Part shown: one piece after another, positions 1-64,000 of the stretch | Position numbering within the stretch: the stretch's first letter is position 1 | Layout of the letters: every line of letters starts with the position of its first letter | DNA from: Candidatus Latescibacterota bacterium | Lineage (GTDB): Bacteria; Latescibacterota; UBA2968; SICM01 | Assembly: GCA_965217865.1 (NCBI GenBank) | Contig: CBDCJO010000002.1 | Location: 5,408,001 to 5,472,000 of the forward strand | Length of the DNA stretch: 64,000 nucleotides | Direction of reading: 5' to 3' | The notes under the pieces: generated by a model | The model's input: only the letters and a program-made list of their open reading frames with translations | The model's database searches: none | What the model was told of the DNA's origin: nothing | Made by a program: the position numbers and the translations under genes

Positions 1-2
1 AA

Positions 3-860
3 CTTTCCCTTGCCATTGGTAAGTCCGGACAAAACGCCAGGCTTGCGTCTCAGCTCACCGGCTGGCATATCGATATATTGACCGAGGAGGAGTATCAGGA
101 GCGCGTCCGTGAGAAACAGGCCACCCGGGTTCCGTTGGAGGAGTTGTCTGATTTGGAAGAATCGGACGTTGAAAAACTCAAGGCTGTGGGCGTGGAGACG
201 GCCAACGAGCTGTTCACCCTGGCGCTTGACGACCTTACCGAGACTTTGGATATAGACGAAGAGACCGCCGAAACGATCATCGATTCGGCAGGCGATGCCG
301 TTTCGACTGTAGTGGAGGCCTACCGGGCAGAGGTGGAAGCCGAGCGAGCTGCCCGGGAGGCTGAGGAAGCCGCGGCCGAAGCCGAACGCCTGGAAAAAGA
401 GGCCAATGAGGCGGCCGAGGCTCCGGACGTTGAGGAAGAGGAAGGCGAGGCGGATGAGGGTGAGGTCCAGGCTTCTGATGATATCGAGGCGGTCGCTGCA
501 GCCGGGGACGCCGATGAGGCGGCCGAGGCTCCAGACGTTGAGGAAGAGGAAGGCGAGGCGGATGAGGGTGAGGTCCAGGCTTCTGATGATATCGAGGCGG
601 TCGCTGCAAACGGGGACGCCGATGAGGCGGCCGAGGCTCCGGACGTTGAGGAAGAGGAAGGCGAGGCGGATGAGGGTGAGGTCCAGGCTTCTGATGATAT
701 CGAGGCGGTCGCTGCAGCCGGAGACGCCGATGAGGCGGCCGAGACTCCGGAAGTTGAGGTGATCGAGGAGGAAGATGACGAACTGGACCAGGCCACCGAG
801 AGCCACGAAGAAAATGGCGATTCTCTTCCAGAGCCGTCCGATTCGCCTAATAAAAATTGA
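3..860 (+). CDS. nusA: Transcription termination/antitermination factor NusA, 5'-truncated by the window edge, with acidic repeat tail
   Basis: Frame from base 3 reads LSLAIGKSGQNARLASQLTGWHIDI (NusA KH2 signature), then an HhH-like acidic domain; directly upstream of infB. Confidence 0.95.
   Translation, partial: LSLAIGKSGQNARLASQLTGWHIDILTEEEYQERVREKQATRVPLEELSDLEESDVEKLKAVGVETANELFTLALDDLTETLDIDEETAETIIDSAGDAVSTVVEAYRAEVEAERAAREAEEAAAEAERLEKEANEAAEAPDVEEEEGEADEGEVQASDDIEAVAAAGDADEAAEAPDVEEEEGEADEGEVQASDDIEAVAANGDADEAAEAPDVEEEEGEADEGEVQASDDIEAVAAAGDADEAAETPEVEVIEEEDDELDQATESHEENGDSLPEPSDSPNKN
406..755 (+). repeat. 108-bp (36-aa) near-perfect tandem repeat, about 3.2 copies, in the nusA tail
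   Basis: GAGGCGGCCGAG(G/A)CTCC units begin at 408, 516, 624, 732; encode EAAEAPDVEEEEGEADEGEVQASDDIEAVAAxGDAD. Confidence 0.95.
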
Positions 861-884
861 TTGATTTGAGGAGGTGATCCGCGC

Positions 885-3263
885 TTGGCTGATAAAAATC
901 CACAAAAGCTCAGGGTGTATGAGGTAGCCCGTGAAGTCAACCTCTCCAGTGAGGCTATGGTGGCCATGTTGCGGGGGCTGGGTCACGAGATTAAAAGCCA
1001 TATGAGCATGGTTACCCCTGAAATGCGGGAGAAAGTCAATCAGAAATTTACAGAGGAGCGCGGCACCGCTCTTCAGGAGATGCGGCGCAAGAAAGAACAG
1101 CTTGAGGAGCGAAGACGAAAAGAGAAAGCCCAGGCCCAGGCAGATGCCGAAGCCCGGGCGAAGGTTCAAGCCTCGAAAAAACCGGACGCTCCAGCCGATG
1201 AGGAGGCAAAGAAGCGGAGGCGCAGGCGTCGGAGACGGCGAGGGGGCGCCGAAGGTGAACAATCGGAGCGGGATACGAAAGTCCGTGTTTCCCCCGATGT
1301 CACCAAGCGTTTCCACTCCCCTGGGCCTGTAAGGGGACCTGTCCAGCGTCGAAGAATAAAGAAAACACGTCCACGGGTTTCAGACCGTAAGGCGGTTGAA
1401 GAAAGCGTCCGCAAGACGATGGCACAGCTGGAGACAGGGGGGAGCCGCCAAAGGCGCCGGCGGTCCCGGGATGACCGGCAGGGGGGACCTGAGGAAGCGG
1501 TCGAGAAGCAGATCATCCGCACCTCCGAATTCGTGACGGTTGCGGAGTTGGCGGGATTGATGGATGTCAAACCCACCGAAGTGATCATGAAACTTTTCTC
1601 CCTGGGCGCCGCGGTAACGATCAACCAGCGTCTGGACATGGATACGATCGTTACCGTTGCCGACGAATTCGATTTCGAAGTCGAACCAGTTGAAAACGTA
1701 TTAGATGAAGTCCTCAGGGAGGAGGTGGAAGACCGGCCGGAAGACCTCGTTCCGAGGCCTCCGATTGTGACCATCATGGGCCACGTGGACCACGGGAAGA
1801 CCTCCCTTCTCGACTATATTCGGGAGAGCAACATCATTGCCGGCGAGTCCGGCGGGATCACGCAGCACATCGGGGCCTATGAGGTGATGTTGAAGGACGG
1901 ACGGCAGGTGACGTTTCTGGATACACCCGGCCATGAGGCATTCACGGCGATGCGGGCAAGGGGTGCCAAAGTGACGGATGTCGTCGTCCTTGTTGTGGCG
2001 GCCGACGACAATGTGATGCCACAGACCATCGAGGCCATCGACCACGCAAAGGCGGCGGAGGTCCCGATTGTCGTGGCCATCAACAAAATCGATCTCCCGG
2101 CTTCGGACCCGGAGAAGATCAAGCGCCAGCTTTCGGAAAACAATGTCCTGGTTGAGGACTGGGGGGGCCAGGTGGTCTGCTGCGAGATCTCCGCAAAGAT
2201 GGGGACGAATGTGGATAAATTCCTCGAGCTCCTGGCGCTTCAAACGGAAGTGCTTGAACTGAAAGCCAATCCGGCGAAACTTGCCCGGGGGATCGTCGTC
2301 GAAGCGGAGTTGGATCGCGGACGCGGTCCGGTGGTGACCGTCCTTGTTGACGACGGAACCTTACGCGTGAGCAATGCATTTGTCACAGGAAACTGGAGCG
2401 GACGGATCAGGGCGATGCTTGACGAGCGCGGGAAACCGGTCTCCGAGGCGGGCCCTTCCCGACCGGTCCGGGTCCTGGGACTGGGGGGGGGACTTCCCCA
2501 GGCGGGCGATTCCCTGTATGTCCTGCCGACCGAACAGGAGGCCCGGGACATCGCTCAAAAAAGACAACAGATCAGGCGCGAGCAGGATGCCTATCGAGTT
2601 AAGAAGCTAACCTTAACCAATATCCACGAACGGATCCAGGAAGGGATGATGCGGGAGTTGCGACTGATCGTGAAGGGAGATGTGGACGGATCCGTCGAGG
2701 CCATCGGCGAATCCCTGACGCTGTTGAGCAACGAAGAAGTAAGACTTTCGGTGATCCATCGAGGTGTTGGGGGGATCACGGAGTCGGACATCCTCCTGGC
2801 CGCGGCTTCAGAAGCGATCATCATCGGTTTTAACGTTCGGCCGGATCAACGCGCTCGCGAGGTGAACGCTTTCGGCAAGGTGGACATCAGATTGTACCGG
2901 GTGATTTATGAGGCCATCGAGGATGTCAAATCCGCGCTTTCAGGCTTACTCGCTCCGCTTGTTGAAGAAAAGACTGTGGGCACTGTGGAGGTCCGGGAGA
3001 TTTTTCAAGTGCCCAGGGCCGGGACCATTGCCGGAAGTTATGTCACATCAGGAGAGATCGGCCGGAATGCCCGTGTCCGCGTGCTAAGGGACAGCGTCAT
3101 CGTATACGAAGGAGAGGTCGCGTCCTTGAGACGTTTTAAAGACGACGTTCGCACAGTGGCAACTGGTTTTGAGTGCGGTATCGGCATCGAGAATTACAAC
3201 GACCTGAAGGTGGGGGACGCCTTCGAGGTTATCGAGACGGTTGAGACGGCCAGGGAGATATAA
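885..3263 (+). CDS. infB: Translation initiation factor IF-2
   Basis: [30 protein letters not shown] motifs; TTG start after GGAGGTGA Shine-Dalgarno. Confidence 0.99.
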
Positions 3264-3282
3264 AATTTTCAGAATATAGAAT

Positions 3283-3564
3283 ATGCTTGTCGGTTGCTGT
3301 CGGATTGAGATATATCTTCCGGAAAGCGGTTCACTCAAGACCAAGCGTCACCTTATCAAGAGTCTCATCGCCAGGATACGGAGTAAGTTCAACGTATCCG
3401 TGGCCGAAGTGGACGGGAATGACCTCTGGCAGCGAGGGGTGATCGGTGTGGCGGTGATGACAAACCAGGCCCCTTATGCGGATCGGATTATCTCCAAGGT
3501 GATCGATTGTGTTCGACAGGACGGGCGGGTGGAGCTGCTCGACTATCAGACGGAGATCCGGTGA
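3283..3564 (+). CDS. DUF503 (YlxP) family protein
   Basis: SLKTKR...KFNVSVAEVD..DLWQR motif; conserved position between infB and rbfA. Confidence 0.9.
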   Translation: MLVGCCRIEIYLPESGSLKTKRHLIKSLIARIRSKFNVSVAEVDGNDLWQRGVIGVAVMTNQAPYADRIISKVIDCVRQDGRVELLDYQTEIR

Positions 3565-3582
3565 AGGACGGAGGGCGGAAGG

Positions 3583-3942
3583 ATGAAGCGTTGGCGTCCG
3601 GAAAGCGTGGGAGAGTTGATTCAAAAAGAGATCAGCGATGTGATCCGGGACATGAAGGATCCCCGAATCGGTTTCGTGACCGTAACCGGCGTGCGGATGT
3701 CCGTGGACCTGCGTTACGCCAAGGTCTACGTGAGCGTGATGGACTCGGATGAGGTGAGAAAGGCGACTCTGGAAGCCCTGACGCACGCGACGGCATACAT
3801 ACGCAGAGAGATCGGCAGTCGAATCCAGATCCGGCATACACCTGAACTGGTTTTTTGCTATGACGATTCCATCGAATACGGCGCAAAAATCGATAAGATC
3901 CTGAAAGATCTGAATCATCATGGACCGGAAATCAAAAACTGA
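3583..3942 (+). CDS. rbfA: Ribosome-binding factor A
   Basis: KDPRIGFVTVTGV..S.DLRYAKVYVS and RHTPEL.F.YDDSIE motifs. Confidence 0.97.
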   Translation: MKRWRPESVGELIQKEISDVIRDMKDPRIGFVTVTGVRMSVDLRYAKVYVSVMDSDEVRKATLEALTHATAYIRREIGSRIQIRHTPELVFCYDDSIEYGAKIDKILKDLNHHGPEIKN

Positions 3943-3985
3943 AATTTTAACGACTGCTCCTAAAGATCAGGGACCTTCCCCTTGA

Positions 3986-4900
3986 ATGATGGCTGAAACC
4001 CTTGAAGGCATCCTGCCTGTCGATAAATCGGAAGGGTGGACGTCCCACGACGTCGTCGCAAAGATACGTCGTCTCATCGGGGTTCGGAAGGTCGGGCACG
4101 CGGGTACGCTGGACCCGATGGCAACCGGGGTTCTTTTGCTCTGCCTGGGCAGGGCAACCCGGCTGGTGTCGTACCTGGTCGAGAAGGAAAAGGAGTACAG
4201 GGTCAGCGTGCGGCTCGGGATCGCGACGGATACGTTCGATGCCGAAGGGGTGGTCGTTGAGAGATCGGAAGCCGTGCCGTCCGATCTCAACACGATCCGG
4301 GAATCGCTTGAAAGATTCGAAGGGGAGATCGATCAGGTCCCACCCATGTTCTCGGCCCTCAAGGTTGGGGGGAAAAAACTTTACAGCCTTGCCCGGCGCG
4401 GTAAGGTCATAGAAAGAGAACCCCGGAAAGTCCACATCCATAAGATTGAGCTTGAGGGCCTGAATGGCCGGAATCTGAACCTGCGAGTCGTCTGTTCGAG
4501 GGGAACCTATGTCCGCACCCTTGCCGATGATCTGGGAAGGTCTCTGGGGTGTGGGGGCCACGTGTCTTCATTGCGGCGGATCCGCGTCGGGGATGTCCGG
4601 GTCGAAGATTGTGAGACGATCGATGCCGTCGTGATGTCATACCGGGATGGACGCCTGGCCGAAAGTCTTCTCCCGACGGACTACCCTATCTTAGAATTGC
4701 CCGCCGTACAGCTGGATCGATCCATACTCACACGGTTTTGTTCTGGCCAAAGAGTTCGGACCGAAAATCGCTTCTCGGGTCCCGAGGGTTCCAAAGTGCG
4801 GGTGGTCGGATGTGACGGATTGTTTTACGGGATCGGTACTTTTGCCGGGGACGATACCCTTCGAGCGTCATCCGTGTTTAGAGAGGTGGAACACTCTTAA
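3986..4900 (+). CDS. truB: tRNA pseudouridine(55) synthase
   Basis: TSHDVV, KVGHAGTLDPMATGVL, PPMFSALK, CSRGTYVR motifs. Confidence 0.98.
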   Translation: MMAETLEGILPVDKSEGWTSHDVVAKIRRLIGVRKVGHAGTLDPMATGVLLLCLGRATRLVSYLVEKEKEYRVSVRLGIATDTFDAEGVVVERSEAVPSDLNTIRESLERFEGEIDQVPPMFSALKVGGKKLYSLARRGKVIEREPRKVHIHKIELEGLNGRNLNLRVVCSRGTYVRTLADDLGRSLGCGGHVSSLRRIRVGDVRVEDCETIDAVVMSYRDGRLAESLLPTDYPILELPAVQLDRSILTRFCSGQRVRTENRFSGPEGSKVRVVGCDGLFYGIGTFAGDDTLRASSVFREVEHS

Positions 4901-4902
4901 CG

Positions 4903-5874
4903 ATGAGACGCCTAACTCAACTTGATGCCCCGCTGGACCTGCCTTCCCCAGTCGTCGTCACAGCCGGGACGTTCGACGGAATGCACCATGGTCACCGGGC
5001 GATTCTCGAAACCGTTTGCTTTGAGGCGGAACAACGGAGCGGGAGTTCTGTCGCCATAACCTTCGATAAGCATCCACGATCCGTTCTCACACCCGAATCG
5101 GCGCCTCCGCTTTTAATGAGCCGGGAGGAAAAGCTCCGGCAGATCGAGTCCACCGGGGTCGATCTGCTAATCGAGATTCCGTTTACCCTGGCGTTCTCCA
5201 GAACCAGTCCGGAGGATTTCATTGAAAAGTTCCACGTCCGCTTCCTTTCCGCAGCTTTCATCGTGTTGGGTGTGGATCACGGCTTCGGCAGGGACCGCAA
5301 AGGGAACGCGGTGACGATGAAGGAACTCGGGGCCCGATTCGGGTTTGGGGTTATCGAGGTGGGACCCAGGTTTTTCGAAGGGGTTCCGATCAGCAGCACC
5401 CGCGTGAGATCAAAGATCGTGGGGGGAGAGGTGGAGGAGGTTGTCGGTCTTTTGGGAAGGTCATACGGAATGCTCGGGGAGGTCGTTCCCGGAGACAGCC
5501 GGGGAAGGGAGATCGGGTTTCCGACTGCAAACCTCAAACCGGACGAACCCGATAAATTGCTCCCGGGTAACGGGGTCTATGTCGTTCGGGCAAAGATCGA
5601 CACGTCCTGGATCGGAGGGGTCGCCAACATCGGAACCAGACCGACTTTCGACGGGGAAAGAAGGGGAGTTGAGGTGCATCTGCTCGACTTCTCCGGTGAT
5701 CTTTATGGCCGTCAGGTGGAATTGGAATTCCTGTCCAGGTTGCGGAATGAAAGGAAATTCTCCAGCGTGTCGAACTTGATTTCTCAAATCCAGGAAGATG
5801 TAAAGTCAGCCCGGAGTCGACTTCGTAAAACGGAAAACCAGGGAACGGAGCCCCTCGTTTCGAAAATCGCATAA
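4903..5874 (+). CDS. ribF: Bifunctional riboflavin kinase/FAD synthetase
   Basis: [29 protein letters not shown] motifs. Confidence 0.97.
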
Positions 5875-5923
5875 AGGGAGATACCCCGATCGTTCCATTC
5901 AAATATTTCAAGGGAGGTCGATT

Positions 5924-6193
5924 TTGCCGCTGACCCAAGAAGTAAAGGCTGATCTTATCAAGACACACAGGGTGCACGAGACGGATACAGGTTCCTCTGA
6001 TGCGCAAATTGCGATATTGACCCAAAGGATTAAGGATCTTACGGATCATTTTGGTCGGCATAAGAAGGATCACAATTCAAAGAGGGGCCTTTTGAAACTG
6101 GTAGGTCGGCGCAGACGGCTTATGCGATACCTGGCACGTACGAATGTCGAAAGATACCGCTCTCTCATCGAGAAACTGGGAATCAGAGGTTAA
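5924..6193 (+). CDS. rpsO: 30S ribosomal protein S15
   Basis: [17 protein letters not shown]...[19 protein letters not shown]. Confidence 0.98.
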
Positions 6194-6228
6194 TTTGTCC
6201 ACACCAAAGGGCTGTTGGAGGTTTGCGA

Positions 6229-8391
6229 ATGATTGAACGAGTTGAAGGGGTGATCGGAGGTCGGAACCTTTCCTTCGAAGTGGGACGTGTGGCCAACCAG
6301 GCACACGGAGCCGTGTGGGTGCAATATGGTGAAACCGTGGTCTTGGTCGCAGCGTGTTCTGCCCCCAAGGCCGCGGAAGGCCTGGATTTTTTCCCGTTGA
6401 CGGTTGAATACCGCGAAAAGGCATATGCAGCGGGTCGCATTCCGGGAAGTATTTTCAAACGAGAAGGTCGGAATTCAGAGGTCGAGACCATCAACGCGCG
6501 GTTGATCGATCACCAGATCCGTCCCCTTTTTCCCAAAGCGTACCGCTTCGAGACCCAGGTGGTCGTCACCGTGCTGGCAACGGATCAGGAGAACGCCCCG
6601 GATATCCTCGGAATGACTGGGGCGTCTGCCGCCCTGAGCCTTTCGGACATCCCGTTCTCCGGCCCGATCGGGGCGGTGAGGGTCGGGATGCTGGATGGTG
6701 AAATTATCCTCAATCCGACGATCTCCCAAAACAGAGACAGCCGAATAGACATGATCCTGTCCGGGAACAAGGATTCGATCATCAGCGTTGAGGGATCCGC
6801 AAGGGAGGCGAGCGAGGAAGACATCCTGTCGGCGTTCGAAGCCGGCCACAAGGCCATCATTCAGATCATCGAACTGCAGGAAGAATTGATCGCCCGATGC
6901 GGAAAGCCGAAACGAGAAATAATCGAGGCCCCGGTTAACGAGGAGCTTGTCCAGGCTGTCCAGGAATATGGCATGGCCCGCATCAAGGAGGCAAACCGCA
7001 CCCCCGAAAAAGAGGGACGGGCGGAGTTGCTCAGCGAGATCGAGAAAGAAGCCGTCGCCGACATGGCCGATCGATTCCCGGATTCGGAGAAAGAGATCGT
7101 CGCCCGGATTGAAGATTTGATCAAAGTCGATATGAGGGCGATGGTCCTCGATGAACAACGCCGGATCGACGGACGAGCGGCCGACGAGATCAGACCGATC
7201 ACCTGCGAAATTTCCGTTCTCCCGAGAGTGCACGGCTCCGCCATCTTCACCCGGGGGCAGACCCAGGCCCTCAGCGTCGTCACCCTGGGCACCAAATCGG
7301 ACGAGCGCCTGGTGGACGATCTGGAAGGGAAGTCGTTCAAGAGCTTTATGCTGGACTACAACTTTCCGGCATACAGCGTGGGTGAGGTTCGCAGGATGGG
7401 CCCCCCCGGACGGCGCGAGATCGGACACGGGGCCCTTGCTGAAAAGGCCGTCAGTTCTGTGATCCCATCGGATGAGTCTTTTCCATACACCGTTCGGGTG
7501 GTATCGGAGATTCTGGAATCGAACTCCTCCTCCTCCATGGCCACTGTCTGCGCGGCGACCCTGGCCATGATGGACGCCGGGGTGCCCATTAAGACGCCGA
7601 TTGCCGGGGCGGGGGTCGGACTGATCAAAGATGAGGATCGGTGGGTGGTTCTCAGCGACATTCTCGGCGCAGAGGATCATCTCGGGGATATGGACCTGAA
7701 GGTCGCTGGTAGCCTGGAGGGAATTACAGCAATCCAGATGGATATCAAGATCAAGGGAATCAGCTTCGATATTATGCGTGAAGGATTGGAGCGGGCACGC
7801 CGGAGCAGGCTCGAAATCCTGGACAAGATGGGCCAGGCCATTTCCTCCCCGCGAACCGAACTTTCCCAATACGCCCCCCGCATCCTCTCGATTCAGATCC
7901 CCGTTTCGAAGATCGGCCTGATCATCGGACCTGGAGGAAAAACCATCCGGGAGATCGAGAAAACCGGGGCCGTCATCAACGTGGAGGACGACGGCTTAAT
8001 AACGATCGCCTCTGTGGAGGCTACGGCAGGGGAGGAAGCCCTATCGATGATCCATGCGCTCGTAGAGGATGCGGAGGTGGGAAAGGTCTACGAAGGCCGG
8101 GTCAAAAGCGTCAAGGATTTCGGCGCCTTTATCGAAATCCTTCCCGGCAAGGAAGGGCTTTGCCATATTTCGGAACTGGAACATCGTCACGTCGCCAAGG
8201 TCACGGATGTGCTCTCAGAAGGGGACATCACGAGGGTCAAGGTTATCGGAATCGACGACCAGGGCAAAATCAAGCTCAGCCGGAAGGCCACCCTGGAAGG
8301 CGGCCCGAAGCCCGACGAGACCGCGGGAGGCGACGGCCGCCAGCGTAACCAGGATTTCGCGGATAGAGGCCGTCCGCCCAGACGGAGATGA
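6229..8391 (+). CDS. pnp: Polyribonucleotide nucleotidyltransferase (PNPase)
   Basis: DFFPLTVEY, RREIGHG, EDHLGDMDLKVAG, KH and S1 domains; ATG 6229 after GGAG. Confidence 0.99.
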   Translation: MIERVEGVIGGRNLSFEVGRVANQAHGAVWVQYGETVVLVAACSAPKAAEGLDFFPLTVEYREKAYAAGRIPGSIFKREGRNSEVETINARLIDHQIRPLFPKAYRFETQVVVTVLATDQENAPDILGMTGASAALSLSDIPFSGPIGAVRVGMLDGEIILNPTISQNRDSRIDMILSGNKDSIISVEGSAREASEEDILSAFEAGHKAIIQIIELQEELIARCGKPKREIIEAPVNEELVQAVQEYGMARIKEANRTPEKEGRAELLSEIEKEAVADMADRFPDSEKEIVARIEDLIKVDMRAMVLDEQRRIDGRAADEIRPITCEISVLPRVHGSAIFTRGQTQALSVVTLGTKSDERLVDDLEGKSFKSFMLDYNFPAYSVGEVRRMGPPGRREIGHGALAEKAVSSVIPSDESFPYTVRVVSEILESNSSSSMATVCAATLAMMDAGVPIKTPIAGAGVGLIKDEDRWVVLSDILGAEDHLGDMDLKVAGSLEGITAIQMDIKIKGISFDIMREGLERARRSRLEILDKMGQAISSPRTELSQYAPRILSIQIPVSKIGLIIGPGGKTIREIEKTGAVINVEDDGLITIASVEATAGEEALSMIHALVEDAEVGKVYEGRVKSVKDFGAFIEILPGKEGLCHISELEHRHVAKVTDVLSEGDITRVKVIGIDDQGKIKLSRKATLEGGPKPDETAGGDGRQRNQDFADRGRPPRRR

Positions 8392-8452
8392 TTCCGACCA
8401 GGCGGGTTCCATTTTTCTGGAATGCATCCTACTTTTGAGACCTCTTTCATCC

Positions 8453-8492
8453 AAGACTACCGGAAGGCTCCTTCGGTAGTCTTTTCCGTTTT
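8453..8492 (+). terminator. Probable intrinsic terminator after pnp
   Basis: AAGACTACCGGAAGG/CCTTCGGTAGTCTT hairpin followed by T-rich tract. Confidence 0.6.
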
Positions 8493-8495
8493 CCT

Positions 8496-9767
8496 ATGGA
8501 TTCAGAAACCGTACGCAAGACAATACTCCCAAACGGCCTGCGCGTGTTGACCGAGCACGTTCCGTACGTCAGTTCCGTTTCACTCGGGATTTGGGTCGAG
8601 GCAGGCTCCAGGGATGAATATAAACCCCACCGGGGCATTCTCCATTTCATTGAACACATGATCTTCAAGGGGACGGAGAAGCGAACCGCCTTCGAACTCG
8701 TTCACAGTCTGGAATCGGTTGGGGGACAGATCGACGCCTTTACCAGCCGCGATATTACCTGCTTCTTCGTACGTTGCCTCGATGAACATACTGAAATCGC
8801 CCTGGATGTCCTGGGCGACATGCTGAGAAGCTCAGTGTTCGATCCTAACGCCATTGAGAAAGAGAAGGGTGTTGTGGTCGAGGAGATCCGGAATGTCGAG
8901 GACACCCCGGACGAATTGATACACGACGCCTTCGGCGAATCGGTCTGGGGTGGCCATCCCGTCGGGAGGCCCATCCTGGGTGTTCAGGAAACCGTTGTGA
9001 GTTTCCAGAGGAAGGACCTGATCGATCACCTCCGGGAGTTTTACACCTCCGGAAGTGTTATCGTTACCGCCGCAGGAAGTCTGGATCACGACGCCTTTGT
9101 AGAATCGGTCAAACGGCACATCGATCTTCCGGAATCCGGGGGCCTGCCCCGGCAGCGTTCAGCTCCTCCGACTAATCCCGGGTCCGCCCGGCACGTGGAC
9201 AAGAAGATCGGGCAAACCCACTTATGCCTTGGGACGGTCACGTGTTCGTGCCGGGATCCCCGCCGCTACGACATTCTGGCGGCCAATACCATCCTGGGCG
9301 GAGGCATGAGCTCAAGGCTGTTCCAGGAGATACGGGAACGTCTCGGATTGGCGTATGCGATCTATACCTACGTCGACATGCTGGCTGACACCGGCCTCTT
9401 CGGGGTCTACCTGGCCTGCGAACCGGCTCAGGCGGCACGGGCTACCGAGCTTGTCTGCGACGCGATCCGGAAAATCAAGACAGATGGGGTGACGCAGAGC
9501 GAGGTGGATAACGCTCGGGCTCAAATGAAGGGTGGACTCCTAATGGGCATGGAAAGTATGAGCAAGCGGATGAGCCGTCTGGCCAAACAGGAGATCTACT
9601 TTGGGAGGTCCAAAACGGTTGCAGAGACCATCGCGGATATTGAAGGGATTACTCGAGATGGGATAGTGGACCTCTGCCGGGAGATGTTCGACGTGGATGG
9701 TTTTCATGTGGTCACCGTCGGTCCCGAGTCAGACGGTGTGGCCGGGGCATTGGAACGGATAGCGTAG
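8496..9767 (+). CDS. M16 family zinc peptidase (pitrilysin-like)
   Basis: HFIEH inverted zincin motif, ILGGGMSSRLFQEIRE.LGLAY; commonly downstream of pnp. Confidence 0.95.
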   Translation: MDSETVRKTILPNGLRVLTEHVPYVSSVSLGIWVEAGSRDEYKPHRGILHFIEHMIFKGTEKRTAFELVHSLESVGGQIDAFTSRDITCFFVRCLDEHTEIALDVLGDMLRSSVFDPNAIEKEKGVVVEEIRNVEDTPDELIHDAFGESVWGGHPVGRPILGVQETVVSFQRKDLIDHLREFYTSGSVIVTAAGSLDHDAFVESVKRHIDLPESGGLPRQRSAPPTNPGSARHVDKKIGQTHLCLGTVTCSCRDPRRYDILAANTILGGGMSSRLFQEIRERLGLAYAIYTYVDMLADTGLFGVYLACEPAQAARATELVCDAIRKIKTDGVTQSEVDNARAQMKGGLLMGMESMSKRMSRLAKQEIYFGRSKTVAETIADIEGITRDGIVDLCREMFDVDGFHVVTVGPESDGVAGALERIA

Positions 9768-9775
9768 AAAAGACT

Positions 9776-9883
9776 GTGAAACGTGAAACGGCAAACGTGA
9801 GACGGAAAGGCAAAGGTAGGTGCCAGTGGCATGAAGAGCAAAAGCAGGGGGCAGGGGAATTGCAAAGTGAAAAATGAAAAATG
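9776..9883 (+). repeat. Composite heptamer/hexamer intergenic repeat
   Basis: GTGAAAC/GTGAGAC units, GCAAAA/GCAGGG units, then ATTGCAAAGTGAAAAATGAAAAATGG; related copies at 17270, 29733, 47340, 54647. Confidence 0.7.
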
Positions 9884-9980
9884 GGGCTCTCCGTGGAATA
9901 TAGTGGACTCTATCTTCGCGATTGACACCCGGGCCTTCGAGCTAATCGGGAAGCTGAGACTAAAGTCAGAGCCTTCTTTA

Positions 9981-10222
9981 AGCGCCAACGGCGCGTTGTT
10001 CCTCAACCCAGGGCATCGCCCTGGGTCCTTGGAAAGCAATAGCGTCGTGCGGCCTGAAGGGCCGCGATAATTTCACATCCCCCAATCCCTGTCCTACATC
10101 CTGATGCACCTAGTGTTCAGCACAAAGATCCGGATCGCGGACCGTTGGCCCGCTCGAATCACCCACATTCAAAACCCAGCCCGTTGGGCTGGGCAAAGGA
10201 ATCACGGGCCGTTGGCCCGTTG
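9981..10222 (+). mobile_element. Internally deleted IS200/RAYT-type element (MITE-like) with palindromic ends
   Basis: 10077 onward reads IPQSLSYILMHLVFSTKIR (Y1 transposase N-terminus, ATG replaced by ATC); flanked by hairpins CCCAGGGC-ATC-GCCCTGGG, GCGGCC-TGAAG-GGCCGC, CCCAGCCC-GTT-GGGCTGGG. Confidence 0.7.
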
Positions 10223-10315
10223 GTGGGTCGCCTCACAGAACCTCTGCAATTGCTGCCTATGTTTGACGCCTTCTTGAGACAAGTTCCCCCCTCTGTTGGA
10301 GAAAGTGAAACCGGA

Positions 10316-10603
10316 ATGAATGACACGCCCCGACACGTTGAGAAACGGTTTCAGGATATGATGCTGGCTCGGTCCCCGGGCGAGCGATTGGCAATGGCAT
10401 GCAGAATGTTCGAGACGGCCAGATCTCTCGTGCTGGCCGGTATCAGGGCCGGCCATGGCGAACTTAACAGAGCGGAGACGCGCAGGCAGCTGTTTCTTAG
10501 GTTTTACGAGAAGGATTTTGAACCAGAGAAGCGAGAAAAGATTCTGGAACATCTCAGTAAAGCCGACGAAGTATTGCTTTCGAATCGACGCAATATTACG
10601 TAA
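10316..10603 (+). CDS. Small hypothetical protein (SPGERL.M...MF...R motif; possible orphan antitoxin-like protein)
   Basis: Coherent helical 95-aa protein from ATG 10316; upstream part of ORF 10145 lies in repeat DNA. Confidence 0.6.
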   Translation: MNDTPRHVEKRFQDMMLARSPGERLAMACRMFETARSLVLAGIRAGHGELNRAETRRQLFLRFYEKDFEPEKREKILEHLSKADEVLLSNRRNIT

Positions 10604-10639
10604 CCAGGGATTTTCAGCCTAAGCTATAGCCGAAAACAG

Positions 10640-10758
10640 AGATTCTTCGCCTTCGGCTCAGAATGACACATTTGGTTTGAATTGTCTCTTTGACGAAGAG
10701 AAATCGATAAATCTTTTGGATATTCCAACCGAGATTCTTCGCCGGAGCCTGTCCTGAG
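10640..10758. repeat. REP-like palindromic repeats
   Basis: AGATTCTTCGCCTTCGGCTCAGAATGACA at 10640-10668 and a partial copy GAGATTCTTCGCC at 10731. Confidence 0.6.
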
Positions 10759-10830
10759 TCCCCTTCGATTCCACTCCGTTTCCGCTCATGGCAGTGGTCC
10801 TTCGACTCCATCTTGGGAGGAAAGCGCAAA

Positions 10831-12141
10831 ATGACCGATCGCCCCATGCCCGATCACGTCTACATCTCCGATATCTCGCGCCACGAGGGCCAGGAGGTCC
10901 TCCTGAAGGGCTGGCTCTATCAGAAACGCTCGAGCGGGAAGCTGCATTTTCTCCAGGTTCGGGACGGCACAGGGGTAATTCAGTGTGTCGTGTTCAAGGG
11001 GGAGGTGCCGGAGGAGGTGTTCGAACGGGCGAATCGGGTCACCCAGGAATCTTCGGTATTTGTAAGGGGAACGGTCCGGGCAGACGAACGTTCTTCGATC
11101 GGCTACGAATTGGGCGTTAACAGCTTGGAAATCAACCAGTTGGCTCAGGATTACCCGATTACGCCCAAGGAGCACGGCACGGCTTTCCTGATGGACCACA
11201 GGCATCTGTGGCTCCGGTCCTCCAGGCAGCATGCGATTATCAGGGTTCGCAGCGAAATCATCCAGGCCTGCCGGGACTATCTCAACGACACGGGTTTTGT
11301 CCTCGTGGATGCCCCGATCTTTACCCCAGCGGCCTGCGAAGGCACTACGACCCTATTCGAAACGGACTATTTCGACGAGAAGGCTTTCCTCACGCAGAGC
11401 GGACAGCTCTACATGGAAGCCGCGGCCATGGCATTTGGAAAGGTCTACTGCTTCGGACCGACCTTCCGGGCGGAGAAATCGAAGACCCGGCGGCACCTCA
11501 CGGAATTCTGGATGATCGAGCCGGAGGTGGCCTATATGGACCTTGAGGGCGATATGGACCTGGCAGAGGATCTGATCGCCTTCGTGGTAGGGAGGGTCCT
11601 GGAGCGTCGAATGCCCGAGCTCGAGGGATTGGGGAGGGACCTCTCAAAATTGAAGAACCTGAAGAAGCCTTTCCCGCGGATCTCCTATACGGAAGCCGTT
11701 GATATTTTGAAAGATAAGGGAGTCGATTTCGACTGGGGAAACGATTTTGGAGGTGATGAGGAGACGATCCTGGCCGATTCATTCGATCAGCCCGCGCTGA
11801 TTCACCGTTATCCGGCTGCGTGCAAGGCGTTTTACATGAAACAGGATTCGGAGAATCCGGATGTGGCCCTGTGCGTGGATATGCTGGCCCCGGAGGGCTA
11901 TGGGGAGATAATCGGTGGGGGCCAGCGGGAGGATAGCCTGGATATCCTGGAAACAAAATTGGATGCCCATAAGCTGCCCAAAAGTGCATTTGAGTGGTAC
12001 CTGGACCTTCGGCGCTACGGAAGCGTGCCTCACGCGGGTTTCGGTCTCGGAATCGAACGAACCGTGTCATGGATTTGCGGCCTGAAACACGTCCGTGAGA
12101 CGATCCCTTTCCCCAGGATGGTGCAGCGCCTATATCCCTGA
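10831..12141 (+). CDS. asnS: Asparagine--tRNA ligase
   Basis: [60 protein letters not shown]. Confidence 0.97.
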
Positions 12142-12224
12142 GGATTGATTGCAGGTCGTTCAAATCGTCCTGTATATTTATTTATCATATGATATGTGTT
12201 TTATAGCCCTTAAAAAGGAATATA

Positions 12225-12653
12225 ATGGAAGATAATGAGACCTATACTGTTTCACAGGCCAGCGATTATCTTGGATTATCCTCTAAGACTATTCGTAAAT
12301 ATATTTATAAAGGGCTATTAAAAGCAAATAAATGGAATGGTATGTGGGTTATCGAAAGTGGAAGTGTAAGGGAAGTTAAGCGGAAGATAAGCGGAACTTC
12401 AACGGAACATATAACCCTCAAAAAGGAAGTTCTAAAGCGAAATGAGAAGAATTATTGGGTAGAAAAGAAACATTACGATGATCTCATGCTGCAGATTGGT
12501 CAACTCAGAGCTGCGGAAAGTCTCCTGGTCGAGTATAAAGAGCAGATTCAGGAACTTTCGGGACAGATAAGGGAACTGGAAAGGGAGATCGGAAGGCTCC
12601 AGAAGGCGGAGGGGGGGTTCTGGCAATGGATATGCTGGTGGCGTAGAGGATAA
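12225..12653 (+). CDS. Helix-turn-helix (excisionase/MerR-like) + coiled-coil protein with aromatic C-terminal tail
   Basis: YTVSQASDYLGLSSKTIRKYIYKGLLKA HTH; heptad-rich middle; ends GGFWQWICWWRRG; AAAGGA SD; AT-rich. Confidence 0.8.
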   Translation: MEDNETYTVSQASDYLGLSSKTIRKYIYKGLLKANKWNGMWVIESGSVREVKRKISGTSTEHITLKKEVLKRNEKNYWVEKKHYDDLMLQIGQLRAAESLLVEYKEQIQELSGQIRELEREIGRLQKAEGGFWQWICWWRRG

Positions 12654-12678
12654 TGATTTCAGCCCTGGATAATTTATA

Positions 12679-12706
12679 AGTTTACATAATATACCTTATA
12701 CGAACC
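12679..12706 (-). other. dif: dif-like XerC/XerD recombination site
   Basis: Minus strand GGTTCGTATAA-GGTATA-TTATGTAAACT: 11-6-11 layout closely matching E. coli dif GGTGCGCATAA-TGTATA-TTATGTTAAAT. Confidence 0.85.
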
Positions 12707-12833
12707 ACGGTGGTCGGGGGTCAGATGTCATGGATCAGGGATTTAAGGGGGCTTAGAGGTCATGGAACTAACGACTGAGATCAGGCCCTAGGAGATTAGG
12801 AGTCCTTTGCGGAGGTCATAAGTGAGATCACAA

Positions 12834-13409
12834 CTAATTATTCGATTGGATAACGATCTCAAGGTCAAAGTCAGCAAGGTGCACGATCTGAAAGCAAAGT
12901 TTTTGAAGATCAAGCGATGTTTTCTCAACCGAGCGATACCCATAGATCCCCTCCACCCGGCTCCACGTCGGAGTAGGTGACAGACCGAAGAGGATACGAT
13001 GGTCTCCCCGGGTCCACTTTAGATAGCCGTCCTTCAGGTTGGGTTCTAATTTGGCGTTGGTCTTGAAATCCCCGGGACTTGAAAACTCCATTCGGGCGCG
13101 GATGGAAAACCCTTCGGTTAATCCCTTGTCATACGTCAGGTAGATTCGTCGAAACCAGAAGCCGTTTTGTTTCTCGAGACTTGGATCGTGGTTGGAAACG
13201 ATCGCGTAATAGTCTCCGAACATTTGCCCTGAGATCTTGCCTGAGGGTTCCTCCCCGGCGTATGAACTTGCTGGAACAAAGCAAGCGATAGCGGCCAACG
13301 CGGACACCAGGCATCTCGCTTCCGTACACACCCCTCTCGCATTCAGCTCCACGCGCTTAAGGACTTCCCTCATCTTCGGTTTTATTGAAAGGTTCACACG
13401 CGGGCTCAA
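12834..13409 (-). pseudogene. 3'-truncated outer-membrane porin fragment
   Basis: Signal-like segment then ISGQMFGDYY, GFWFRRIYLTYD, LKDGYLKW, YGYRSVEKT beta-strand pattern; ends far short of a full barrel. Confidence 0.55.
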
Positions 13410-13463
13410 TGTGAAATGAATTGCCGCCCCAATTGGTGTGCGGATGTAAGGAATCTAAGCCCA

Positions 13464-13485
13464 AAGTTACAATAAGGTTACAATA
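13464..13485. promoter_or_regulatory. 11-bp direct repeat, candidate OmpR/PhoB-family operator
   Basis: AAGTTACAATA-AGGTTACAATA between the divergent porin fragment and arsC. Confidence 0.45.
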
Positions 13486-13634
13486 TTTTTGGCTTGAAAA
13501 ATAACGGAGCCTTAAAAAGAATCCCTTTTGAATTGATTTTTGACATAAATTGGTTAATATACTATTGGATGGTTACGGGAGTCAAACTATATTCTCAGTG
13601 CGCGGGTGTGATTTTTTGGAAGAAAGAGAACTAA

Positions 13635-14051
13635 TTGAACACCCCAAGAGGTGTGCTGTTTCTTTGTAAGGGTAACTCCTGCAGGAGCCAGATGGCCGAA
13701 GGGCTGCTTCGGGAATTCGGAGGAGATTGCTTTAGAGCCTTCAGTGCGGGGACCGATCCAAAACCCGTCCATCCCAAGGCTGTCAGAGCAATGAAGGAGA
13801 TCGGGATCGATATTTCCGCACAAGGAACGAAATCGATCGATCGATTTCTAAACGATCGCTTCGACGTCGTTATAACGGTTTGCGATCGGGCTAACGAGAG
13901 TTGCCCCGTCTTCCCGGGTGACGTGAAGCGGATTCACTGGAGTTTCGATGATCCAGCCGAAGCTACTGGGACCGAGGAAGAGAAGATGGGGGTCTTCCGG
14001 CGGGTGAGAAATGAAATCACGGAAAGGATCAACGTTTACCTGAGCGAATAA
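13635..14051 (+). CDS. arsC: Thioredoxin-type arsenate reductase (LMW-PTP fold)
   Basis: VLFLCKGNSCRSQMAEG, VITVCD.A.ESCPVFPG, HWSFDDPA. Confidence 0.9.
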   Translation: MNTPRGVLFLCKGNSCRSQMAEGLLREFGGDCFRAFSAGTDPKPVHPKAVRAMKEIGIDISAQGTKSIDRFLNDRFDVVITVCDRANESCPVFPGDVKRIHWSFDDPAEATGTEEEKMGVFRRVRNEITERINVYLSE

Positions 14052-14620
14052 AAGGGCCAATCCAGACCGCAAGTTCCAGATTGATAATTATTGCTGCTAA
14101 TTGTTGTGAACTTTTGCCAGGACTTATTTTCGCGGGGGTTCACATTAATTAAAACACCCTTATCAACATTTATAAGCCTATTAAACTTTGACGGTTGCTT
14201 TCCAAAGAGCCAAATCTTACGAATAAGGGATTTAACGATTAATTATATGTCTTCGGGCATAGACATTGCATCTTAATTAAGGATCAACTGTGATGCCCAC
14301 CGCTGGGGTCGCAATCCGAAATTCCTACGTCGATTGCTCATGCCTCGCCGGAGGAAGGGCACGATCGGGACTCCGCCAGGCACCACCGCCGGCGGCGACC
14401 AAGCACCTGAAAGGCTACACGACCGTCGCAGTCATCTGCTTCATCGGATCCCTAGCAATTTTTCTCTCTCAAGCCATATTCAGGACACTATCTAACTATG
14501 ATTTTGGGCGAATAGAATACGCCTGCTGGTTCAATATTTAAATCAAGATTTCCTCGTATTTTCCGATCAAAGAATAGAAGCCCGGAAATCTTACAAATCA
14601 GTTTTTTTAGGGGGATATCT

Positions 14621-15547
14621 ATGGCGGAAACGGAAGGATATTCATCTCGGCAGAAGGTGGCCATTCTGATGATCGCGCTCGGACAGGACACCAGTGCAGA
14701 GATCCTGAAATACCTGAACGATTATGAGATCGAGGACATCGCCCAGACCATCGCCGAGCTCAGGACCGTCACGACGGACCAGGAGGACGAGGTCCTCGAG
14801 GAGTTCGAGACGATGCTGATGGCCGGAAAGTACGTCTCGATGGGCGGGATCGATTTCGCCCGGGGGACGCTCGAGAAGGCCATGGGCCCCCGCCGGGCGC
14901 AGTCGATGCTCGACCGGGTGACGGCCACGACCTCGGGAGGGTTCTACCTGCTCCGAAACATCGCGCCGAACCAGATCGCCCCGTTCATCAGCAAGGAGCA
15001 CCCGCAGACGATCGCCCTGATCCTGTCCCAGCTGGACCCGTCTCAGGCCGCGGGCGTCCTGAACATCCTTCCGGAAGAGCTCCAGTCGGAGGTGACCTAC
15101 CGGGTGGCCGCTATGGAGAACATCTCACCGCAGGTGCTTCGGGAGATCGAGGATACGCTTGCCAATGAGCTCCAGGCGATCCTGACGGGTCAAATCACGG
15201 AGATCGGGGGTCCGAAGAAGGTGGAGGAGATCCGGAACATGATGTTCACGTTCGACGACATCGCGAACCTGACGGACCGCGAGATCCAGATGGTGCTGCG
15301 GGAGGTGGACACGAAGGATCTGGCGACTGCGCTGAAGGGATCTGCGCCCGAGATGCAGGATCGGATCTTTTCGAATGTGTCCGAGCGTGTGAGCCAGATG
15401 ATCCGCGAGGAGATGGAGTTTTCGGGGCCGATCCGGATGAGCGACGTCGAGGAGGTCCAGCTTCGGGTCGTCCAGACGGTGCGGCAGCTCGAGGAGGCCG
15501 GGCAGGTCACGGTCACCCGCGGAGAGTCCACGGACGTCTTCGTATAG
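14621..15547 (+). CDS. fliG: Orphan flagellar motor switch protein FliG with in-frame internal deletion
   Basis: QKVAILMIALG, EHPQTIALIL, MFTFDDI, LREVD..DL..ALKG; the segment normally between GG.KKV and EEIR is absent. Confidence 0.88.
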   Translation: MAETEGYSSRQKVAILMIALGQDTSAEILKYLNDYEIEDIAQTIAELRTVTTDQEDEVLEEFETMLMAGKYVSMGGIDFARGTLEKAMGPRRAQSMLDRVTATTSGGFYLLRNIAPNQIAPFISKEHPQTIALILSQLDPSQAAGVLNILPEELQSEVTYRVAAMENISPQVLREIEDTLANELQAILTGQITEIGGPKKVEEIRNMMFTFDDIANLTDREIQMVLREVDTKDLATALKGSAPEMQDRIFSNVSERVSQMIREEMEFSGPIRMSDVEEVQLRVVQTVRQLEEAGQVTVTRGESTDVFV

Positions 15548-15660
15548 GGTATGGTTATATCCCTGAGGTTTGAAGTAATCAACGCGTGAATCAAATTGGA
15601 AGGGGGCGCACCTTTCGGTGGACCGGCGCTGTCCCCCCAGCGCCCGCCCCCTAAAAATAG

Positions 15661-15695
15661 AAAACCCCGGCGAAATAATTCGTCGGGGCTTTTTT
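15661..15695. terminator. Bidirectional intrinsic terminator
   Basis: AAAA-CCCCGGCGAA-ATAA-TTCGTCGGGG-CTTTTTT between convergent units. Confidence 0.8.
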
Positions 15696-15697
15696 GG

Positions 15698-15790
15698 TTA
15701 ACATTGAGCTGTCGTTACATCATTGCCCGCTTTCTTCAGGTTGTAGCGTAAAGCATCTACGATATCGAGTTTGTCGTCGAATACGCGGTA
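15698..15790 (-). pseudogene. Response-regulator receiver-domain N-terminal fragment
   Basis: Manual translation YRVFDDKLDIVDALRYNLKKAGNDVTTAQC* resembles the ILVVDDE.DI..LL.YNL.K.GY.V start of PhoB/OmpR regulators. Confidence 0.55.
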
Positions 15791-15924
15791 TATAAAAAAA
15801 TTTCGTTAATCAGGGGCAGTGACAGATGCAATGGTGGGAGAAAGGTAAACAAAGATATCTTTCTCTGCTACTGCTACTGCTACTTGATTCCCCCCTTTTT
15901 CCGTCTCTCCTCTGCGTTTCCCGT

Positions 15925-17292
15925 TTAATTGTCCTCCGCTCCTGCTGCGATCCAGCGCCGGATCGTCTCAATGTCCTCATCGGGCAGGACTCCGCCTAGG
16001 GGCATCCGAGAACCGATCCCGGGCGCTCCTTCAAGTTTTTGAATGATCAGACTGTTTTCAGGTTCCCCGGGGTTGACCCGGTTCACCGCGGGTTTTATTT
16101 GACTCGGAACGTCGACCAGGTTGCCGTAAGACAATCCGGAGTCGAGTGCCATACCTCCCTGGGGATTGGGCGAGGCGTGGCAACCGACGAAGGCACAGTT
16201 CACATCGAAGATCGGCTGTATATCCAGACTGAAAAAGATCGGAGGGATATACCGGAAGGTGGTCCGGTCGCCCTCTCCGGCCATGAGGACCCCGCCTTTG
16301 AGACTCTGTACCCCGCTCACGATCACGATATAGGTGGTATCAGGAACCTGAGGCGTCGTGGTCAATCGGACAACATCCGGAGCATCGATAGAGACGTCCA
16401 GAACAATTAATCCCGAAATGTCATAAAGTTCGATCTTTGACGCCGAGGAAGGCTCCAGTGGCTCGCTGAACAGGAGATCGATCGTGATGTTGTCTATCGA
16501 TGTGGCTTTGACCACCTGAAGTATCGTTGGCACAAATCGAAACCCTGCAGGTCCCTCTTCTCTTCTAGAGTTATATATGGAGAGTGCATAGTCCACGCCG
16601 GGTTGTTGGGGGGATGTGGTTAACAGGACGGTTTCCAGCCCGCTTATTGATGCGGACAGGACCTCCAGGCCCCCGGTCACCGAGTAACGACGCGCAAGCT
16701 CGGGGACCGTACCGGCAACCAGATCCCTGAACGTCACCTCAACGGTCTGAACGTCCAGGGAGATCGCCACGTGCATTGGAGGCATAGGCGGAATGTTGGT
16801 TTTCCGCGCGCCAGTAGCGATCCACTCCCGGAAAAGGGAGATCTCCTGATCACTGAGAGGCGCCCCGTCCACAACAAGCCCCTCCCGAAGCGACGCGGGC
16901 ATCCTTCGGCCGAAGCGTTTCTCCGAAGCGGGCGGTTTCGTCTCGATCTTCCAGATCAACAGGCTGTCATCGGGCTTGCCGGGCAGGACCAGCGGCCCGT
17001 TCTTGCTGCCGTCCAGGCCGAACATGGATTCATATGCACGATCCACGGTCAGGATCAACCCCGTCTCCCTTACACCGATCTGGGGACCCAGGGAAAGATC
17101 TACCTCGTGACATCCCGGGCCGCAGGATTGATTGAAAATCCGCTGGACATCCAGGTCGAAAAAGGCGGTCAGGGTACTCTCCCCCAGTTCAAACGGAACG
17201 CGCTCGAACGATACCGGGTTGTTCAGGGAGGCGCACGTCAAAAAGAGTGTCCCGCAGGTCACGATGATTAATTTGCACTTTTCGTTCTGCAA
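15925..17292 (-). CDS. Putative lipoprotein with two atypical c-type heme domains and Ig-like repeats
   Basis: LFLTC lipobox-like; CGPGCH and CAFVGCH motifs each followed by PG.P..SL...K and RMP (planctomycete cytochrome c-like); two beta-rich repeats between. Confidence 0.75.
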   Translation of the reverse strand: MQNEKCKLIIVTCGTLFLTCASLNNPVSFERVPFELGESTLTAFFDLDVQRIFNQSCGPGCHEVDLSLGPQIGVRETGLILTVDRAYESMFGLDGSKNGPLVLPGKPDDSLLIWKIETKPPASEKRFGRRMPASLREGLVVDGAPLSDQEISLFREWIATGARKTNIPPMPPMHVAISLDVQTVEVTFRDLVAGTVPELARRYSVTGGLEVLSASISGLETVLLTTSPQQPGVDYALSIYNSRREEGPAGFRFVPTILQVVKATSIDNITIDLLFSEPLEPSSASKIELYDISGLIVLDVSIDAPDVVRLTTTPQVPDTTYIVIVSGVQSLKGGVLMAGEGDRTTFRYIPPIFFSLDIQPIFDVNCAFVGCHASPNPQGGMALDSGLSYGNLVDVPSQIKPAVNRVNPGEPENSLIIQKLEGAPGIGSRMPLGGVLPDEDIETIRRWIAAGAEDN

Positions 17293-17314
17293 TCTGCAAT
17301 TTCCTTTTTATCTC

Positions 17315-18498
17315 TTATTTCGCCCCGTGACAATAACCGCAAAACCTCAACCCGGCCTGCCGGTAATCCACGTGGCAAAGATAGCAGACCGCCCCGGGAT
17401 CGTTGTGAAAATCCCAGTCGTCGTCCCTCCCTGCATAACGGTCGTGTGTCCTCGGATCGGTGTTAGGAACACCGTCGAAGTCCACGTGGCACTGAAGGCA
17501 TGAGGGGTCCGATCCCTCGGCATCGTGGCAGGGCATACAGCGTTCATATCCCGCCTTGCCCACTCGGCATGACGCCCCCCGTTCCCCACCCTGCCCAAGG
17601 TCCACGGACCACCGACATCACCGTGCCAGACCGGCTTGAGTCGCCGGTCATCCGCCCCCATCGCCCGGTGGCAGTCTGCGCAGAAGGCCTGGTTGTCATG
17701 ACAGGTCGCGCACTGCCGTTCTTTCCCGACCGCATCGAGGGGATGGGTGAAACGGTAGTTGAGCTCGTGCTGGCGCTGGATGACCTGCGTTACCCGGCCG
17801 CGATCCTGATGTTCCCGTGGTGCGGCTCGATCCATGGGTGATTCCAGGAGGGCCAGTCGGGCTCCCATATGACATTCCTCGCAGTAATTCTCCTCGTGGC
17901 ATTTTGCGCAGGGCATGGACTCTGACCGGGCATGCTCTTTGTGTTCGAGAATAAAATCGTCACGATGGGTATCCGGCCGGATAACCTCCACCTTTGGGTG
18001 ACAGTTTTCGCAATCGAAAGGGGCTTCCAGATTGTTGTGACATGCAAGGCAGTCTTCCATCCCGGGCCAGTTTACCCTTGAGGCATAGTCGGTTTGATCC
18101 ATCCCGATATGGCAATCCACGCAGGTCATCCCCAACTTTTCAAGGTGGAACCGGTGCGGAAAGTCGATGACCCGCTCCGGGTTCTTGAAGTCCACGAGAC
18201 GCGCCATGTCTTTATGGCACTTTTCGCAGTCGGACCTATCCTTCACATCGTGACAATCCGCACAAGCCGCCTTGCTCGGAAGTATCCGGTCCGCTGCCCG
18301 GTCGCTCTTCGGAGCCTCGGTGTGACAGTCTGTGCAGACCGCCCCGATCACGTCGATGTGGTAATTGTGGGAAAAATGGATCAGCTGGCTGCGGTCCTCC
18401 TCCGGGATGGTGATGGGTGGCACCTCCCGAGAGGAAGGCAATCCCACAAAACCCAGGAAAGACAGCGTTGAAAGGAAGGCTAAAAGTCTGGTTCTCAT
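17315..18498 (-). CDS. Multiheme cytochrome c (14 CxxCH), interrupted by a 1-nt frameshift near 17545
   Basis: 10 CxxCH in ORF 17347-18498 plus 4 in ORF 17315-17605; one added base joins ..WARRDM to ERCMPCH; signal peptide MRTRLLAFL. Confidence 0.88.
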
Positions 18499-19852
18499 TG
18501 GGGTCCACCAAGTCGAGTCCTTCCTGAGTGGAAGAACCACGTACTTGCCCGGAAGAAGAAGCGACGGTCGTGCTGAAATCCGGTGAAAGGGTTCAGTCTT
18601 GTCGGTGTCTTGAGATTCTGAGCCATGTCCTGGCCTTCAAGGCTGATCGAGAGGTATTTAACGGGACGGTAGTGAAGACCGAGCGTGGAGCTGAACGCGG
18701 TACTCCGGTCCCCGATCCCATCTTCATAAAGGAAGGACGAGAAATGAACCCCTGCATTGACCCACAAAAAACCGTTCATTCGTTTCCGGATATCAGCCCC
18801 GAATCCGTCCGAAATCCCGCCATACCCTCTCCTCCCGCTGTAGGTCATGTAACCGTTAAGGACACCAACCCCCCCACTTATCCGGTGCCCGCTCCGCCCG
18901 TCGAAGGAAAGGTTCGTGAAACCGCCGAAAAGGCTAAAAAATCGGTTGAATCGATAGTCGCCCCGCCATGAAATCTCGTGATTCGCACGCTGGGTGAAGA
19001 TGCTGAAGATGCTGTAAGCAGGGGTCCATGGGGTCCGATATAAGTAGTTCCCGGAGAGGGTCAAACCTTCGACGTCGTAACGGAGAGTCACCTCACCTCG
19101 ACGGACTTCGACGCCCGCGGAAGTGCTCAGGTCTAAACGCCCGTAGAGGGATCCCGAAGAAAAGGTATGCCGCAAGTCCATCCCCAGCATCTGCTGCTCC
19201 AGAGAATTGGGACGGACCTGGAAAGTCCCGTTTTGGATCGTTCGGTCCAACCACAAAGAATCGGGATAGATTTCCCCTGCTTTGCTGAAGTACGGCTTCA
19301 CCCGTTTCGTTCGACGGTAGAAGCTGAAGCCAGCTGTCAATCTGGGAATTTTCGACGAGAGCAGATGGAATCCCATCATGTGGCCTTCATCCCAGCTGTT
19401 GATCAACCCGGAACGCCCCAAGGGGGCCAGTGTTCCGGCGTAAAGATCCAGCTTGGCGAAGTCTCGAAATCTGACGGAAACCCTTCCTCCATCGAGGGTA
19501 CCGATTCCCACCCCGGCCGACACGAACTGACGGCCACCGGTCAGGGTGAGGGATTCCCCTGCCCAGCGGAAGAGGGCGTGTCGTAAGCGGTTGGATGGGT
19601 CGTTTCCAGCCGATCGAGGATATTCAGGGAGGTTCTAAGGGAGGTTTGAAAGGAGAGTCGAGGGGAGCCGAGGCCCCGCAGGGTCAGTGAACCGCTCTGG
19701 TAGAGCCGAAACTGGCCCGAGTCCAGGGAGTCCGGGACCTCCCGCTCGAAGGTGTGGGCGGCCGTGCTGAAGCGGCCGGATAGGCTAACGGCTTCTGCAC
19801 GAAAAATAATTGTAACGAATAGTGCCGGAAGAAGATAGGAGAAGGTTCTCAT
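18495..19852 (-). CDS. Outer-membrane beta-barrel protein (porin of a porin-cytochrome pair), frameshifted near 19604
   Basis: Signal peptide; one added A in CTGGAAACGAC joins ILDRLE to NDPSNRLRHALFRW..GGRQFVSAGVG; alternating beta-strand pattern; stop overlaps cytochrome ATG. Confidence 0.75.
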
Positions 19853-19883
19853 CTAATCTACGAGGATCATGAGATGCCTGCCT

Positions 19884-20240
19884 CTATACATTAGCATCCA
19901 TACGACGAAGCCTTTCGGTCAACATGCGCATCATCTGAAGGGAGAATTGGGGAAACTGTTGTATTAAGTATAGAAATCGGTTCTCATCCACCGGCGCCAA
20001 CCTGCAAGGGATCGACGCAACCGCAGTGGCACTCCGGGGTTTCGAGTCGATCAGTGCCATCTCGCCGAAGATTTCCCCTTGTTTGGCCATGTAGATGGAT
20101 TGATCTCCTACTCGTATATCCACCTCTCCTTCCAGTATGACATACATGATCTTGCCTGGCTCCCCCTCTTGGAATATCATCTCCCCGGCCGGAGACTTTA
20201 ATACGTTCACATCGTGCTTGAATAGACTTATTAGATTCAC
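19884..20240 (-). CDS. Standalone cyclic-nucleotide-binding domain protein
   Basis: IFQEGEPG..MYVILEGEV, GEIFGEMALID..PRSATA; no HTH; AAGGAGG SD. Confidence 0.92.
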   Translation of the reverse strand: MNLISLFKHDVNVLKSPAGEMIFQEGEPGKIMYVILEGEVDIRVGDQSIYMAKQGEIFGEMALIDSKPRSATAVASIPCRLAPVDENRFLYLIQQFPQFSLQMMRMLTERLRRMDANV

Positions 20241-20350
20241 TTTTTAGACCCCCTCCTTATTTGCGAACTGGCAATTATCTCTGAACGGCCCTAGGGGAGA
20301 TCGGCCGCTATCCGGATAGTTCCAGGACGCGTATTTCCTAAGTTAACGTT

Positions 20351-20379
20351 ATAATAAGCACATATCCACCATTCGTCAA
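20351..20379 (-). promoter_or_regulatory. Candidate sigma70 promoter for the cNMP-porin-cytochrome operon
   Basis: Minus strand TTGACG-17 bp-TATTAT. Confidence 0.55.
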
Positions 20380-20562
20380 GGCTAAAGCTGGGATGAGGTC
20401 TGTGACCGGTCGGGTAATAATGCGGGGACGGGAGTTCAACAGGTTGCCATACTCAGTTATTCCTTGCGTGTATGATTCTGTATCTTATCTTTTAGGCGAT
20501 CCCTTGGATCGAAAGAAATTGGATGTTTTCCAAACCTGAATCCGAACGAAGGGAATCGCCCA

Positions 20563-21219
20563 ATGAGAAAAGGCGCGTGGTTGTTCGCGTTCGGAGCCAT
20601 GACCCTGGTCATCGTTGCTCCAGGGATCTCCGCACAGGCCCGAATGGAAGCGGTTGGAGAGATCGGCGGGGGGATCTTTCTTCCCACGGGATCCGATGGC
20701 GATATCGCCAAACCGAGCCCTGCGCTTCAGTTTGTTGCGGGGATTGGATTATTCCCCCATTTTGGTGTAGAGGCTGAAGTCATCTACGTCCCCATTCTCT
20801 TGAAGGATCAAGCCTTCCCTTTGGACGACAACAGCCGCAGCAGTCAGGTATCGGTGGTTGCGGGCATTCGAGCGACCACAGGAAGACTTGTCGAAGGGGC
20901 TCCCGGAGTCGGTTACCTGTCGCTTCGGGCGGGATTTGCTCGGATCCAGACGCATACGGTATCTTCGATTCCATCCGGCTCCTGGATCGGAAGAACGGTA
21001 GACGCTATCGATAATCCTCCCCTCCAATCTCCTTTCAGAGGGTCCGAAAAACAAACCGGATTCGTCCTATCCCCCAAAGCGGGCGTCATAGTGCGCCTCT
21101 ACCACCGTACAGCAATCGATCTTGCCTTTCAGCCGATTTTCATCATCGACCGGGGAAAGACAACGACGCAACTCTTCCTGACCCTCAGTTTTGCCATGTC
21201 CGCCTGGGAAACCTTTTAA
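20563..21219 (+). CDS. Small outer-membrane beta-barrel protein
   Basis: Signal peptide ending ISAQA, amphipathic strands, C-terminal Phe. Confidence 0.65.
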   Translation: MRKGAWLFAFGAMTLVIVAPGISAQARMEAVGEIGGGIFLPTGSDGDIAKPSPALQFVAGIGLFPHFGVEAEVIYVPILLKDQAFPLDDNSRSSQVSVVAGIRATTGRLVEGAPGVGYLSLRAGFARIQTHTVSSIPSGSWIGRTVDAIDNPPLQSPFRGSEKQTGFVLSPKAGVIVRLYHRTAIDLAFQPIFIIDRGKTTTQLFLTLSFAMSAWETF

Positions 21220-21220
21220 G

Positions 21221-22162
21221 GTGGGGCTGAAGGACTGGACCGCCACCCTTCCTCGTCTCCTCGCGTGTCCACGTTGTTTTAACACCCTCTCTGAAGGTGA
21301 TTCCCCCGACTCCCTGAGTTGTCAAGTCGATGGCCTCACCTTTACCCGGCCCGGGGATATCTGGGACCTGATCGATCCGGAGCGCCGGGGTGCCCTGGAA
21401 CCCTTTATCTCCCACTATCAGACGGTCCGCCGGTTAGAAGGCTGGGGAAGCGATGACCCGGGGTATTATCGGGACCTTCCGTTTGGGGACAGGACAGGCC
21501 GCTTTTCCGAGATTTGGCGCATCAAGGCCAGGAGTTTCCGGTACTTAAAAGGTTTGCTGGGATCCCTCCAGCGTCCGGATGGTGAACCCCCTCGCATCCT
21601 TGACATTGGCGCTGGAAACGGATGGCTTTCTTATCGCCTGACGGAGATGGGATTTGACGTCTGCGCGATAGATCTCTCCGGAGATAGGACCGACGGTCTC
21701 GGTGCTGCAATCCATTATCCCCTCTCTTTTCCTCGCATCATAGCCGAATTTGAACGGTGGCCATTCATCGAAAAGGCCTTCGACGCGGCGGTCTCCGCCG
21801 CGAGCTTTCATTACGCGAGTGACGGTGAAGGGGCCATCGCCGCTGTTGCCCGGTCCATCTGCCCTGAAGGCCGCATCTACATTGTCGACACCCCCATCTA
21901 CCGATCTGCCGAGAGCGGTCGGAAGATGGTCGACGAGATGCGGGAAAACATGGTGGAAAAGTATGGTCTTGAATCCTGGGTACAACCCGGTCCCGGGTAC
22001 CTTACCTTCGAACGGATCCGGGAGTGGTCCTCAAAACTCGGCTATAAGGTCCGGCTCCACCGGCCTGCGTACGGCATTCGACTGCGGCTTCGACCGATCT
22101 TTGCCCGTATCCTGGGCCGACGGGAGCCGGCCAAGTTCGGGATTATTGAGTTGATCAAGTAG
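21221..22162 (+). CDS. Class I SAM-dependent methyltransferase with Trm112-like N-terminal Cys motif
   Basis: LLACPRC..LSC; ILDIGAGNGWLSYRL SAM motif; GTG right after previous stop. Confidence 0.88.
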   Translation: MGLKDWTATLPRLLACPRCFNTLSEGDSPDSLSCQVDGLTFTRPGDIWDLIDPERRGALEPFISHYQTVRRLEGWGSDDPGYYRDLPFGDRTGRFSEIWRIKARSFRYLKGLLGSLQRPDGEPPRILDIGAGNGWLSYRLTEMGFDVCAIDLSGDRTDGLGAAIHYPLSFPRIIAEFERWPFIEKAFDAAVSAASFHYASDGEGAIAAVARSICPEGRIYIVDTPIYRSAESGRKMVDEMRENMVEKYGLESWVQPGPGYLTFERIREWSSKLGYKVRLHRPAYGIRLRLRPIFARILGRREPAKFGIIELIK

Positions 22163-22187
22163 AAGTTCATGTTGGGAAAATCCAGCC

Positions 22188-23663
22188 ATGCCTGATAAAA
22201 AGGTCGTTCTCTTCTTCCCCTCCTACGCGAGTCAGGAGGCCTCCCCACCCCTTGCTCTAATCTCCATCGCAGGCCCCCTCGTCCAGGAGGGTTATCGTAT
22301 TGAGATCATCGATTCTGCCGTGGAACCGGACTATATTGGAAAGGTCCTAGCCCACCTAAAAGGCGCAATTTGCCTCGGGATCTCCCTGATCACCGGCCCG
22401 ATGATCAGGGATACGATCGAAGTAGGGAAGGCTGTAAAAGAGCGATATCCGAATCTCCCGATCATACTGGGAGGCTGGCACCCGTCCATCCTCCCGGAAC
22501 AAACGCTGAAAGCCCCTTTCGTAGACGCCGTCGTTCTCCGTCAGGGGGAGGTCATCTTCAAGGAACTGGTCAACAGGCTGGGGAACGGAGAGAGCCTTGA
22601 TGGGTTGAGCGGAGTACTCTACAAACAAAACGGAGAGATCGTCCACGGACCTCCACGGCCATATACCGGCGTCGCTCATCTTCCGGACCGGATGCCGGGC
22701 TACGACCTGATCGACTATGACCGATATGAAAAGATTACCCGGCTGCGTTGGGTCATGTACAGCACCAGCCACGGCTGCCCTTTCAACTGTTCCTATTGCT
22801 CAAATGCTTCGGTCTACGGCCGAAACCTGGATGTTTTGCCGGCCGAACAGGTCATCGATCAGGTCACGTACCTCGTTAGGAAGTTCGGCATCAACCTTCT
22901 GGGGATCATCGATGACATCTACTTCGCGTTTATGGATCGTTCCCTGCAGATCGCGGAGGGGTTCATCCGCTCCGGCCTGAAATTCCAGTGGTACATTCAG
23001 GACCGAGCAGACTCCTGGTCCCGGCTGACACCGGACCAGGCCAGGATCTACGCCCGATCCGGACTTTCTCGCGTCCACTTCGGGGCGGAATCCGGATCGG
23101 ACAGGGTCCTACACGGGATTGAGAAGAAGTCCGATGTGGCTCGCACCCTGGAGGCCGTGGACCGGTGCAAGGAAGCGGGAATCAGGGCCAGTTTCGGATT
23201 TATATTCGGCCTTCCCGATGAACAGGAAGAGGATCTGCGGATGACCGTGGATCTGATCCGGGAAATCCATAATCGTTACGATCGGACGGACTGTTATGCG
23301 AATATTTTTACCCCCTACCCGGGGTCCCCACTCTGGCCCCGGTCGATCGAACTCGGCCTGGATCCACCCAAAGCCCTCGAGGACTGGATCGATTTTTATC
23401 CCCGATTGACCGTCCTTCCATGGTTAAACGGCGCAGGACACAGACGTCTCCAGGCGGTTCGGCAATACCTTCGCTTCGGTTACCCCAATATCCGTGTGGG
23501 GGAGCAAATTCCCTCTTTGTGCCACCGCATGACCGTATCTCTGTTCGGTCCCTCCGCCCGTTGGCGGATCCGGCGCCATCGCTACGAAATTCCCTTGGAG
23601 ATCAGAGGCTATCAGGCCCTTCAGCGCCTGAAGTCCGGGTTCGGTGTCTATGACCGTTTTTGA
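22188..23663 (+). CDS. Cobalamin-binding radical SAM protein (1 of 4)
   Basis: N-terminal B12-binding domain (PPLAL, GGWHPS), CPFNCSYC, GAESGS, PYPGSPL. Confidence 0.95.
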   Translation: MPDKKVVLFFPSYASQEASPPLALISIAGPLVQEGYRIEIIDSAVEPDYIGKVLAHLKGAICLGISLITGPMIRDTIEVGKAVKERYPNLPIILGGWHPSILPEQTLKAPFVDAVVLRQGEVIFKELVNRLGNGESLDGLSGVLYKQNGEIVHGPPRPYTGVAHLPDRMPGYDLIDYDRYEKITRLRWVMYSTSHGCPFNCSYCSNASVYGRNLDVLPAEQVIDQVTYLVRKFGINLLGIIDDIYFAFMDRSLQIAEGFIRSGLKFQWYIQDRADSWSRLTPDQARIYARSGLSRVHFGAESGSDRVLHGIEKKSDVARTLEAVDRCKEAGIRASFGFIFGLPDEQEEDLRMTVDLIREIHNRYDRTDCYANIFTPYPGSPLWPRSIELGLDPPKALEDWIDFYPRLTVLPWLNGAGHRRLQAVRQYLRFGYPNIRVGEQIPSLCHRMTVSLFGPSARWRIRRHRYEIPLEIRGYQALQRLKSGFGVYDRF

Positions 23664-23727
23664 AACCCGCTATAGAAGATGAGTTGATCGGGAGGTTCGA
23701 GAACCGACCCTTCGAAAGGAGTCACCC

Positions 23728-24537
23728 ATGAACCGTCTTGATGGACAAACCGCTTGGATTAGCGGCGGGGCCTCTGGTATGGGAGAGGCCACGGCCGAAC
23801 TTTTCGCCTCGGAGGGGGCGAAGGTGGCGATCGTGGATATTCAGAAAGACCGCGGCCTTCGAGTTGTCGAAAGGATAGCCCGATCCGGTGGACAGGCTCT
23901 CTTCATGGAATGTGACGTTGCACAGGAGGATACGGTTCGGGAATCGATCGAAAAGACCGTGGCGAACTTCGGAGGATTGCAGATCGTCGTCAACTGTGCC
24001 GGGATCATAGACGTCGCCCTCCTGCACGAATATGCCGAGGCGGATTGGGACCGCTTGATGGCCGTCAACGTCAAGTCGATCTTCTTCTCGATCAAGCACG
24101 GACTTCCCCACCTGCGGAAAAACAAGCGAAGTTACGTTGTGAATATCGGCTCGATCGGCAGCTTCGTCGGACAGGGGTTGACCCCGGCCTACATCACCTC
24201 CAAACACGCGGTGCTCGGGTTGAGCCGTTCCATCGCGCTGGATTATGCGGCTGAAGGCCTTCGTTGTAACTGCGTCTGTCCCGGAATCACAGACACCCCG
24301 ATGCTCCGCTTTCACCTGAACCAGACTCCGGATCCAGAGGCCACCCTCAAGAAGCGGCTCCAGAGGGTACCGATCGGGGTCGTGATCAGTCCGAAGGATA
24401 TCGCCAAGGCTGCCCTCTACCTGTCCTGCGAAGACTCCACGGGAATCACCGGTACTTCGATGGTGATCGATGGGGGTTATATCACCCCCGCCGAATGGGA
24501 AACCCCTGAACACACCCGATTCATGGAGCCCTTGTGA
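23728..24537 (+). CDS. SDR family oxidoreductase
   Basis: SGGASGMG, NCAG, YITSK, CPG. Confidence 0.95.
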   Translation: MNRLDGQTAWISGGASGMGEATAELFASEGAKVAIVDIQKDRGLRVVERIARSGGQALFMECDVAQEDTVRESIEKTVANFGGLQIVVNCAGIIDVALLHEYAEADWDRLMAVNVKSIFFSIKHGLPHLRKNKRSYVVNIGSIGSFVGQGLTPAYITSKHAVLGLSRSIALDYAAEGLRCNCVCPGITDTPMLRFHLNQTPDPEATLKKRLQRVPIGVVISPKDIAKAALYLSCEDSTGITGTSMVIDGGYITPAEWETPEHTRFMEPL

Positions 24538-25373
24538 GGCTCAAGCTCGCCTGCGCGGACTTTACTTTTCCCCTGTTGCCCCACGATGGATCCCTTCAAC
24601 TTATATCCTTGCTGGGATTCAAAGGCGTGGACATCGGACTTTTCGAGGAGCGGTCTCACCTCCGTCCATCGAGCGAGTTCAAAAACGTGAGGCGATCGGC
24701 ACGCCGGTTGAGGAAAGGGTTGGAAGATCGTGGCCTTGTCGCCACCGATGTCTTTCTCCAAATGGGGGCTGACTTCATTCCATACGCCGTTAATCACCCC
24801 CAGGCCTCACGGAGGCGAAAAGCCCGCGACTGGTTCCTCAGGACCCTCGAATATGCGGAGGTCTGTGGTTGTAAACACGTCACGAGTCTCCCCGGCGCGA
24901 AATTCGAAGAGGAGCGGAACGCCGATTCTTTCGCCCGCGCCGTGGACGAACTGAATTGGCGGGTGGAACAGGCACGCCGGCACAAGCTCGTTTTCGGCGT
25001 TGAAGCCCACATCGGCTCCATCGTTCCCCGTCCGAAGTCGGCCGAGCGGCTCCTGAAGCTTGTAGAAGGCCTTACCCTGACGCTGGACTATACCCACTTC
25101 AGACGGATCGGCCTGCCGGACGCATCCGTTGAACCCCTTGTCAAATACGCAAGCCACGTACACATTCGGGGGGGCCGAAGGGGTCGGCTTCAGGAGGACT
25201 TTACGCGAAACACAATAGATTACAAGCGAGTGTTCAAGGCCTTGCAGACAATCGGATACAGGGGATGGATCGGAATCGAGTACGTCTGGACAGCCTGGGA
25301 GCGGTGCAACGAGTGTGATAACCTCTCGGAGACCGTGCGATTCCGAGACTTTTTCAGATCGCTGGCAAGATAG
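24534..25373 (+). CDS. Sugar phosphate isomerase/epimerase (xylose-isomerase-like TIM barrel)
   Basis: EAH, LDYTH, HVH, GWIGIEY metal ligands. Confidence 0.88.
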   Translation: MRLKLACADFTFPLLPHDGSLQLISLLGFKGVDIGLFEERSHLRPSSEFKNVRRSARRLRKGLEDRGLVATDVFLQMGADFIPYAVNHPQASRRRKARDWFLRTLEYAEVCGCKHVTSLPGAKFEEERNADSFARAVDELNWRVEQARRHKLVFGVEAHIGSIVPRPKSAERLLKLVEGLTLTLDYTHFRRIGLPDASVEPLVKYASHVHIRGGRRGRLQEDFTRNTIDYKRVFKALQTIGYRGWIGIEYVWTAWERCNECDNLSETVRFRDFFRSLAR

Positions 25374-25447
25374 TGGGTTTGGAAAACAGTCAACCATCCG
25401 CACCCTGGTTGCGCGGGGGAATGGATGTCTGAGCTGAAAAAATCAAC

Positions 25448-26593
25448 GTGAAGATTACTCAGGTAGAAACCCTTTGCCTATCCAGAATCCACGAACCGGA
25501 TCGGCAGTGGTTCACCGGCCGCTCGCGTACGGTCAAAGCGGACTGCGCCATCGTCCTGATCCACACCGACGAGGAAGTCGTGGGCGTCGGCGAAGCCTGT
25601 GCATACGGAGGCCCCGCCAGAATTCGAGAGTGGGTCTCCTGGCTGAGCACTGATCTTATCGGCAGAGATCCCCGCAATCCGGATACTTTCCCCCACCCCA
25701 ACGGTCGGTCCCGGTCGTATGATTGCGCGGTCGGAGGGATCGATTCGGCACTCTGGGACCTGAAAGGGAAATTTGCCGGGGTGCGTGTCAGCGAGTTGAT
25801 GGCTGAAAATCCTCCCCCTCGCGTGCGTCTCTACGCCTCCAGCGGATGTCGATACGACTGGCGAGACCGTCCCGAATCTCTGATCGACGAAACCCTGGGG
25901 TATCTGAATGACGGTTACACCGCTTGTAAAATCCGCATCGGCACGGAATGGTCCTGGGACAACGTCACGGTTGACCGATTCCTGGGGCTGATTCGGGAAC
26001 TTGCGCAGGCCGTTAACACCAGGATGGATCTGATGCTGGACGGGAACCAGCGTCTGGATGAAGATTCCTCCCTAACAATCGCAAAGGAACTCGATCGACT
26101 GAATTTCGCCTGGTTCGAAGAGCCCATTCCTCAGATTGATTTAGACGGTTACGCCCGGCTTAACGCCTCAGTGAAAATGCCAATCACAGGTGGAGAACAG
26201 TGGACAACACTGGAGCAGTTCCGCCCCTACTTGGAACGGGACGCCTATGCCATCGTACAGCCGGATGTAGGCTGGTGCGGGATCACGGAGGCAAAGCGGA
26301 TCGGAGAAATGGCCCGCCGATACGAGATCGATCTCTGCCCTCACAGCTGGCACAACGGCTTGATGGCCATGGCCAATGCGCATCTGGTCGCTTCCCTCCC
26401 AGTTCCACGAGTTTTGGAACTTTGCATGGTCCAGGGTCCCCTCCAGTGGCAGATCCTTTCGGATAAACCAAAAATTCAAGATGGCTGGTTGGAGCTCCCG
26501 GACAAGCCAGGACTGGGGGTAGCACTCGCGGAGGGATTGGAGGAACGATTTCCCTACATCGAGGGACACTATGCGATTGAGGTGGAGAGGTAA
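25448..26593 (+). CDS. Mandelate racemase/muconate lactonizing family enzyme (sugar-acid dehydratase-like)
   Basis: DSALWDLKGK, LDGN, WFEEP, TGGE, QPD, PDKPGLG. Confidence 0.93.
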   Translation: MKITQVETLCLSRIHEPDRQWFTGRSRTVKADCAIVLIHTDEEVVGVGEACAYGGPARIREWVSWLSTDLIGRDPRNPDTFPHPNGRSRSYDCAVGGIDSALWDLKGKFAGVRVSELMAENPPPRVRLYASSGCRYDWRDRPESLIDETLGYLNDGYTACKIRIGTEWSWDNVTVDRFLGLIRELAQAVNTRMDLMLDGNQRLDEDSSLTIAKELDRLNFAWFEEPIPQIDLDGYARLNASVKMPITGGEQWTTLEQFRPYLERDAYAIVQPDVGWCGITEAKRIGEMARRYEIDLCPHSWHNGLMAMANAHLVASLPVPRVLELCMVQGPLQWQILSDKPKIQDGWLELPDKPGLGVALAEGLEERFPYIEGHYAIEVER

Positions 26594-26652
26594 GGAAAAT
26601 GGAAGGAATAAATCGGCACACGAAAACAAGAATGAAGGATGGTTAAAATTTT

Positions 26653-27432
26653 ATGACCGATCAGCCCGATTTGCCTTCCCCCGACATCTCCCTCCCCATC
26701 CACGGCCCGGGGTTCGCACGGCCAGATCCCGGGTTGATCCGGAAGCTCCAGAGCGTGAGCAGCGCCACGGCCAGCGCCGTACTGCACAAATTGGGCTTGC
26801 GCCAGGCCTTCATCCAGGGGCCTCTCCCCCGAAAACCCGGGTCGAAGGTTGTCGGGCCGGCCGTAACTCTTCAGTTTATGCCGCAGCGGGAGGATATCGT
26901 ATCCGGTCTTGGTCAGGAACAGTCGGAAAAGGGCGGCGCTCTCTGGGCGGTGTTTGAATCCGTCGAAAAGGGCGATGTCCTGGTGGTCCAGGCTTACGGT
27001 GACGTGTACACGGGTTGTGTCGGGGAGATGCTCACCACCTATTTCAAAGGACGCGGAGGCATTGGGATGGTGGTGGACGGCTGCATCCGCGATTGGTCGA
27101 GGATCCAGGGGATGGGTTTACCCGTTTGGACCCGTGGATTTACGCCCAACTACGCCTCCCAGGCGACCCTCTTTCCATGGGGATTCAACATACCCATCGC
27201 CTGCAGCCGGGTCCTGGTTCTTCCGGGAGATATCATCATCGCGGACGACGATGGTGCCGTGATGGTTCCGTTCAAAATGGCCGCCGCGGTCATCGAAGAA
27301 ACCCTTGAACACGAGGACTGGGAGGCCTTCAGTCGCATCAAGCTGAGCGAGGGAGGTGCGCTTCAGAAGTACTACCCCCTGAACGCGGAAGGCCAGCGGG
27401 AGTACGAAGCGTGGCGAAGGGAAAATCAATGA
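26653..27432 (+). CDS. RraA-like / HMG aldolase family protein
   Basis: VGPAVTL, GDVLVV, VVDGCIRD, PGDIIIADDDGAV. Confidence 0.9.
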   Translation: MTDQPDLPSPDISLPIHGPGFARPDPGLIRKLQSVSSATASAVLHKLGLRQAFIQGPLPRKPGSKVVGPAVTLQFMPQREDIVSGLGQEQSEKGGALWAVFESVEKGDVLVVQAYGDVYTGCVGEMLTTYFKGRGGIGMVVDGCIRDWSRIQGMGLPVWTRGFTPNYASQATLFPWGFNIPIACSRVLVLPGDIIIADDDGAVMVPFKMAAAVIEETLEHEDWEAFSRIKLSEGGALQKYYPLNAEGQREYEAWRRENQ

Positions 27433-27492
27433 AAAGCCTAAAAACCAATCAAGAATAGGTTTCACCTTTGCCAGGTCCCAGATTGTTGTCCA

Positions 27493-28200
27493 ATGATGAA
27501 AAGAATGATCTCCCCTGATCACCGTGATCGACTTGCAGGTTTATTTTCGAGTCACAAACGATATCGTGTGATCATCGATGCTGTGCTTGAACAGGGTTAT
27601 GGAACCGCAATCGCAGACTCCGAAAACGGACCGGAAGTTGGGCTGGTGCAATTAGGGGCGTTTACAATTCTTGGAGGACGGCCCGATCATCCGTTTACTC
27701 ACGATCTCATCCGGGATCTGTCCCATACAATGATTATACCGGAGTCGGGCGCCTGGAGCGATATCGTAATCAAAATCCACGGGACAAAACTGAAAAAGCA
27801 AAGGTGGGTCGGTTTTAGCTTTGAAAAGCTGAACCACGAACACCTGTGTGGCCTGAAGCAGCACGTACCTGAAGGTTATCGGATTCAACGCATCGATTTG
27901 AAACTGGCGTCGCGGGCAATGGTCGTCTGTGGAGCACGTTCTTACACGCATACTCGCAAATCGATTGAAATCGCCATCATGACCGTCCCCGATCACCAGG
28001 GGAAGGGGTTGGCGACCGCGACCGGCGCATCGCTTGCTGCTCATTGCCTGGATACGGGCATCGAGCCTCACTGGAACGCCGAAAACCCCATCTCCGTGAA
28101 GCTTGCGGAGAAACTCGGATACATCCCGAATGACGAGTTTGAAGTATTCAACCTGTTCCCTTCTGAGCCTGACCCGAGTCTATCATATAAAAAACCTTGA
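27493..28200 (+). CDS. GNAT family acetyltransferase (possibly internally shortened)
   Basis: IEIAIMT.PDHQGKGLAT, PHWNAENPIS.KLAEKLGY. Confidence 0.8.
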   Translation: MMKRMISPDHRDRLAGLFSSHKRYRVIIDAVLEQGYGTAIADSENGPEVGLVQLGAFTILGGRPDHPFTHDLIRDLSHTMIIPESGAWSDIVIKIHGTKLKKQRWVGFSFEKLNHEHLCGLKQHVPEGYRIQRIDLKLASRAMVVCGARSYTHTRKSIEIAIMTVPDHQGKGLATATGASLAAHCLDTGIEPHWNAENPISVKLAEKLGYIPNDEFEVFNLFPSEPDPSLSYKKP

Positions 28201-28239
28201 GGTTCCCGATTTAGGAACCGCTGATAATATCCGATCAAA

Positions 28240-29727
28240 ATGGATCTCCTCCTCTACAACCCGCGAAGCGCGTCCTCCAAGCACCGCGTCCCGATGTCCC
28301 TTCTGGCACTTGGTTCGGCCCTCGAGGGACAATGCGATTATAGAATCCTGGACGGAAATTTCCTCTCAGACGCCGTCACACAGATTGCGAAGTTAATTTC
28401 AAGGGATAGACCCAGGATTCTGGGAATCACCGTTATGCCCGGACCTCAGCTTCAGGAGGCAATTCCCTTAACCCGGGAATTGCGCAGATCTTTCCCGGAC
28501 CTGAGAATCGTCTGGGGAGGATATTTCCCCTCAAATCACCCCGATGTCGTACTCCGGTCCGGGTGGGTTGACTTCATCGTACGAGGTCCGTCGGAAGTCT
28601 CATTCAAAGAACTCGTAAACGCACTTCTGGCCGAAGGAGATTATCGGGCCATTCCCGGGCTTTCCTACACGGACGGTGACCGACCGGTCCACAATCCTTC
28701 ACGAAAACCGTTGACCCACCCGGACACGGTGCCTCCCTGGCCCTACCATCGGCTCGGGAATATTGAGAAATACCTCGGGCGCTCTTTCCTGGGTGAACGG
28801 ACGAGCTCCATGCACACCAGCTACGGCTGTCCCTTCAAATGCAGTTTCTGCGCTGTGGTTCCTATCTATGAGGGGGGATGGATCGGACGGAGCGCCGGGC
28901 TTGTGGCAGATGATGTCGAATACGTCTCCCGATCATTTGGCGTTGACGCAATCCAATTCTGCGACAATAATTTCTTTACTTCTCATAAAAGGGTATATGA
29001 ATTTTCCCAGGAGGTCCTGAATCGCGGTCTTCGAGTATCCTGGTGGGGGGAGGGACGGCCCGATACCCTCTTGAATTACCCTGACGAGGTCCTTTCGACC
29101 ATGCGGCGCGCCGGATGCCGGATGATCTTTCTCGGTGCGGAGTCAGGTTCCCCGGTAAGACTTCGCCAGATGAACAAAGGCGGAACACAGACTGGGGAAA
29201 CGGTCATAAAACTGGCGGATCGGTTTCGTCGCCACGGGATTATTCCCGAATTTTCCTTTGTACTCGGAGGGCCGGCTTCCGATGTGGACGCTGAGATCGA
29301 AAGTGAGTTTCAGTTTATCCGGGAAGTCAAACGCTGTAATCCAGATTCCGAGATCATACTCTACCTCTATGCGCCTGTACCGACGATGGGCTCCGATCTG
29401 TTCCATTCCGCTGCTCAGGAGGGTTTCTTTTTTCCCGATCGTCTCGAAGACTGGCTGCAACCTGAATGGCGGGATCTCGACCTTCGAAGGAGTCCGCAGA
29501 CCCCATGGCTTAAACCTCGCCACGTCGAAAAAATAGCCCGTTTCGAATCCGTCCTCAACGCAGCCTACCCAACGGTTTCGGATGTCCGCCTCAAGCCCTC
29601 GCAACGCCGATTTCTGAAGTCCCTGGGTTCCTGGCGATATGCGACAGAGACCTACCGCCACCCCTACGAGATCCGACTGTTTCACCGCATCTTCCGCTAT
29701 CGCCAACCGGAACGAGAGGGGTTCTAA
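28240..29727 (+). CDS. Cobalamin-binding radical SAM protein (2 of 4)
   Basis: PMSLLALG, WGGYFPS, CPFKCSFC, LGAESGS. Confidence 0.95.
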   Translation: MDLLLYNPRSASSKHRVPMSLLALGSALEGQCDYRILDGNFLSDAVTQIAKLISRDRPRILGITVMPGPQLQEAIPLTRELRRSFPDLRIVWGGYFPSNHPDVVLRSGWVDFIVRGPSEVSFKELVNALLAEGDYRAIPGLSYTDGDRPVHNPSRKPLTHPDTVPPWPYHRLGNIEKYLGRSFLGERTSSMHTSYGCPFKCSFCAVVPIYEGGWIGRSAGLVADDVEYVSRSFGVDAIQFCDNNFFTSHKRVYEFSQEVLNRGLRVSWWGEGRPDTLLNYPDEVLSTMRRAGCRMIFLGAESGSPVRLRQMNKGGTQTGETVIKLADRFRRHGIIPEFSFVLGGPASDVDAEIESEFQFIREVKRCNPDSEIILYLYAPVPTMGSDLFHSAAQEGFFFPDRLEDWLQPEWRDLDLRRSPQTPWLKPRHVEKIARFESVLNAAYPTVSDVRLKPSQRRFLKSLGSWRYATETYRHPYEIRLFHRIFRYRQPEREGF

Positions 29728-29929
29728 GGGAGGAAATTGCAAAGTGAAAAATAGAAAATGGAAAGTGACAATTTAACGGCAGATCACAGCTGATCGAAGC
29801 GAAACCCGCGATAGTAACGCGCTAGTTCAGGGAATCATAAATCATCATGAACACACCTGAGCGGAAGTCCGCGTTTTTTTCCGGACTGGAGTCGAAGGGT
29901 CCGGGGTAGGCATACGACATTCAACCGAA

Positions 29930-29983
29930 CCCTCTCCCGGCACCCGGGAGAGGGGTGCCGAGCATTGCGAGGCGGGGTGAGGG
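29930..29983. repeat. REP-like palindromic repeat
   Basis: CCCTCTCCCGG-CAC-CCGGGAGAGGG hairpin followed by GGGGTGAGGG. Confidence 0.6.
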
Positions 29984-30132
29984 AGCACGACGGCGTTCCA
30001 AATTTCATAGCGCCTTCCGGATCGAGGTGGTTGCGACTGAGCAGAAGCAAAGCCCTCGAATAGAAAACGCTCAACGCACACCTTTTAATATTTCATTTTT
30101 CATTTTCCCACCAATCACAAAGAGATCTTACC

Positions 30133-31260
30133 ATGAAAATAAAAGATATAAAGGCCTTCCCCCTGGCTTATCCGGAACCGCATTACCAAAACATCGAGAG
30201 ATACATTACCCTTGCGCGTGTTGAGTCCGAAAACGGTCTGGTTGGCTGGGGAGAGAGCATCTCTCAATTCCGCGAGTCCGCCCTGGCCACCAAGGTCATC
30301 ATCGAACGGGGTTTTGCCCCTTTATTGATCGGTCAGGACTGCCTGAATGTCGATGGGCTATGGCGAAAAATGCTGGACCACATATGGTGGTACGGCCAGG
30401 AGGGAATCGCGGCCTTTGGCGTGAGCGCAGTGGACATGGCCCTTTGGGATCTTAAGGGGGTGGCTCAGGAAACCCCCGTATGCGACATTATTGGAGGACG
30501 GCTGCACGACAAGGTATTGGTTATGGGTTCGATCATCTTCGATATGGAAAACGTCGACGGAACCGTCGATGAATTCCGGTGGATGCGGGATCAGGGATAC
30601 CGGGTTGTCAAAGCCGGTTGGGGTATGAAGCGGGAGGCACTTTTCGGACAGGACCGTAAGCGAGATATCGAAATGGTGCGAAGAATTCGGGAAGCCATCG
30701 GAGATGACCTGGAACTCGTCGTGGACACGCCAGGCCATCTGGGCTTATGGAACGTTCCCACCGCGATTCAGCGGTTTCAAGACCTCGAACCCTACCGGCT
30801 TAAATGGATCGAACAACCCCTTCCCCCTCACGATCTTGAGGGTCATGCCCGATTGCGGGCCTCTGTCTCCACGGCCATCGGGACCGGGGAGGACGAGTGG
30901 AACGTCGAGAGTTACAGCCGACTTATCCGATCAGGAGGCGTGGACGTGGTTCAGATGGATCCGGGTCGCTGCCACGGGATTTCCGGCTGCCGGAGAATAA
31001 TAAATCTGATTGAGGCGGAAAACCTGGGATGGAGTGCCCACACGTGGAGCAGCGCCCTCAACACGGCTGCAAGCATCCACCTGATGGCGACATCGACGCA
31101 CGGTGTGGTCAAGGATTTCAAGCCTCACGAATCGCCCCCTCAGCACGAACTGGTAAGCGACCCTTGGGTGCAGGATGGCGGTTATCTCTCCGTGCGAGAC
31201 ACACCCGGCCTCGGGGTCCAGGTTCAGGAGGATATCGTCAAAAAGTACCTGTTTGAATAA
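30133..31260 (+). CDS. Mandelate racemase/muconate lactonizing family enzyme
   Basis: AVDMALWDLKG, WIEQP, GTGEDE, QMD, PGLGV. Confidence 0.93.
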   Translation: MKIKDIKAFPLAYPEPHYQNIERYITLARVESENGLVGWGESISQFRESALATKVIIERGFAPLLIGQDCLNVDGLWRKMLDHIWWYGQEGIAAFGVSAVDMALWDLKGVAQETPVCDIIGGRLHDKVLVMGSIIFDMENVDGTVDEFRWMRDQGYRVVKAGWGMKREALFGQDRKRDIEMVRRIREAIGDDLELVVDTPGHLGLWNVPTAIQRFQDLEPYRLKWIEQPLPPHDLEGHARLRASVSTAIGTGEDEWNVESYSRLIRSGGVDVVQMDPGRCHGISGCRRIINLIEAENLGWSAHTWSSALNTAASIHLMATSTHGVVKDFKPHESPPQHELVSDPWVQDGGYLSVRDTPGLGVQVQEDIVKKYLFE

Positions 31261-31341
31261 GAGAATCGAATTGCGGTTGTGAACAAAGGGCAGGGGATTA
31301 GGGGTTGGGGCATCCCCCGCCTTTTTACGATCGAGTAAAGG

Positions 31342-32145
31342 ATGAAACAATATCCATCCCGACGTGCATTGATCACAGGAGGGGCCAGCGGTTTCGGACT
31401 GGGTACGGCCAAGGCCCTCCTGGCACAAGGTGCTCAGGTTGCCATCGCCGACATCGATTCCGAAAGGTTGGAAAAGGCCGCTCGGGGATTGGACGCTAAG
31501 AACCTGCTCACTCTGGATCTGGACGTGACCTCGAAGGCCTCTGTTGAGGCTGCCGTTGACGCGTGCCGCGCCTCATTTGGGGGTCTGGATACCCTGGTCA
31601 ATTCTGCGGGGGTAATCCATTTCGCCCCCCTGGAGCAGATAACGGAGAAGGATTGGGACCGCGTGATCGACGTCGATCTGAAGGGCGTCTTTTTGTGCAG
31701 CCAAGCGGTCGCTCCCCTCCTCCGAAAAAGCGGCCAACGGGGTCGAATCGTCAACATCGGGTCGGACGCTTCGAAGATCGGATGGCCGCAAATCGCCCCA
31801 TACTGCGCTGCGAAGTCTGCGGTTGTTGGCCTGACAAAATCTCTTGCCGGCGAGTTGGCCGCGGACGGGGTCACCGTAAACTGCGTCTGTCCTGTTGGGG
31901 TTTCGACGACCAAAATGGGAGGGGATGTTTTGAAATGGAAGATCGGAACGACAGGCGAGACACCGGAAAAGATCCTGGCTTCCACAGCAGAAGGGATTCC
32001 TCTCAAACGCAATCCCACAGAGGCGGACATCGTCAACGCGATCATGTTCTTCCTTTCAGATGAATCGGCCTTTCTGACCGGTGTCGCTCTCGATGTCGAC
32101 GGTGGTTTCCTCAGCACGGCGTCGAATCCCGGCACGGATGATTAG
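31342..32145 (+). CDS. SDR family oxidoreductase
   Basis: TGGASGFG, VNSAG, YCAAK, VDGG. Confidence 0.95.
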   Translation: MKQYPSRRALITGGASGFGLGTAKALLAQGAQVAIADIDSERLEKAARGLDAKNLLTLDLDVTSKASVEAAVDACRASFGGLDTLVNSAGVIHFAPLEQITEKDWDRVIDVDLKGVFLCSQAVAPLLRKSGQRGRIVNIGSDASKIGWPQIAPYCAAKSAVVGLTKSLAGELAADGVTVNCVCPVGVSTTKMGGDVLKWKIGTTGETPEKILASTAEGIPLKRNPTEADIVNAIMFFLSDESAFLTGVALDVDGGFLSTASNPGTDD

Positions 32146-32212
32146 TGTGCCCGAAGATCGTCCGCTTCGAGGGGTCGTCAACGGAAGAAAGTTTGCATGC
32201 GAGGTTCTCCAG

Positions 32213-33871
32213 ATGATACAGCCTGTCGAACTCAAAAGTATTAAGCCCGAGGAACTGCCCGGCGGCTACACGTCTACTACTGCCGAGGGCTGGCAGATGC
32301 TAAGCGCCTGCCGCGCGGGCGATCTGGGTGCCGTCCGCTCCCTGGTCGAGCGTTGCCATGGTCTGATCCGCTTCGAGCACAACTACACGCCGCCGATCCA
32401 CTTTGCCGTGCGGGAGGGACACGCTCCTCTGGTGCGCTATATACTGGATTGCGGGGCCGATCCGACCTACCGTACCTACCGTTTCAACGACTCATTGCTG
32501 CAGATGGCGCGCGAACGCGGATACAGTGAGATCGCCGCCATGATAGAGGAGGCTCTGGCCAGCCGCTTCCCGCTTTCGGAAGAAGCCAACGCTCTGCTCG
32601 AAGCCGCCGGTGCGGGCGATCTCGACCGATTGCGTCAACTTTTAGACACGGATGCTGAGCTGGCGAGCGCCAGCAACGAGACCGGTGATACTGCGCTGCA
32701 CCTGGCCTGCGCAGGCGGGCATTCTGGCGTCGCGGAATTATTGCTGGATCGCGGCGCGGACCCCGAGGCGGTCCGGAGCGATGGCTTTAAGCCAATACAC
32801 AGTGCCCTGTTCTGGAACCGACAGGGCTACCTGCGCCAGCACAAACCGCCGGTGGACACGTTGCGCGCCGGTCGGCTCGCCGGCCTGCTGTTGGAGCGCG
32901 GCGCAACCTACAATATTTTTCTCGCCGCCGTTTTTGGAGACCTGCCCGCAGTGAAGAAATGGTTGGCGGAAGACTCCGCATTGGCGAATTTTGAGGACAC
33001 GCACCACCGCAGGCCAATCTCCGCCGCCGCCTGGTGGGAGGATATAGACATGGTGCGCCTGTTGCTGGAGCACGGGGCCGATCCCAGCCTGCCCGAGAGC
33101 GAGAGTCCGCGCGGCCACGCCCTGTGGATCGCAGCCTTTCGCAAGAATGTCGAGATGGCCCGGTTGTTGTTGGAACACGGCGCTGACCCCTAGTCCAATG
33201 CCGAATCCGGGGGCCGTGCCTTGCAACACGCCCGCGCTAATCCCGAGTTGTACCAATTACTCATAGATCACGGCTCCGAGCCTCGCGAATCGCCCAGCGA
33301 CCGGCTCCACGACGCTATCCACGACGACGATCTCGAAGCGGCCGAGGCGATCCTCAAGGAGCATCCCGACCTGGCCCCCGACCCCGCGATGTTTTGGGGC
33401 GAAGGCATCCTGGCTCTTCCCGCCAGGGAGATTCAGTGGGGGATGATGGACCTGCTCTTCCGATATGGTGCGAAGGTGCCCGACGTAACTAAGTGGGGTA
33501 TCAGCTACTATTTCAGGCACCTTGACGTTGCCAAGTATATGATGGAGAAAGGCATGAATCCCAATCACATGAACTGGCACCACACCACGCTACTCCACGA
33601 CGCGGCCCATGGCGGCAGCAGCAGCGTCGAGAAGGCGCAATTGCTCCTTGAGTACGGCGCCGATATCGACGCCATCGACGAGGAGTATCGCTCTACGCCG
33701 TTGGGACTGGCAGCCCGTGTGGGACGCCTGGAGCTGGTAAAACTCCTACTAGAACGTGGGGCTAACCCGACTGCGGCCGGGGCGCCGTGGGCCACTCCTT
33801 TAGCTTGGGCAAAGAAGCGCGGGCACCAGGAGATCGTGGCTCTGCTCGAGCGGAGGGGTGGTGGCTCGTAG
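32213..33871 (+). pseudogene. Ankyrin-repeat protein with in-frame TAG at 33191-33193
   Basis: TPPIHFA, TALHLAC, TTLLHDAA, STPLGLAA, TPLAWA repeats; ORFs 32081-33193 and 33221-33871 share a frame. Confidence 0.8.
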
Positions 33872-34064
33872 GGTAAAGAAACCAGATGGTCATGTCCTCC
33901 GAATTGGAGGAGAGACCAAGGAAGATTGAATCTTACCAAGATGACAACATAAGTTGATCGGAACGACTGAGAAAACGAGGGCGCCTTATGTTAATATAGG
34001 GCCTCCTTTTTATAGACGGTTCGTTGGTTTTTCTATAAGGCCACGATTTCATTTAACAAAGCAT

Positions 34065-34892
34065 ATGGGCGATATTAAATTATCGGGTGCAGCGTGGTCC
34101 TTTGTGGGGGCAAGTCTGGTGGAATCAGCGGATATTTGGCGGGCTTTGGGTGTGGATGCTATGGATCTGATCGCCTTACCGGATGGGCTTCTAGACCGGT
34201 TGACTATCGAGAAAGACCCCAAAGGACAGGCGAAGCGCGCCAGGGAACCCGGACTGGCACTCAGCAACTTGCTCTGTATCCTCGGATCTGGATTTGACGA
34301 CAGGCCGGTGAATTCCGCGGACAAAGGTGTCCGCGATCTAAATTTTGAGACGATAAAACGCTTAATTGAGTTTTGCGTATCGGCAGAGATACCGTCGCTC
34401 ATAATATTACCGGGGATCGATCAACTCGGCATCAGTCATGAAGAAGCATTGAAAATCTCCGGAGATACGATGACGGAAATGTCCTTAGTCGCACGGGAAG
34501 CCGGGGTGTTGATTGTCTTCGAACCTCATATCGAATCTGTTTTAGAGAACCCGTTCGAAACATTGACCTTTCTGAAACAGAACTCGGATCTCAAGATTGT
34601 GCTCGATTATTCCCACTTTATCGCCCAAGGATTCAATCCCTCCGATGTGGATCCTCTGGTTCCTTACGCGGGTCACGTCCATCTCCGGCAGGGATCAAAC
34701 AAAAAGCTCCAGGTACGATGGGAAGCGGGAGAGATCGACTTTCGGAATGTGATCGGTCTGCTCAAAAAGACAGGGTACAAGGGATATGCGGCCTTTGAGT
34801 ACGAACACGATCCCGGCTGGATGGAGATGGATAAGGTAGATGTGATGACTGAGACGATCAAGATGCGGGATACGGTCAGACCTTTGCTGTAG
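34065..34892 (+). CDS. Sugar phosphate isomerase/epimerase TIM barrel
   Basis: EPH, LDYSH, HVHLRQ, FEYEH; paralog of 24534-25373. Confidence 0.88.
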   Translation: MGDIKLSGAAWSFVGASLVESADIWRALGVDAMDLIALPDGLLDRLTIEKDPKGQAKRAREPGLALSNLLCILGSGFDDRPVNSADKGVRDLNFETIKRLIEFCVSAEIPSLIILPGIDQLGISHEEALKISGDTMTEMSLVAREAGVLIVFEPHIESVLENPFETLTFLKQNSDLKIVLDYSHFIAQGFNPSDVDPLVPYAGHVHLRQGSNKKLQVRWEAGEIDFRNVIGLLKKTGYKGYAAFEYEHDPGWMEMDKVDVMTETIKMRDTVRPLL

Positions 34893-34971
34893 GGGTCAAG
34901 GGGTGCGAAGCTCCTACACACATCAAGACCTTGGATAATCAGTGTAGGGATGGTTCACGAACAGCCCCTAC
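34889..34971. repeat. Two GTAG-type REP-like palindromes
   Basis: GTAGGGG...CTCCTAC (34889-34917) and GTAGGGATGGTTCACGAACAGCCCCTAC (34944-34971). Confidence 0.65.
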
Positions 34972-34992
34972 GACTAGACCGGAGGACAATGA

Positions 34993-36087
34993 ATGCCGGC
35001 TAAAGCCAGAATCGGGGTGATCGGTACAGGTTGGTGGGCAACTTATGCCCATATCCCGACCTTGAAGGCCAATCCCGATGTTGAACTGGTCGCCATCTCG
35101 GATATACGATCCGAATTGCTCTCCAAAGTGGGGAATCGTTATGAAGTCGGCAAAACTTACACCGACTTTCGGGAGATGCTGTCCAAAGAAGCCCTCGACG
35201 GGGTGGTGATTGCAGTCTGGCACGCCGCCCATTTTGAAGTCGCACGCGCTTGTCTGGAAAAAAACCTTCACCTATTGCTCGAAAAACCGATGGTACTGAA
35301 GGCTTCCCACGCGAAAGAGCTTTGCGACCTGGCTCGAGAACGAAACCGTGAAATCATCGTTGGTTATCCGTATCATTACCTCCCCCAGACATTGCGCTCC
35401 CGCGAAGTCCTGAATTCGGGGAAGTTGGGAGAGATCCACTATATATCCAATGTCTTTTCATCATCGGCTTACGATCTATACCGGGGGATCGATCATTCCG
35501 ACCTTCCGGAGTTGGCTGCCTATTACCCGGTTGCGGGTCCCGGAGACGTCTACCAGGATCCGGAGCGATCCGGAGGAGGCCAGGGTCACCTGCAGGTGAC
35601 CCATTCCGCCGCCCTGATGCTGTTTATCACAGGGTTGAAACCAATCTCGATCCAGGCGCAGATGGACCATATGGATGTGCCGGTAGATGTAGTCGACGCC
35701 TTGATCGCAAGATTGGACAACGGTTCCCTGGCCACGGTCGGCAGCACGGGAGCGACAAAAGGCGGGGATGGGAGGCTCGACATTCAGGTATACTGCAAGG
35801 AGGGATGGATTGAACTGGCCTACTTTCCCGGTACGGGCACCATTCACTTCGGAGATGGATCCGAGGAGGATCTAACGCCCGACCCAGACACACCTGATTT
35901 GAATTATAGGGAAAACCCCGGCTATCCAGCCCATCTCCCGTCCAGGAACCTTGTCGACGTCATCCTTGGCCGTGCGCAAAATGGTTCCCCAAGCGAAATC
36001 AGGTGGCGCACCGTCGAACTCCTGGATGCGGCGTACCGTTCGTTCGCGATCGAAGGCCGCGAGGTTAAGGTCGATACCCTTTATTGA
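34993..36087 (+). CDS. Gfo/Idh/MocA family oxidoreductase
   Basis: IGVIGTG, LLEKPM, SGGG..HLQVTH. Confidence 0.93.
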   Translation: MPAKARIGVIGTGWWATYAHIPTLKANPDVELVAISDIRSELLSKVGNRYEVGKTYTDFREMLSKEALDGVVIAVWHAAHFEVARACLEKNLHLLLEKPMVLKASHAKELCDLARERNREIIVGYPYHYLPQTLRSREVLNSGKLGEIHYISNVFSSSAYDLYRGIDHSDLPELAAYYPVAGPGDVYQDPERSGGGQGHLQVTHSAALMLFITGLKPISIQAQMDHMDVPVDVVDALIARLDNGSLATVGSTGATKGGDGRLDIQVYCKEGWIELAYFPGTGTIHFGDGSEEDLTPDPDTPDLNYRENPGYPAHLPSRNLVDVILGRAQNGSPSEIRWRTVELLDAAYRSFAIEGREVKVDTLY

Positions 36088-36108
36088 CATTTTGCTCCAT
36101 TCCCAACA

Positions 36109-36777
36109 ATGCCCCGCGGTAAACCGATCACTGTCCTCGGTATCGATCTGGCGGGCTCTTCTCGCCGTCCCACCGGCATGTGCGTACTCCAGGGATTGAA
36201 GTCCCGGACCCAGATCGTATACAGCGACCCTGAAGTGCTGGACATGGTGGAAAAATCGCAACCCGAAATCGTACCGATCGATGCTCCGCTAAGCCTCCCT
36301 CCCGGTCGAAAGACGATTCATGACCGCTCAGGGGAACATCTACGGGAATCCGACAGGGAGTTGCTACGACGCCGAATTCGATTTTTTCCGATTACGCTCG
36401 GTCCGATGCGGATGTTGACCGAAAGGGGCCTGATCTTGAAAGAGTCGATCGAGGGAATGGGTTATCGCGCAGTCGAGTGTTTTCCCGGCGGGGCGCAGGA
36501 CGTTTGGGGTATTCCCCGTAAACACCACGACCTGGAGGGATTGCGAACAGGGCTGACACAAATGGGTGTGAAAGGGGTAACGGACGATATGACCAATGAC
36601 GAACTGGACGCCGTTACCGCAGCCCTGGTGGGAAGGTGGTATCTGAAAGGAAGAGGCGAAATCCTTGGGGGTGTGGAGGGTATCGTCATGCCTATCAGAA
36701 GAAGAACCAGGAAGGGAGTTGGAATAATCAGGTTGATAAACTCAGGGAGTCGGAATATCTTAGAGTTGTGCCTTTAA
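36109..36777 (+). CDS. DUF429 family protein (RNase H-like fold)
   Basis: GIDLAG, IDAPLSLP, R.SDRELL, VECFPG, DELDAVTAA. Confidence 0.85.
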   Translation: MPRGKPITVLGIDLAGSSRRPTGMCVLQGLKSRTQIVYSDPEVLDMVEKSQPEIVPIDAPLSLPPGRKTIHDRSGEHLRESDRELLRRRIRFFPITLGPMRMLTERGLILKESIEGMGYRAVECFPGGAQDVWGIPRKHHDLEGLRTGLTQMGVKGVTDDMTNDELDAVTAALVGRWYLKGRGEILGGVEGIVMPIRRRTRKGVGIIRLINSGSRNILELCL

Positions 36778-36895
36778 GTCTCGAGTCCAGAGTTGAATGG
36801 CTGTCGAGGGACTTAGATAAAACCCTGCGCGAAGCGAAGGGTCATTATTGTTTTAGATATCTCTCTGAAAGTGACGTGAACCGCAACCGGAGCTG

Positions 36896-37981
36896 ATGAT
36901 CGTGAAAATCGTTATCCGTGCAGGGGGTATCGGCACGAGACTCTGGCCATACAGTCGGCAAGGGCGTCCCAAGCAATTCCATGCCATGACCGGTGGACGG
37001 ACGATGATCCAGGAGGCGGTGGATCGGATTTTGCCCATCGTCAGCACCGATGATCTCTTCGTCTCCACGGGTTCATCCAGCGCATCCCTGGTCCGAGAAC
37101 AGCTTCCGGACCTTCCGGAGGGCCATCTCATCGTGGAGCCCGCACTTCGAAATACGGGCCCTGCGGTTGGCCTGGAATGCGCTTTGATGGAGACTCGAGA
37201 TCCTGGATGCGTCGTGGCAAGCCTGGGGTCGGACCATCATATCGGAAAGCCTGATGAATTTCGCCGGCTCCTCCAAGCAGCGGAAGCCGCGCTTGAGGAT
37301 ATGCCCGACTATCTCTTTACGATTGGGGTAAAGCCTACTCGAATCGAGACCGGATACGGTCACATCCGAAAGGGTGAAGTCCTCCGATCAGCAAACAACG
37401 AACCGGTTTACATAGTCGATCAGTTCGTCGAAAAACCGGACGAAGAGCGTGCCAGAGTTTATACCGAAAGCGGAGATTATCTCTGGAACAGCAACATGTT
37501 CGTATGGAAGGCCCAAACCGTTTTAAACCTTTTTGCACGCTATGAGATTGAGATCCACTCCATCCTGCAGGATATCATGTCCGCGGTCGGGACCCCCATC
37601 GAAGCAGCTGCCATCGAGCGAGAATATCCCCGCATGAAGTCGATTGCGATCGACAATGCGATCATCGAGCGTGCCGAACGTGTGGCGGTTCTCGAGGGGG
37701 ACATCGATTGGAGCGATATCGGGAGCTGGAGCGCATTGTCGGACGTGTTATCCCTGGATAAGGATGGAAACCTATTATCCGGGGAGATCCTCCAGATCGA
37801 TGCCAAAAAAGTCATTGCCTATGGGAGACAAGACAAGCTCATCGCTCTCGTCGATGTTGAGAATCTGGTCGTTGTAGACACTCCCGATGCCCTGCTAATC
37901 TGCAGGAGGGACCAGGCTCAGAGGGTCCGGGATATCGTCGACAGGCTGAACAAAGATGAGCGCTATAAAGGATATGTTTAA
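36896..37981 (+). CDS. manC: Mannose-1-phosphate guanylyltransferase
   Basis: AGG.GTRLWP.SR...PKQF, EP..RNTGPA, FVEKPD, WSDIGSW. Confidence 0.93.
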   Translation: MIVKIVIRAGGIGTRLWPYSRQGRPKQFHAMTGGRTMIQEAVDRILPIVSTDDLFVSTGSSSASLVREQLPDLPEGHLIVEPALRNTGPAVGLECALMETRDPGCVVASLGSDHHIGKPDEFRRLLQAAEAALEDMPDYLFTIGVKPTRIETGYGHIRKGEVLRSANNEPVYIVDQFVEKPDEERARVYTESGDYLWNSNMFVWKAQTVLNLFARYEIEIHSILQDIMSAVGTPIEAAAIEREYPRMKSIAIDNAIIERAERVAVLEGDIDWSDIGSWSALSDVLSLDKDGNLLSGEILQIDAKKVIAYGRQDKLIALVDVENLVVVDTPDALLICRRDQAQRVRDIVDRLNKDERYKGYV

Positions 37982-38982
37982 TGAGAGAAGCACCTCCCCT
38001 TCCGGACATCCTGCCGATGCGGCCCTACTTCAGGGAGATGATCTGGGGGGGGCGGGCTCTTCAGACCCTTTATGGCAAGAACCTCCCCCCCGAGAAGAAA
38101 ATCGGCGAATCCTTCGAGCTCTCCGCCTATCAGGGACAGGAGAGCTTTGTTTCGGAAGGTCCACTTGCAGGATGGGGAATCCAACAATTGTCAAAGGCGT
38201 TTCAGGGAGATCTGCTTGGGGAGAAAGTCTGGAGGCGCTATCCGGACGACTTTCCGATCCTGATCAAACTGATCGACGCCCGTGAAGATCTTTCCATTCA
38301 GGTACATCCTAACGATCGGTATGCACGTGAGAACGACCTCGGACAACAAGGCAAGAACGAGGCGTGGTATATCCTCCACTCTGACGACGGGCGGGTCGCA
38401 TATGGGCTAAAGGATGGTGTCGAAAGGAACGACTTCGAAGCGGCTATCAGAGAGAGGCGGGTGGAAGAAGTGGTTGGATTCTTTGATGTCAAGCCCGGAG
38501 ATGTGATCATCAACCCGCCCGGGACGGTTCATGCCATTGGGAGGGGTGTGATTTTATATGAGATCCAGCAATCCAGCGACCTAACCTTTCGTATATATGA
38601 TTATGACAGGCCCGGGACAAATGGAAAGCCCAGAGAGTTGCATATCCGGGAAGCCCTAGAGGTCATCACCTTCGGGACCAGGACCTCGGGCCCCACGCAA
38701 TGGAACATGCTTCCCGGCTCGGATCCCGAAAAGACGATCCTCGTGGAAACGGAGGATTTTCGACTGGAGAGACGCTCCCCATCCGAATCGGAGACCCTCC
38801 ACGACTCGGGGGCCTCGTTTGCCATTCTGACGGTGGTTGAAGGTGAAACCGAGGTTCAAGCTCGGACAGGATCTTATTTCGCCAATAAAGGGCAGACCAT
38901 AATGATCCCGGCCGGGCGCAAGTTCACCGTTACCCGAAAGGGTCGGGAAAATCTGGAATATCTCCTGGCAACCCTTCCCTAA
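37981..38982 (+). CDS. manA: Type I phosphomannose isomerase
   Basis: IWGG, FPILIKLIDA..DLSIQVHP, GKNEAWY, GTVHAIG, EIQQSSD.TFRIYDYDR. Confidence 0.93.
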   Translation: MREAPPLPDILPMRPYFREMIWGGRALQTLYGKNLPPEKKIGESFELSAYQGQESFVSEGPLAGWGIQQLSKAFQGDLLGEKVWRRYPDDFPILIKLIDAREDLSIQVHPNDRYARENDLGQQGKNEAWYILHSDDGRVAYGLKDGVERNDFEAAIRERRVEEVVGFFDVKPGDVIINPPGTVHAIGRGVILYEIQQSSDLTFRIYDYDRPGTNGKPRELHIREALEVITFGTRTSGPTQWNMLPGSDPEKTILVETEDFRLERRSPSESETLHDSGASFAILTVVEGETEVQARTGSYFANKGQTIMIPAGRKFTVTRKGRENLEYLLATLP

Positions 38983-38988
38983 AGCCCC

Positions 38989-39699
38989 ATGCCCTCATTC
39001 CTCTTCCGAGGAATCCTTATCCGAGGAATCCTCATCCGATTCTTCCGTCCCCTGATCTTGGCTCTCCTACGACCCCTCCTGAGGCGCCTGGCCCTTCGGG
39101 ATACCTATCTCTTCGGTTGTCGCCTCAGGGTGATTCGAGGGGTCTTTCAGCCAGGACTCTATTTTTCCACGAAGGTTCTGGCCCAGTGCCTTCTGCGCTA
39201 TGATCTCAGGGGAAAAACTCTTTTAGATATGGGGACGGGTTCGGGGGCGCTTGGCATCCTTGCGGCAAATCGTGGTTCTCAAGTTCTGGGCGTGGATGTG
39301 AATCCCTCGGCAGTTGCAGTGGCCAGGATGAATGCCGCGCTCAACCGTGTCGAAGGCCGTTTTGAATGTGTCCAGAGCGATCTGTTTGAAGGGATCGGAG
39401 GGGATAGGCGATTCGATTATATCGTTTTCAATCCGCCATTCTACGTCAAAGTTTGGGAGAACATCGAGGAACGCGCGTGGTTTGGAGGTGAAAATTATCA
39501 GACCCTCAGAATTTTCTTTGGTCAGGCCGGAAGATTCCTTCGGGATTCCGGCAGGATGGTACTCATCCTATCAAGCGAAATGGACCTCTCGACGATTTCC
39601 GGACTCGCCCGGGAGAATGGATGGAGACTCAATCGTGAAATCATCATCCCTCACTTTTTCGAGAAGTTTTTGATTCGGGAGTACGGGACTCGTGAATAA
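38989..39699 (+). CDS. Class I methyltransferase, HemK2/MTS-like
   Basis: LLDMGTGSG, SDLF, NPPF motif. Confidence 0.88.
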   Translation: MPSFLFRGILIRGILIRFFRPLILALLRPLLRRLALRDTYLFGCRLRVIRGVFQPGLYFSTKVLAQCLLRYDLRGKTLLDMGTGSGALGILAANRGSQVLGVDVNPSAVAVARMNAALNRVEGRFECVQSDLFEGIGGDRRFDYIVFNPPFYVKVWENIEERAWFGGENYQTLRIFFGQAGRFLRDSGRMVLILSSEMDLSTISGLARENGWRLNREIIIPHFFEKFLIREYGTRE

Positions 39700-39774
39700 G
39701 GATGATAAAAAGAGGGTTTGGGGTTATGGAGGTAGGGGGTAGTTCTCCTTCCATGCGATCGTACTTCCACCCTT

Positions 39775-41188
39775 TTATTTCGATTTTCCGACCCCTGATA
39801 CCCGGCTTCCGCTCGTGATCCTCATCCCCATTCGACCGATCCGCGCATTGACGAAACCCTTCGCTAAACGGAGATAGCTCTTCCGCTGACTCCGAAGCTG
39901 CTTGTGGACCGTGACCTCCCCCGTCATCCACCTGGCGGCAAACGAGTAGAACCGCTTGGAACGCCGCCCTGAAACCGTTAAATCTCTGTCCGTCCGTTCA
40001 CTCCAATCCTTCTTTGCGACAATTCGGTCTTCAACAGTTGTCGTAGTACTCCGTCCCCTTGATCGGATATGCCAAGGTCGTTAGATACATGTCCGGATCG
40101 GAACGTTTGAGATGATCCACGGTTTCTTCCAGGTCCTCCATCTCCTCTCCTTCATATCCGAGCATGATGAACATTCCGGTCTTGATGCCGTGCTGCTTCA
40201 AGAGAAGTGTCATCGATCTGACTTGCTCAACCGAGACCCGTCGGTCCATTGCATCGAGTACCGCTTGGGACCCGCTCTCGGACCCGATCCATAGCCTGCT
40301 ACAGCCCATCTTGGCGAGGGTCCCGACAACTTTTTCGTTGAGGCGGTCCGCCCGGGAGATACATCCGAAGGGAATTCTTAATCCTCTCTTTTTCAATTCA
40401 TCTGCGTAATCGAATAACCATCGGTAATGGATCGTGAATACATCGTCCGCATACCAGAGCATGTCCGGGCTGTATTCATTCAGGATTTGTTCAACCTCAT
40501 CGGCCACATTTTGAGGCGAACGTCGTCTGTGGGTCTCTCCGAACACCGAACGACTGCACCACGTACAGGTGTAGGGACATCCCCTTGCACAGATTAGCGA
40601 TACCGATCCGATCCCGTGCCGCTTCCTCCAGGCGCAAATATAAGCCTGGATGTCAACTGAGGAGCGGTCCGGAAAAGGTTGTTTGTCGAGGTCGTCCATC
40701 AAAGGTCGGGAAGGGGACATGACGATACGCCCTCCATCATCTTTGAAGGCAAGGCCTCGGATATTGTGCAGGCCAGCAACCCCATTTCCCCGGAGATGCA
40801 CCAGAAGTTCCTCAAGGGTCTCCTCCCCCTCCCCCACCACCACTGCGTCCGCGCCGTGGGTCAGATATTCTTCGGTGTAAAGGGGAGGATCCGGGCCTCC
40901 GACGACAACAAACACACCCAATTCCTGTGCGATCCTTGCAAGAGAAAGGGCGTTCATTTTTGTCATCATATTGCAAGACAGGCCCACCACGGGCGGCCTT
41001 TCTGTCCTCAGAATATTGATGAACTCCTGTCGGTCCCGGAACGTGCCGTCGAATACCCCGGCATCAAATCCCTTACTTTTAAGATATGAGGAGAGATAGA
41101 GAAGTCCTAAGGGCGGATAGGGCTTCATGATCCGCTGTTCTTTCGGATCCTCATTCAGGAAATAAGGGTGGACTAGAAGGATATCCAT
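39775..41188 (-). CDS. Cobalamin-binding radical SAM protein (3 of 4), frameshifted near 40038
   Basis: PYPPLGLLYL, CPYTCTWC, IGSESGSQ; removing one base in GACAACTGTT continues EYYD-TVEDRIVAKKDWSERTDRDL...RFYSFA to TAA at 39775. Confidence 0.9.
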
Positions 41189-41301
41189 GAAATCGAGTAC
41201 CAGGTGCCAGGCCTATGTAAAGGCTCTAACGAATTGAGGGGAGCATCGAAAACGTTTTCTGTTTCCCGATTGAGATGTATACCAGAAGGTTTTGTCAATC
41301 T

Positions 41302-42780
41302 TCAATCATCAATATCCTTTCTAACCCGTCCCGCTTTCCCCGTACGTAAAAGAACCAGGCGCGTCCACGAAAAAGGAAGGAGGATCGTGTTCAAAACCAT
41401 CCCGCCCATCCGGCGAAGGCCTCCGAGAAGCCCGGAGCCCCTTAATTTCATCCAGGACTTTCGTATCCGAAAGGAACGGTGGATGGTCCTGTGCAACTGG
41501 CGGTAAAATTCCGCCGAATACGGCCCTCTGTAAAGCATCGCGAGATCTCCCGTGTTGACCCAGTTCTGCTTTTTTCCCAGGTCCACCGCAACCCGCTCAT
41601 AAAACTTCGTGCCAGGCAGTGGATACGAAACCGAGATTCCGATGTCGTCCGGCTTGCACTCCCGCACCATCCGCATGGTTTCTCGGATCTCCTCCCATCC
41701 CTCCCCTGGATAGCCGAACTGGAGGAAGAAACAGACCTCGATACCCTCTGAACGAAGAAGCCGTGTGGCTTCGTGGATCTGCTCAACCCTGAGATCCTTG
41801 TCCATTCCGGCCAGGATCATTTGAGATCCCGATTCCGCTCCCATCCAGACGGTCCTGCATCCGCCCTCGCGCAGAGCAAGGGCCGTATCATCGTGTATAA
41901 GGTCTGCTCTCATCTGACATTTAAAAGGCAAAACCGCATCCTGCTCCCGGACCAGATCTGCGAATCTCCGGATCCAACCAGGCTTCAAACCAAAAATGTC
42001 GTCTCCAAACCATATGTGGTCAGGCCTGAATTTCCTTTTTAGCCAGCCCATTTCTTCGACCACATTCTCCGGACTTCGCACCGTATACCGCTGGCCGTAA
42101 ATCGGTTTTGCACACCAGTTGCAGGAATATGGACACCCACGGGTGGTGACCATGTTCATCGAGTGATATCCGTGGCGGCTACGCCAGAGGCTCCGATAGG
42201 ATGGAATGTCCACAAGGTCCCAGGCCGGGAATGGGAGCCTGTCAAGATTCCGAATTAGAGGTCGCGGAATCACCTGGAGATCGCTTCTTCCGGGGACAGG
42301 ATAGGCAAGCCCGGGTATTTCTTCAAGGGAGACTGAGGTCCGTCCGGTAAGCCGGTCCAGAAGTTCGATAAGGGTGGCCTCCCCTTCCCCAACAATAATG
42401 TGGTCCGCGCCGGCTTCACGATATGCTCGAAGGTGATCAGTCGCATCTGAGCCGAAGAAGATGACCTGACAACCCCTTTCACGGGCCATCCCGATCATCC
42501 TAAATGCGGCCTCTCTCATTCGTAGTAAGCACATCTTGGAGAAATAATTAAACTGATCGTCGTATATCACGGCAAAGCTGGGCCTTTCCCGATTCAGAGC
42601 TTCGTCCCATTCCGACTCCGAGGCCGCAAGCGTAGCGTCGAACAAAGAAACGGTGTAGCCCTTCTCCTTGAGCGAACCTGCAGCATAAAGTGTCCCAAGG
42701 GGCGGATATGGCTGTCCCATCTGAATCAACTTTGGATCAAACCGGGGGTAATAGGACTGTCCGAAAAGAATATCTGTCAT
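41302..42780 (-). CDS. Cobalamin-binding radical SAM protein (4 of 4)
   Basis: PYPPLGTLYA, CPYSCNWC, MGAESGSQ, YPLPGT. Confidence 0.95.
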   Translation of the reverse strand: MTDILFGQSYYPRFDPKLIQMGQPYPPLGTLYAAGSLKEKGYTVSLFDATLAASESEWDEALNRERPSFAVIYDDQFNYFSKMCLLRMREAAFRMIGMARERGCQVIFFGSDATDHLRAYREAGADHIIVGEGEATLIELLDRLTGRTSVSLEEIPGLAYPVPGRSDLQVIPRPLIRNLDRLPFPAWDLVDIPSYRSLWRSRHGYHSMNMVTTRGCPYSCNWCAKPIYGQRYTVRSPENVVEEMGWLKRKFRPDHIWFGDDIFGLKPGWIRRFADLVREQDAVLPFKCQMRADLIHDDTALALREGGCRTVWMGAESGSQMILAGMDKDLRVEQIHEATRLLRSEGIEVCFFLQFGYPGEGWEEIRETMRMVRECKPDDIGISVSYPLPGTKFYERVAVDLGKKQNWVNTGDLAMLYRGPYSAEFYRQLHRTIHRSFRIRKSWMKLRGSGLLGGLRRMGGMVLNTILLPFSWTRLVLLRTGKAGRVRKDIDD

Positions 42781-42813
42781 GTCGGATCTAAAAAGAGGAT
42801 TGTTGGAATGGCC

Positions 42814-42843
42814 TTGACACGGGGTCGGCGCAACGCCTATTTT
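42814..42843 (+). promoter_or_regulatory. Candidate sigma70 promoter
   Basis: TTGACA-18 bp-TATTTT upstream of the GT4 gene. Confidence 0.4.
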
Positions 42844-42897
42844 TTAGGTTTACCGAATTTTTAATCGTTAAATCCATCAGAATGAGTCCAATATCCT

Positions 42898-44046
42898 ATG
42901 AAGGTCGCCCTTGTTCATGACTGGCTGACCGGGATGCGCGGTGGAGAAAAATGCCTGGAAAGCCTTTGTCGTCTCTACCCTGGGGCGCATATACATACTC
43001 TTTTTCAGGTGCCTGGAGCGGTCTCGGAGATTATCGACCGGCACCCGGTTGTTTGTTCGTATCTTCAAACCCTCCCCCACTTGAGGCGGTACTACCGGGC
43101 TTTGCTCCCCCTATTCCCTTCGGCGATTGAGCGGTTCGACCTGTCTCCCTTCGACCTTGTCATCTCAAGCAGCCATTGCGTAGCAAAAGGCGTCCGGACC
43201 CGTTCTGACGCACTCCACATCTGTTACTGCCATACCCCCATGCGGTATGTCTACGACTTGAGGGAAGCCTACTTCAGTGGAAAATTTTCTAGGAGAGCGA
43301 TCGGTCCCCTTCTTGCCCGCTTGAAGCGCTGGGACAAAGGCACCGCACACCGGGTTGACCGGTTCATCGCAAATTCACAACACATCCGGGACCGGATCAA
43401 ACGATCCTACGGCCGCGAGGCCGATGTGGTTTACCCACCTGTAGAGACGGACCGTTTCGGCATATCGGGTCACCCCGGAGAATACTATCTGATCGTTTCC
43501 GCCTTGGTTCCGTACAAACGTGTTGATCTCGTGGTCGATGCCTTCAATCGCTTGGGACTCCCCCTCCTGATCGTAGGTGACGGCCCTGAAAGAAAGCGCC
43601 TAAAAGCCCGCTCCCGACCGAATATCAACTTCTTGAATTGGCAGCAGGATGATAAACTCCCTGACATATATTCAAAAGCTCTGGCGTTTGTCCTCCCGGG
43701 CGTGGAGGACTTTGGAATTACCTCATTGGAGTCCCAGGCAGCGGGACGTCCGGTGATTGCATTACGCGAGGGTGGGGCGGTGGAATCCGTCATCGATAGG
43801 GAAACCGGTCGTTTTTTTTGGCCCCAGACCGTCGACGCGCTTATCGAAGCAATAAACCAATTTGAACCGTCCGACTTCAATCCCGAACGGCTCAGGGAAA
43901 ATGCCCTCCACTTCGACCGGAGGGTGTTTGAGCGCAGGATAAAGAAGGTCATCGAATCTGCATGGAAGGAACACCGATCAAAGATAAACGTTAAACCCTT
44001 CGATACCGCGGCTCCGCCGCTTACTCAGGACATGCGTGAATCGTGA
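42898..44046 (+). CDS. GT4 glycosyltransferase (mannosyltransferase-like)
   Basis: VHDWLTGMRGGEK, YCHTPMRY, EDFGI..LESQAAG.PV. Confidence 0.95.
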   Translation: MKVALVHDWLTGMRGGEKCLESLCRLYPGAHIHTLFQVPGAVSEIIDRHPVVCSYLQTLPHLRRYYRALLPLFPSAIERFDLSPFDLVISSSHCVAKGVRTRSDALHICYCHTPMRYVYDLREAYFSGKFSRRAIGPLLARLKRWDKGTAHRVDRFIANSQHIRDRIKRSYGREADVVYPPVETDRFGISGHPGEYYLIVSALVPYKRVDLVVDAFNRLGLPLLIVGDGPERKRLKARSRPNINFLNWQQDDKLPDIYSKALAFVLPGVEDFGITSLESQAAGRPVIALREGGAVESVIDRETGRFFWPQTVDALIEAINQFEPSDFNPERLRENALHFDRRVFERRIKKVIESAWKEHRSKINVKPFDTAAPPLTQDMRES

Positions 44047-44663
44047 ATCAGATTTCCAAAAACCGTTTTCAAATGGGACTCAAAAGGGGACTTGATGTCA
44101 TGGTTTCGGTCCCTCTCCTCTTTCTCGGTCTACCCTTCCTGCCGATCGTCGCCATCCTCATCTGGCTTGACTCCAGAGGACCGGTCTTTTACACCCAGGT
44201 ACGCGTCGGAAAAGGGAATCGACCGTTCCTGCTGATAAAATTTCGAACGATGGGACACGAAGCGGAACAGGCCTCAGGTCCTACCTGGTCCAAAAGGGCG
44301 GACCCTCGTGCGACTCGCCTTGGAGGTTGGCTTCGGCGCATGGGCATCGATGAACTTCCTCAGCTATGGAATGTCCTGATTGGGGATATGAGCCTTGTAG
44401 GCCCTCGACCAGAACGGCCATTTTTCGCTGACCAATTCGAGCGTGATATCCCCGATTACGCCAAGCGCCATTCGATGAAACCCGGTATCACCGGATGGGC
44501 ACAGGTTCACGGATTCCGAGGGGACACCCCCGTGATAGAACGCACCCGGTATGACCTGGAATATATCCGCATATGGTCTCTCTTTATGGACTTAAATATT
44601 TTGATCCGAACCCCCTTCACCGTGGAGTTGCGGGATCGGGAAAAACGTAAGCGTGGAGAGTGA
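44043..44663 (+). CDS. Undecaprenyl-phosphate sugar phosphotransferase (priming sugar transferase)
   Basis: KFRTM, DELPQLWNVLIGDMSLVGPRPE, PGITGWAQV. Confidence 0.95.
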   Translation: MNQISKNRFQMGLKRGLDVMVSVPLLFLGLPFLPIVAILIWLDSRGPVFYTQVRVGKGNRPFLLIKFRTMGHEAEQASGPTWSKRADPRATRLGGWLRRMGIDELPQLWNVLIGDMSLVGPRPERPFFADQFERDIPDYAKRHSMKPGITGWAQVHGFRGDTPVIERTRYDLEYIRIWSLFMDLNILIRTPFTVELRDREKRKRGE

Positions 44664-44673
44664 AGCGTATCTT

Positions 44674-45543
44674 TTAGATTTCACGTCTCACCTTCTTTAA
44701 AGCTTCCTCAAATCGCCTTGAAATCTCCCCCTTATGATCCACCACATTGAGCTGGATGCGGTTGTGGTTCAGAGCGACATCAGATCCTGAATGTGCCGTT
44801 TTCCACCGAAGATACCTTCCGTAGATGCTTCGAACCATCCCCTCTACTCCGTCCCACCATCGATTGATAATCCGTTCCAGAATCCGGCTTCGACTCCCCC
44901 TTTTCACAATAAATGGTCCTCCATCCGTGAACGGCTTAAAGTTTGGAAAGTAGCCACGTACCCACCCATTTGCCCGTACAAACCGGTCATACACCGGGAA
45001 ACCATAGACCGGTTTCAGCGTAAGGATTTGATGAGCGGTGAAAAAGCTGCGCCCTGGTATCAGCAAGGCATCTTCGTCCACAAGATAGTTGGTGCAAATT
45101 GTGCGTCTTAGGCCCAAAGCTTTGGCCACAAGGACAGAAGCCAGGGTCACGGTCCAAACCCGCTTGGGTGAAGTAATCATAAAGAGATCGAGGTCATCTC
45201 CATACGACAGCGCACTCCCCCCCGAAAGGGCGACCATCCGAACGAAGGGCAACCCGCAAAGTAGGTTTATCGGACGCCTCATCCTGGAGAGGAATACCCC
45301 GTTTTCCCGCTCCCTACCCAAACGCAAGCCAAGGGATTTCTCCTTACCCTTTAACATAAAGAAATCCCTGCCATTATGTTTTATTTGGGTAATGAAATTG
45401 CATTGAGAGAGCACGCGGTCAAGTTGGCCTTCGGAGAGGGCATAATCGAAAAGGCCCCGGTGCATTTCCTCGATCGTGAGGGGATAATCGAAAAGACTTG
45501 CATATACAGCTGTTTTAATGACTCCAAGTTCCCCAGGGTCCAT
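44674..45543 (-). CDS. Nucleotidyltransferase-like protein, probably the C-terminal domain of a GT4 fusion
   Basis: YASLFDYPLT.EE; PFVRMVALSGGSA...DDLDLF (Pol-beta-like G-S..DxD); ICTNYLVDE; frame open upstream to 45720. Confidence 0.65.
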   Translation of the reverse strand: MDPGELGVIKTAVYASLFDYPLTIEEMHRGLFDYALSEGQLDRVLSQCNFITQIKHNGRDFFMLKGKEKSLGLRLGRERENGVFLSRMRRPINLLCGLPFVRMVALSGGSALSYGDDLDLFMITSPKRVWTVTLASVLVAKALGLRRTICTNYLVDEDALLIPGRSFFTAHQILTLKPVYGFPVYDRFVRANGWVRGYFPNFKPFTDGGPFIVKRGSRSRILERIINRWWDGVEGMVRSIYGRYLRWKTAHSGSDVALNHNRIQLNVVDHKGEISRRFEEALKKVRREI

Positions 45544-46793
45544 AATCCTTCCCAACCGCTCCCTGATTTGGAGAATGGGCGAATCGGAGAATCGGGGAAG
45601 TGAATACAACCTGTCTTTGGGTTTCCCCATCTCTCCGTTTCGCCGTTTCGCCGCCCCCCCACTCCTGACCGATGAACAGCTTGATAAACCTTCAAAGTAC
45701 GTCGTGCAGCTTCTTCCCATGAAAAAAGAGATGCGCGCTCTATTCCATTGTTAGATAGCATGTTACAAAGATTTTCATCCTCTATGATCCGGCGCATGGA
45801 ATTTGATATGTCCTCAACATTCTCGGGGTCCACCAGCAATGCCGCATCCCCGGCGACTTCCTTCAGAGATGAATTATTTGATGTGATCACCGGTGTTGCA
45901 CACGCCATCGCTTCAAGCACAGGAAGGCCGAAGCCCTCATAAAGGGACGTATAGACAAGGGCCTCTGCACAGCTGTAAAGGGACGGCAGGTCGTTTGAGG
46001 GTGCGTATCCTGTCCAGATAACTTGCTCACCAGCCGCCTCCTTCACTTCACGAAGAATCCGGTCGGACTGGAATCCCTTTCCGCCAACGATCAAAAGCTT
46101 CAGATTCCGCCCGGTTTCCCTACGAACCTGATGGAAGGCTTGCGCCAGGCGTACCAGGTTTTTTCGGGGTTCTACCGTGCCAACAGTGATGAAGTAAGGT
46201 CCGCGAAGGCCGTAACGGGCTTTTACCTGTTCAAGCCTGTTTTTGTTCGTCACGGGTTTGAATTCCGGGGTCACACCTTCTTGGATGAGGTGGATTTTCT
46301 CCTTCGGTATTCTCAGTGTCCGGAGGACGTCTTTTCTCGTTGACTCCGAGACGACGATGATTGCATCCGCTTTCCTGGCAACAAGAGGTATGAGTGATCT
46401 AAGCAGTAAGCGCTTCTTCCATGGAGAGTATCGGGTTAAAAGAGAGACGGTCATGTCGTGGAAGGTGACGACTGTGGGGCAACTGGACCAGAGGGGCGAA
46501 ATGTAATTGGTGTAATGGCAGACATCGACCTGTTTCCTGTTGAGGAGGAGGGGGAGAATGGTCTGCATCCAGATTCCGCGCACAGGAAACCGGTATCCCT
46601 CGTGGACCAGGTCGGCCGGGATCATGTCGCTCCGAACCTCCGAGTTGGAGAGAACGACATACTCGTTCTTCCCATCCACTGCGAGAAGGCTAGCGAACAG
46701 GTGTTCCGTATAGAATCCCACACCGGATCGCTCCGGCTGCAGGGTGGTTCCGTCTAACCCGATCCGTAAACGGGAATTGTTATTTTTTTTCAT
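45381..46793 (-). CDS. GT4 glycosyltransferase; 3' end uncertain (likely frameshift in G7 run at 45654-45660)
   Basis: GTVEPRKNL, SLYEGFGLPVLEAMAC.TPV, FSWE..A..T..VY; tail overlaps the next ORF by more than 160 bp. Confidence 0.9.
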   Translation of the reverse strand: MKKNNNSRLRIGLDGTTLQPERSGVGFYTEHLFASLLAVDGKNEYVVLSNSEVRSDMIPADLVHEGYRFPVRGIWMQTILPLLLNRKQVDVCHYTNYISPLWSSCPTVVTFHDMTVSLLTRYSPWKKRLLLRSLIPLVARKADAIIVVSESTRKDVLRTLRIPKEKIHLIQEGVTPEFKPVTNKNRLEQVKARYGLRGPYFITVGTVEPRKNLVRLAQAFHQVRRETGRNLKLLIVGGKGFQSDRILREVKEAAGEQVIWTGYAPSNDLPSLYSCAEALVYTSLYEGFGLPVLEAMACATPVITSNNSSLKEVAGDAALLVDPENVEDISNSMRRIIEDENLCNMLSNNGIERASLFSWEEAARRTLKVYQAVHRSGVGGRRNGETERWGNPKTGCIHFPDSPIRPFSKSGSGWEGLWTLGNLESLKQLYMQVFSIIPSRSRKCTGAFSIMPSPKANLTACSLNAISLPK

Positions 46794-46813
46794 TTGGATG
46801 TATCTTTAGGGTG

Positions 46814-47137
46814 TCAGTGCATCCCCCCGCTTATATGTAACCCCGCGACACCGATTATGATAAGCCCGACTGAAATGATCTTCAAAGCAGTGGCCGGCTC
46901 CTGAAACCATAGGATCCCGACCGTTGCGATCAGAGCCGTACCGATTCCCGCCCAGATCGCATAAGCCACCCCGACATCAATTTGTTTCAGGGCAAAGGTG
47001 AGACTTGCCAAACTCAATCCGTAGAGGATAAACATTAAGCCGCCGGGTATCCACTTTGTAAATCCCTCGGACAGCTTCATACAAACAGTTCCGGATACCT
47101 CCAGTATAATTGCTCCCAACAGATAAATCCAGCTCAT
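46814..47137 (-). CDS. SMR/DMT family small multidrug transporter
   Basis: WIYL..AIILEV.GT..MKLSEGF, GVAYAIWAGIG. Confidence 0.93.
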   Translation of the reverse strand: MSWIYLLGAIILEVSGTVCMKLSEGFTKWIPGGLMFILYGLSLASLTFALKQIDVGVAYAIWAGIGTALIATVGILWFQEPATALKIISVGLIIIGVAGLHISGGMH

Positions 47138-47199
47138 CACGCGGCCTTTATCTGGTTTGTGTGTTTCTGATCTCAATCATCGCTAAAAAATAAAGGCGA

Positions 47200-47465
47200 T
47201 TTTCCCCTTCCCTTTAGGGAAGCAACGTCCTGAGCGTAGTCGAAGGAGGGGCGCAGGCGGTTAGGTCTGACACTTGACCTAATTTTATATGTCCGTCACC
47301 GGTTTTCCTAATCACGACCTCCGACCCCTAACGCTCGGGATGCCTTTGCTTTCCCTGCCACTGCCACCTGCCACTGCTACTGTTTTTCCCTGCCACCGCC
47401 ACTGGTTCAGTTGAATCTTCAATATTCAATTTCCTTTGTCCCCCGACCTCCGACCCCTGATCTCC
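47200..47465. repeat. Cluster of REP-like palindromes and hexamer/heptamer arrays
   Basis: TTCCCTTTAGGGAA, GTCCTGAGCGTAGTCGAAGG, CTGCCA/CTGCTA units, CGACCTCCGACCCCT twice. Confidence 0.6.
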
Positions 47466-48485
47466 TTATTCGATCCTTCCGCTCACCAGGTCTTCCAACT
47501 TGATCAACTCACCCCCGCGTTCCGCTGACGCATTGGCCCCCAAGACTGCAGCCAGGCTGTTGATGCCGTCCGAATATGGGCTCAAGGTCATTCCCGGATC
47601 TTCGGCCTGGACGGCATCGATAAAGGCCTCGGCCTGGAGTACAAAGGGCTTTTGCCTTTCATGGCTTTCCCAGACCGTCTTTCCGTTCTCCAGGACTCTC
47701 TCGGCGGACCAATCGATCAACGAGTCGTCACTCACGACGACAACCCCGGTTCGGTTGTAATCGACGTTGGTCAATGTCCGCGAGGTAGTGGCATTGGCCG
47801 TGGCCCCACTTGCGAAGCGAAAATTGACGTTGTAAACGTGCGGGATGTTCATGGGTTCCGGTCCCTCATCGGGCGCCCGCTCGACATAGAAAGCCGATAC
47901 TGAGACGATATCACCCATGAAATAGCGAAGAAGGTCTACCATATGGATTGTGTTCTCCACGAATGAGCCTCCGCAAAGCTCAAAACGGCTCGTCCAGTAC
48001 CGACGGGATTTACCCGCATACAATCGCTGGACAAGGGCGTGTCGCACCTTTCTCCCCTTCAGGATTCGGTGAACTTCCCCGGCGGATGGATAGTAACGGC
48101 TCAAGAATCCGACTTGGGATACGATTCCGGACTTTTGTATGGCCGCATCGATCCGAACGGCCTGTGACATATCCAGGGACTGAGGCTTTTCGACGAAAAC
48201 CGAGATAACCCTATCCGCGGCAATCAGGATTTCATCCGTGTGGAGCGTCGGCGGGATGCACACGAAGACAGCATCGAGATCCTCTTTGTCGAACATTTCG
48301 TGGTGATCATTGTAAATCGATCCGGGATTGTAAGTTCCCCCCTGTGCCTTAACGACGGCGTCATCGATATCGCAAAAGGCCTTAAAAATAACCTGACCCT
48401 TATCCACCAGCGGTGCGAGTGCAGGAAGGTGTTGCGTCTGGACGATATGGCCGAGACCGATGAGTCCCAGGTGAACGGGCTTCAT
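47466..48485 (-). CDS. Gfo/Idh/MocA family oxidoreductase
   Basis: LGLIGLG, VFVEKP, GGSFVENTIHMVD. Confidence 0.92.
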   Translation of the reverse strand: MKPVHLGLIGLGHIVQTQHLPALAPLVDKGQVIFKAFCDIDDAVVKAQGGTYNPGSIYNDHHEMFDKEDLDAVFVCIPPTLHTDEILIAADRVISVFVEKPQSLDMSQAVRIDAAIQKSGIVSQVGFLSRYYPSAGEVHRILKGRKVRHALVQRLYAGKSRRYWTSRFELCGGSFVENTIHMVDLLRYFMGDIVSVSAFYVERAPDEGPEPMNIPHVYNVNFRFASGATANATTSRTLTNVDYNRTGVVVVSDDSLIDWSAERVLENGKTVWESHERQKPFVLQAEAFIDAVQAEDPGMTLSPYSDGINSLAAVLGANASAERGGELIKLEDLVSGRIE

Positions 48486-48622
48486 TTCAAGAATTCCTTA
48501 CGCTTGAGTTGCTCCAAAGGACTTTTCAAGTGTCATAAGATAAACCGATTTCATCTCTTAAAAAACAAAATATAGCAACGAGTTTTCCCCGACCTCTGAC
48601 CTCCGACCCCTGACCCCCGGCC

Positions 48623-49513
48623 CTACACGGCTTCGATCTGATCGATAAGTCCCTGTGAAAAATACTCTCCATCTGACACGGATGCGGATACCTCGAGCTC
48701 TTCGATTGTGGCGACCCCGGATAGGAGTATGGATATCCTGGAATCGGAAAGCAGGTAACGCAACGCTGCGCGGGGAATGTCCTCGGGACCCAGAAGTGCT
48801 TCCACACGCCGCAGCTTATCGCGTAGGTCCGGATATTTTCCCCGTCCGATCCAATTGTCTCGACTCGATCCCAAAAGCCCGCCGTGGAGAGGAGAAGCGG
48901 CGATGACGGCCACGTCTTTGTCGGCCGCTCCCGGCACCAGTTCCGCCTTAGCGTCCTGCACCAGGAGATCATACTTGCAGTAGGTGAGCACTGAGACGAA
49001 CGCATCGGAATCGAGGGTTATATCCCGCATCAGTCCAAGGTCCGATCCGGTCAACCCGATATATCGGGTCATCCCTTGATTCTGAATTTCCAGAAGAGCT
49101 TCAAGGGTTTTCCCCGCCCCAAAGATTCCGTCCCACCCGGCCTGCTCGGATTCGTGAATCTGCAAAAGGTCCACCCTGTCCCGCTGCAGCCGTTTCAGGC
49201 TGGCTTCGAAACCCCGCCAGACTGCTTCACGGGAATAGTCGAATGGCTCAGGATAGTAACCCACCTTGGTGGCGAGAAAATAGGGTTCTTTCACACCCTT
49301 CAAGGCCATTCCGAGGACTTCTTCGCTGCGACCCTTTCCGTAAAGCGGGGCGGTGTCGAAATAGTTGATCCCCAATTCCAGGGCACGCTCGACCAGTCTA
49401 ATCCCGTGAGATGCCGATTTCAGGCCTTCCTCCGGGCGACCATAGAACCATCCCCCCCCCAAGCCGATCTCACTGACCTTCCATCCTGTACTGCCGAAAC
49501 GACGATAGCGCAT
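48623..49513 (-). CDS. Aldo/keto reductase
   Basis: GINYFDTAPLYG.GRSEE, ATKVG, SLKRLQ.D.VDLLQIH. Confidence 0.95.
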   Translation of the reverse strand: MRYRRFGSTGWKVSEIGLGGGWFYGRPEEGLKSASHGIRLVERALELGINYFDTAPLYGKGRSEEVLGMALKGVKEPYFLATKVGYYPEPFDYSREAVWRGFEASLKRLQRDRVDLLQIHESEQAGWDGIFGAGKTLEALLEIQNQGMTRYIGLTGSDLGLMRDITLDSDAFVSVLTYCKYDLLVQDAKAELVPGAADKDVAVIAASPLHGGLLGSSRDNWIGRGKYPDLRDKLRRVEALLGPEDIPRAALRYLLSDSRISILLSGVATIEELEVSASVSDGEYFSQGLIDQIEAV

Positions 49514-49802
49514 ACAATCACCCTTTTCCCATCTACACCGTCAAATATTATAGAATATTGATCCCCAGGATAATGATCTCCCAGCTGCAATCTTGACAGT
49601 ATAATTTGTAGAGTCAGTTTACAGTTAATTTACAATTTCAGTTGGTTAAATCAAGAATCCATTCGGGATTAAACTGCGTAGAATGGCAATCTAAGCAGTG
49701 CTGGGATAAGCTACAACCTCCTTTAGAGGCTATCTTGCGGGCTTCGCACGCCTCTTCCTCCCCGGTTCAAAACATGGTTGTAAAATCATTTCGGGGATTC
49801 CA

Positions 49803-49874
49803 GGAGATTTTGACGGAGATCGTGAAGTCGATTTTGATGACTTCTTCATATTTGCAGCAAATTTCGGACGGTAA
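49803..49874 (+). pseudogene. Isolated dockerin/EF-hand-like motif remnant
   Basis: Manual translation GDFDGDREVDFDDFFIFAANFGR*; no start codon before the upstream in-frame stop. Confidence 0.55.
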
Positions 49875-50315
49875 ACAGAAGGTTCCGATCTGGTGGGACC
49901 GAAAGCGCGAATGAGATTCAACTGGCAGCTCGAAATCTCGGCCTTTCGTTTCGGAAGAGAGATGATTCTCTGAGCCTTTGTTAAGGTAAATGAATTACGT
50001 TTCACAACCTGAATAGCGTATAACAGCTTTGTGCTGTTTGGTTGCCCCATCAATCCCCTTGACATCCTCAATACCCCCCAGTAAATTGCATTCGTAGTCC
50101 ATCCAAGGTCTAAGCTTTCAAAATCGGGAGGGAACCGATGGACAACATGACAAATAGCGATTCGACCCTGGTGATGAGCCTCATCTGGAAAGGTGGGGCT
50201 TTTTGTTAGGCAGGTGGGTTTCGAGGTGGAGTCTATCAATGATGCATGTTAAACGATTTCAAAGCTTGTGGATGGGGCTTCTATTGGTGTTGGACATCAG
50301 CACCTCCGCGATGGG

Positions 50316-50531
50316 TCAGATTAACCCCCCCTTGAGTGCATGAAACCTTCCCAGGAAGACTTTTCGAATAGCCCAAGCGAAAATCAGAAGGAAAGCAACC
50401 AGTTCCAGATTTGTCAACACCATAAATGGCGGAATTGAGAGGATCGGTGTCCGAACCTCAAACGGAAGGATGAAACTCAGCAATATCAAAAGGGCCTGCA
50501 GGATTCCTTCCATCTGTTTTTCCATTAGCAA
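50316..50531 (-). pseudogene. N-terminal fragment of a polytopic membrane protein (O-antigen ligase/polymerase-like)
   Basis: Two hydrophobic segments with LPFE..P.....LTNLE, then a stop and degenerate AT-rich sequence; downstream of the flippase. Confidence 0.4.
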
Positions 50532-50623
50532 AAAGGCTTAGGGGAACGATGGACCGTGACCCTAAACGGCGATGGACAATGAGATCAACACCAACTTTAA
50601 TTCCTATTATTTGTGAGCAGGTG

Positions 50624-51946
50624 TCAACAAGATCGATCGCGCAAAACATCCTTTCGAATTTCTGCCAAGTCATCCAATTCCGGCATGCCCGGGTCACGCG
50701 GACGGGCGGATGTTGGACGGCGACAAACCAGCGCGCCCGCGCAAAGGGTCATCAGGAGGGCCTCCATGGCAAGCAATGAGATGGCGGCCCCGATCGCACC
50801 CATGCTGGGGATTAGAACAAGGTTCATCGACACGTTAAAAATGAGAGAGATCCCCGTGAAGACAGCGTTGTAACGAGCCATTCCCTGGGCAATCATGAAA
50901 TGGGACAATCCGTAAGTGATGAACATCGGGATGAGAGCGGCCATCAGGAAGGCAAGGGATGACCCGGCGGCGGCGTATTCTGCTCCATAAACAAGGTTTA
51001 TCAGTTCCTGCCGAAAAGTTATTCCCAGGCACGCGATGACGCCCCCGAGGGCCAAAAGCAGGCCTACCGATTTCCGCACGAGAGAATTTCTGCGGGGATC
51101 CCCCGGTTGAATGCTTGAAAAAGCGGGATAAACTCCGGCCATCAGAGCGGCCGGCAGCAGCGCCCAAGGTTCCATCAATCGCCGCCCGGCTCCGTAAAGT
51201 CCCACCTCTTCGATTCCCCGCATGGCCTCCAGGATGACCACGTCCACCCGGAAACAGATTGCCGAGAGACTGATCGCAACGCCGATAGGAAGGATTTCTC
51301 TGAACGCATTCCGGACCAGGTCCCGGTCAATCGTGAAATCGGGGCGAAGGAATCGTCTTGTCAGGATCAGGTATGCGATCCCGGTAGACACTGCGGAGGC
51401 CCCAAAGAATCCCGAGGTCACACCGACTATCCTCCAACCGAGGAAAATGGCCCCAAGTCCGAAAATCAGGCTGAGCATGCGTTGAAGAATGCTGAGGCCG
51501 GCCTCGAACCGGATCTCCTGTTTTCCCCGAAATACGTAAAAGATGAACTCTCCAAAAGAGTTCAGAAGAACGCCCATGGCCAAGATGAATACCGCGACTC
51601 GGCCTTCTCCACCAAATCCCCCAAACCGGATCCCGACCAGGAGGCATCCCATCCCAAACACGGCCAGGGTAACACGCGACAGGAGAAGATTCCCGACGAG
51701 TCGGTTGAGGTCCCGCCGGTTTCCCGCGACTTCCCTGGCCACGAATACCTGCATTCCGAAGTCGGTGACCTGAGACAGGATTAGTCCGGTTGTGAACCCG
51801 AAGACGTAGATCCCGAATCCAGCCTGCCCAAGGGCGCGGGCAACCACCGCCATCAGGACCAGGGTGAATAACTTGCCCAACACCTCAGATCCCAGTTTGA
51901 AGAAGACATTTATCCCCACCCTGCGGGGGAATGGATTGAGCGCCAT
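50624..51946 (-). CDS. Wzx/MOP-family polysaccharide flippase
   Basis: ARALG..GFG.Y, RVDVVIL....G.EEVGLY.A, NLVLIP.MGAIGAA; many TM helices. Confidence 0.92.
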   Translation of the reverse strand: MALNPFPRRVGINVFFKLGSEVLGKLFTLVLMAVVARALGQAGFGIYVFGFTTGLILSQVTDFGMQVFVAREVAGNRRDLNRLVGNLLLSRVTLAVFGMGCLLVGIRFGGFGGEGRVAVFILAMGVLLNSFGEFIFYVFRGKQEIRFEAGLSILQRMLSLIFGLGAIFLGWRIVGVTSGFFGASAVSTGIAYLILTRRFLRPDFTIDRDLVRNAFREILPIGVAISLSAICFRVDVVILEAMRGIEEVGLYGAGRRLMEPWALLPAALMAGVYPAFSSIQPGDPRRNSLVRKSVGLLLALGGVIACLGITFRQELINLVYGAEYAAAGSSLAFLMAALIPMFITYGLSHFMIAQGMARYNAVFTGISLIFNVSMNLVLIPSMGAIGAAISLLAMEALLMTLCAGALVCRRPTSARPRDPGMPELDDLAEIRKDVLRDRSC

Positions 51947-52126
51947 ACGCAGTTCGGTCCTCTTAAAAGCCTTACCTCGGAACCGCAATTAGTCTGGAAG
52001 GGCAAGTTGGAAGGGGAAGACGATTTGGCGGACTCAATGATTAAACCAGCAGTCCCGAGTCAAAAGTCGGAAGTCTCGACCCACTAAACGAAAAGGCTTG
52101 AAGATTGGAGGATCGTGACATATGTC

Positions 52127-53341
52127 TTACTTACTCCGGCTGCTATATTTTATTTCCGGAAGAAAATCGAGTACGATCGGATCGTGATCGGAAAGGGGAC
52201 CGTAAGTTTCCTGAAGATCCCCCACGACCCTTGGAGGGAAATCCGCCACCGGTGTAATCCCCTTGCCGGCAAACCAGTCGAGTTTGAACGAGCACCGGCC
52301 TTGATGATCTTTTAGGGCCCAATCGATAAACTTAAAACACCACCCCGGAACCCAGTTACCCAGATTGGAATTGACCGCGGCATCTAAAACATTGTAATGA
52401 AGCGTACAAACGCCCGGCTCGTTCAGATTCCGATAGTAGAATCCCCTCTCTGAAAGTTCGCGGAATAGGTGACGTTCAAACCAACGATCCGGATGCGGAT
52501 AGTGTTTGGTGATCGCACGCTCCACACCCATGAGGACGCGCCTCCAGAACCCAACAATGGCGTAGGTGGCACGCTTTGAATTGTATGTTGAGGTGTTCCA
52601 ATCCCCTCCTATCAGAACTGGAAGCGGGTCCAGATCGGACAGGTGATCGAGGACCTGTTGCATCTGACGGTGACGGTGGCCCTGAGAGGAATGGGCGTCC
52701 ATGTGAAGGCTCACCCCCCTGACCGGCCCCATGGGATGATCGATTACTGCGACTACCGCCTTCTGACACCCCAACCTTTTTTCATTCCCCTTCATCTTGT
52801 CCTTCCCGTTAGGAAGAGAGATCGCGTGAGCTTCACGAAGGGGATGACGTGAGAAAAGAGCGTTTCCGTGAAGGGCCTCGGCATTCTCACCCGGGACCCC
52901 CTCCTCCAGACCGGATCCTTTGTTCAAATTCAAGTAGCTCGGAGCAAAGGCGTAGTTGAGTTTCATGGCCGATGCAATCTCGCGGGCAACGTGACGATTC
53001 CTCGTGCGTATCATACCGTGATCCAGTTCGGTGAGCAGAAAGATGTCGCTTCCCCGGATCAGCGGGTGCTCCTTCATCACGCGGATGACATTATCCAGTT
53101 GAATCCCTCGTTCGATATTCCAAGCAGTGACACGAATCGATGACTTAGAGGATGGTCCTGAAGGCGCAAAATTTTCACCGACCACGGTTCCCAAAAGCTT
53201 TTCGACATCCGGCATCAGTCTTGCATAGAGGGAGGAGTTAAGCCATGCCCGGGTTGAGGAAAACTGCTGTATTTCTTCAAAAAAGGGAGTCAAGCCGTGG
53301 TCCAAAGGGGCCACAACCGTGGGATAGGGATCATTTCGCAT
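52127..53341 (-). CDS. Endonuclease/exonuclease/phosphatase family protein
   Basis: WNIERG, GNALFSR, GGDWNT, KLDWF, SDHDP. Confidence 0.92.
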   Translation of the reverse strand: MRNDPYPTVVAPLDHGLTPFFEEIQQFSSTRAWLNSSLYARLMPDVEKLLGTVVGENFAPSGPSSKSSIRVTAWNIERGIQLDNVIRVMKEHPLIRGSDIFLLTELDHGMIRTRNRHVAREIASAMKLNYAFAPSYLNLNKGSGLEEGVPGENAEALHGNALFSRHPLREAHAISLPNGKDKMKGNEKRLGCQKAVVAVIDHPMGPVRGVSLHMDAHSSQGHRHRQMQQVLDHLSDLDPLPVLIGGDWNTSTYNSKRATYAIVGFWRRVLMGVERAITKHYPHPDRWFERHLFRELSERGFYYRNLNEPGVCTLHYNVLDAAVNSNLGNWVPGWCFKFIDWALKDHQGRCSFKLDWFAGKGITPVADFPPRVVGDLQETYGPLSDHDPIVLDFLPEIKYSSRSK

Positions 53342-53480
53342 CTGATTTAACGTTTCAATTCTCGTGTGGAAAGGGAAGGTCGAGCGCCATCACACTCGGA
53401 CTTGACAAAAACCCTTGTCCCAAATAGGCGATGACTTAACTTGCTTTGGGCTTCTTATAACCCATCAGGAGGCAAGTTCT

Positions 53481-53699
53481 GTGTCACGCGTGATGATTAT
53501 CCGTTGCGACCGTTGCAATAAAAGGATCCTGAAATATCTAAAGGTTGGAAAAGGGCGGCTTCTCCGCTGCTTTAAGGACCGGATCAAACTGGACGAGACG
53601 GTTCGGAAAGGACAGGAGGTCTTTTGCAGATGCGGAAATCGAATCGGTCGGGATGAGGGCGACCATCTCAAAATCTATGGCAAATACAAACTTGATTGA
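53481..53699 (+). CDS. Small zinc-ribbon-like protein
   Basis: CDRC...KY.K.GKG.L.RC..DRI...CRCG; GTG after AGGAGG. Confidence 0.7.
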   Translation: MSRVMIIRCDRCNKRILKYLKVGKGRLLRCFKDRIKLDETVRKGQEVFCRCGNRIGRDEGDHLKIYGKYKLD

Positions 53700-53710
53700 A
53701 CCAAACTCCC

Positions 53711-54565
53711 TTATTTTCTGATCCGCAATCTCCTCAGATAATTCAAGCTTCTTTTGACGGCCTCTTCCTCCTCCCCCGTATCCGGGTGGAGAAAATCGAC
53801 CTCCACGCAGAGCAAACCCCGATACTTGGCGTTTTTCAAAAAGCCGATAGCGGCTCTCATGTCCACAATCCCGTCTCCAAGCGGGACGCTGGGCCAGAAG
53901 GAGAATTCCTTGGGATCCCCGCGCCAGATCCCGATGTCTTTTACGTGTGTCGCCACGGTGTAAGGGGCCAGTTTCCTGCAAACCTCCAGAGGATCCTCGA
54001 AAAGCCGCAGGTTGTTTCCGGTATCGAGGGTTACCCCGAGGTGGGGGGAACCGACGCCCTCGATCAGTTCAACCATTTCATCTCCTGTCAGGTCGATATG
54101 ATTCTCGATTCCCAGGATAATCCCGTTATCACGTGCGGCGGGGAGGACACGCTTCAAGGCAGCTCGAAGCCGGCGATAGTGTATTGCCCAGGAGTCCGGA
54201 CGGGTTTGTGCGTTTCCACCCACGATCCGCATGGTATCCGCACCAATGGCCTCTGCATAGGATAGGTTCGCGACCAGGTCCTTTTCCGCATTACGGCTCG
54301 ATCCGGAATGCAACCCGTCGGGGTGACCCCATGCCCACACCCGTACAAATCCGTATTCATCCAGTTTCTCTCTAAGCCTCATCAGGTCGTCCCGTTTACA
54401 GGAGATAAAGCAGGACTCCAGCGACACCCCCCCTACTTTGAATCGTTTGGCTCTTTCCAAAAAGTCGAATACAGTCATCCGCTTACCCCGGGGACGCTTC
54501 TGGATCCCCGGATAGACCTCTCCAAAATAGCGATGATAGCAGTATGAATCGATGCCCAAATTCAC
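53711..54565 (-). CDS. Sugar phosphate isomerase/epimerase TIM barrel
   Basis: GIENH, LDTGN, THVKD, LGDG.VD, CVEVD. Confidence 0.9.
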   Translation of the reverse strand: MNLGIDSYCYHRYFGEVYPGIQKRPRGKRMTVFDFLERAKRFKVGGVSLESCFISCKRDDLMRLREKLDEYGFVRVWAWGHPDGLHSGSSRNAEKDLVANLSYAEAIGADTMRIVGGNAQTRPDSWAIHYRRLRAALKRVLPAARDNGIILGIENHIDLTGDEMVELIEGVGSPHLGVTLDTGNNLRLFEDPLEVCRKLAPYTVATHVKDIGIWRGDPKEFSFWPSVPLGDGIVDMRAAIGFLKNAKYRGLLCVEVDFLHPDTGEEEEAVKRSLNYLRRLRIRK

Positions 54566-54587
54566 GGAGCGGCTCCCTGTAAACAAT

Positions 54588-54846
54588 GAATATTGAATAT
54601 CGATGAATTGAATATTTGAACAATTCACGAATTTCTTGGAGGTCCGCCAATCTTCAATCGTCGATCTTCAATTTCCCTGGCCCCTGCCTTTGCTTTTCCT
54701 GCACTCCCACTGTTTCTGCTTTTCCGTTTCACGTCTCACGTCTGACCTCTCACGTTTTTCCAATCTTCAATCTTCAATCGTCGATCTTCAATTTCTCTGG
54801 CCCCTGCCTTTGCCTTTCCTGCCACTGCTACTGCCTTTACCTGGGC
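54588..54846. repeat. Duplicated composite heptamer/hexamer repeat
   Basis: CAATCTTCAATCGTCGATCTTCAATTTC(C/T)CTGGCCCCTGCCTTTGC occurs twice; TCACGTC units between. Confidence 0.8.
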
Positions 54847-54863
54847 CCCGATATCCGATCCCC

Positions 54864-55316
54864 TCACCACCGGTATACCATCAAAATCAGGACAATCAGC
54901 CAGAGAAGATGTTCAATCCCGTGAATCATCGAAAACCGGCCAGCCAGACGCTTGGCCTCCGAAAAATCGTCTCCATCTCCCTCTAAAATACTTTCAATCC
55001 GCTTCCAGGTTGGGAGCGAGAGCGCGATCCCGATCATAAAGAGGACCAGGGTGATCCCGAAGCCCGCGTGGATGGCGGGTCGAACGTTCGCAAAACCCCC
55101 CATATCGATTATGAGTCCCAGCCCGGTAAGGATTGTAAAGACTCCGGAACCGAATATTACCCGGTTTAATCGATTTACACGTTCCCCGAGCAGGTCGGTA
55201 TGGGGTTTTCCGTGTTCAATGGTCCTCCTGAGATCCCCCGGCAGGGCGAGCCCCGCTCCGAACCAAATCGCTGCACCTAAGATATGAAGAATTTTCAAAA
55301 TCAGATAGATTGGCAT
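54864..55316 (-). CDS. DUF2269-like four-helix membrane protein
   Basis: LKILHILGAAIW.G start, ILTGL.L, ends LILMVYRW. Confidence 0.7.
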   Translation of the reverse strand: MPIYLILKILHILGAAIWFGAGLALPGDLRRTIEHGKPHTDLLGERVNRLNRVIFGSGVFTILTGLGLIIDMGGFANVRPAIHAGFGITLVLFMIGIALSLPTWKRIESILEGDGDDFSEAKRLAGRFSMIHGIEHLLWLIVLILMVYRW

Positions 55317-55410
55317 TTAAAGCTCCTATTCAGAATAATCTTCGAACGCAATATCTAAACCGGACCGATCTCCTCCGATATACGAGATGGGTGTCTCAGG
55401 CAGAAATCCC

Positions 55411-55439
55411 TTGACCTTCTCCGGGGTTTAACCTATCTT
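55411..55439 (+). promoter_or_regulatory. Candidate sigma70 promoter
   Basis: TTGACC-17 bp-TATCTT upstream of the mltD-like gene. Confidence 0.5.
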
Positions 55440-55514
55440 TGGCCTATCCCCTTTATTGACAAATACCTCTCCAAGCAAACCCCTCCTTCCTGTCTTCCCA
55501 AAAAAATATTACGA

Positions 55515-57539
55515 ATGCAAATTAATCTAACAAAAGCCGTACTCTGTCCATTCCTTTGTGTCGCTCTATTGGCTTGCAGTTCCGTCCGTCACAGCACTCG
55601 CCGTGCCGCAAAGGTCGATTCGACCGCAACAGTTCCCCTGGACCCCAAGAAGTCCCTTGCGGTTGCCCGCAAGCATATCAATATGGCTCGAAAATCACTT
55701 TCTTCCGGGAATGCAGAGCAGGCCATTGCAGAGATCGACCTTTCTTCGGACATCCTGGCCACGGTTGAAATTAGACCCGAGGATCAGCCCAAGCTATTCA
55801 AGAAATACGTGGAACTCCTCAGGCTCCTGGAGCAGACCCGCCGTGAAGTGATCCCAAAGGGAACACCTGTCGCAAGTGAAGATGCACCTGCCATCGCCCT
55901 GGTCCAGATCCTGGACCCACGGAGCCTTGCGACCTTGTCTGTCAACGATGTCCAGCAGGTAATGATCATAAAAAAAATCGCGGATTCTTCCGATATTCCC
56001 CTGGAATGCACCCCTGCGGTCCTGCGCTACATTCGGTTCTATACGACCACCGCACGCAAAAGCATGGAAACATGGCTCAGCCGAGCGGCCACATACACCC
56101 CGATGATCCGTGGGATCCTCGAAGAGGAATCCGTCCCCCTCGACCTATCTTATCTGCCGATGATCGAGAGCGGATACAACCCATTCGCATACTCACGGGC
56201 AAGGGCGAATGGGATGTGGCAGTTCATCGCAAGTACGGGAAGGGCTTTCAATCTCCGGATAGACGACTGGGTCGATGAAAGGAGAGATCCTGAAAAATCC
56301 ACCCGGGCAGCCGCCCGATATCTCAGGAACCTTCATGGACGACTGGGCGACTGGAAATTGGCCTTGGCATCATACAACTGGGGCCGGCTAAATGTGGAAA
56401 AGGCCATGAGAAAGGCGGGATCCCGAAACTTCTGGAAACTCAGAGTCCCGAGGGAAACCCGATCCTACGTTCCGTCGTTCATGGCGGTGGTCATCATCGC
56501 GCGGAGCCCGGAGACATTCGGGTTCAATAATGTCACCCCCGGAGATCCCTGGCACTTTGACCCGATTCCCATCAAATCGCCGGTTTCCCTTCGGGTGGCC
56601 GCGAAGTGTGCCGGAACCTCTGAAAAGATCATGAAGGGGCTCAATCCGGAACTCAAATGGGGGGTCACACCTCCCAAAAAGCGGTTTGTGCTTCGCCTGC
56701 CCCCGGGCACCCGGGAGCGATTCGAAAAAAGATTCGCAGCCCTTTCCCCGAAGGAAAAGCTTCCGTGGTATCCATACCGGGTCAAGCGTGGAGATAATCT
56801 TTCCTCCATAGCCTCCCGAAACGGCATCTCTTCCAAGATGCTGGCCAAAGTAAACGGGCTGAAATCCCGGAAATCCCGGAATCGTCTGAAGATCGGCCAG
56901 CGCCTGCTGATCCCTCTGAAATCGGTTGCCCGGGCCTCCTCTCCTCCACGGAAGGTCCGTCGGGGAAAAACCAAATACACCGTTCGTCGGGGGGATACCC
57001 TCTATCGAATCGCCCGTTTATACGGGGTGACCGTTAATCAACTCCGAGCCTGGAACGATGTCCCTTCAGCCAGGCGCCTCCGTCCGGGGAAACGGTTGAA
57101 CATCTGGAAGACCCGAGTGCGTTATAACGGTTCTAAAGACTACCACGTGGTTCGCCGTGGCGACACGCTTTGGGAAATTGCCAAGGCTTACGGCGTCACA
57201 GTCAATCAGCTGCGGGCCTGGAACGATGTCCCGTCGAGCAAGCGCCTCCGCCCCGGCAAGAAACTGACGATCCGGAAATCCAAAAAGTCGTCCTCCAAGA
57301 AGCCCACCAGGCTGGCCTCCAGCGAAAAAGCCGACGAGATCCTTTTTCACACGATCCGAAGGGGGGACACCCTCTGGGGAATTTCTCGGGCTTATGGTGT
57401 CTCGATTAGACAACTCAGAAAATGGAATGATATCTCATCTAGCAAGCGCCTTCGTCCGGGAAAACGGATTATCGTCCGGAAGCCCAAGGACGGGAAGGCA
57501 CAGATCGGGCTCTTTCTCCCGGATCGCCTTGCTGCATGA
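55515..57539 (+). CDS. mltD: Membrane-bound lytic murein transglycosylase D-like lipoprotein with four LysM domains
   Basis: LLAC lipobox, IESGY, GMWQF, ASYNWG, ETR.YVP; four (V/I)xRGD.L..I(A/S) repeats. Confidence 0.88.
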   Translation: MQINLTKAVLCPFLCVALLACSSVRHSTRRAAKVDSTATVPLDPKKSLAVARKHINMARKSLSSGNAEQAIAEIDLSSDILATVEIRPEDQPKLFKKYVELLRLLEQTRREVIPKGTPVASEDAPAIALVQILDPRSLATLSVNDVQQVMIIKKIADSSDIPLECTPAVLRYIRFYTTTARKSMETWLSRAATYTPMIRGILEEESVPLDLSYLPMIESGYNPFAYSRARANGMWQFIASTGRAFNLRIDDWVDERRDPEKSTRAAARYLRNLHGRLGDWKLALASYNWGRLNVEKAMRKAGSRNFWKLRVPRETRSYVPSFMAVVIIARSPETFGFNNVTPGDPWHFDPIPIKSPVSLRVAAKCAGTSEKIMKGLNPELKWGVTPPKKRFVLRLPPGTRERFEKRFAALSPKEKLPWYPYRVKRGDNLSSIASRNGISSKMLAKVNGLKSRKSRNRLKIGQRLLIPLKSVARASSPPRKVRRGKTKYTVRRGDTLYRIARLYGVTVNQLRAWNDVPSARRLRPGKRLNIWKTRVRYNGSKDYHVVRRGDTLWEIAKAYGVTVNQLRAWNDVPSSKRLRPGKKLTIRKSKKSSSKKPTRLASSEKADEILFHTIRRGDTLWGISRAYGVSIRQLRKWNDISSSKRLRPGKRIIVRKPKDGKAQIGLFLPDRLAA

Positions 57540-57595
57540 ACAGTGCTAAGTCCGGATTTGGTTAAACCAGACGACTTTTTTAATTCCTCGCACCG

Positions 57596-58414
57596 TCATT
57601 CGAAAGGCCAGAGTCGTTGAATGGTCTTGGATAACAGCCACTCCTTATCCCCCCCCGTCAGGAACTCCATCCCGTCCCGCACCCCGGTCAGGGTTTGAGC
57701 ATAGGTGGCATCCGGAAGGCAAACCGGCCAGTTCGTGCCCCACATACACCGGTTAACACCGAAGGCGTCGATGACCCGCTTGACCAACGCGTGTGAATCT
57801 TCCCAAGGATATATTCCGCAGCTGATCTTCGATGTATTGCTAACCTTAACAAACATACGTGGGTAACGTGACATTTCAAGCAATCTTTCGATGTTTTCCG
57901 CTTCCCCGATTTTACAACCAGCCATATGATCGATGCAAACGTCAAGGTCCCCGTGACGGTCGAGCAGACGGCAGAGGTCCGGCAGACGACCCGGTTTGGT
58001 CAGAATGAGCATCGGAACCTTCAAACGGGTTGCGGATTCGAACAAGGGATCCATCAACGGACCAATAAACCAATCCCCCGCAGGACCCGATTCCGGGCTG
58101 AGGCGCACCCCGTGTAGCCCCTTCTCTTCGACCCACATCCTCAGGTGATCCGGGGCAGCCGGATCCTCTGGATCCACCCGGGCAACCCCCATAAACTTGC
58201 CCGGGTACCGGTGAATGGCGTCCAGAATAAACCGGTTATCCCAACGATAGTAGATGACCTGGACGAGGACGGAATGCGCCACTCCATTGCTCTCCATAAG
58301 CTCCAGAAGCATCTCCGAGGTGGCATCTTCCCCGGGTGGCGTGCCGGTCTCCCTGGCCCAGGGGAAAGCAGGATCGTTCTTGTAGATATGGACGTGCGGA
58401 TCGATGATTCTCAA
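57596..58414 (-). CDS. Amidohydrolase family 2 protein (sugar-lactonase-like)
   Basis: IDPHVH, GVRL, IDHMA, MWGTNWP. Confidence 0.9.
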   Translation of the reverse strand: MRIIDPHVHIYKNDPAFPWARETGTPPGEDATSEMLLELMESNGVAHSVLVQVIYYRWDNRFILDAIHRYPGKFMGVARVDPEDPAAPDHLRMWVEEKGLHGVRLSPESGPAGDWFIGPLMDPLFESATRLKVPMLILTKPGRLPDLCRLLDRHGDLDVCIDHMAGCKIGEAENIERLLEMSRYPRMFVKVSNTSKISCGIYPWEDSHALVKRVIDAFGVNRCMWGTNWPVCLPDATYAQTLTGVRDGMEFLTGGDKEWLLSKTIQRLWPFE

Positions 58415-58467
58415 CCGGAGCCTCCGAAAAGCTCGAACTTAACCACCTGCAAGGCCTACACTTCGAA

Positions 58468-58496
58468 AAGGTAAGTCCCACTATTGCCGATGTCAA
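58468..58496 (-). promoter_or_regulatory. Candidate sigma70 promoter
   Basis: Minus strand TTGACA-17 bp-TACCTT. Confidence 0.5.
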
Positions 58497-58514
58497 CGAC
58501 AAAAAGGGGGGGGT

Positions 58515-59291
58515 ATGAGCAACTTGCTTTCCTGCAATCTTGACATTATTGGAAGCTACGGAAACTATCCTGACACAGCTTTCAGCCATCTTCAGAAGAT
58601 CGGCGTAAAGTATGTGGAAATCCCCGTCCCTCCGGTTGAACGGGCAGAGGCGACCCGGGAAGTCCTGTCCTATTTCGATCTCTCCGCGGCCAGCCTAGTG
58701 ATCCAAGGCAAAATCGAAAGAGAGCAAATTGCCGACGACCTTCTCCCCGGATTTCAAACAGCCGAAAATATGGGTGTGAAGATCGTTTTTATCAGCGTCA
58801 AGGCAGGGGATATTCCGCTCGAGACCGTGTACACACGTCTCCGGAAGGTCGGTGACGCTGCGGCGTCGCACGGGGTGACCGTTACCCTTGAGACCCATCC
58901 GGATCTTTGTGAAAACGCCCTCGTCGCCCTCCGGACGATGGATGCGGTGGATCATCCCAATATCAGGCTCAACTTCGACACCGCGAATGTCTTTTATCAC
59001 AACAAAGGCGAGGTGGACGGTGTCGCTGATCTCAGTAAAATCGCGAAATATGTCGTTTCCATCCATCTCAAAGACACAAGAGGAGGTTACAGGAACTGGC
59101 AATTTCCCACCCTTGGGGAAGGTATAGTCGATTTCAAAGGGACATTCCGGGTTATGAACGAAATCGGGTTCCACGGCCCCTTTACCATGGAACTTGAAGG
59201 TGTCGAAGGCGAGGAGCTCAACCTGAGACGGCAGCACGAGCGTGTCGAAAAATCGGTTGAACACCTGCGGGACATAGGCGCCATCGATTAA
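58515..59291 (+). CDS. Sugar phosphate isomerase/epimerase TIM barrel
   Basis: LETH, NFDTAN, IHLKD, LGEG.VDF, MELE. Confidence 0.9.
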   Translation: MSNLLSCNLDIIGSYGNYPDTAFSHLQKIGVKYVEIPVPPVERAEATREVLSYFDLSAASLVIQGKIEREQIADDLLPGFQTAENMGVKIVFISVKAGDIPLETVYTRLRKVGDAAASHGVTVTLETHPDLCENALVALRTMDAVDHPNIRLNFDTANVFYHNKGEVDGVADLSKIAKYVVSIHLKDTRGGYRNWQFPTLGEGIVDFKGTFRVMNEIGFHGPFTMELEGVEGEELNLRRQHERVEKSVEHLRDIGAID

Positions 59292-59360
59292 CCGGATTCA
59301 CCCCGAATCTTTGAACCGCCGACCCGGCGTGTAACGGTGCCGGGTCTCTGTTTTGGAAAT

Positions 59361-61670
59361 ATGATTAGATTATTCTTATCCGCGCTTTCCCTTTTCTATA
59401 TCTGGGGAGAAACCGCTCAGGCGCAGAGCAAAAACGATTATCACTGGCCCATGGCTGCCAGGCGCGCCTTGACCTCCACATTCGGCGAGTACCGCCGGGG
59501 GCGTATTCACGCTGGAGTCGATCTGAAAACCTGGGGGAAGGAGGGTTATCCGGTCCTTGCAATCGATGACGGTTATGTCTGGAGAGTCCGAACGTCCCCC
59601 TGGGGATACGGCCGGGCTGTCTATCTGAAACTTCCGGACGGACGCACTGCGGTCTATGCCCACCTTTCTTCATTCCCTCCAAACATTGAAAAATCAGTCG
59701 AAGCCGAACAGGAGCGGAAAGGTACCTACAGTGTTGATATATACCCAGAGCCAACTCGAATCATCGTTAAAAAGGGAGATGTCGTTGGATATTCGGGCAG
59801 CAGCGGCTCCGGGAGCGCTCACCTACACTTCGAACTCCGAGACCACCACCAGAGGCCGATAAATCCCCTGGAATGCGGATTTAAAGTTAAGGATACGATC
59901 CCCCCATCCATCCGTGCACTTGCCCTTCTCCCCTTGAATCCCGCCTCTCGGGTAGAAGGGGACATCAAACCCCACCATTTTCGGGTTCGATGGGATAAGC
60001 GACGAAAAATATTCAGATCCTCCAGGCGCTTCCACGTTCGTGGATCCATCGGTGTGGGTATATCGGTTTACGACCGGGCGAACGCATCAAAATCTTCAAA
60101 TCGATTGGCCCCCTACAGCCTGACGCTTCAGATCGATGGTCGGGAGGTCTTTAGAACCACCTATTCCACTTTCGAATATGCCAGCAATCATCAGGTCGAG
60201 CTCGACCGGAATGTCGCTTTGCGCAGAAAGGGGGCCGGGCTTTTCAACAACATGTTCCGAAGACGGGGCAACCGGCTCCCGCTCTACGGAGACTTCCGGG
60301 AAGGGGATGGGATCCTCCATGCCGGTATAAATTCCGGCCGGGGAGGGGCCTATTTGAAGCAGGGGGTTCACCTTCTCAGGGTGGAGGCAGAGGACATTTC
60401 CGGAAACCGTTCTGCAGCCGAAGTGGAACTGCTGGCGAACGCTGGACCGATTGTGAGCGGTGTTGTTGCGGAGAAGGCAGGGACCGCAGTAGAAATATCC
60501 GCAAGGGTTAGGGACGACGATCGGGAAACGCTTATCATTACGTTCGAAAAGTCGCCGGACGAAGGCCGGTCCTGGCTTCCGATCTCCCGGCGCGAAATAC
60601 CCTCTGGGAGCCACGTTAAGGAGCGGCACGCCACCTCGGACGGCCTGATCTTTCGGGTCCTGGTAGCCGATGCTTACGGGTCGGAGTCATTCAAAACCTG
60701 CGCCCCCCTGTCCGGATCGGTTATGCCCCTTTCCTCGGACTCAATATTCACCTGCATTCCGGTATACTATCCGGACTATTCCGTCATCCGGATCCTTTCC
60801 AATCGATTCCTCGCTGCATCCCCTCAGGTGAAAGCGAGTTGGCCGGACGGATCCTCAAAGGGTCTTTTGATCAGACAGACCGGTCTGAAGAAATATGAAA
60901 CCATCTTGCCGTTCAATCCGGAGTCCAGCGGGGTGGTGAAGGTGAGCGTCTCTGGAAAGAGCCCCGACGGAATCGTGGGTCGTGGGAGCTGTGTCCTGAT
61001 CCAGCAGACGGTGAGGATATCCGGAGGCTCGGTCCGCTCGGATGATAGCGTCGCGCAAGTCCGGTTCGGTTCGAAAGCCGTTTACGAACCCCTTTTCGCA
61101 CGTGTGGAGTTAGCCGATTTTAAAGGAAAAACGGGGTTGATTCCGGTGGGAAAGGCCTACCGTTTTTCCCCTGAAGAGGTTCCCTTCAACGGCAAAGCAG
61201 AACTGAGCCTGCGCTATCCCCCCGGCTACAATGACCCGAGGAAATTGGGGATCTACAGGTTGGAAGATAAGGGAGGATGGAGCTTTATCGATAATCGGTT
61301 GAACCCAAAGACCGGAACCGTGGGCGCCAGAATTCCTTCTTTCTCGACTTACCGGCTTTTCCGGGATGAGGTGCCCCCGCTCGTAACCCGTCTCCGACCG
61401 AGGACCGGATCCAGGATCAAAAGCCGAAAACCCAGGCTTTCGGCAACCATCAGGGACAAGGGATCGGGGATTGGACGGGAGGAAGACATCGTGGTGCGGC
61501 TGGATGGTAAACCGTTGATCTTCGAGTACGATCCGGAAAAACAGAAAGTGATCGGTGTTCCAAAAATTCTGTTGCAACCGGGAACTCACATTTTCGAAGT
61601 CGTTGTTCGGGATATGTGCGGCAACGAGACCCTTTCAAAAAGCAGATTCACAATCAGGCGCAGAAGATAA
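59361..61670 (+). CDS. Secreted M23 family metallopeptidase with Ig-like C-terminal domains
   Basis: HAGVD, YAHL, HLHFELR, PINP. Confidence 0.9.
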   Translation: MIRLFLSALSLFYIWGETAQAQSKNDYHWPMAARRALTSTFGEYRRGRIHAGVDLKTWGKEGYPVLAIDDGYVWRVRTSPWGYGRAVYLKLPDGRTAVYAHLSSFPPNIEKSVEAEQERKGTYSVDIYPEPTRIIVKKGDVVGYSGSSGSGSAHLHFELRDHHQRPINPLECGFKVKDTIPPSIRALALLPLNPASRVEGDIKPHHFRVRWDKRRKIFRSSRRFHVRGSIGVGISVYDRANASKSSNRLAPYSLTLQIDGREVFRTTYSTFEYASNHQVELDRNVALRRKGAGLFNNMFRRRGNRLPLYGDFREGDGILHAGINSGRGGAYLKQGVHLLRVEAEDISGNRSAAEVELLANAGPIVSGVVAEKAGTAVEISARVRDDDRETLIITFEKSPDEGRSWLPISRREIPSGSHVKERHATSDGLIFRVLVADAYGSESFKTCAPLSGSVMPLSSDSIFTCIPVYYPDYSVIRILSNRFLAASPQVKASWPDGSSKGLLIRQTGLKKYETILPFNPESSGVVKVSVSGKSPDGIVGRGSCVLIQQTVRISGGSVRSDDSVAQVRFGSKAVYEPLFARVELADFKGKTGLIPVGKAYRFSPEEVPFNGKAELSLRYPPGYNDPRKLGIYRLEDKGGWSFIDNRLNPKTGTVGARIPSFSTYRLFRDEVPPLVTRLRPRTGSRIKSRKPRLSATIRDKGSGIGREEDIVVRLDGKPLIFEYDPEKQKVIGVPKILLQPGTHIFEVVVRDMCGNETLSKSRFTIRRRR

Positions 61671-61707
61671 ACCCCGGGTTTAATCAACGACTGCAAAGGA
61701 CGAGACA

Positions 61708-62739
61708 ATGAAAAGAAATCTATCCATGCGGGCCTACTTCGATAATCTGGTCGAGGGCTGGACCCCAAAACTTCACTTCAACACAGAGAACGACGGTTGG
61801 GAATCCTGGCGTGATCGGGCTTACGAAAAGTATATCGAGCTGTTGGGGGACTTCCCCGATCCGGTTCCCCTCGATGCGGAGGTCGAGAGCTCCGTGGAGG
61901 ACGGCGATGTGATCCGGGAGCGGGTTGTGTTCAACTCCGAAGCCTTTATGAGTGTGCCGTGTCAGGTCCTCAGGCCGAAGGATATGAAGTCCGACCAATC
62001 CAACCCGGCGATCTTATGCTCCCACGGCCACGGCCCCTTCGGGAAGGACTCTGTCGCGGGGATCAAGTCATCAACGGAAAGAGAGGCCAACATCGCACAA
62101 CTCAACTACGACTACGGGCTTCAGATGGCCCGCGTGGGGTACGTTACCCTGAGTCCGGACCTGAGGGGCTTCGGGGAGCGCAGGGATGGTCCGAACCCTT
62201 TCCCGGGCAAGGATCCATGCAACGTGAATTATGTCAGAGGAACGATGATGGGCCGATGGCCGCTTACCCAAAACATATGGGACATGAAATGCTGCGTGGA
62301 CTATCTCGAGACCCGTCCGGAGGTGGACCCCAAACGGATCGGCATGATGGGCCTGTCCCAGGGGGGCACGATGACTACCTTCACCGCTGCAGCCGAGCCC
62401 CGGATCGTCGCAGCGGATATCATCGGCTATATAAATCCCTGGAAGGATTTTGCGATAAATCGCATGCAAATTTGCGGCTCACAGGTCGTTCCCCGGATAC
62501 TCGAATGGTTTGACACGGATGACATCGCGGGACTCATAGCACCCAGGCCCCTCATGCTGGATATGGGCATATACGATGAATGTTTCTTCATCCACGATCT
62601 GCTCAAGGGGTACGAAGGGGTTAAAAAGATCTATGAGGCCGCTGGAGCTTCCGACAAGATCTGGAAGCATATCCATCCCCACGGCCACAGCTTCGGGGGT
62701 GTTGATCGGGCAGCGGAGTTTTTCGGAAAATACCTCTAA
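61708..62739 (+). CDS. Alpha/beta hydrolase (dienelactone hydrolase/acetylesterase-like)
   Basis: HGHG, GFGER, GLSQGG nucleophile elbow, IAPRPL, GHSF. Confidence 0.9.
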   Translation: MKRNLSMRAYFDNLVEGWTPKLHFNTENDGWESWRDRAYEKYIELLGDFPDPVPLDAEVESSVEDGDVIRERVVFNSEAFMSVPCQVLRPKDMKSDQSNPAILCSHGHGPFGKDSVAGIKSSTEREANIAQLNYDYGLQMARVGYVTLSPDLRGFGERRDGPNPFPGKDPCNVNYVRGTMMGRWPLTQNIWDMKCCVDYLETRPEVDPKRIGMMGLSQGGTMTTFTAAAEPRIVAADIIGYINPWKDFAINRMQICGSQVVPRILEWFDTDDIAGLIAPRPLMLDMGIYDECFFIHDLLKGYEGVKKIYEAAGASDKIWKHIHPHGHSFGGVDRAAEFFGKYL

Positions 62740-62760
62740 AACCCGGCCGAAAAGCCCTAT

Positions 62761-63080
62761 CTAGAGTCCTGAAGGTTCTCCGCGTGAAAAACCGGGCCGG
62801 GATTCAAGCTCCTCGATCGTACGGGGCCAATCCCCTTTGAGCAGCCTGGAAAGCCCGCGATCCGCCAGGACCTTTCCCCCTGTCTGACATCTCGGACAAT
62901 AGTTCGTCTCGTTCTCCGCGTAAACGATCCGCTGAACCGATGTTCCGCATCGAGGACACGGCTTCCCGACACCGAGCGAAGAAAAAAAGGACTCTTGAGG
63001 TGGATGCGTTCGATCGCCCGGCCCTGGATCAATCTCTCAAGCGCCTCGATGTAGGCAACGATGTCAGGCAGTTCCGGCAC
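62761..63080 (-). pseudogene. Fpg/Nei family DNA glycosylase with large internal deletion and frameshift
   Basis: Starts MPELPD; near 62970 jumps out of frame to [28 protein letters not shown] zinc finger and LSRLLK.DWPRT tail. Confidence 0.88.
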
Positions 63081-63097
63081 CGGTTTTTACCTCTTGA

Positions 63098-63964
63098 TTA
63101 TTCATAGTAACATTCAAATAAAGCCTGTATCGATCCGTCAAACTCCGCCCGCTGCAAATCCCCTCCCCAGGACTGATTTCCTCCCGTAAAGAAGACCCGT
63201 GTTACCCCCTGCCACTCGACCAGATCCGGATCGGATGCATTGCATTCTTTTCCGCCCTGGGGATGATCCGGATGGACAACCCGATCCGGATCCGGGGAGA
63301 TGACCGGTCCTCTTGTTGCATCCTCCCACGTTATCAGGTCTTTCGATCGGGTCAGCCACGTTTCAAACCACCACTTCGGTTTCAGGTACGCCAGATAGAG
63401 CATGTAGAAATATCCGCCGGCGTACCGGATCGCGGGACAGGCTGCGTACTTGTCCTTGCCGTAGATGGCGTCGGGGATTTTTTTCCACGTCTGAAGGTCA
63501 CCGGAAACCGAAAATTTAATCGTGAATTTCGGGTAAGCCGGATCGTTGCTCTCATAGGCCATCACAAACCGTTCTCCATCGTGACAAACGGATTGGTTGA
63601 AGAGGTTCTCGTCCTCGTTTCCCGATAAAACGATCTTCGGATCAGTCCATCGGATCAGATCTTCTGAACGGGACAGATTCACATCCCGCGGGCCTGTCTC
63701 CGTCAGACGTGCGGCGAAGACGTACAATGCCTTATCCCAGACGAGGGCGGATGCAAAATAGAACCCATCCATGCACCTTCCCAGAATTTCGTCCGTTTCC
63801 GGATCGTGGATCCTTACAAAATATTTTTCCAGTTCCGGCGGCCTGTCCCACTGACACTGCCACGTTTCGACCAGAAGCAGCCGGTCTTTCCACACAACAG
63901 GGGTTTGTTCAACCACCGGCGAATCAAGGCTCCCCGTCTTTATTAATCTATTCTTCCAACCCAT
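63098..63964 (-). CDS. Beta-propeller glycosidase-like protein
   Basis: Repeated S.DL..W boxes, ACPAIR, NASDPD. Confidence 0.7.
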   Translation of the reverse strand: MGWKNRLIKTGSLDSPVVEQTPVVWKDRLLLVETWQCQWDRPPELEKYFVRIHDPETDEILGRCMDGFYFASALVWDKALYVFAARLTETGPRDVNLSRSEDLIRWTDPKIVLSGNEDENLFNQSVCHDGERFVMAYESNDPAYPKFTIKFSVSGDLQTWKKIPDAIYGKDKYAACPAIRYAGGYFYMLYLAYLKPKWWFETWLTRSKDLITWEDATRGPVISPDPDRVVHPDHPQGGKECNASDPDLVEWQGVTRVFFTGGNQSWGGDLQRAEFDGSIQALFECYYE

Positions 63965-64000
63965 CGTAACCCCCCCGCGGTCGTGATGCCTTTCTGTTGT

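What the first reader, a model, noticed from the sequence alone, without database searches (positions are those of the whole stretch)
15925..20379. Porin + 14-heme cytochrome + lipoprotein cytochrome operon: candidate extracellular electron conduit
Co-oriented genes: cNMP-binding protein, beta-barrel (452 aa when repaired), 14-heme cytochrome (394 aa when repaired, ATGA-coupled to the barrel) and a lipoprotein with two heme-like domains. The layout parallels MtrAB(C)/Pcc porin-cytochrome conduits but with a different heme count and partner. Frameshifts would hide it from automatic annotation.
Basis: partly seen in the sequence, partly recalled or inferred. Interest (0 to 1): 0.7.

Follow-up and report, generated by a model that had tools for sequence, protein, structure and literature searches.

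The report
Decaying porin-cytochrome electron wire operon
Three neighbouring genes for a predicted outer-membrane pore, a protein with 14 heme-binding motifs and a likely two-heme lipoprotein match a known design that likely carries electrons across the cell surface, with an unusual outer partner; the pore and 14-heme genes each lack one base in this strain, so the wire is likely dead here.

Summary
The operon is real. It is a porin-cytochrome (Pcc) conduit of the Ignavibacterium type, not MtrAB. An intact sister-strain porin is predicted to be a 22-strand barrel with no plug. The cytochrome has 14 CxxCH motifs and 12 further conserved His. The porin gene lies beside it in 77 of 80 related loci. 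Shi 2014 already lists a 400-aa, 14-heme Pcc cytochrome, so the heme count is not new. The outer partner is the novelty: a lipoprotein with two likely His/Met heme domains (atypical CX3CH and CX4CH motifs) on Ig spacers. It was found in one clade, mostly Latescibacterota, next to the 14-heme gene in 12 of 12 genomes with strong or partial hits. The cNMP gene is not a conserved member. Main correction: the two frameshifts are likely real. Contigs from three samples in two studies carry the porin lesion, at least two of them the cytochrome lesion, and related strains carry other lesions (31-nt skip, +1, 2.5-kb deletion). The conduit is therefore likely being lost repeatedly in this species group, although Ccm maturation and ACIII-like/oxidase genes remain. 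Binding and direction of electron flow are untested.

The parts
19884..20240 (-). Stand-alone cNMP-binding domain protein (118 aa), 31 nt upstream of the porin; likely co-transcribed here but not a conserved member of the module
   Evidence: Pfam PF00027, E 2e-19; junction; absent directly upstream in 10 of 10 related loci with this lipoprotein and in L005 and L007
18495..19852 (-). Pcc-type outer-membrane beta-barrel gene (452 aa in sister strains; predicted 22 strands, no plug), broken by a 1-base deletion near 19609-19610
   Evidence: lesion present in contigs of X1, X2 and X4, absent in X7, X8 and X12
17315..18498 (-). 14-heme c-type cytochrome gene (394 aa in sister strains; N-terminal c7-like part), broken by a 1-base deletion near 17545 that puts heme motifs 11-14 out of frame
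   Evidence: lesion present in X1 and X4 (X2: no inserted base reported), absent in X7 and X8
15925..17292 (-). Intact 455-aa lipoprotein: invariant Cys20, heme-like domain 1 (C57-x3-C61-H62, M131), two S-layer-type Ig domains, heme-like domain 2 (C366-x4-C371-H372, M430)
20351..20379 (-). Sigma-70-like consensus match upstream of the operon; not above chance
   Evidence: 10 of 12 matches; 2 found against 2.9 expected
15665..15688 (+). Terminator-like hairpin between the convergent fliG-like gene and the operon; use by the minus-strand operon is inferred
   Evidence: 3 found against 5.5 expected, so not above chance; T-rich flank on both strands

Best explanation
This is a three-gene porin-cytochrome operon, likely of the Ignavibacterium Pcc type, whose barrel and 14-heme genes each lack one base in this strain, so it likely no longer builds a working electron conduit. 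In intact relatives the steps are as follows. The barrel is predicted to fold as 22 strands with no plug (modelled on a sister-strain protein). The Ccm system likely attaches 14 hemes, about 12 of them bis-His (inferred from conserved His). The C-terminal eight-heme part would fill the barrel lumen, while the N-terminal c7-like six-heme part would reach into the periplasm and exchange electrons with the quinone pool, perhaps through the ACIII-like complex (inferred by analogy with Geobacter Pcc and MtrAB). The lipid-anchored partner would carry two likely His/Met hemes, one near the membrane and one at the end of an Ig stalk, in place of the multiheme outer cytochrome of relatives. The default direction is outward, to an extracellular acceptor (inferred only). 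In this species group the barrel and cytochrome genes are likely being lost repeatedly by different mutations.
For: Fold: pLDDT 92.5, pTM 0.85, 22 barrel strands from residue 23 on. Linkage: porin present in 77 of 80 cytochrome loci and adjacent in 72; the other 3 loci begin at the cytochrome. Hemes: 14 invariant motifs plus 12 His conserved in at least 97% of 121 homologues; c7/ActA-like N-terminus. Known type: IALB_1838 is 400 aa with 14 hemes, beside porin IALB_1839 and an outer cytochrome with atypical motifs (PMC4245776); homologues in 109 of 121 genomes of an Ignavibacteria family. Partner: heme Cys, His and Met invariant in all 15-17 rows covering them; one clade with SH-aLRT 100; next to the 14-heme gene in 12 of 12 genomes. 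Real lesions: gap-free contigs in X1, X2 and X4; other lesions in X2, X7 and X12; 4 of 10 porin/cytochrome copies truncated against 0 of 25 other genes in five assemblies. Maturation and respiratory genes.
Against: Homology to IALB_1838/1839 was not tested by direct alignment. The barrel is narrower than MtrB (about 40 against 48 angstroms, backbone estimate with assumed shear), and no atom-level fit was made. No solved homologue or curated family exists for the porin. The genome has only 5 other ORFs with 3 or more CxxCH and no second copy, unlike classical metal reducers. The heme-like domains model poorly around the motifs (pLDDT under 50 at 58-85 and 369-382), and the domain is common outside this operon (113 of 168 genomes). 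The sequencing chemistry of the runs is not on record, and X1 may be the source of the assembly. The lipoprotein stays intact in 5 of 5 assemblies, which is unexpected if it served only the conduit.
Confidence: 0.7

Rival explanations
1. The same conduit, but rewired to take electrons in. The His/Met domains (resembling FoxE and the hydrazine synthase alpha C-terminus) would act as high-potential surface hemes that oxidise Fe(II) or reduced organic matter and feed ACIII and the oxygen reductases of an aerobic lineage. This does not change the finding that this strain's copy is broken.
For: The lipoprotein profile hits hydrazine synthase alpha (E 6.9e-8) and FoxE (E 2e-4). FoxE is a His/Met diheme Fe(II) oxidase (PMC10654088 passages). 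The genome has two COX1 genes and an ACIII-like cluster. None of the 10 loci with this partner carries another multiheme gene, unlike most Ignavibacteria/KSB1 loci.
Against: The FoxE hit is weak, and the heme ligand order differs in FoxE. High-potential outer hemes also suit export to high-potential acceptors. Relatives with this Pcc type include an Fe(III) reducer (Melioribacter, PMC6137239 passages). No redox data exist.
Confidence: 0.15
2. The operon is intact in the cell and the two frameshifts are sequencing or assembly errors.
For: The assembly has two long contigs, and both breaks are single missing bases. Close strains at 97-99% protein identity are intact.
Against: The porin gap recurs without any other difference in contigs of three samples from two studies, and the cytochrome gap in at least two samples. 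Neither site is a long homopolymer. Other runs show the base. Different lesions hit the same two genes in other strains.
Confidence: 0.06
3. The barrel is not a wire sheath but an export or anchoring channel for a surface cytochrome, or the module serves metalloid/oxidant detoxification at the envelope rather than respiration.
For: The best structural neighbours are generic large barrels: the usher FimD (Z 18.9, rmsd 4.8 over 331 residues) and TonB-dependent receptors. The module is patchy in the phylum (24 of 168 genomes) and dispensable.
Against: Strict pairing with a periplasmic 14-heme protein across several phyla, and the tested role of Geobacter Pcc complexes (PMC4245776 abstract; PMC13591261 passage).
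Confidence: 0.07
4. The breaks are programmed frameshift or phase-variable sites that still allow some full-length protein.
For: Both downstream frames remain open to their natural stops.
Against: There is no slippery run or repeat tract at either site, the sites are not conserved, and other strains carry irreversible deletions.
Confidence: 0.02

Closest known systems
Ignavibacterium album Pcc cluster IALB_1839 (porin) / IALB_1838 (400 aa, 14 hemes) / IALB_1837 (outer cytochrome with atypical motifs); Shi et al. 2014, PMC4245776
   Same: Same order (porin, 14-heme periplasmic cytochrome of about 400 aa, lipoprotein cytochrome); 22 strands lies within the 18-22 given for Pcc porins; homologues at 37-43% identity in records titled Ignavibacteria.
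   Different: The outer partner has only two atypical heme motifs plus Ig spacers, not 5 or more CxxCH; no further multiheme genes lie nearby; the barrel and cytochrome genes are broken in this strain. Direct alignment to the IALB proteins was not made.
Geobacter sulfurreducens Pcc, OmbB-OmaB-OmcB (tested Fe(III) reduction conduit)
   Same: Three-part architecture: porin, periplasmic multiheme cytochrome, outer lipoprotein cytochrome (PMC4245776; PMC13591261 passage).
   Different: 14 hemes against 8 in the periplasmic part; two likely His/Met hemes against 12 in the outer part; sequence homology to OmbB was not tested.
Shewanella MtrAB(C) (PDB 6R2Q)
   Same: Likely works like it: a heme chain held in an unplugged barrel; generic fold match Z 16.0, rmsd 6.0 over 344 residues.
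   Different: The barrel is 452 aa against 649; the cytochrome scores 17.6 bits against a cut-off of 192.2 for the DmsE/MtrA decaheme family; there is no MtrC-like partner.
FoxE (PDB 5MAB) and hydrazine synthase alpha C-terminal heme domain (PDB 5C2V); Pfam PSCyt1
   Same: Profile matches to the lipoprotein's heme-like domains (E 2e-4 and 6.9e-8); likely His/Met ligation as in FoxE.
   Different: Atypical CX3CH/CX4CH motifs, a lipid anchor, Ig spacers and fixed linkage to a porin-cytochrome pair; below the PSCyt1 cut-off (21.9 against 22 bits).

Membership tests
Pcc (Shi 2014), Ignavibacterium type | Porin-like outer-membrane protein with 18-22 strands | tested here: met
   Model of sister protein P0007: 22 barrel strands counted from the DSSP list, pLDDT 92.5
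Pcc (Shi 2014), Ignavibacterium type | Adjacent periplasmic multiheme cytochrome with 5-14 CxxCH motifs | tested here: met
   14 motifs, ATGA overlap; porin present in 77 of 80 loci; the signal peptide was judged by eye
Pcc (Shi 2014), Ignavibacterium type | Outer-membrane c-type cytochrome with 1-15 typical motifs (most clusters; atypical motifs occur) | tested here: inconclusive
   0 typical and 2 atypical motifs, with invariant Cys/His/Met and invariant Cys20; heme binding and surface location not shown
Pcc (Shi 2014), Ignavibacterium type | Sequence homology to IALB_1838 / IALB_1839 | tested here: inconclusive
   No direct alignment; 109 of 121 genomes of the family of a record titled Ignavibacteriaceae carry the cytochrome; size and heme count agree with the paper
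Pcc (Shi 2014), Ignavibacterium type | Intact porin and cytochrome reading frames in this genome | tested here: not met
   One base is missing in each gene; the porin gap recurs in three samples and the cytochrome gap in at least two
Pcc (Shi 2014), Ignavibacterium type | Cytochrome c maturation system in the genome | tested here: met
   PF01578 three hits, CcmE and CcmF_C above cut-off
Pcc (Shi 2014), Ignavibacterium type | Physical porin-cytochrome complex and electron transfer across the membrane | not testable with these tools
MtrAB(C)/MtoAB/PioAB | Decaheme MtrA/DmsE-family cytochrome | tested here: not met
   14 hemes; TIGR03508 17.6 bits against cut-off 192.2; only weak hits in 14 of 121 homologues
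MtrAB(C)/MtoAB/PioAB | Large MtrB/PioB-family barrel | tested here: not met
   452 aa against 649 for 6r2q_B; no such family among the NCBIfam or Pfam hits of 114 porin homologues; no MtrB hit with the porin profile
FoxE-type diheme iron oxidase | Two His/Met c-type hemes in the FoxE arrangement, with foxY/foxZ | tested here: inconclusive
   Weak profile match, E 2e-4, to one domain; motifs atypical; foxY/Z not searched

The most novel reading that the evidence does not exclude
One Latescibacterota clade replaced the multiheme outer cytochrome of an Ignavibacterium-type Pcc with a FoxE-like two-heme lipoprotein on an Ig stalk. This turned a metal-reducing wire into an electron-uptake conduit that feeds ACIII and oxygen reductases. 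The conduit is now being lost repeatedly in lineages that no longer meet its substrate.
Probability: 0.15. Interest if true: 0.7.

Novelty: new variant of a known kind. Interest (0 to 1): 0.38.

Why it matters
The 22-strand porin/14-heme pair is widespread (455 matching stretches in the species-genome collection). It has no curated family and no solved homologue, so it is an obvious structural target. The Latescibacterota form adds an outer partner not found in my literature searches, whose redox potential would bear on the direction of electron flow. The case also warns against repairing frameshifts by default: here they likely mark real, repeated gene loss, so this genome should not be counted as capable of extracellular electron transfer.

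Tried and rejected
No RNA holder was listed among the 21 runs, which says nothing about expression. Runs X13 and X15 did not cover either break site. Foldseek of the barrel gave only generic porins. Foldseek of the lipoprotein was filled by Ig matches and did not test the heme domains. A single-sequence search of the C-terminal heme-like domain gave only E 0.09 or worse. The N-terminal CxxCH domain of the L006 lipoprotein resembles the heme-like domain only weakly (hhalign probability 36%, E 4e-4; no HMM hit at 1e-2), so descent from that form is not shown. Protein identities to sister strains gave no clear sign of faster change in porin or cytochrome than in controls: porin 94-97%, cytochrome 94-99%, controls 93-99.5%. 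Promoter and terminator matches were not above chance. The cNMP gene as a core member was rejected; the cNMP genes 3-5 kb downstream in 5 of 10 loci are longer proteins with weak similarity (E about 1e-10 to 1e-12). MtrAB membership was rejected. Earlier-findings look-ups returned nothing. Paper search was uninformative.
Full report
Observation. The four genes are there on the minus strand: a 118-aa cNMP-binding protein (20240-19884; PF00027), a barrel gene (19852-18495), a cytochrome gene (18498-17315; ATGA overlap) and a 455-aa lipoprotein (17292-15925). The cytochrome has 10 CxxCH motifs in one frame and 4 in another, against 0.013 expected by chance in 394 aa. The barrel and cytochrome genes are each one base short and align to relatives with a single gap, near 19609 and near 17545. 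Intact sister proteins of 452 aa (P0007) and 394 aa (P0172) exist. The genome has 6.43 Mb in 2 contigs. Several of the closest named cytochrome homologues are titled Candidatus Latescibacterota (53-59% identity), and one member of the cluster of the same-family cytochrome is titled Candidatus Handelsmanbacteria. I therefore infer that lineage.

The barrel. A profile search found 363 representatives at E up to 0.001. I aligned 131 full-length proteins and folded P0007 with them: pLDDT 92.5, pTM 0.85. I count 22 barrel strands from residue 23 on, leaving out three short strands in the 184-217 loop. There is no N-terminal plug domain. Structural neighbours are generic large barrels: FimD Z 18.9, rmsd 4.8 over 331 residues; TonB-dependent receptors Z 17-18.5; MtrB Z 16.0, rmsd 6.0 over 344. 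No solved homologue was found by profile (3 chance-level hits). No curated family covered the 114 homologues scanned (best: PF13505 in 9 of 114). A formula estimate with assumed shear gives about 40 angstroms backbone diameter, against 48 for a 26-strand barrel (the 26 strands of MtrB are recalled).

The cytochrome. 578 homologues were found among the 7,997 candidates scored. In 121 aligned sequences all 14 motifs are invariant, and 12 further His are conserved in at least 97%, which suggests about 12 bis-His hemes. The N-terminal 165 residues match c7-type and ActA cytochromes (3ov0, E 2.6e-30). The scan of species genomes confirmed 455 of 500 candidate stretches and returned the best 80, from records titled KSB1, Calditrichota, Kryptoniota, Ignavibacteriota, Bacteroidota and Latescibacterota. 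A porin homologue is present in 77 of those 80 loci and adjacent in 72; the other 3 loci begin at the cytochrome. The cytochrome is in 109 of 121 sampled genomes of one Ignavibacteria family but in only 24 of 168 genomes of this genome's phylum.

What is known. Shi et al. 2014 (PMC4245776; I saw passages and sections 8 and 9; the six supplementary tables were listed but not read) define Pcc clusters by porins of 18-22 strands and periplasmic cytochromes of 5-14 hemes. They name IALB_1838 of Ignavibacterium album (400 aa, 14 motifs), with porin IALB_1839 and outer cytochrome IALB_1837, which has atypical motifs. I infer that this is the same family; I did not align to those proteins. Passages of other papers report Pcc in Ignavibacteria, Melioribacter and Caldithrix (PMC7399161, PMC6137239), Geobacter-like porin-cytochrome operons in Ca. 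Handelsmanbacteria (PMC7005843) and iron reductases in KSB1 genomes (PMC10732223). The core is therefore known. It works like MtrAB by analogy but fails MtrAB membership.

The partner is the variant. The lipoprotein has two copies of a small helical domain, each with an atypical motif and a distant MP. C57, C61, H62 and M131, C366, C371, H372 and M430, and the lipid-anchor candidate C20, are invariant in all 15-17 rows that cover them. The profile matches the hydrazine synthase alpha C-terminal heme domain (E 6.9e-8), S-layer SbsC Ig domains (E 1e-6) and weakly FoxE (E 2e-4). The Atlas lists PSCyt1/cytochrome c clusters at 0.90-0.91 for the C-terminal domain. The model is confident for the Ig domains and poor around the heme motifs (mean pLDDT 75). 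This partner follows the cytochrome in 10 of the 80 loci, of which L011 and L016 are copies in one genome. In 44 loci a multiheme gene follows, 17 have something else, and 9 have no room. The 10 loci carry no other multiheme gene. On a quick IQ-TREE tree of 80 cytochromes (2 loci with fewer than 13 motifs left out; the careful search did not finish), the 11 rows with this partner form one side of a branch with SH-aLRT 100. In the phylum, all 12 genomes with a strong or partial hit to the whole protein have it next to the 14-heme gene, although the single domain is common elsewhere (113 of 168 genomes). Searches listed no paper whose title or abstract start describes this partner; subscription journals are mostly not covered.

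The frameshifts are likely real. I laid 8 of the 21 listed runs. At the porin site, contigs of X1, X4 (two samples of one study) and X2 (another study) match the window with no gap and no other difference. X7, X8 and X12 carry the extra base; X13 and X15 do not cover the site. At the cytochrome site, X1 and X4 match the window, X2 reports cover without an insertion (its piece is not in the cut table), and X7 and X8 carry the base. X1 may be the source of the assembly, and the chemistry is not on record. Other strains have other lesions. A second strain in X2 skips 31 nt at 19591-19623. A second strain in X7 has +1 at 17767, which fits the truncated P0317. X12, otherwise 99.9% identical, has an 11-nt insertion at 19651 and jumps from about 18880 to about 16344, removing the whole cytochrome gene (depth 3.5). 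Database protein P0323 shows the same jump, and the X12 word share of 0.38 fits it. None of 25 copies of the lipoprotein and four neighbouring control genes is truncated. Fisher p is 0.004, descriptive only because kin are not independent. Left out of that count: nine short-contig members, four queries not in the collection and the singleton fliG; the pairing of one assembly's two contigs is inferred. In more distant relatives the lipoprotein or porin is also fragmented (L011, L013, L016, L093, L095, L097, L098), although some of these may be assembly errors.

Host machinery. Ccm genes are present (ccmA, ccmB and ccmH read by eye). So are an ACIII-like cluster (5-heme protein and NrfD; label from gene order and recall) and two COX1 genes. 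Only 5 other ORFs in the genome have 3 or more CxxCH, and there is no second copy of the module. The loss is therefore likely not covered by a paralogue.

Mechanism and verdict. Shown: gene order, motifs, conservation, linkage and the lesions in contigs. Predicted: the barrel fold. Inferred: heme attachment, cytochrome-in-barrel geometry, surface location of the lipoprotein, coupling to the quinone pool and direction of flow. Best reading (0.70): an Ignavibacterium-type Pcc conduit with a clade-specific two-heme outer partner, inactivated in this strain. Rivals: electron uptake in the intact form (0.15), non-wire function (0.07), sequencing error (0.06), programmed frameshift (0.02). New variant of a known kind; interest 0.38.

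Noticed in passing
window 14621-15547 (+); genome-wide G000:C2: A lone fliG-like gene (308 aa) with no flagellar operon around it. The genome has 13 FliG_C matches scattered over contig 2, some split or with an internal stop: an unexplained expansion of FliG-like genes.
   Followed up: partly
L005:1909-3524 (G001:C18): In a same-family genome two genes sit between the porin and the 14-heme gene; they look like a PhoU/DUF47 regulator and a Pit phosphate transporter. PhoB/PhoR-like genes follow the lipoprotein (labels read by eye).
   Followed up: no
L006:3892-13097 (G001:C70): A second, conventional copy in the same genome: 9-heme protein with a C-terminal sorting-like domain, radical SAM gene, porin, 14-heme cytochrome and a lipoprotein with 11 typical plus 2 atypical motifs. 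It is the nearest outgroup of the two-heme-partner clade (SH-aLRT 83).
   Followed up: partly
window 12837-13409 (-) and 13635-14051 (+): A truncated outer-membrane porin-like gene (signal peptide plus about 130 residues, no Pfam hit) next to an ArsC/LMW-phosphatase gene in a low-GC stretch (GC 0.47); likely another remnant.
   Followed up: no
G000:C2:4136469-4148914: A cluster that reads as a planctomycete-like bc complex with an 8-heme, 1004-aa subunit, followed by a second heme-copper oxidase.
   Followed up: no
window 32078-33868 (+): Two adjacent ankyrin-repeat ORFs in the same frame, separated by a single stop codon; either two genes or one broken gene.
   Followed up: no
window 21191-23663, 28228-29724, 40034-42843: Four radical SAM genes, three with a B12-binding domain, plus methyltransferases and glycosyltransferases in the window; the first pair is syntenic with the porin in G002 (L007).
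   Followed up: no
G000:C2:1214168-1215601 and 2279078-2280511: Two near-identical 478-codon transposase-like ORFs, one inside the heme biosynthesis cluster and one near ccmE (read by eye).
   Followed up: no
window 15864-15884: A CTGCTA-type short tandem repeat downstream of the operon that varies in copy number between strains (+6 nt in X2).
   Followed up: no
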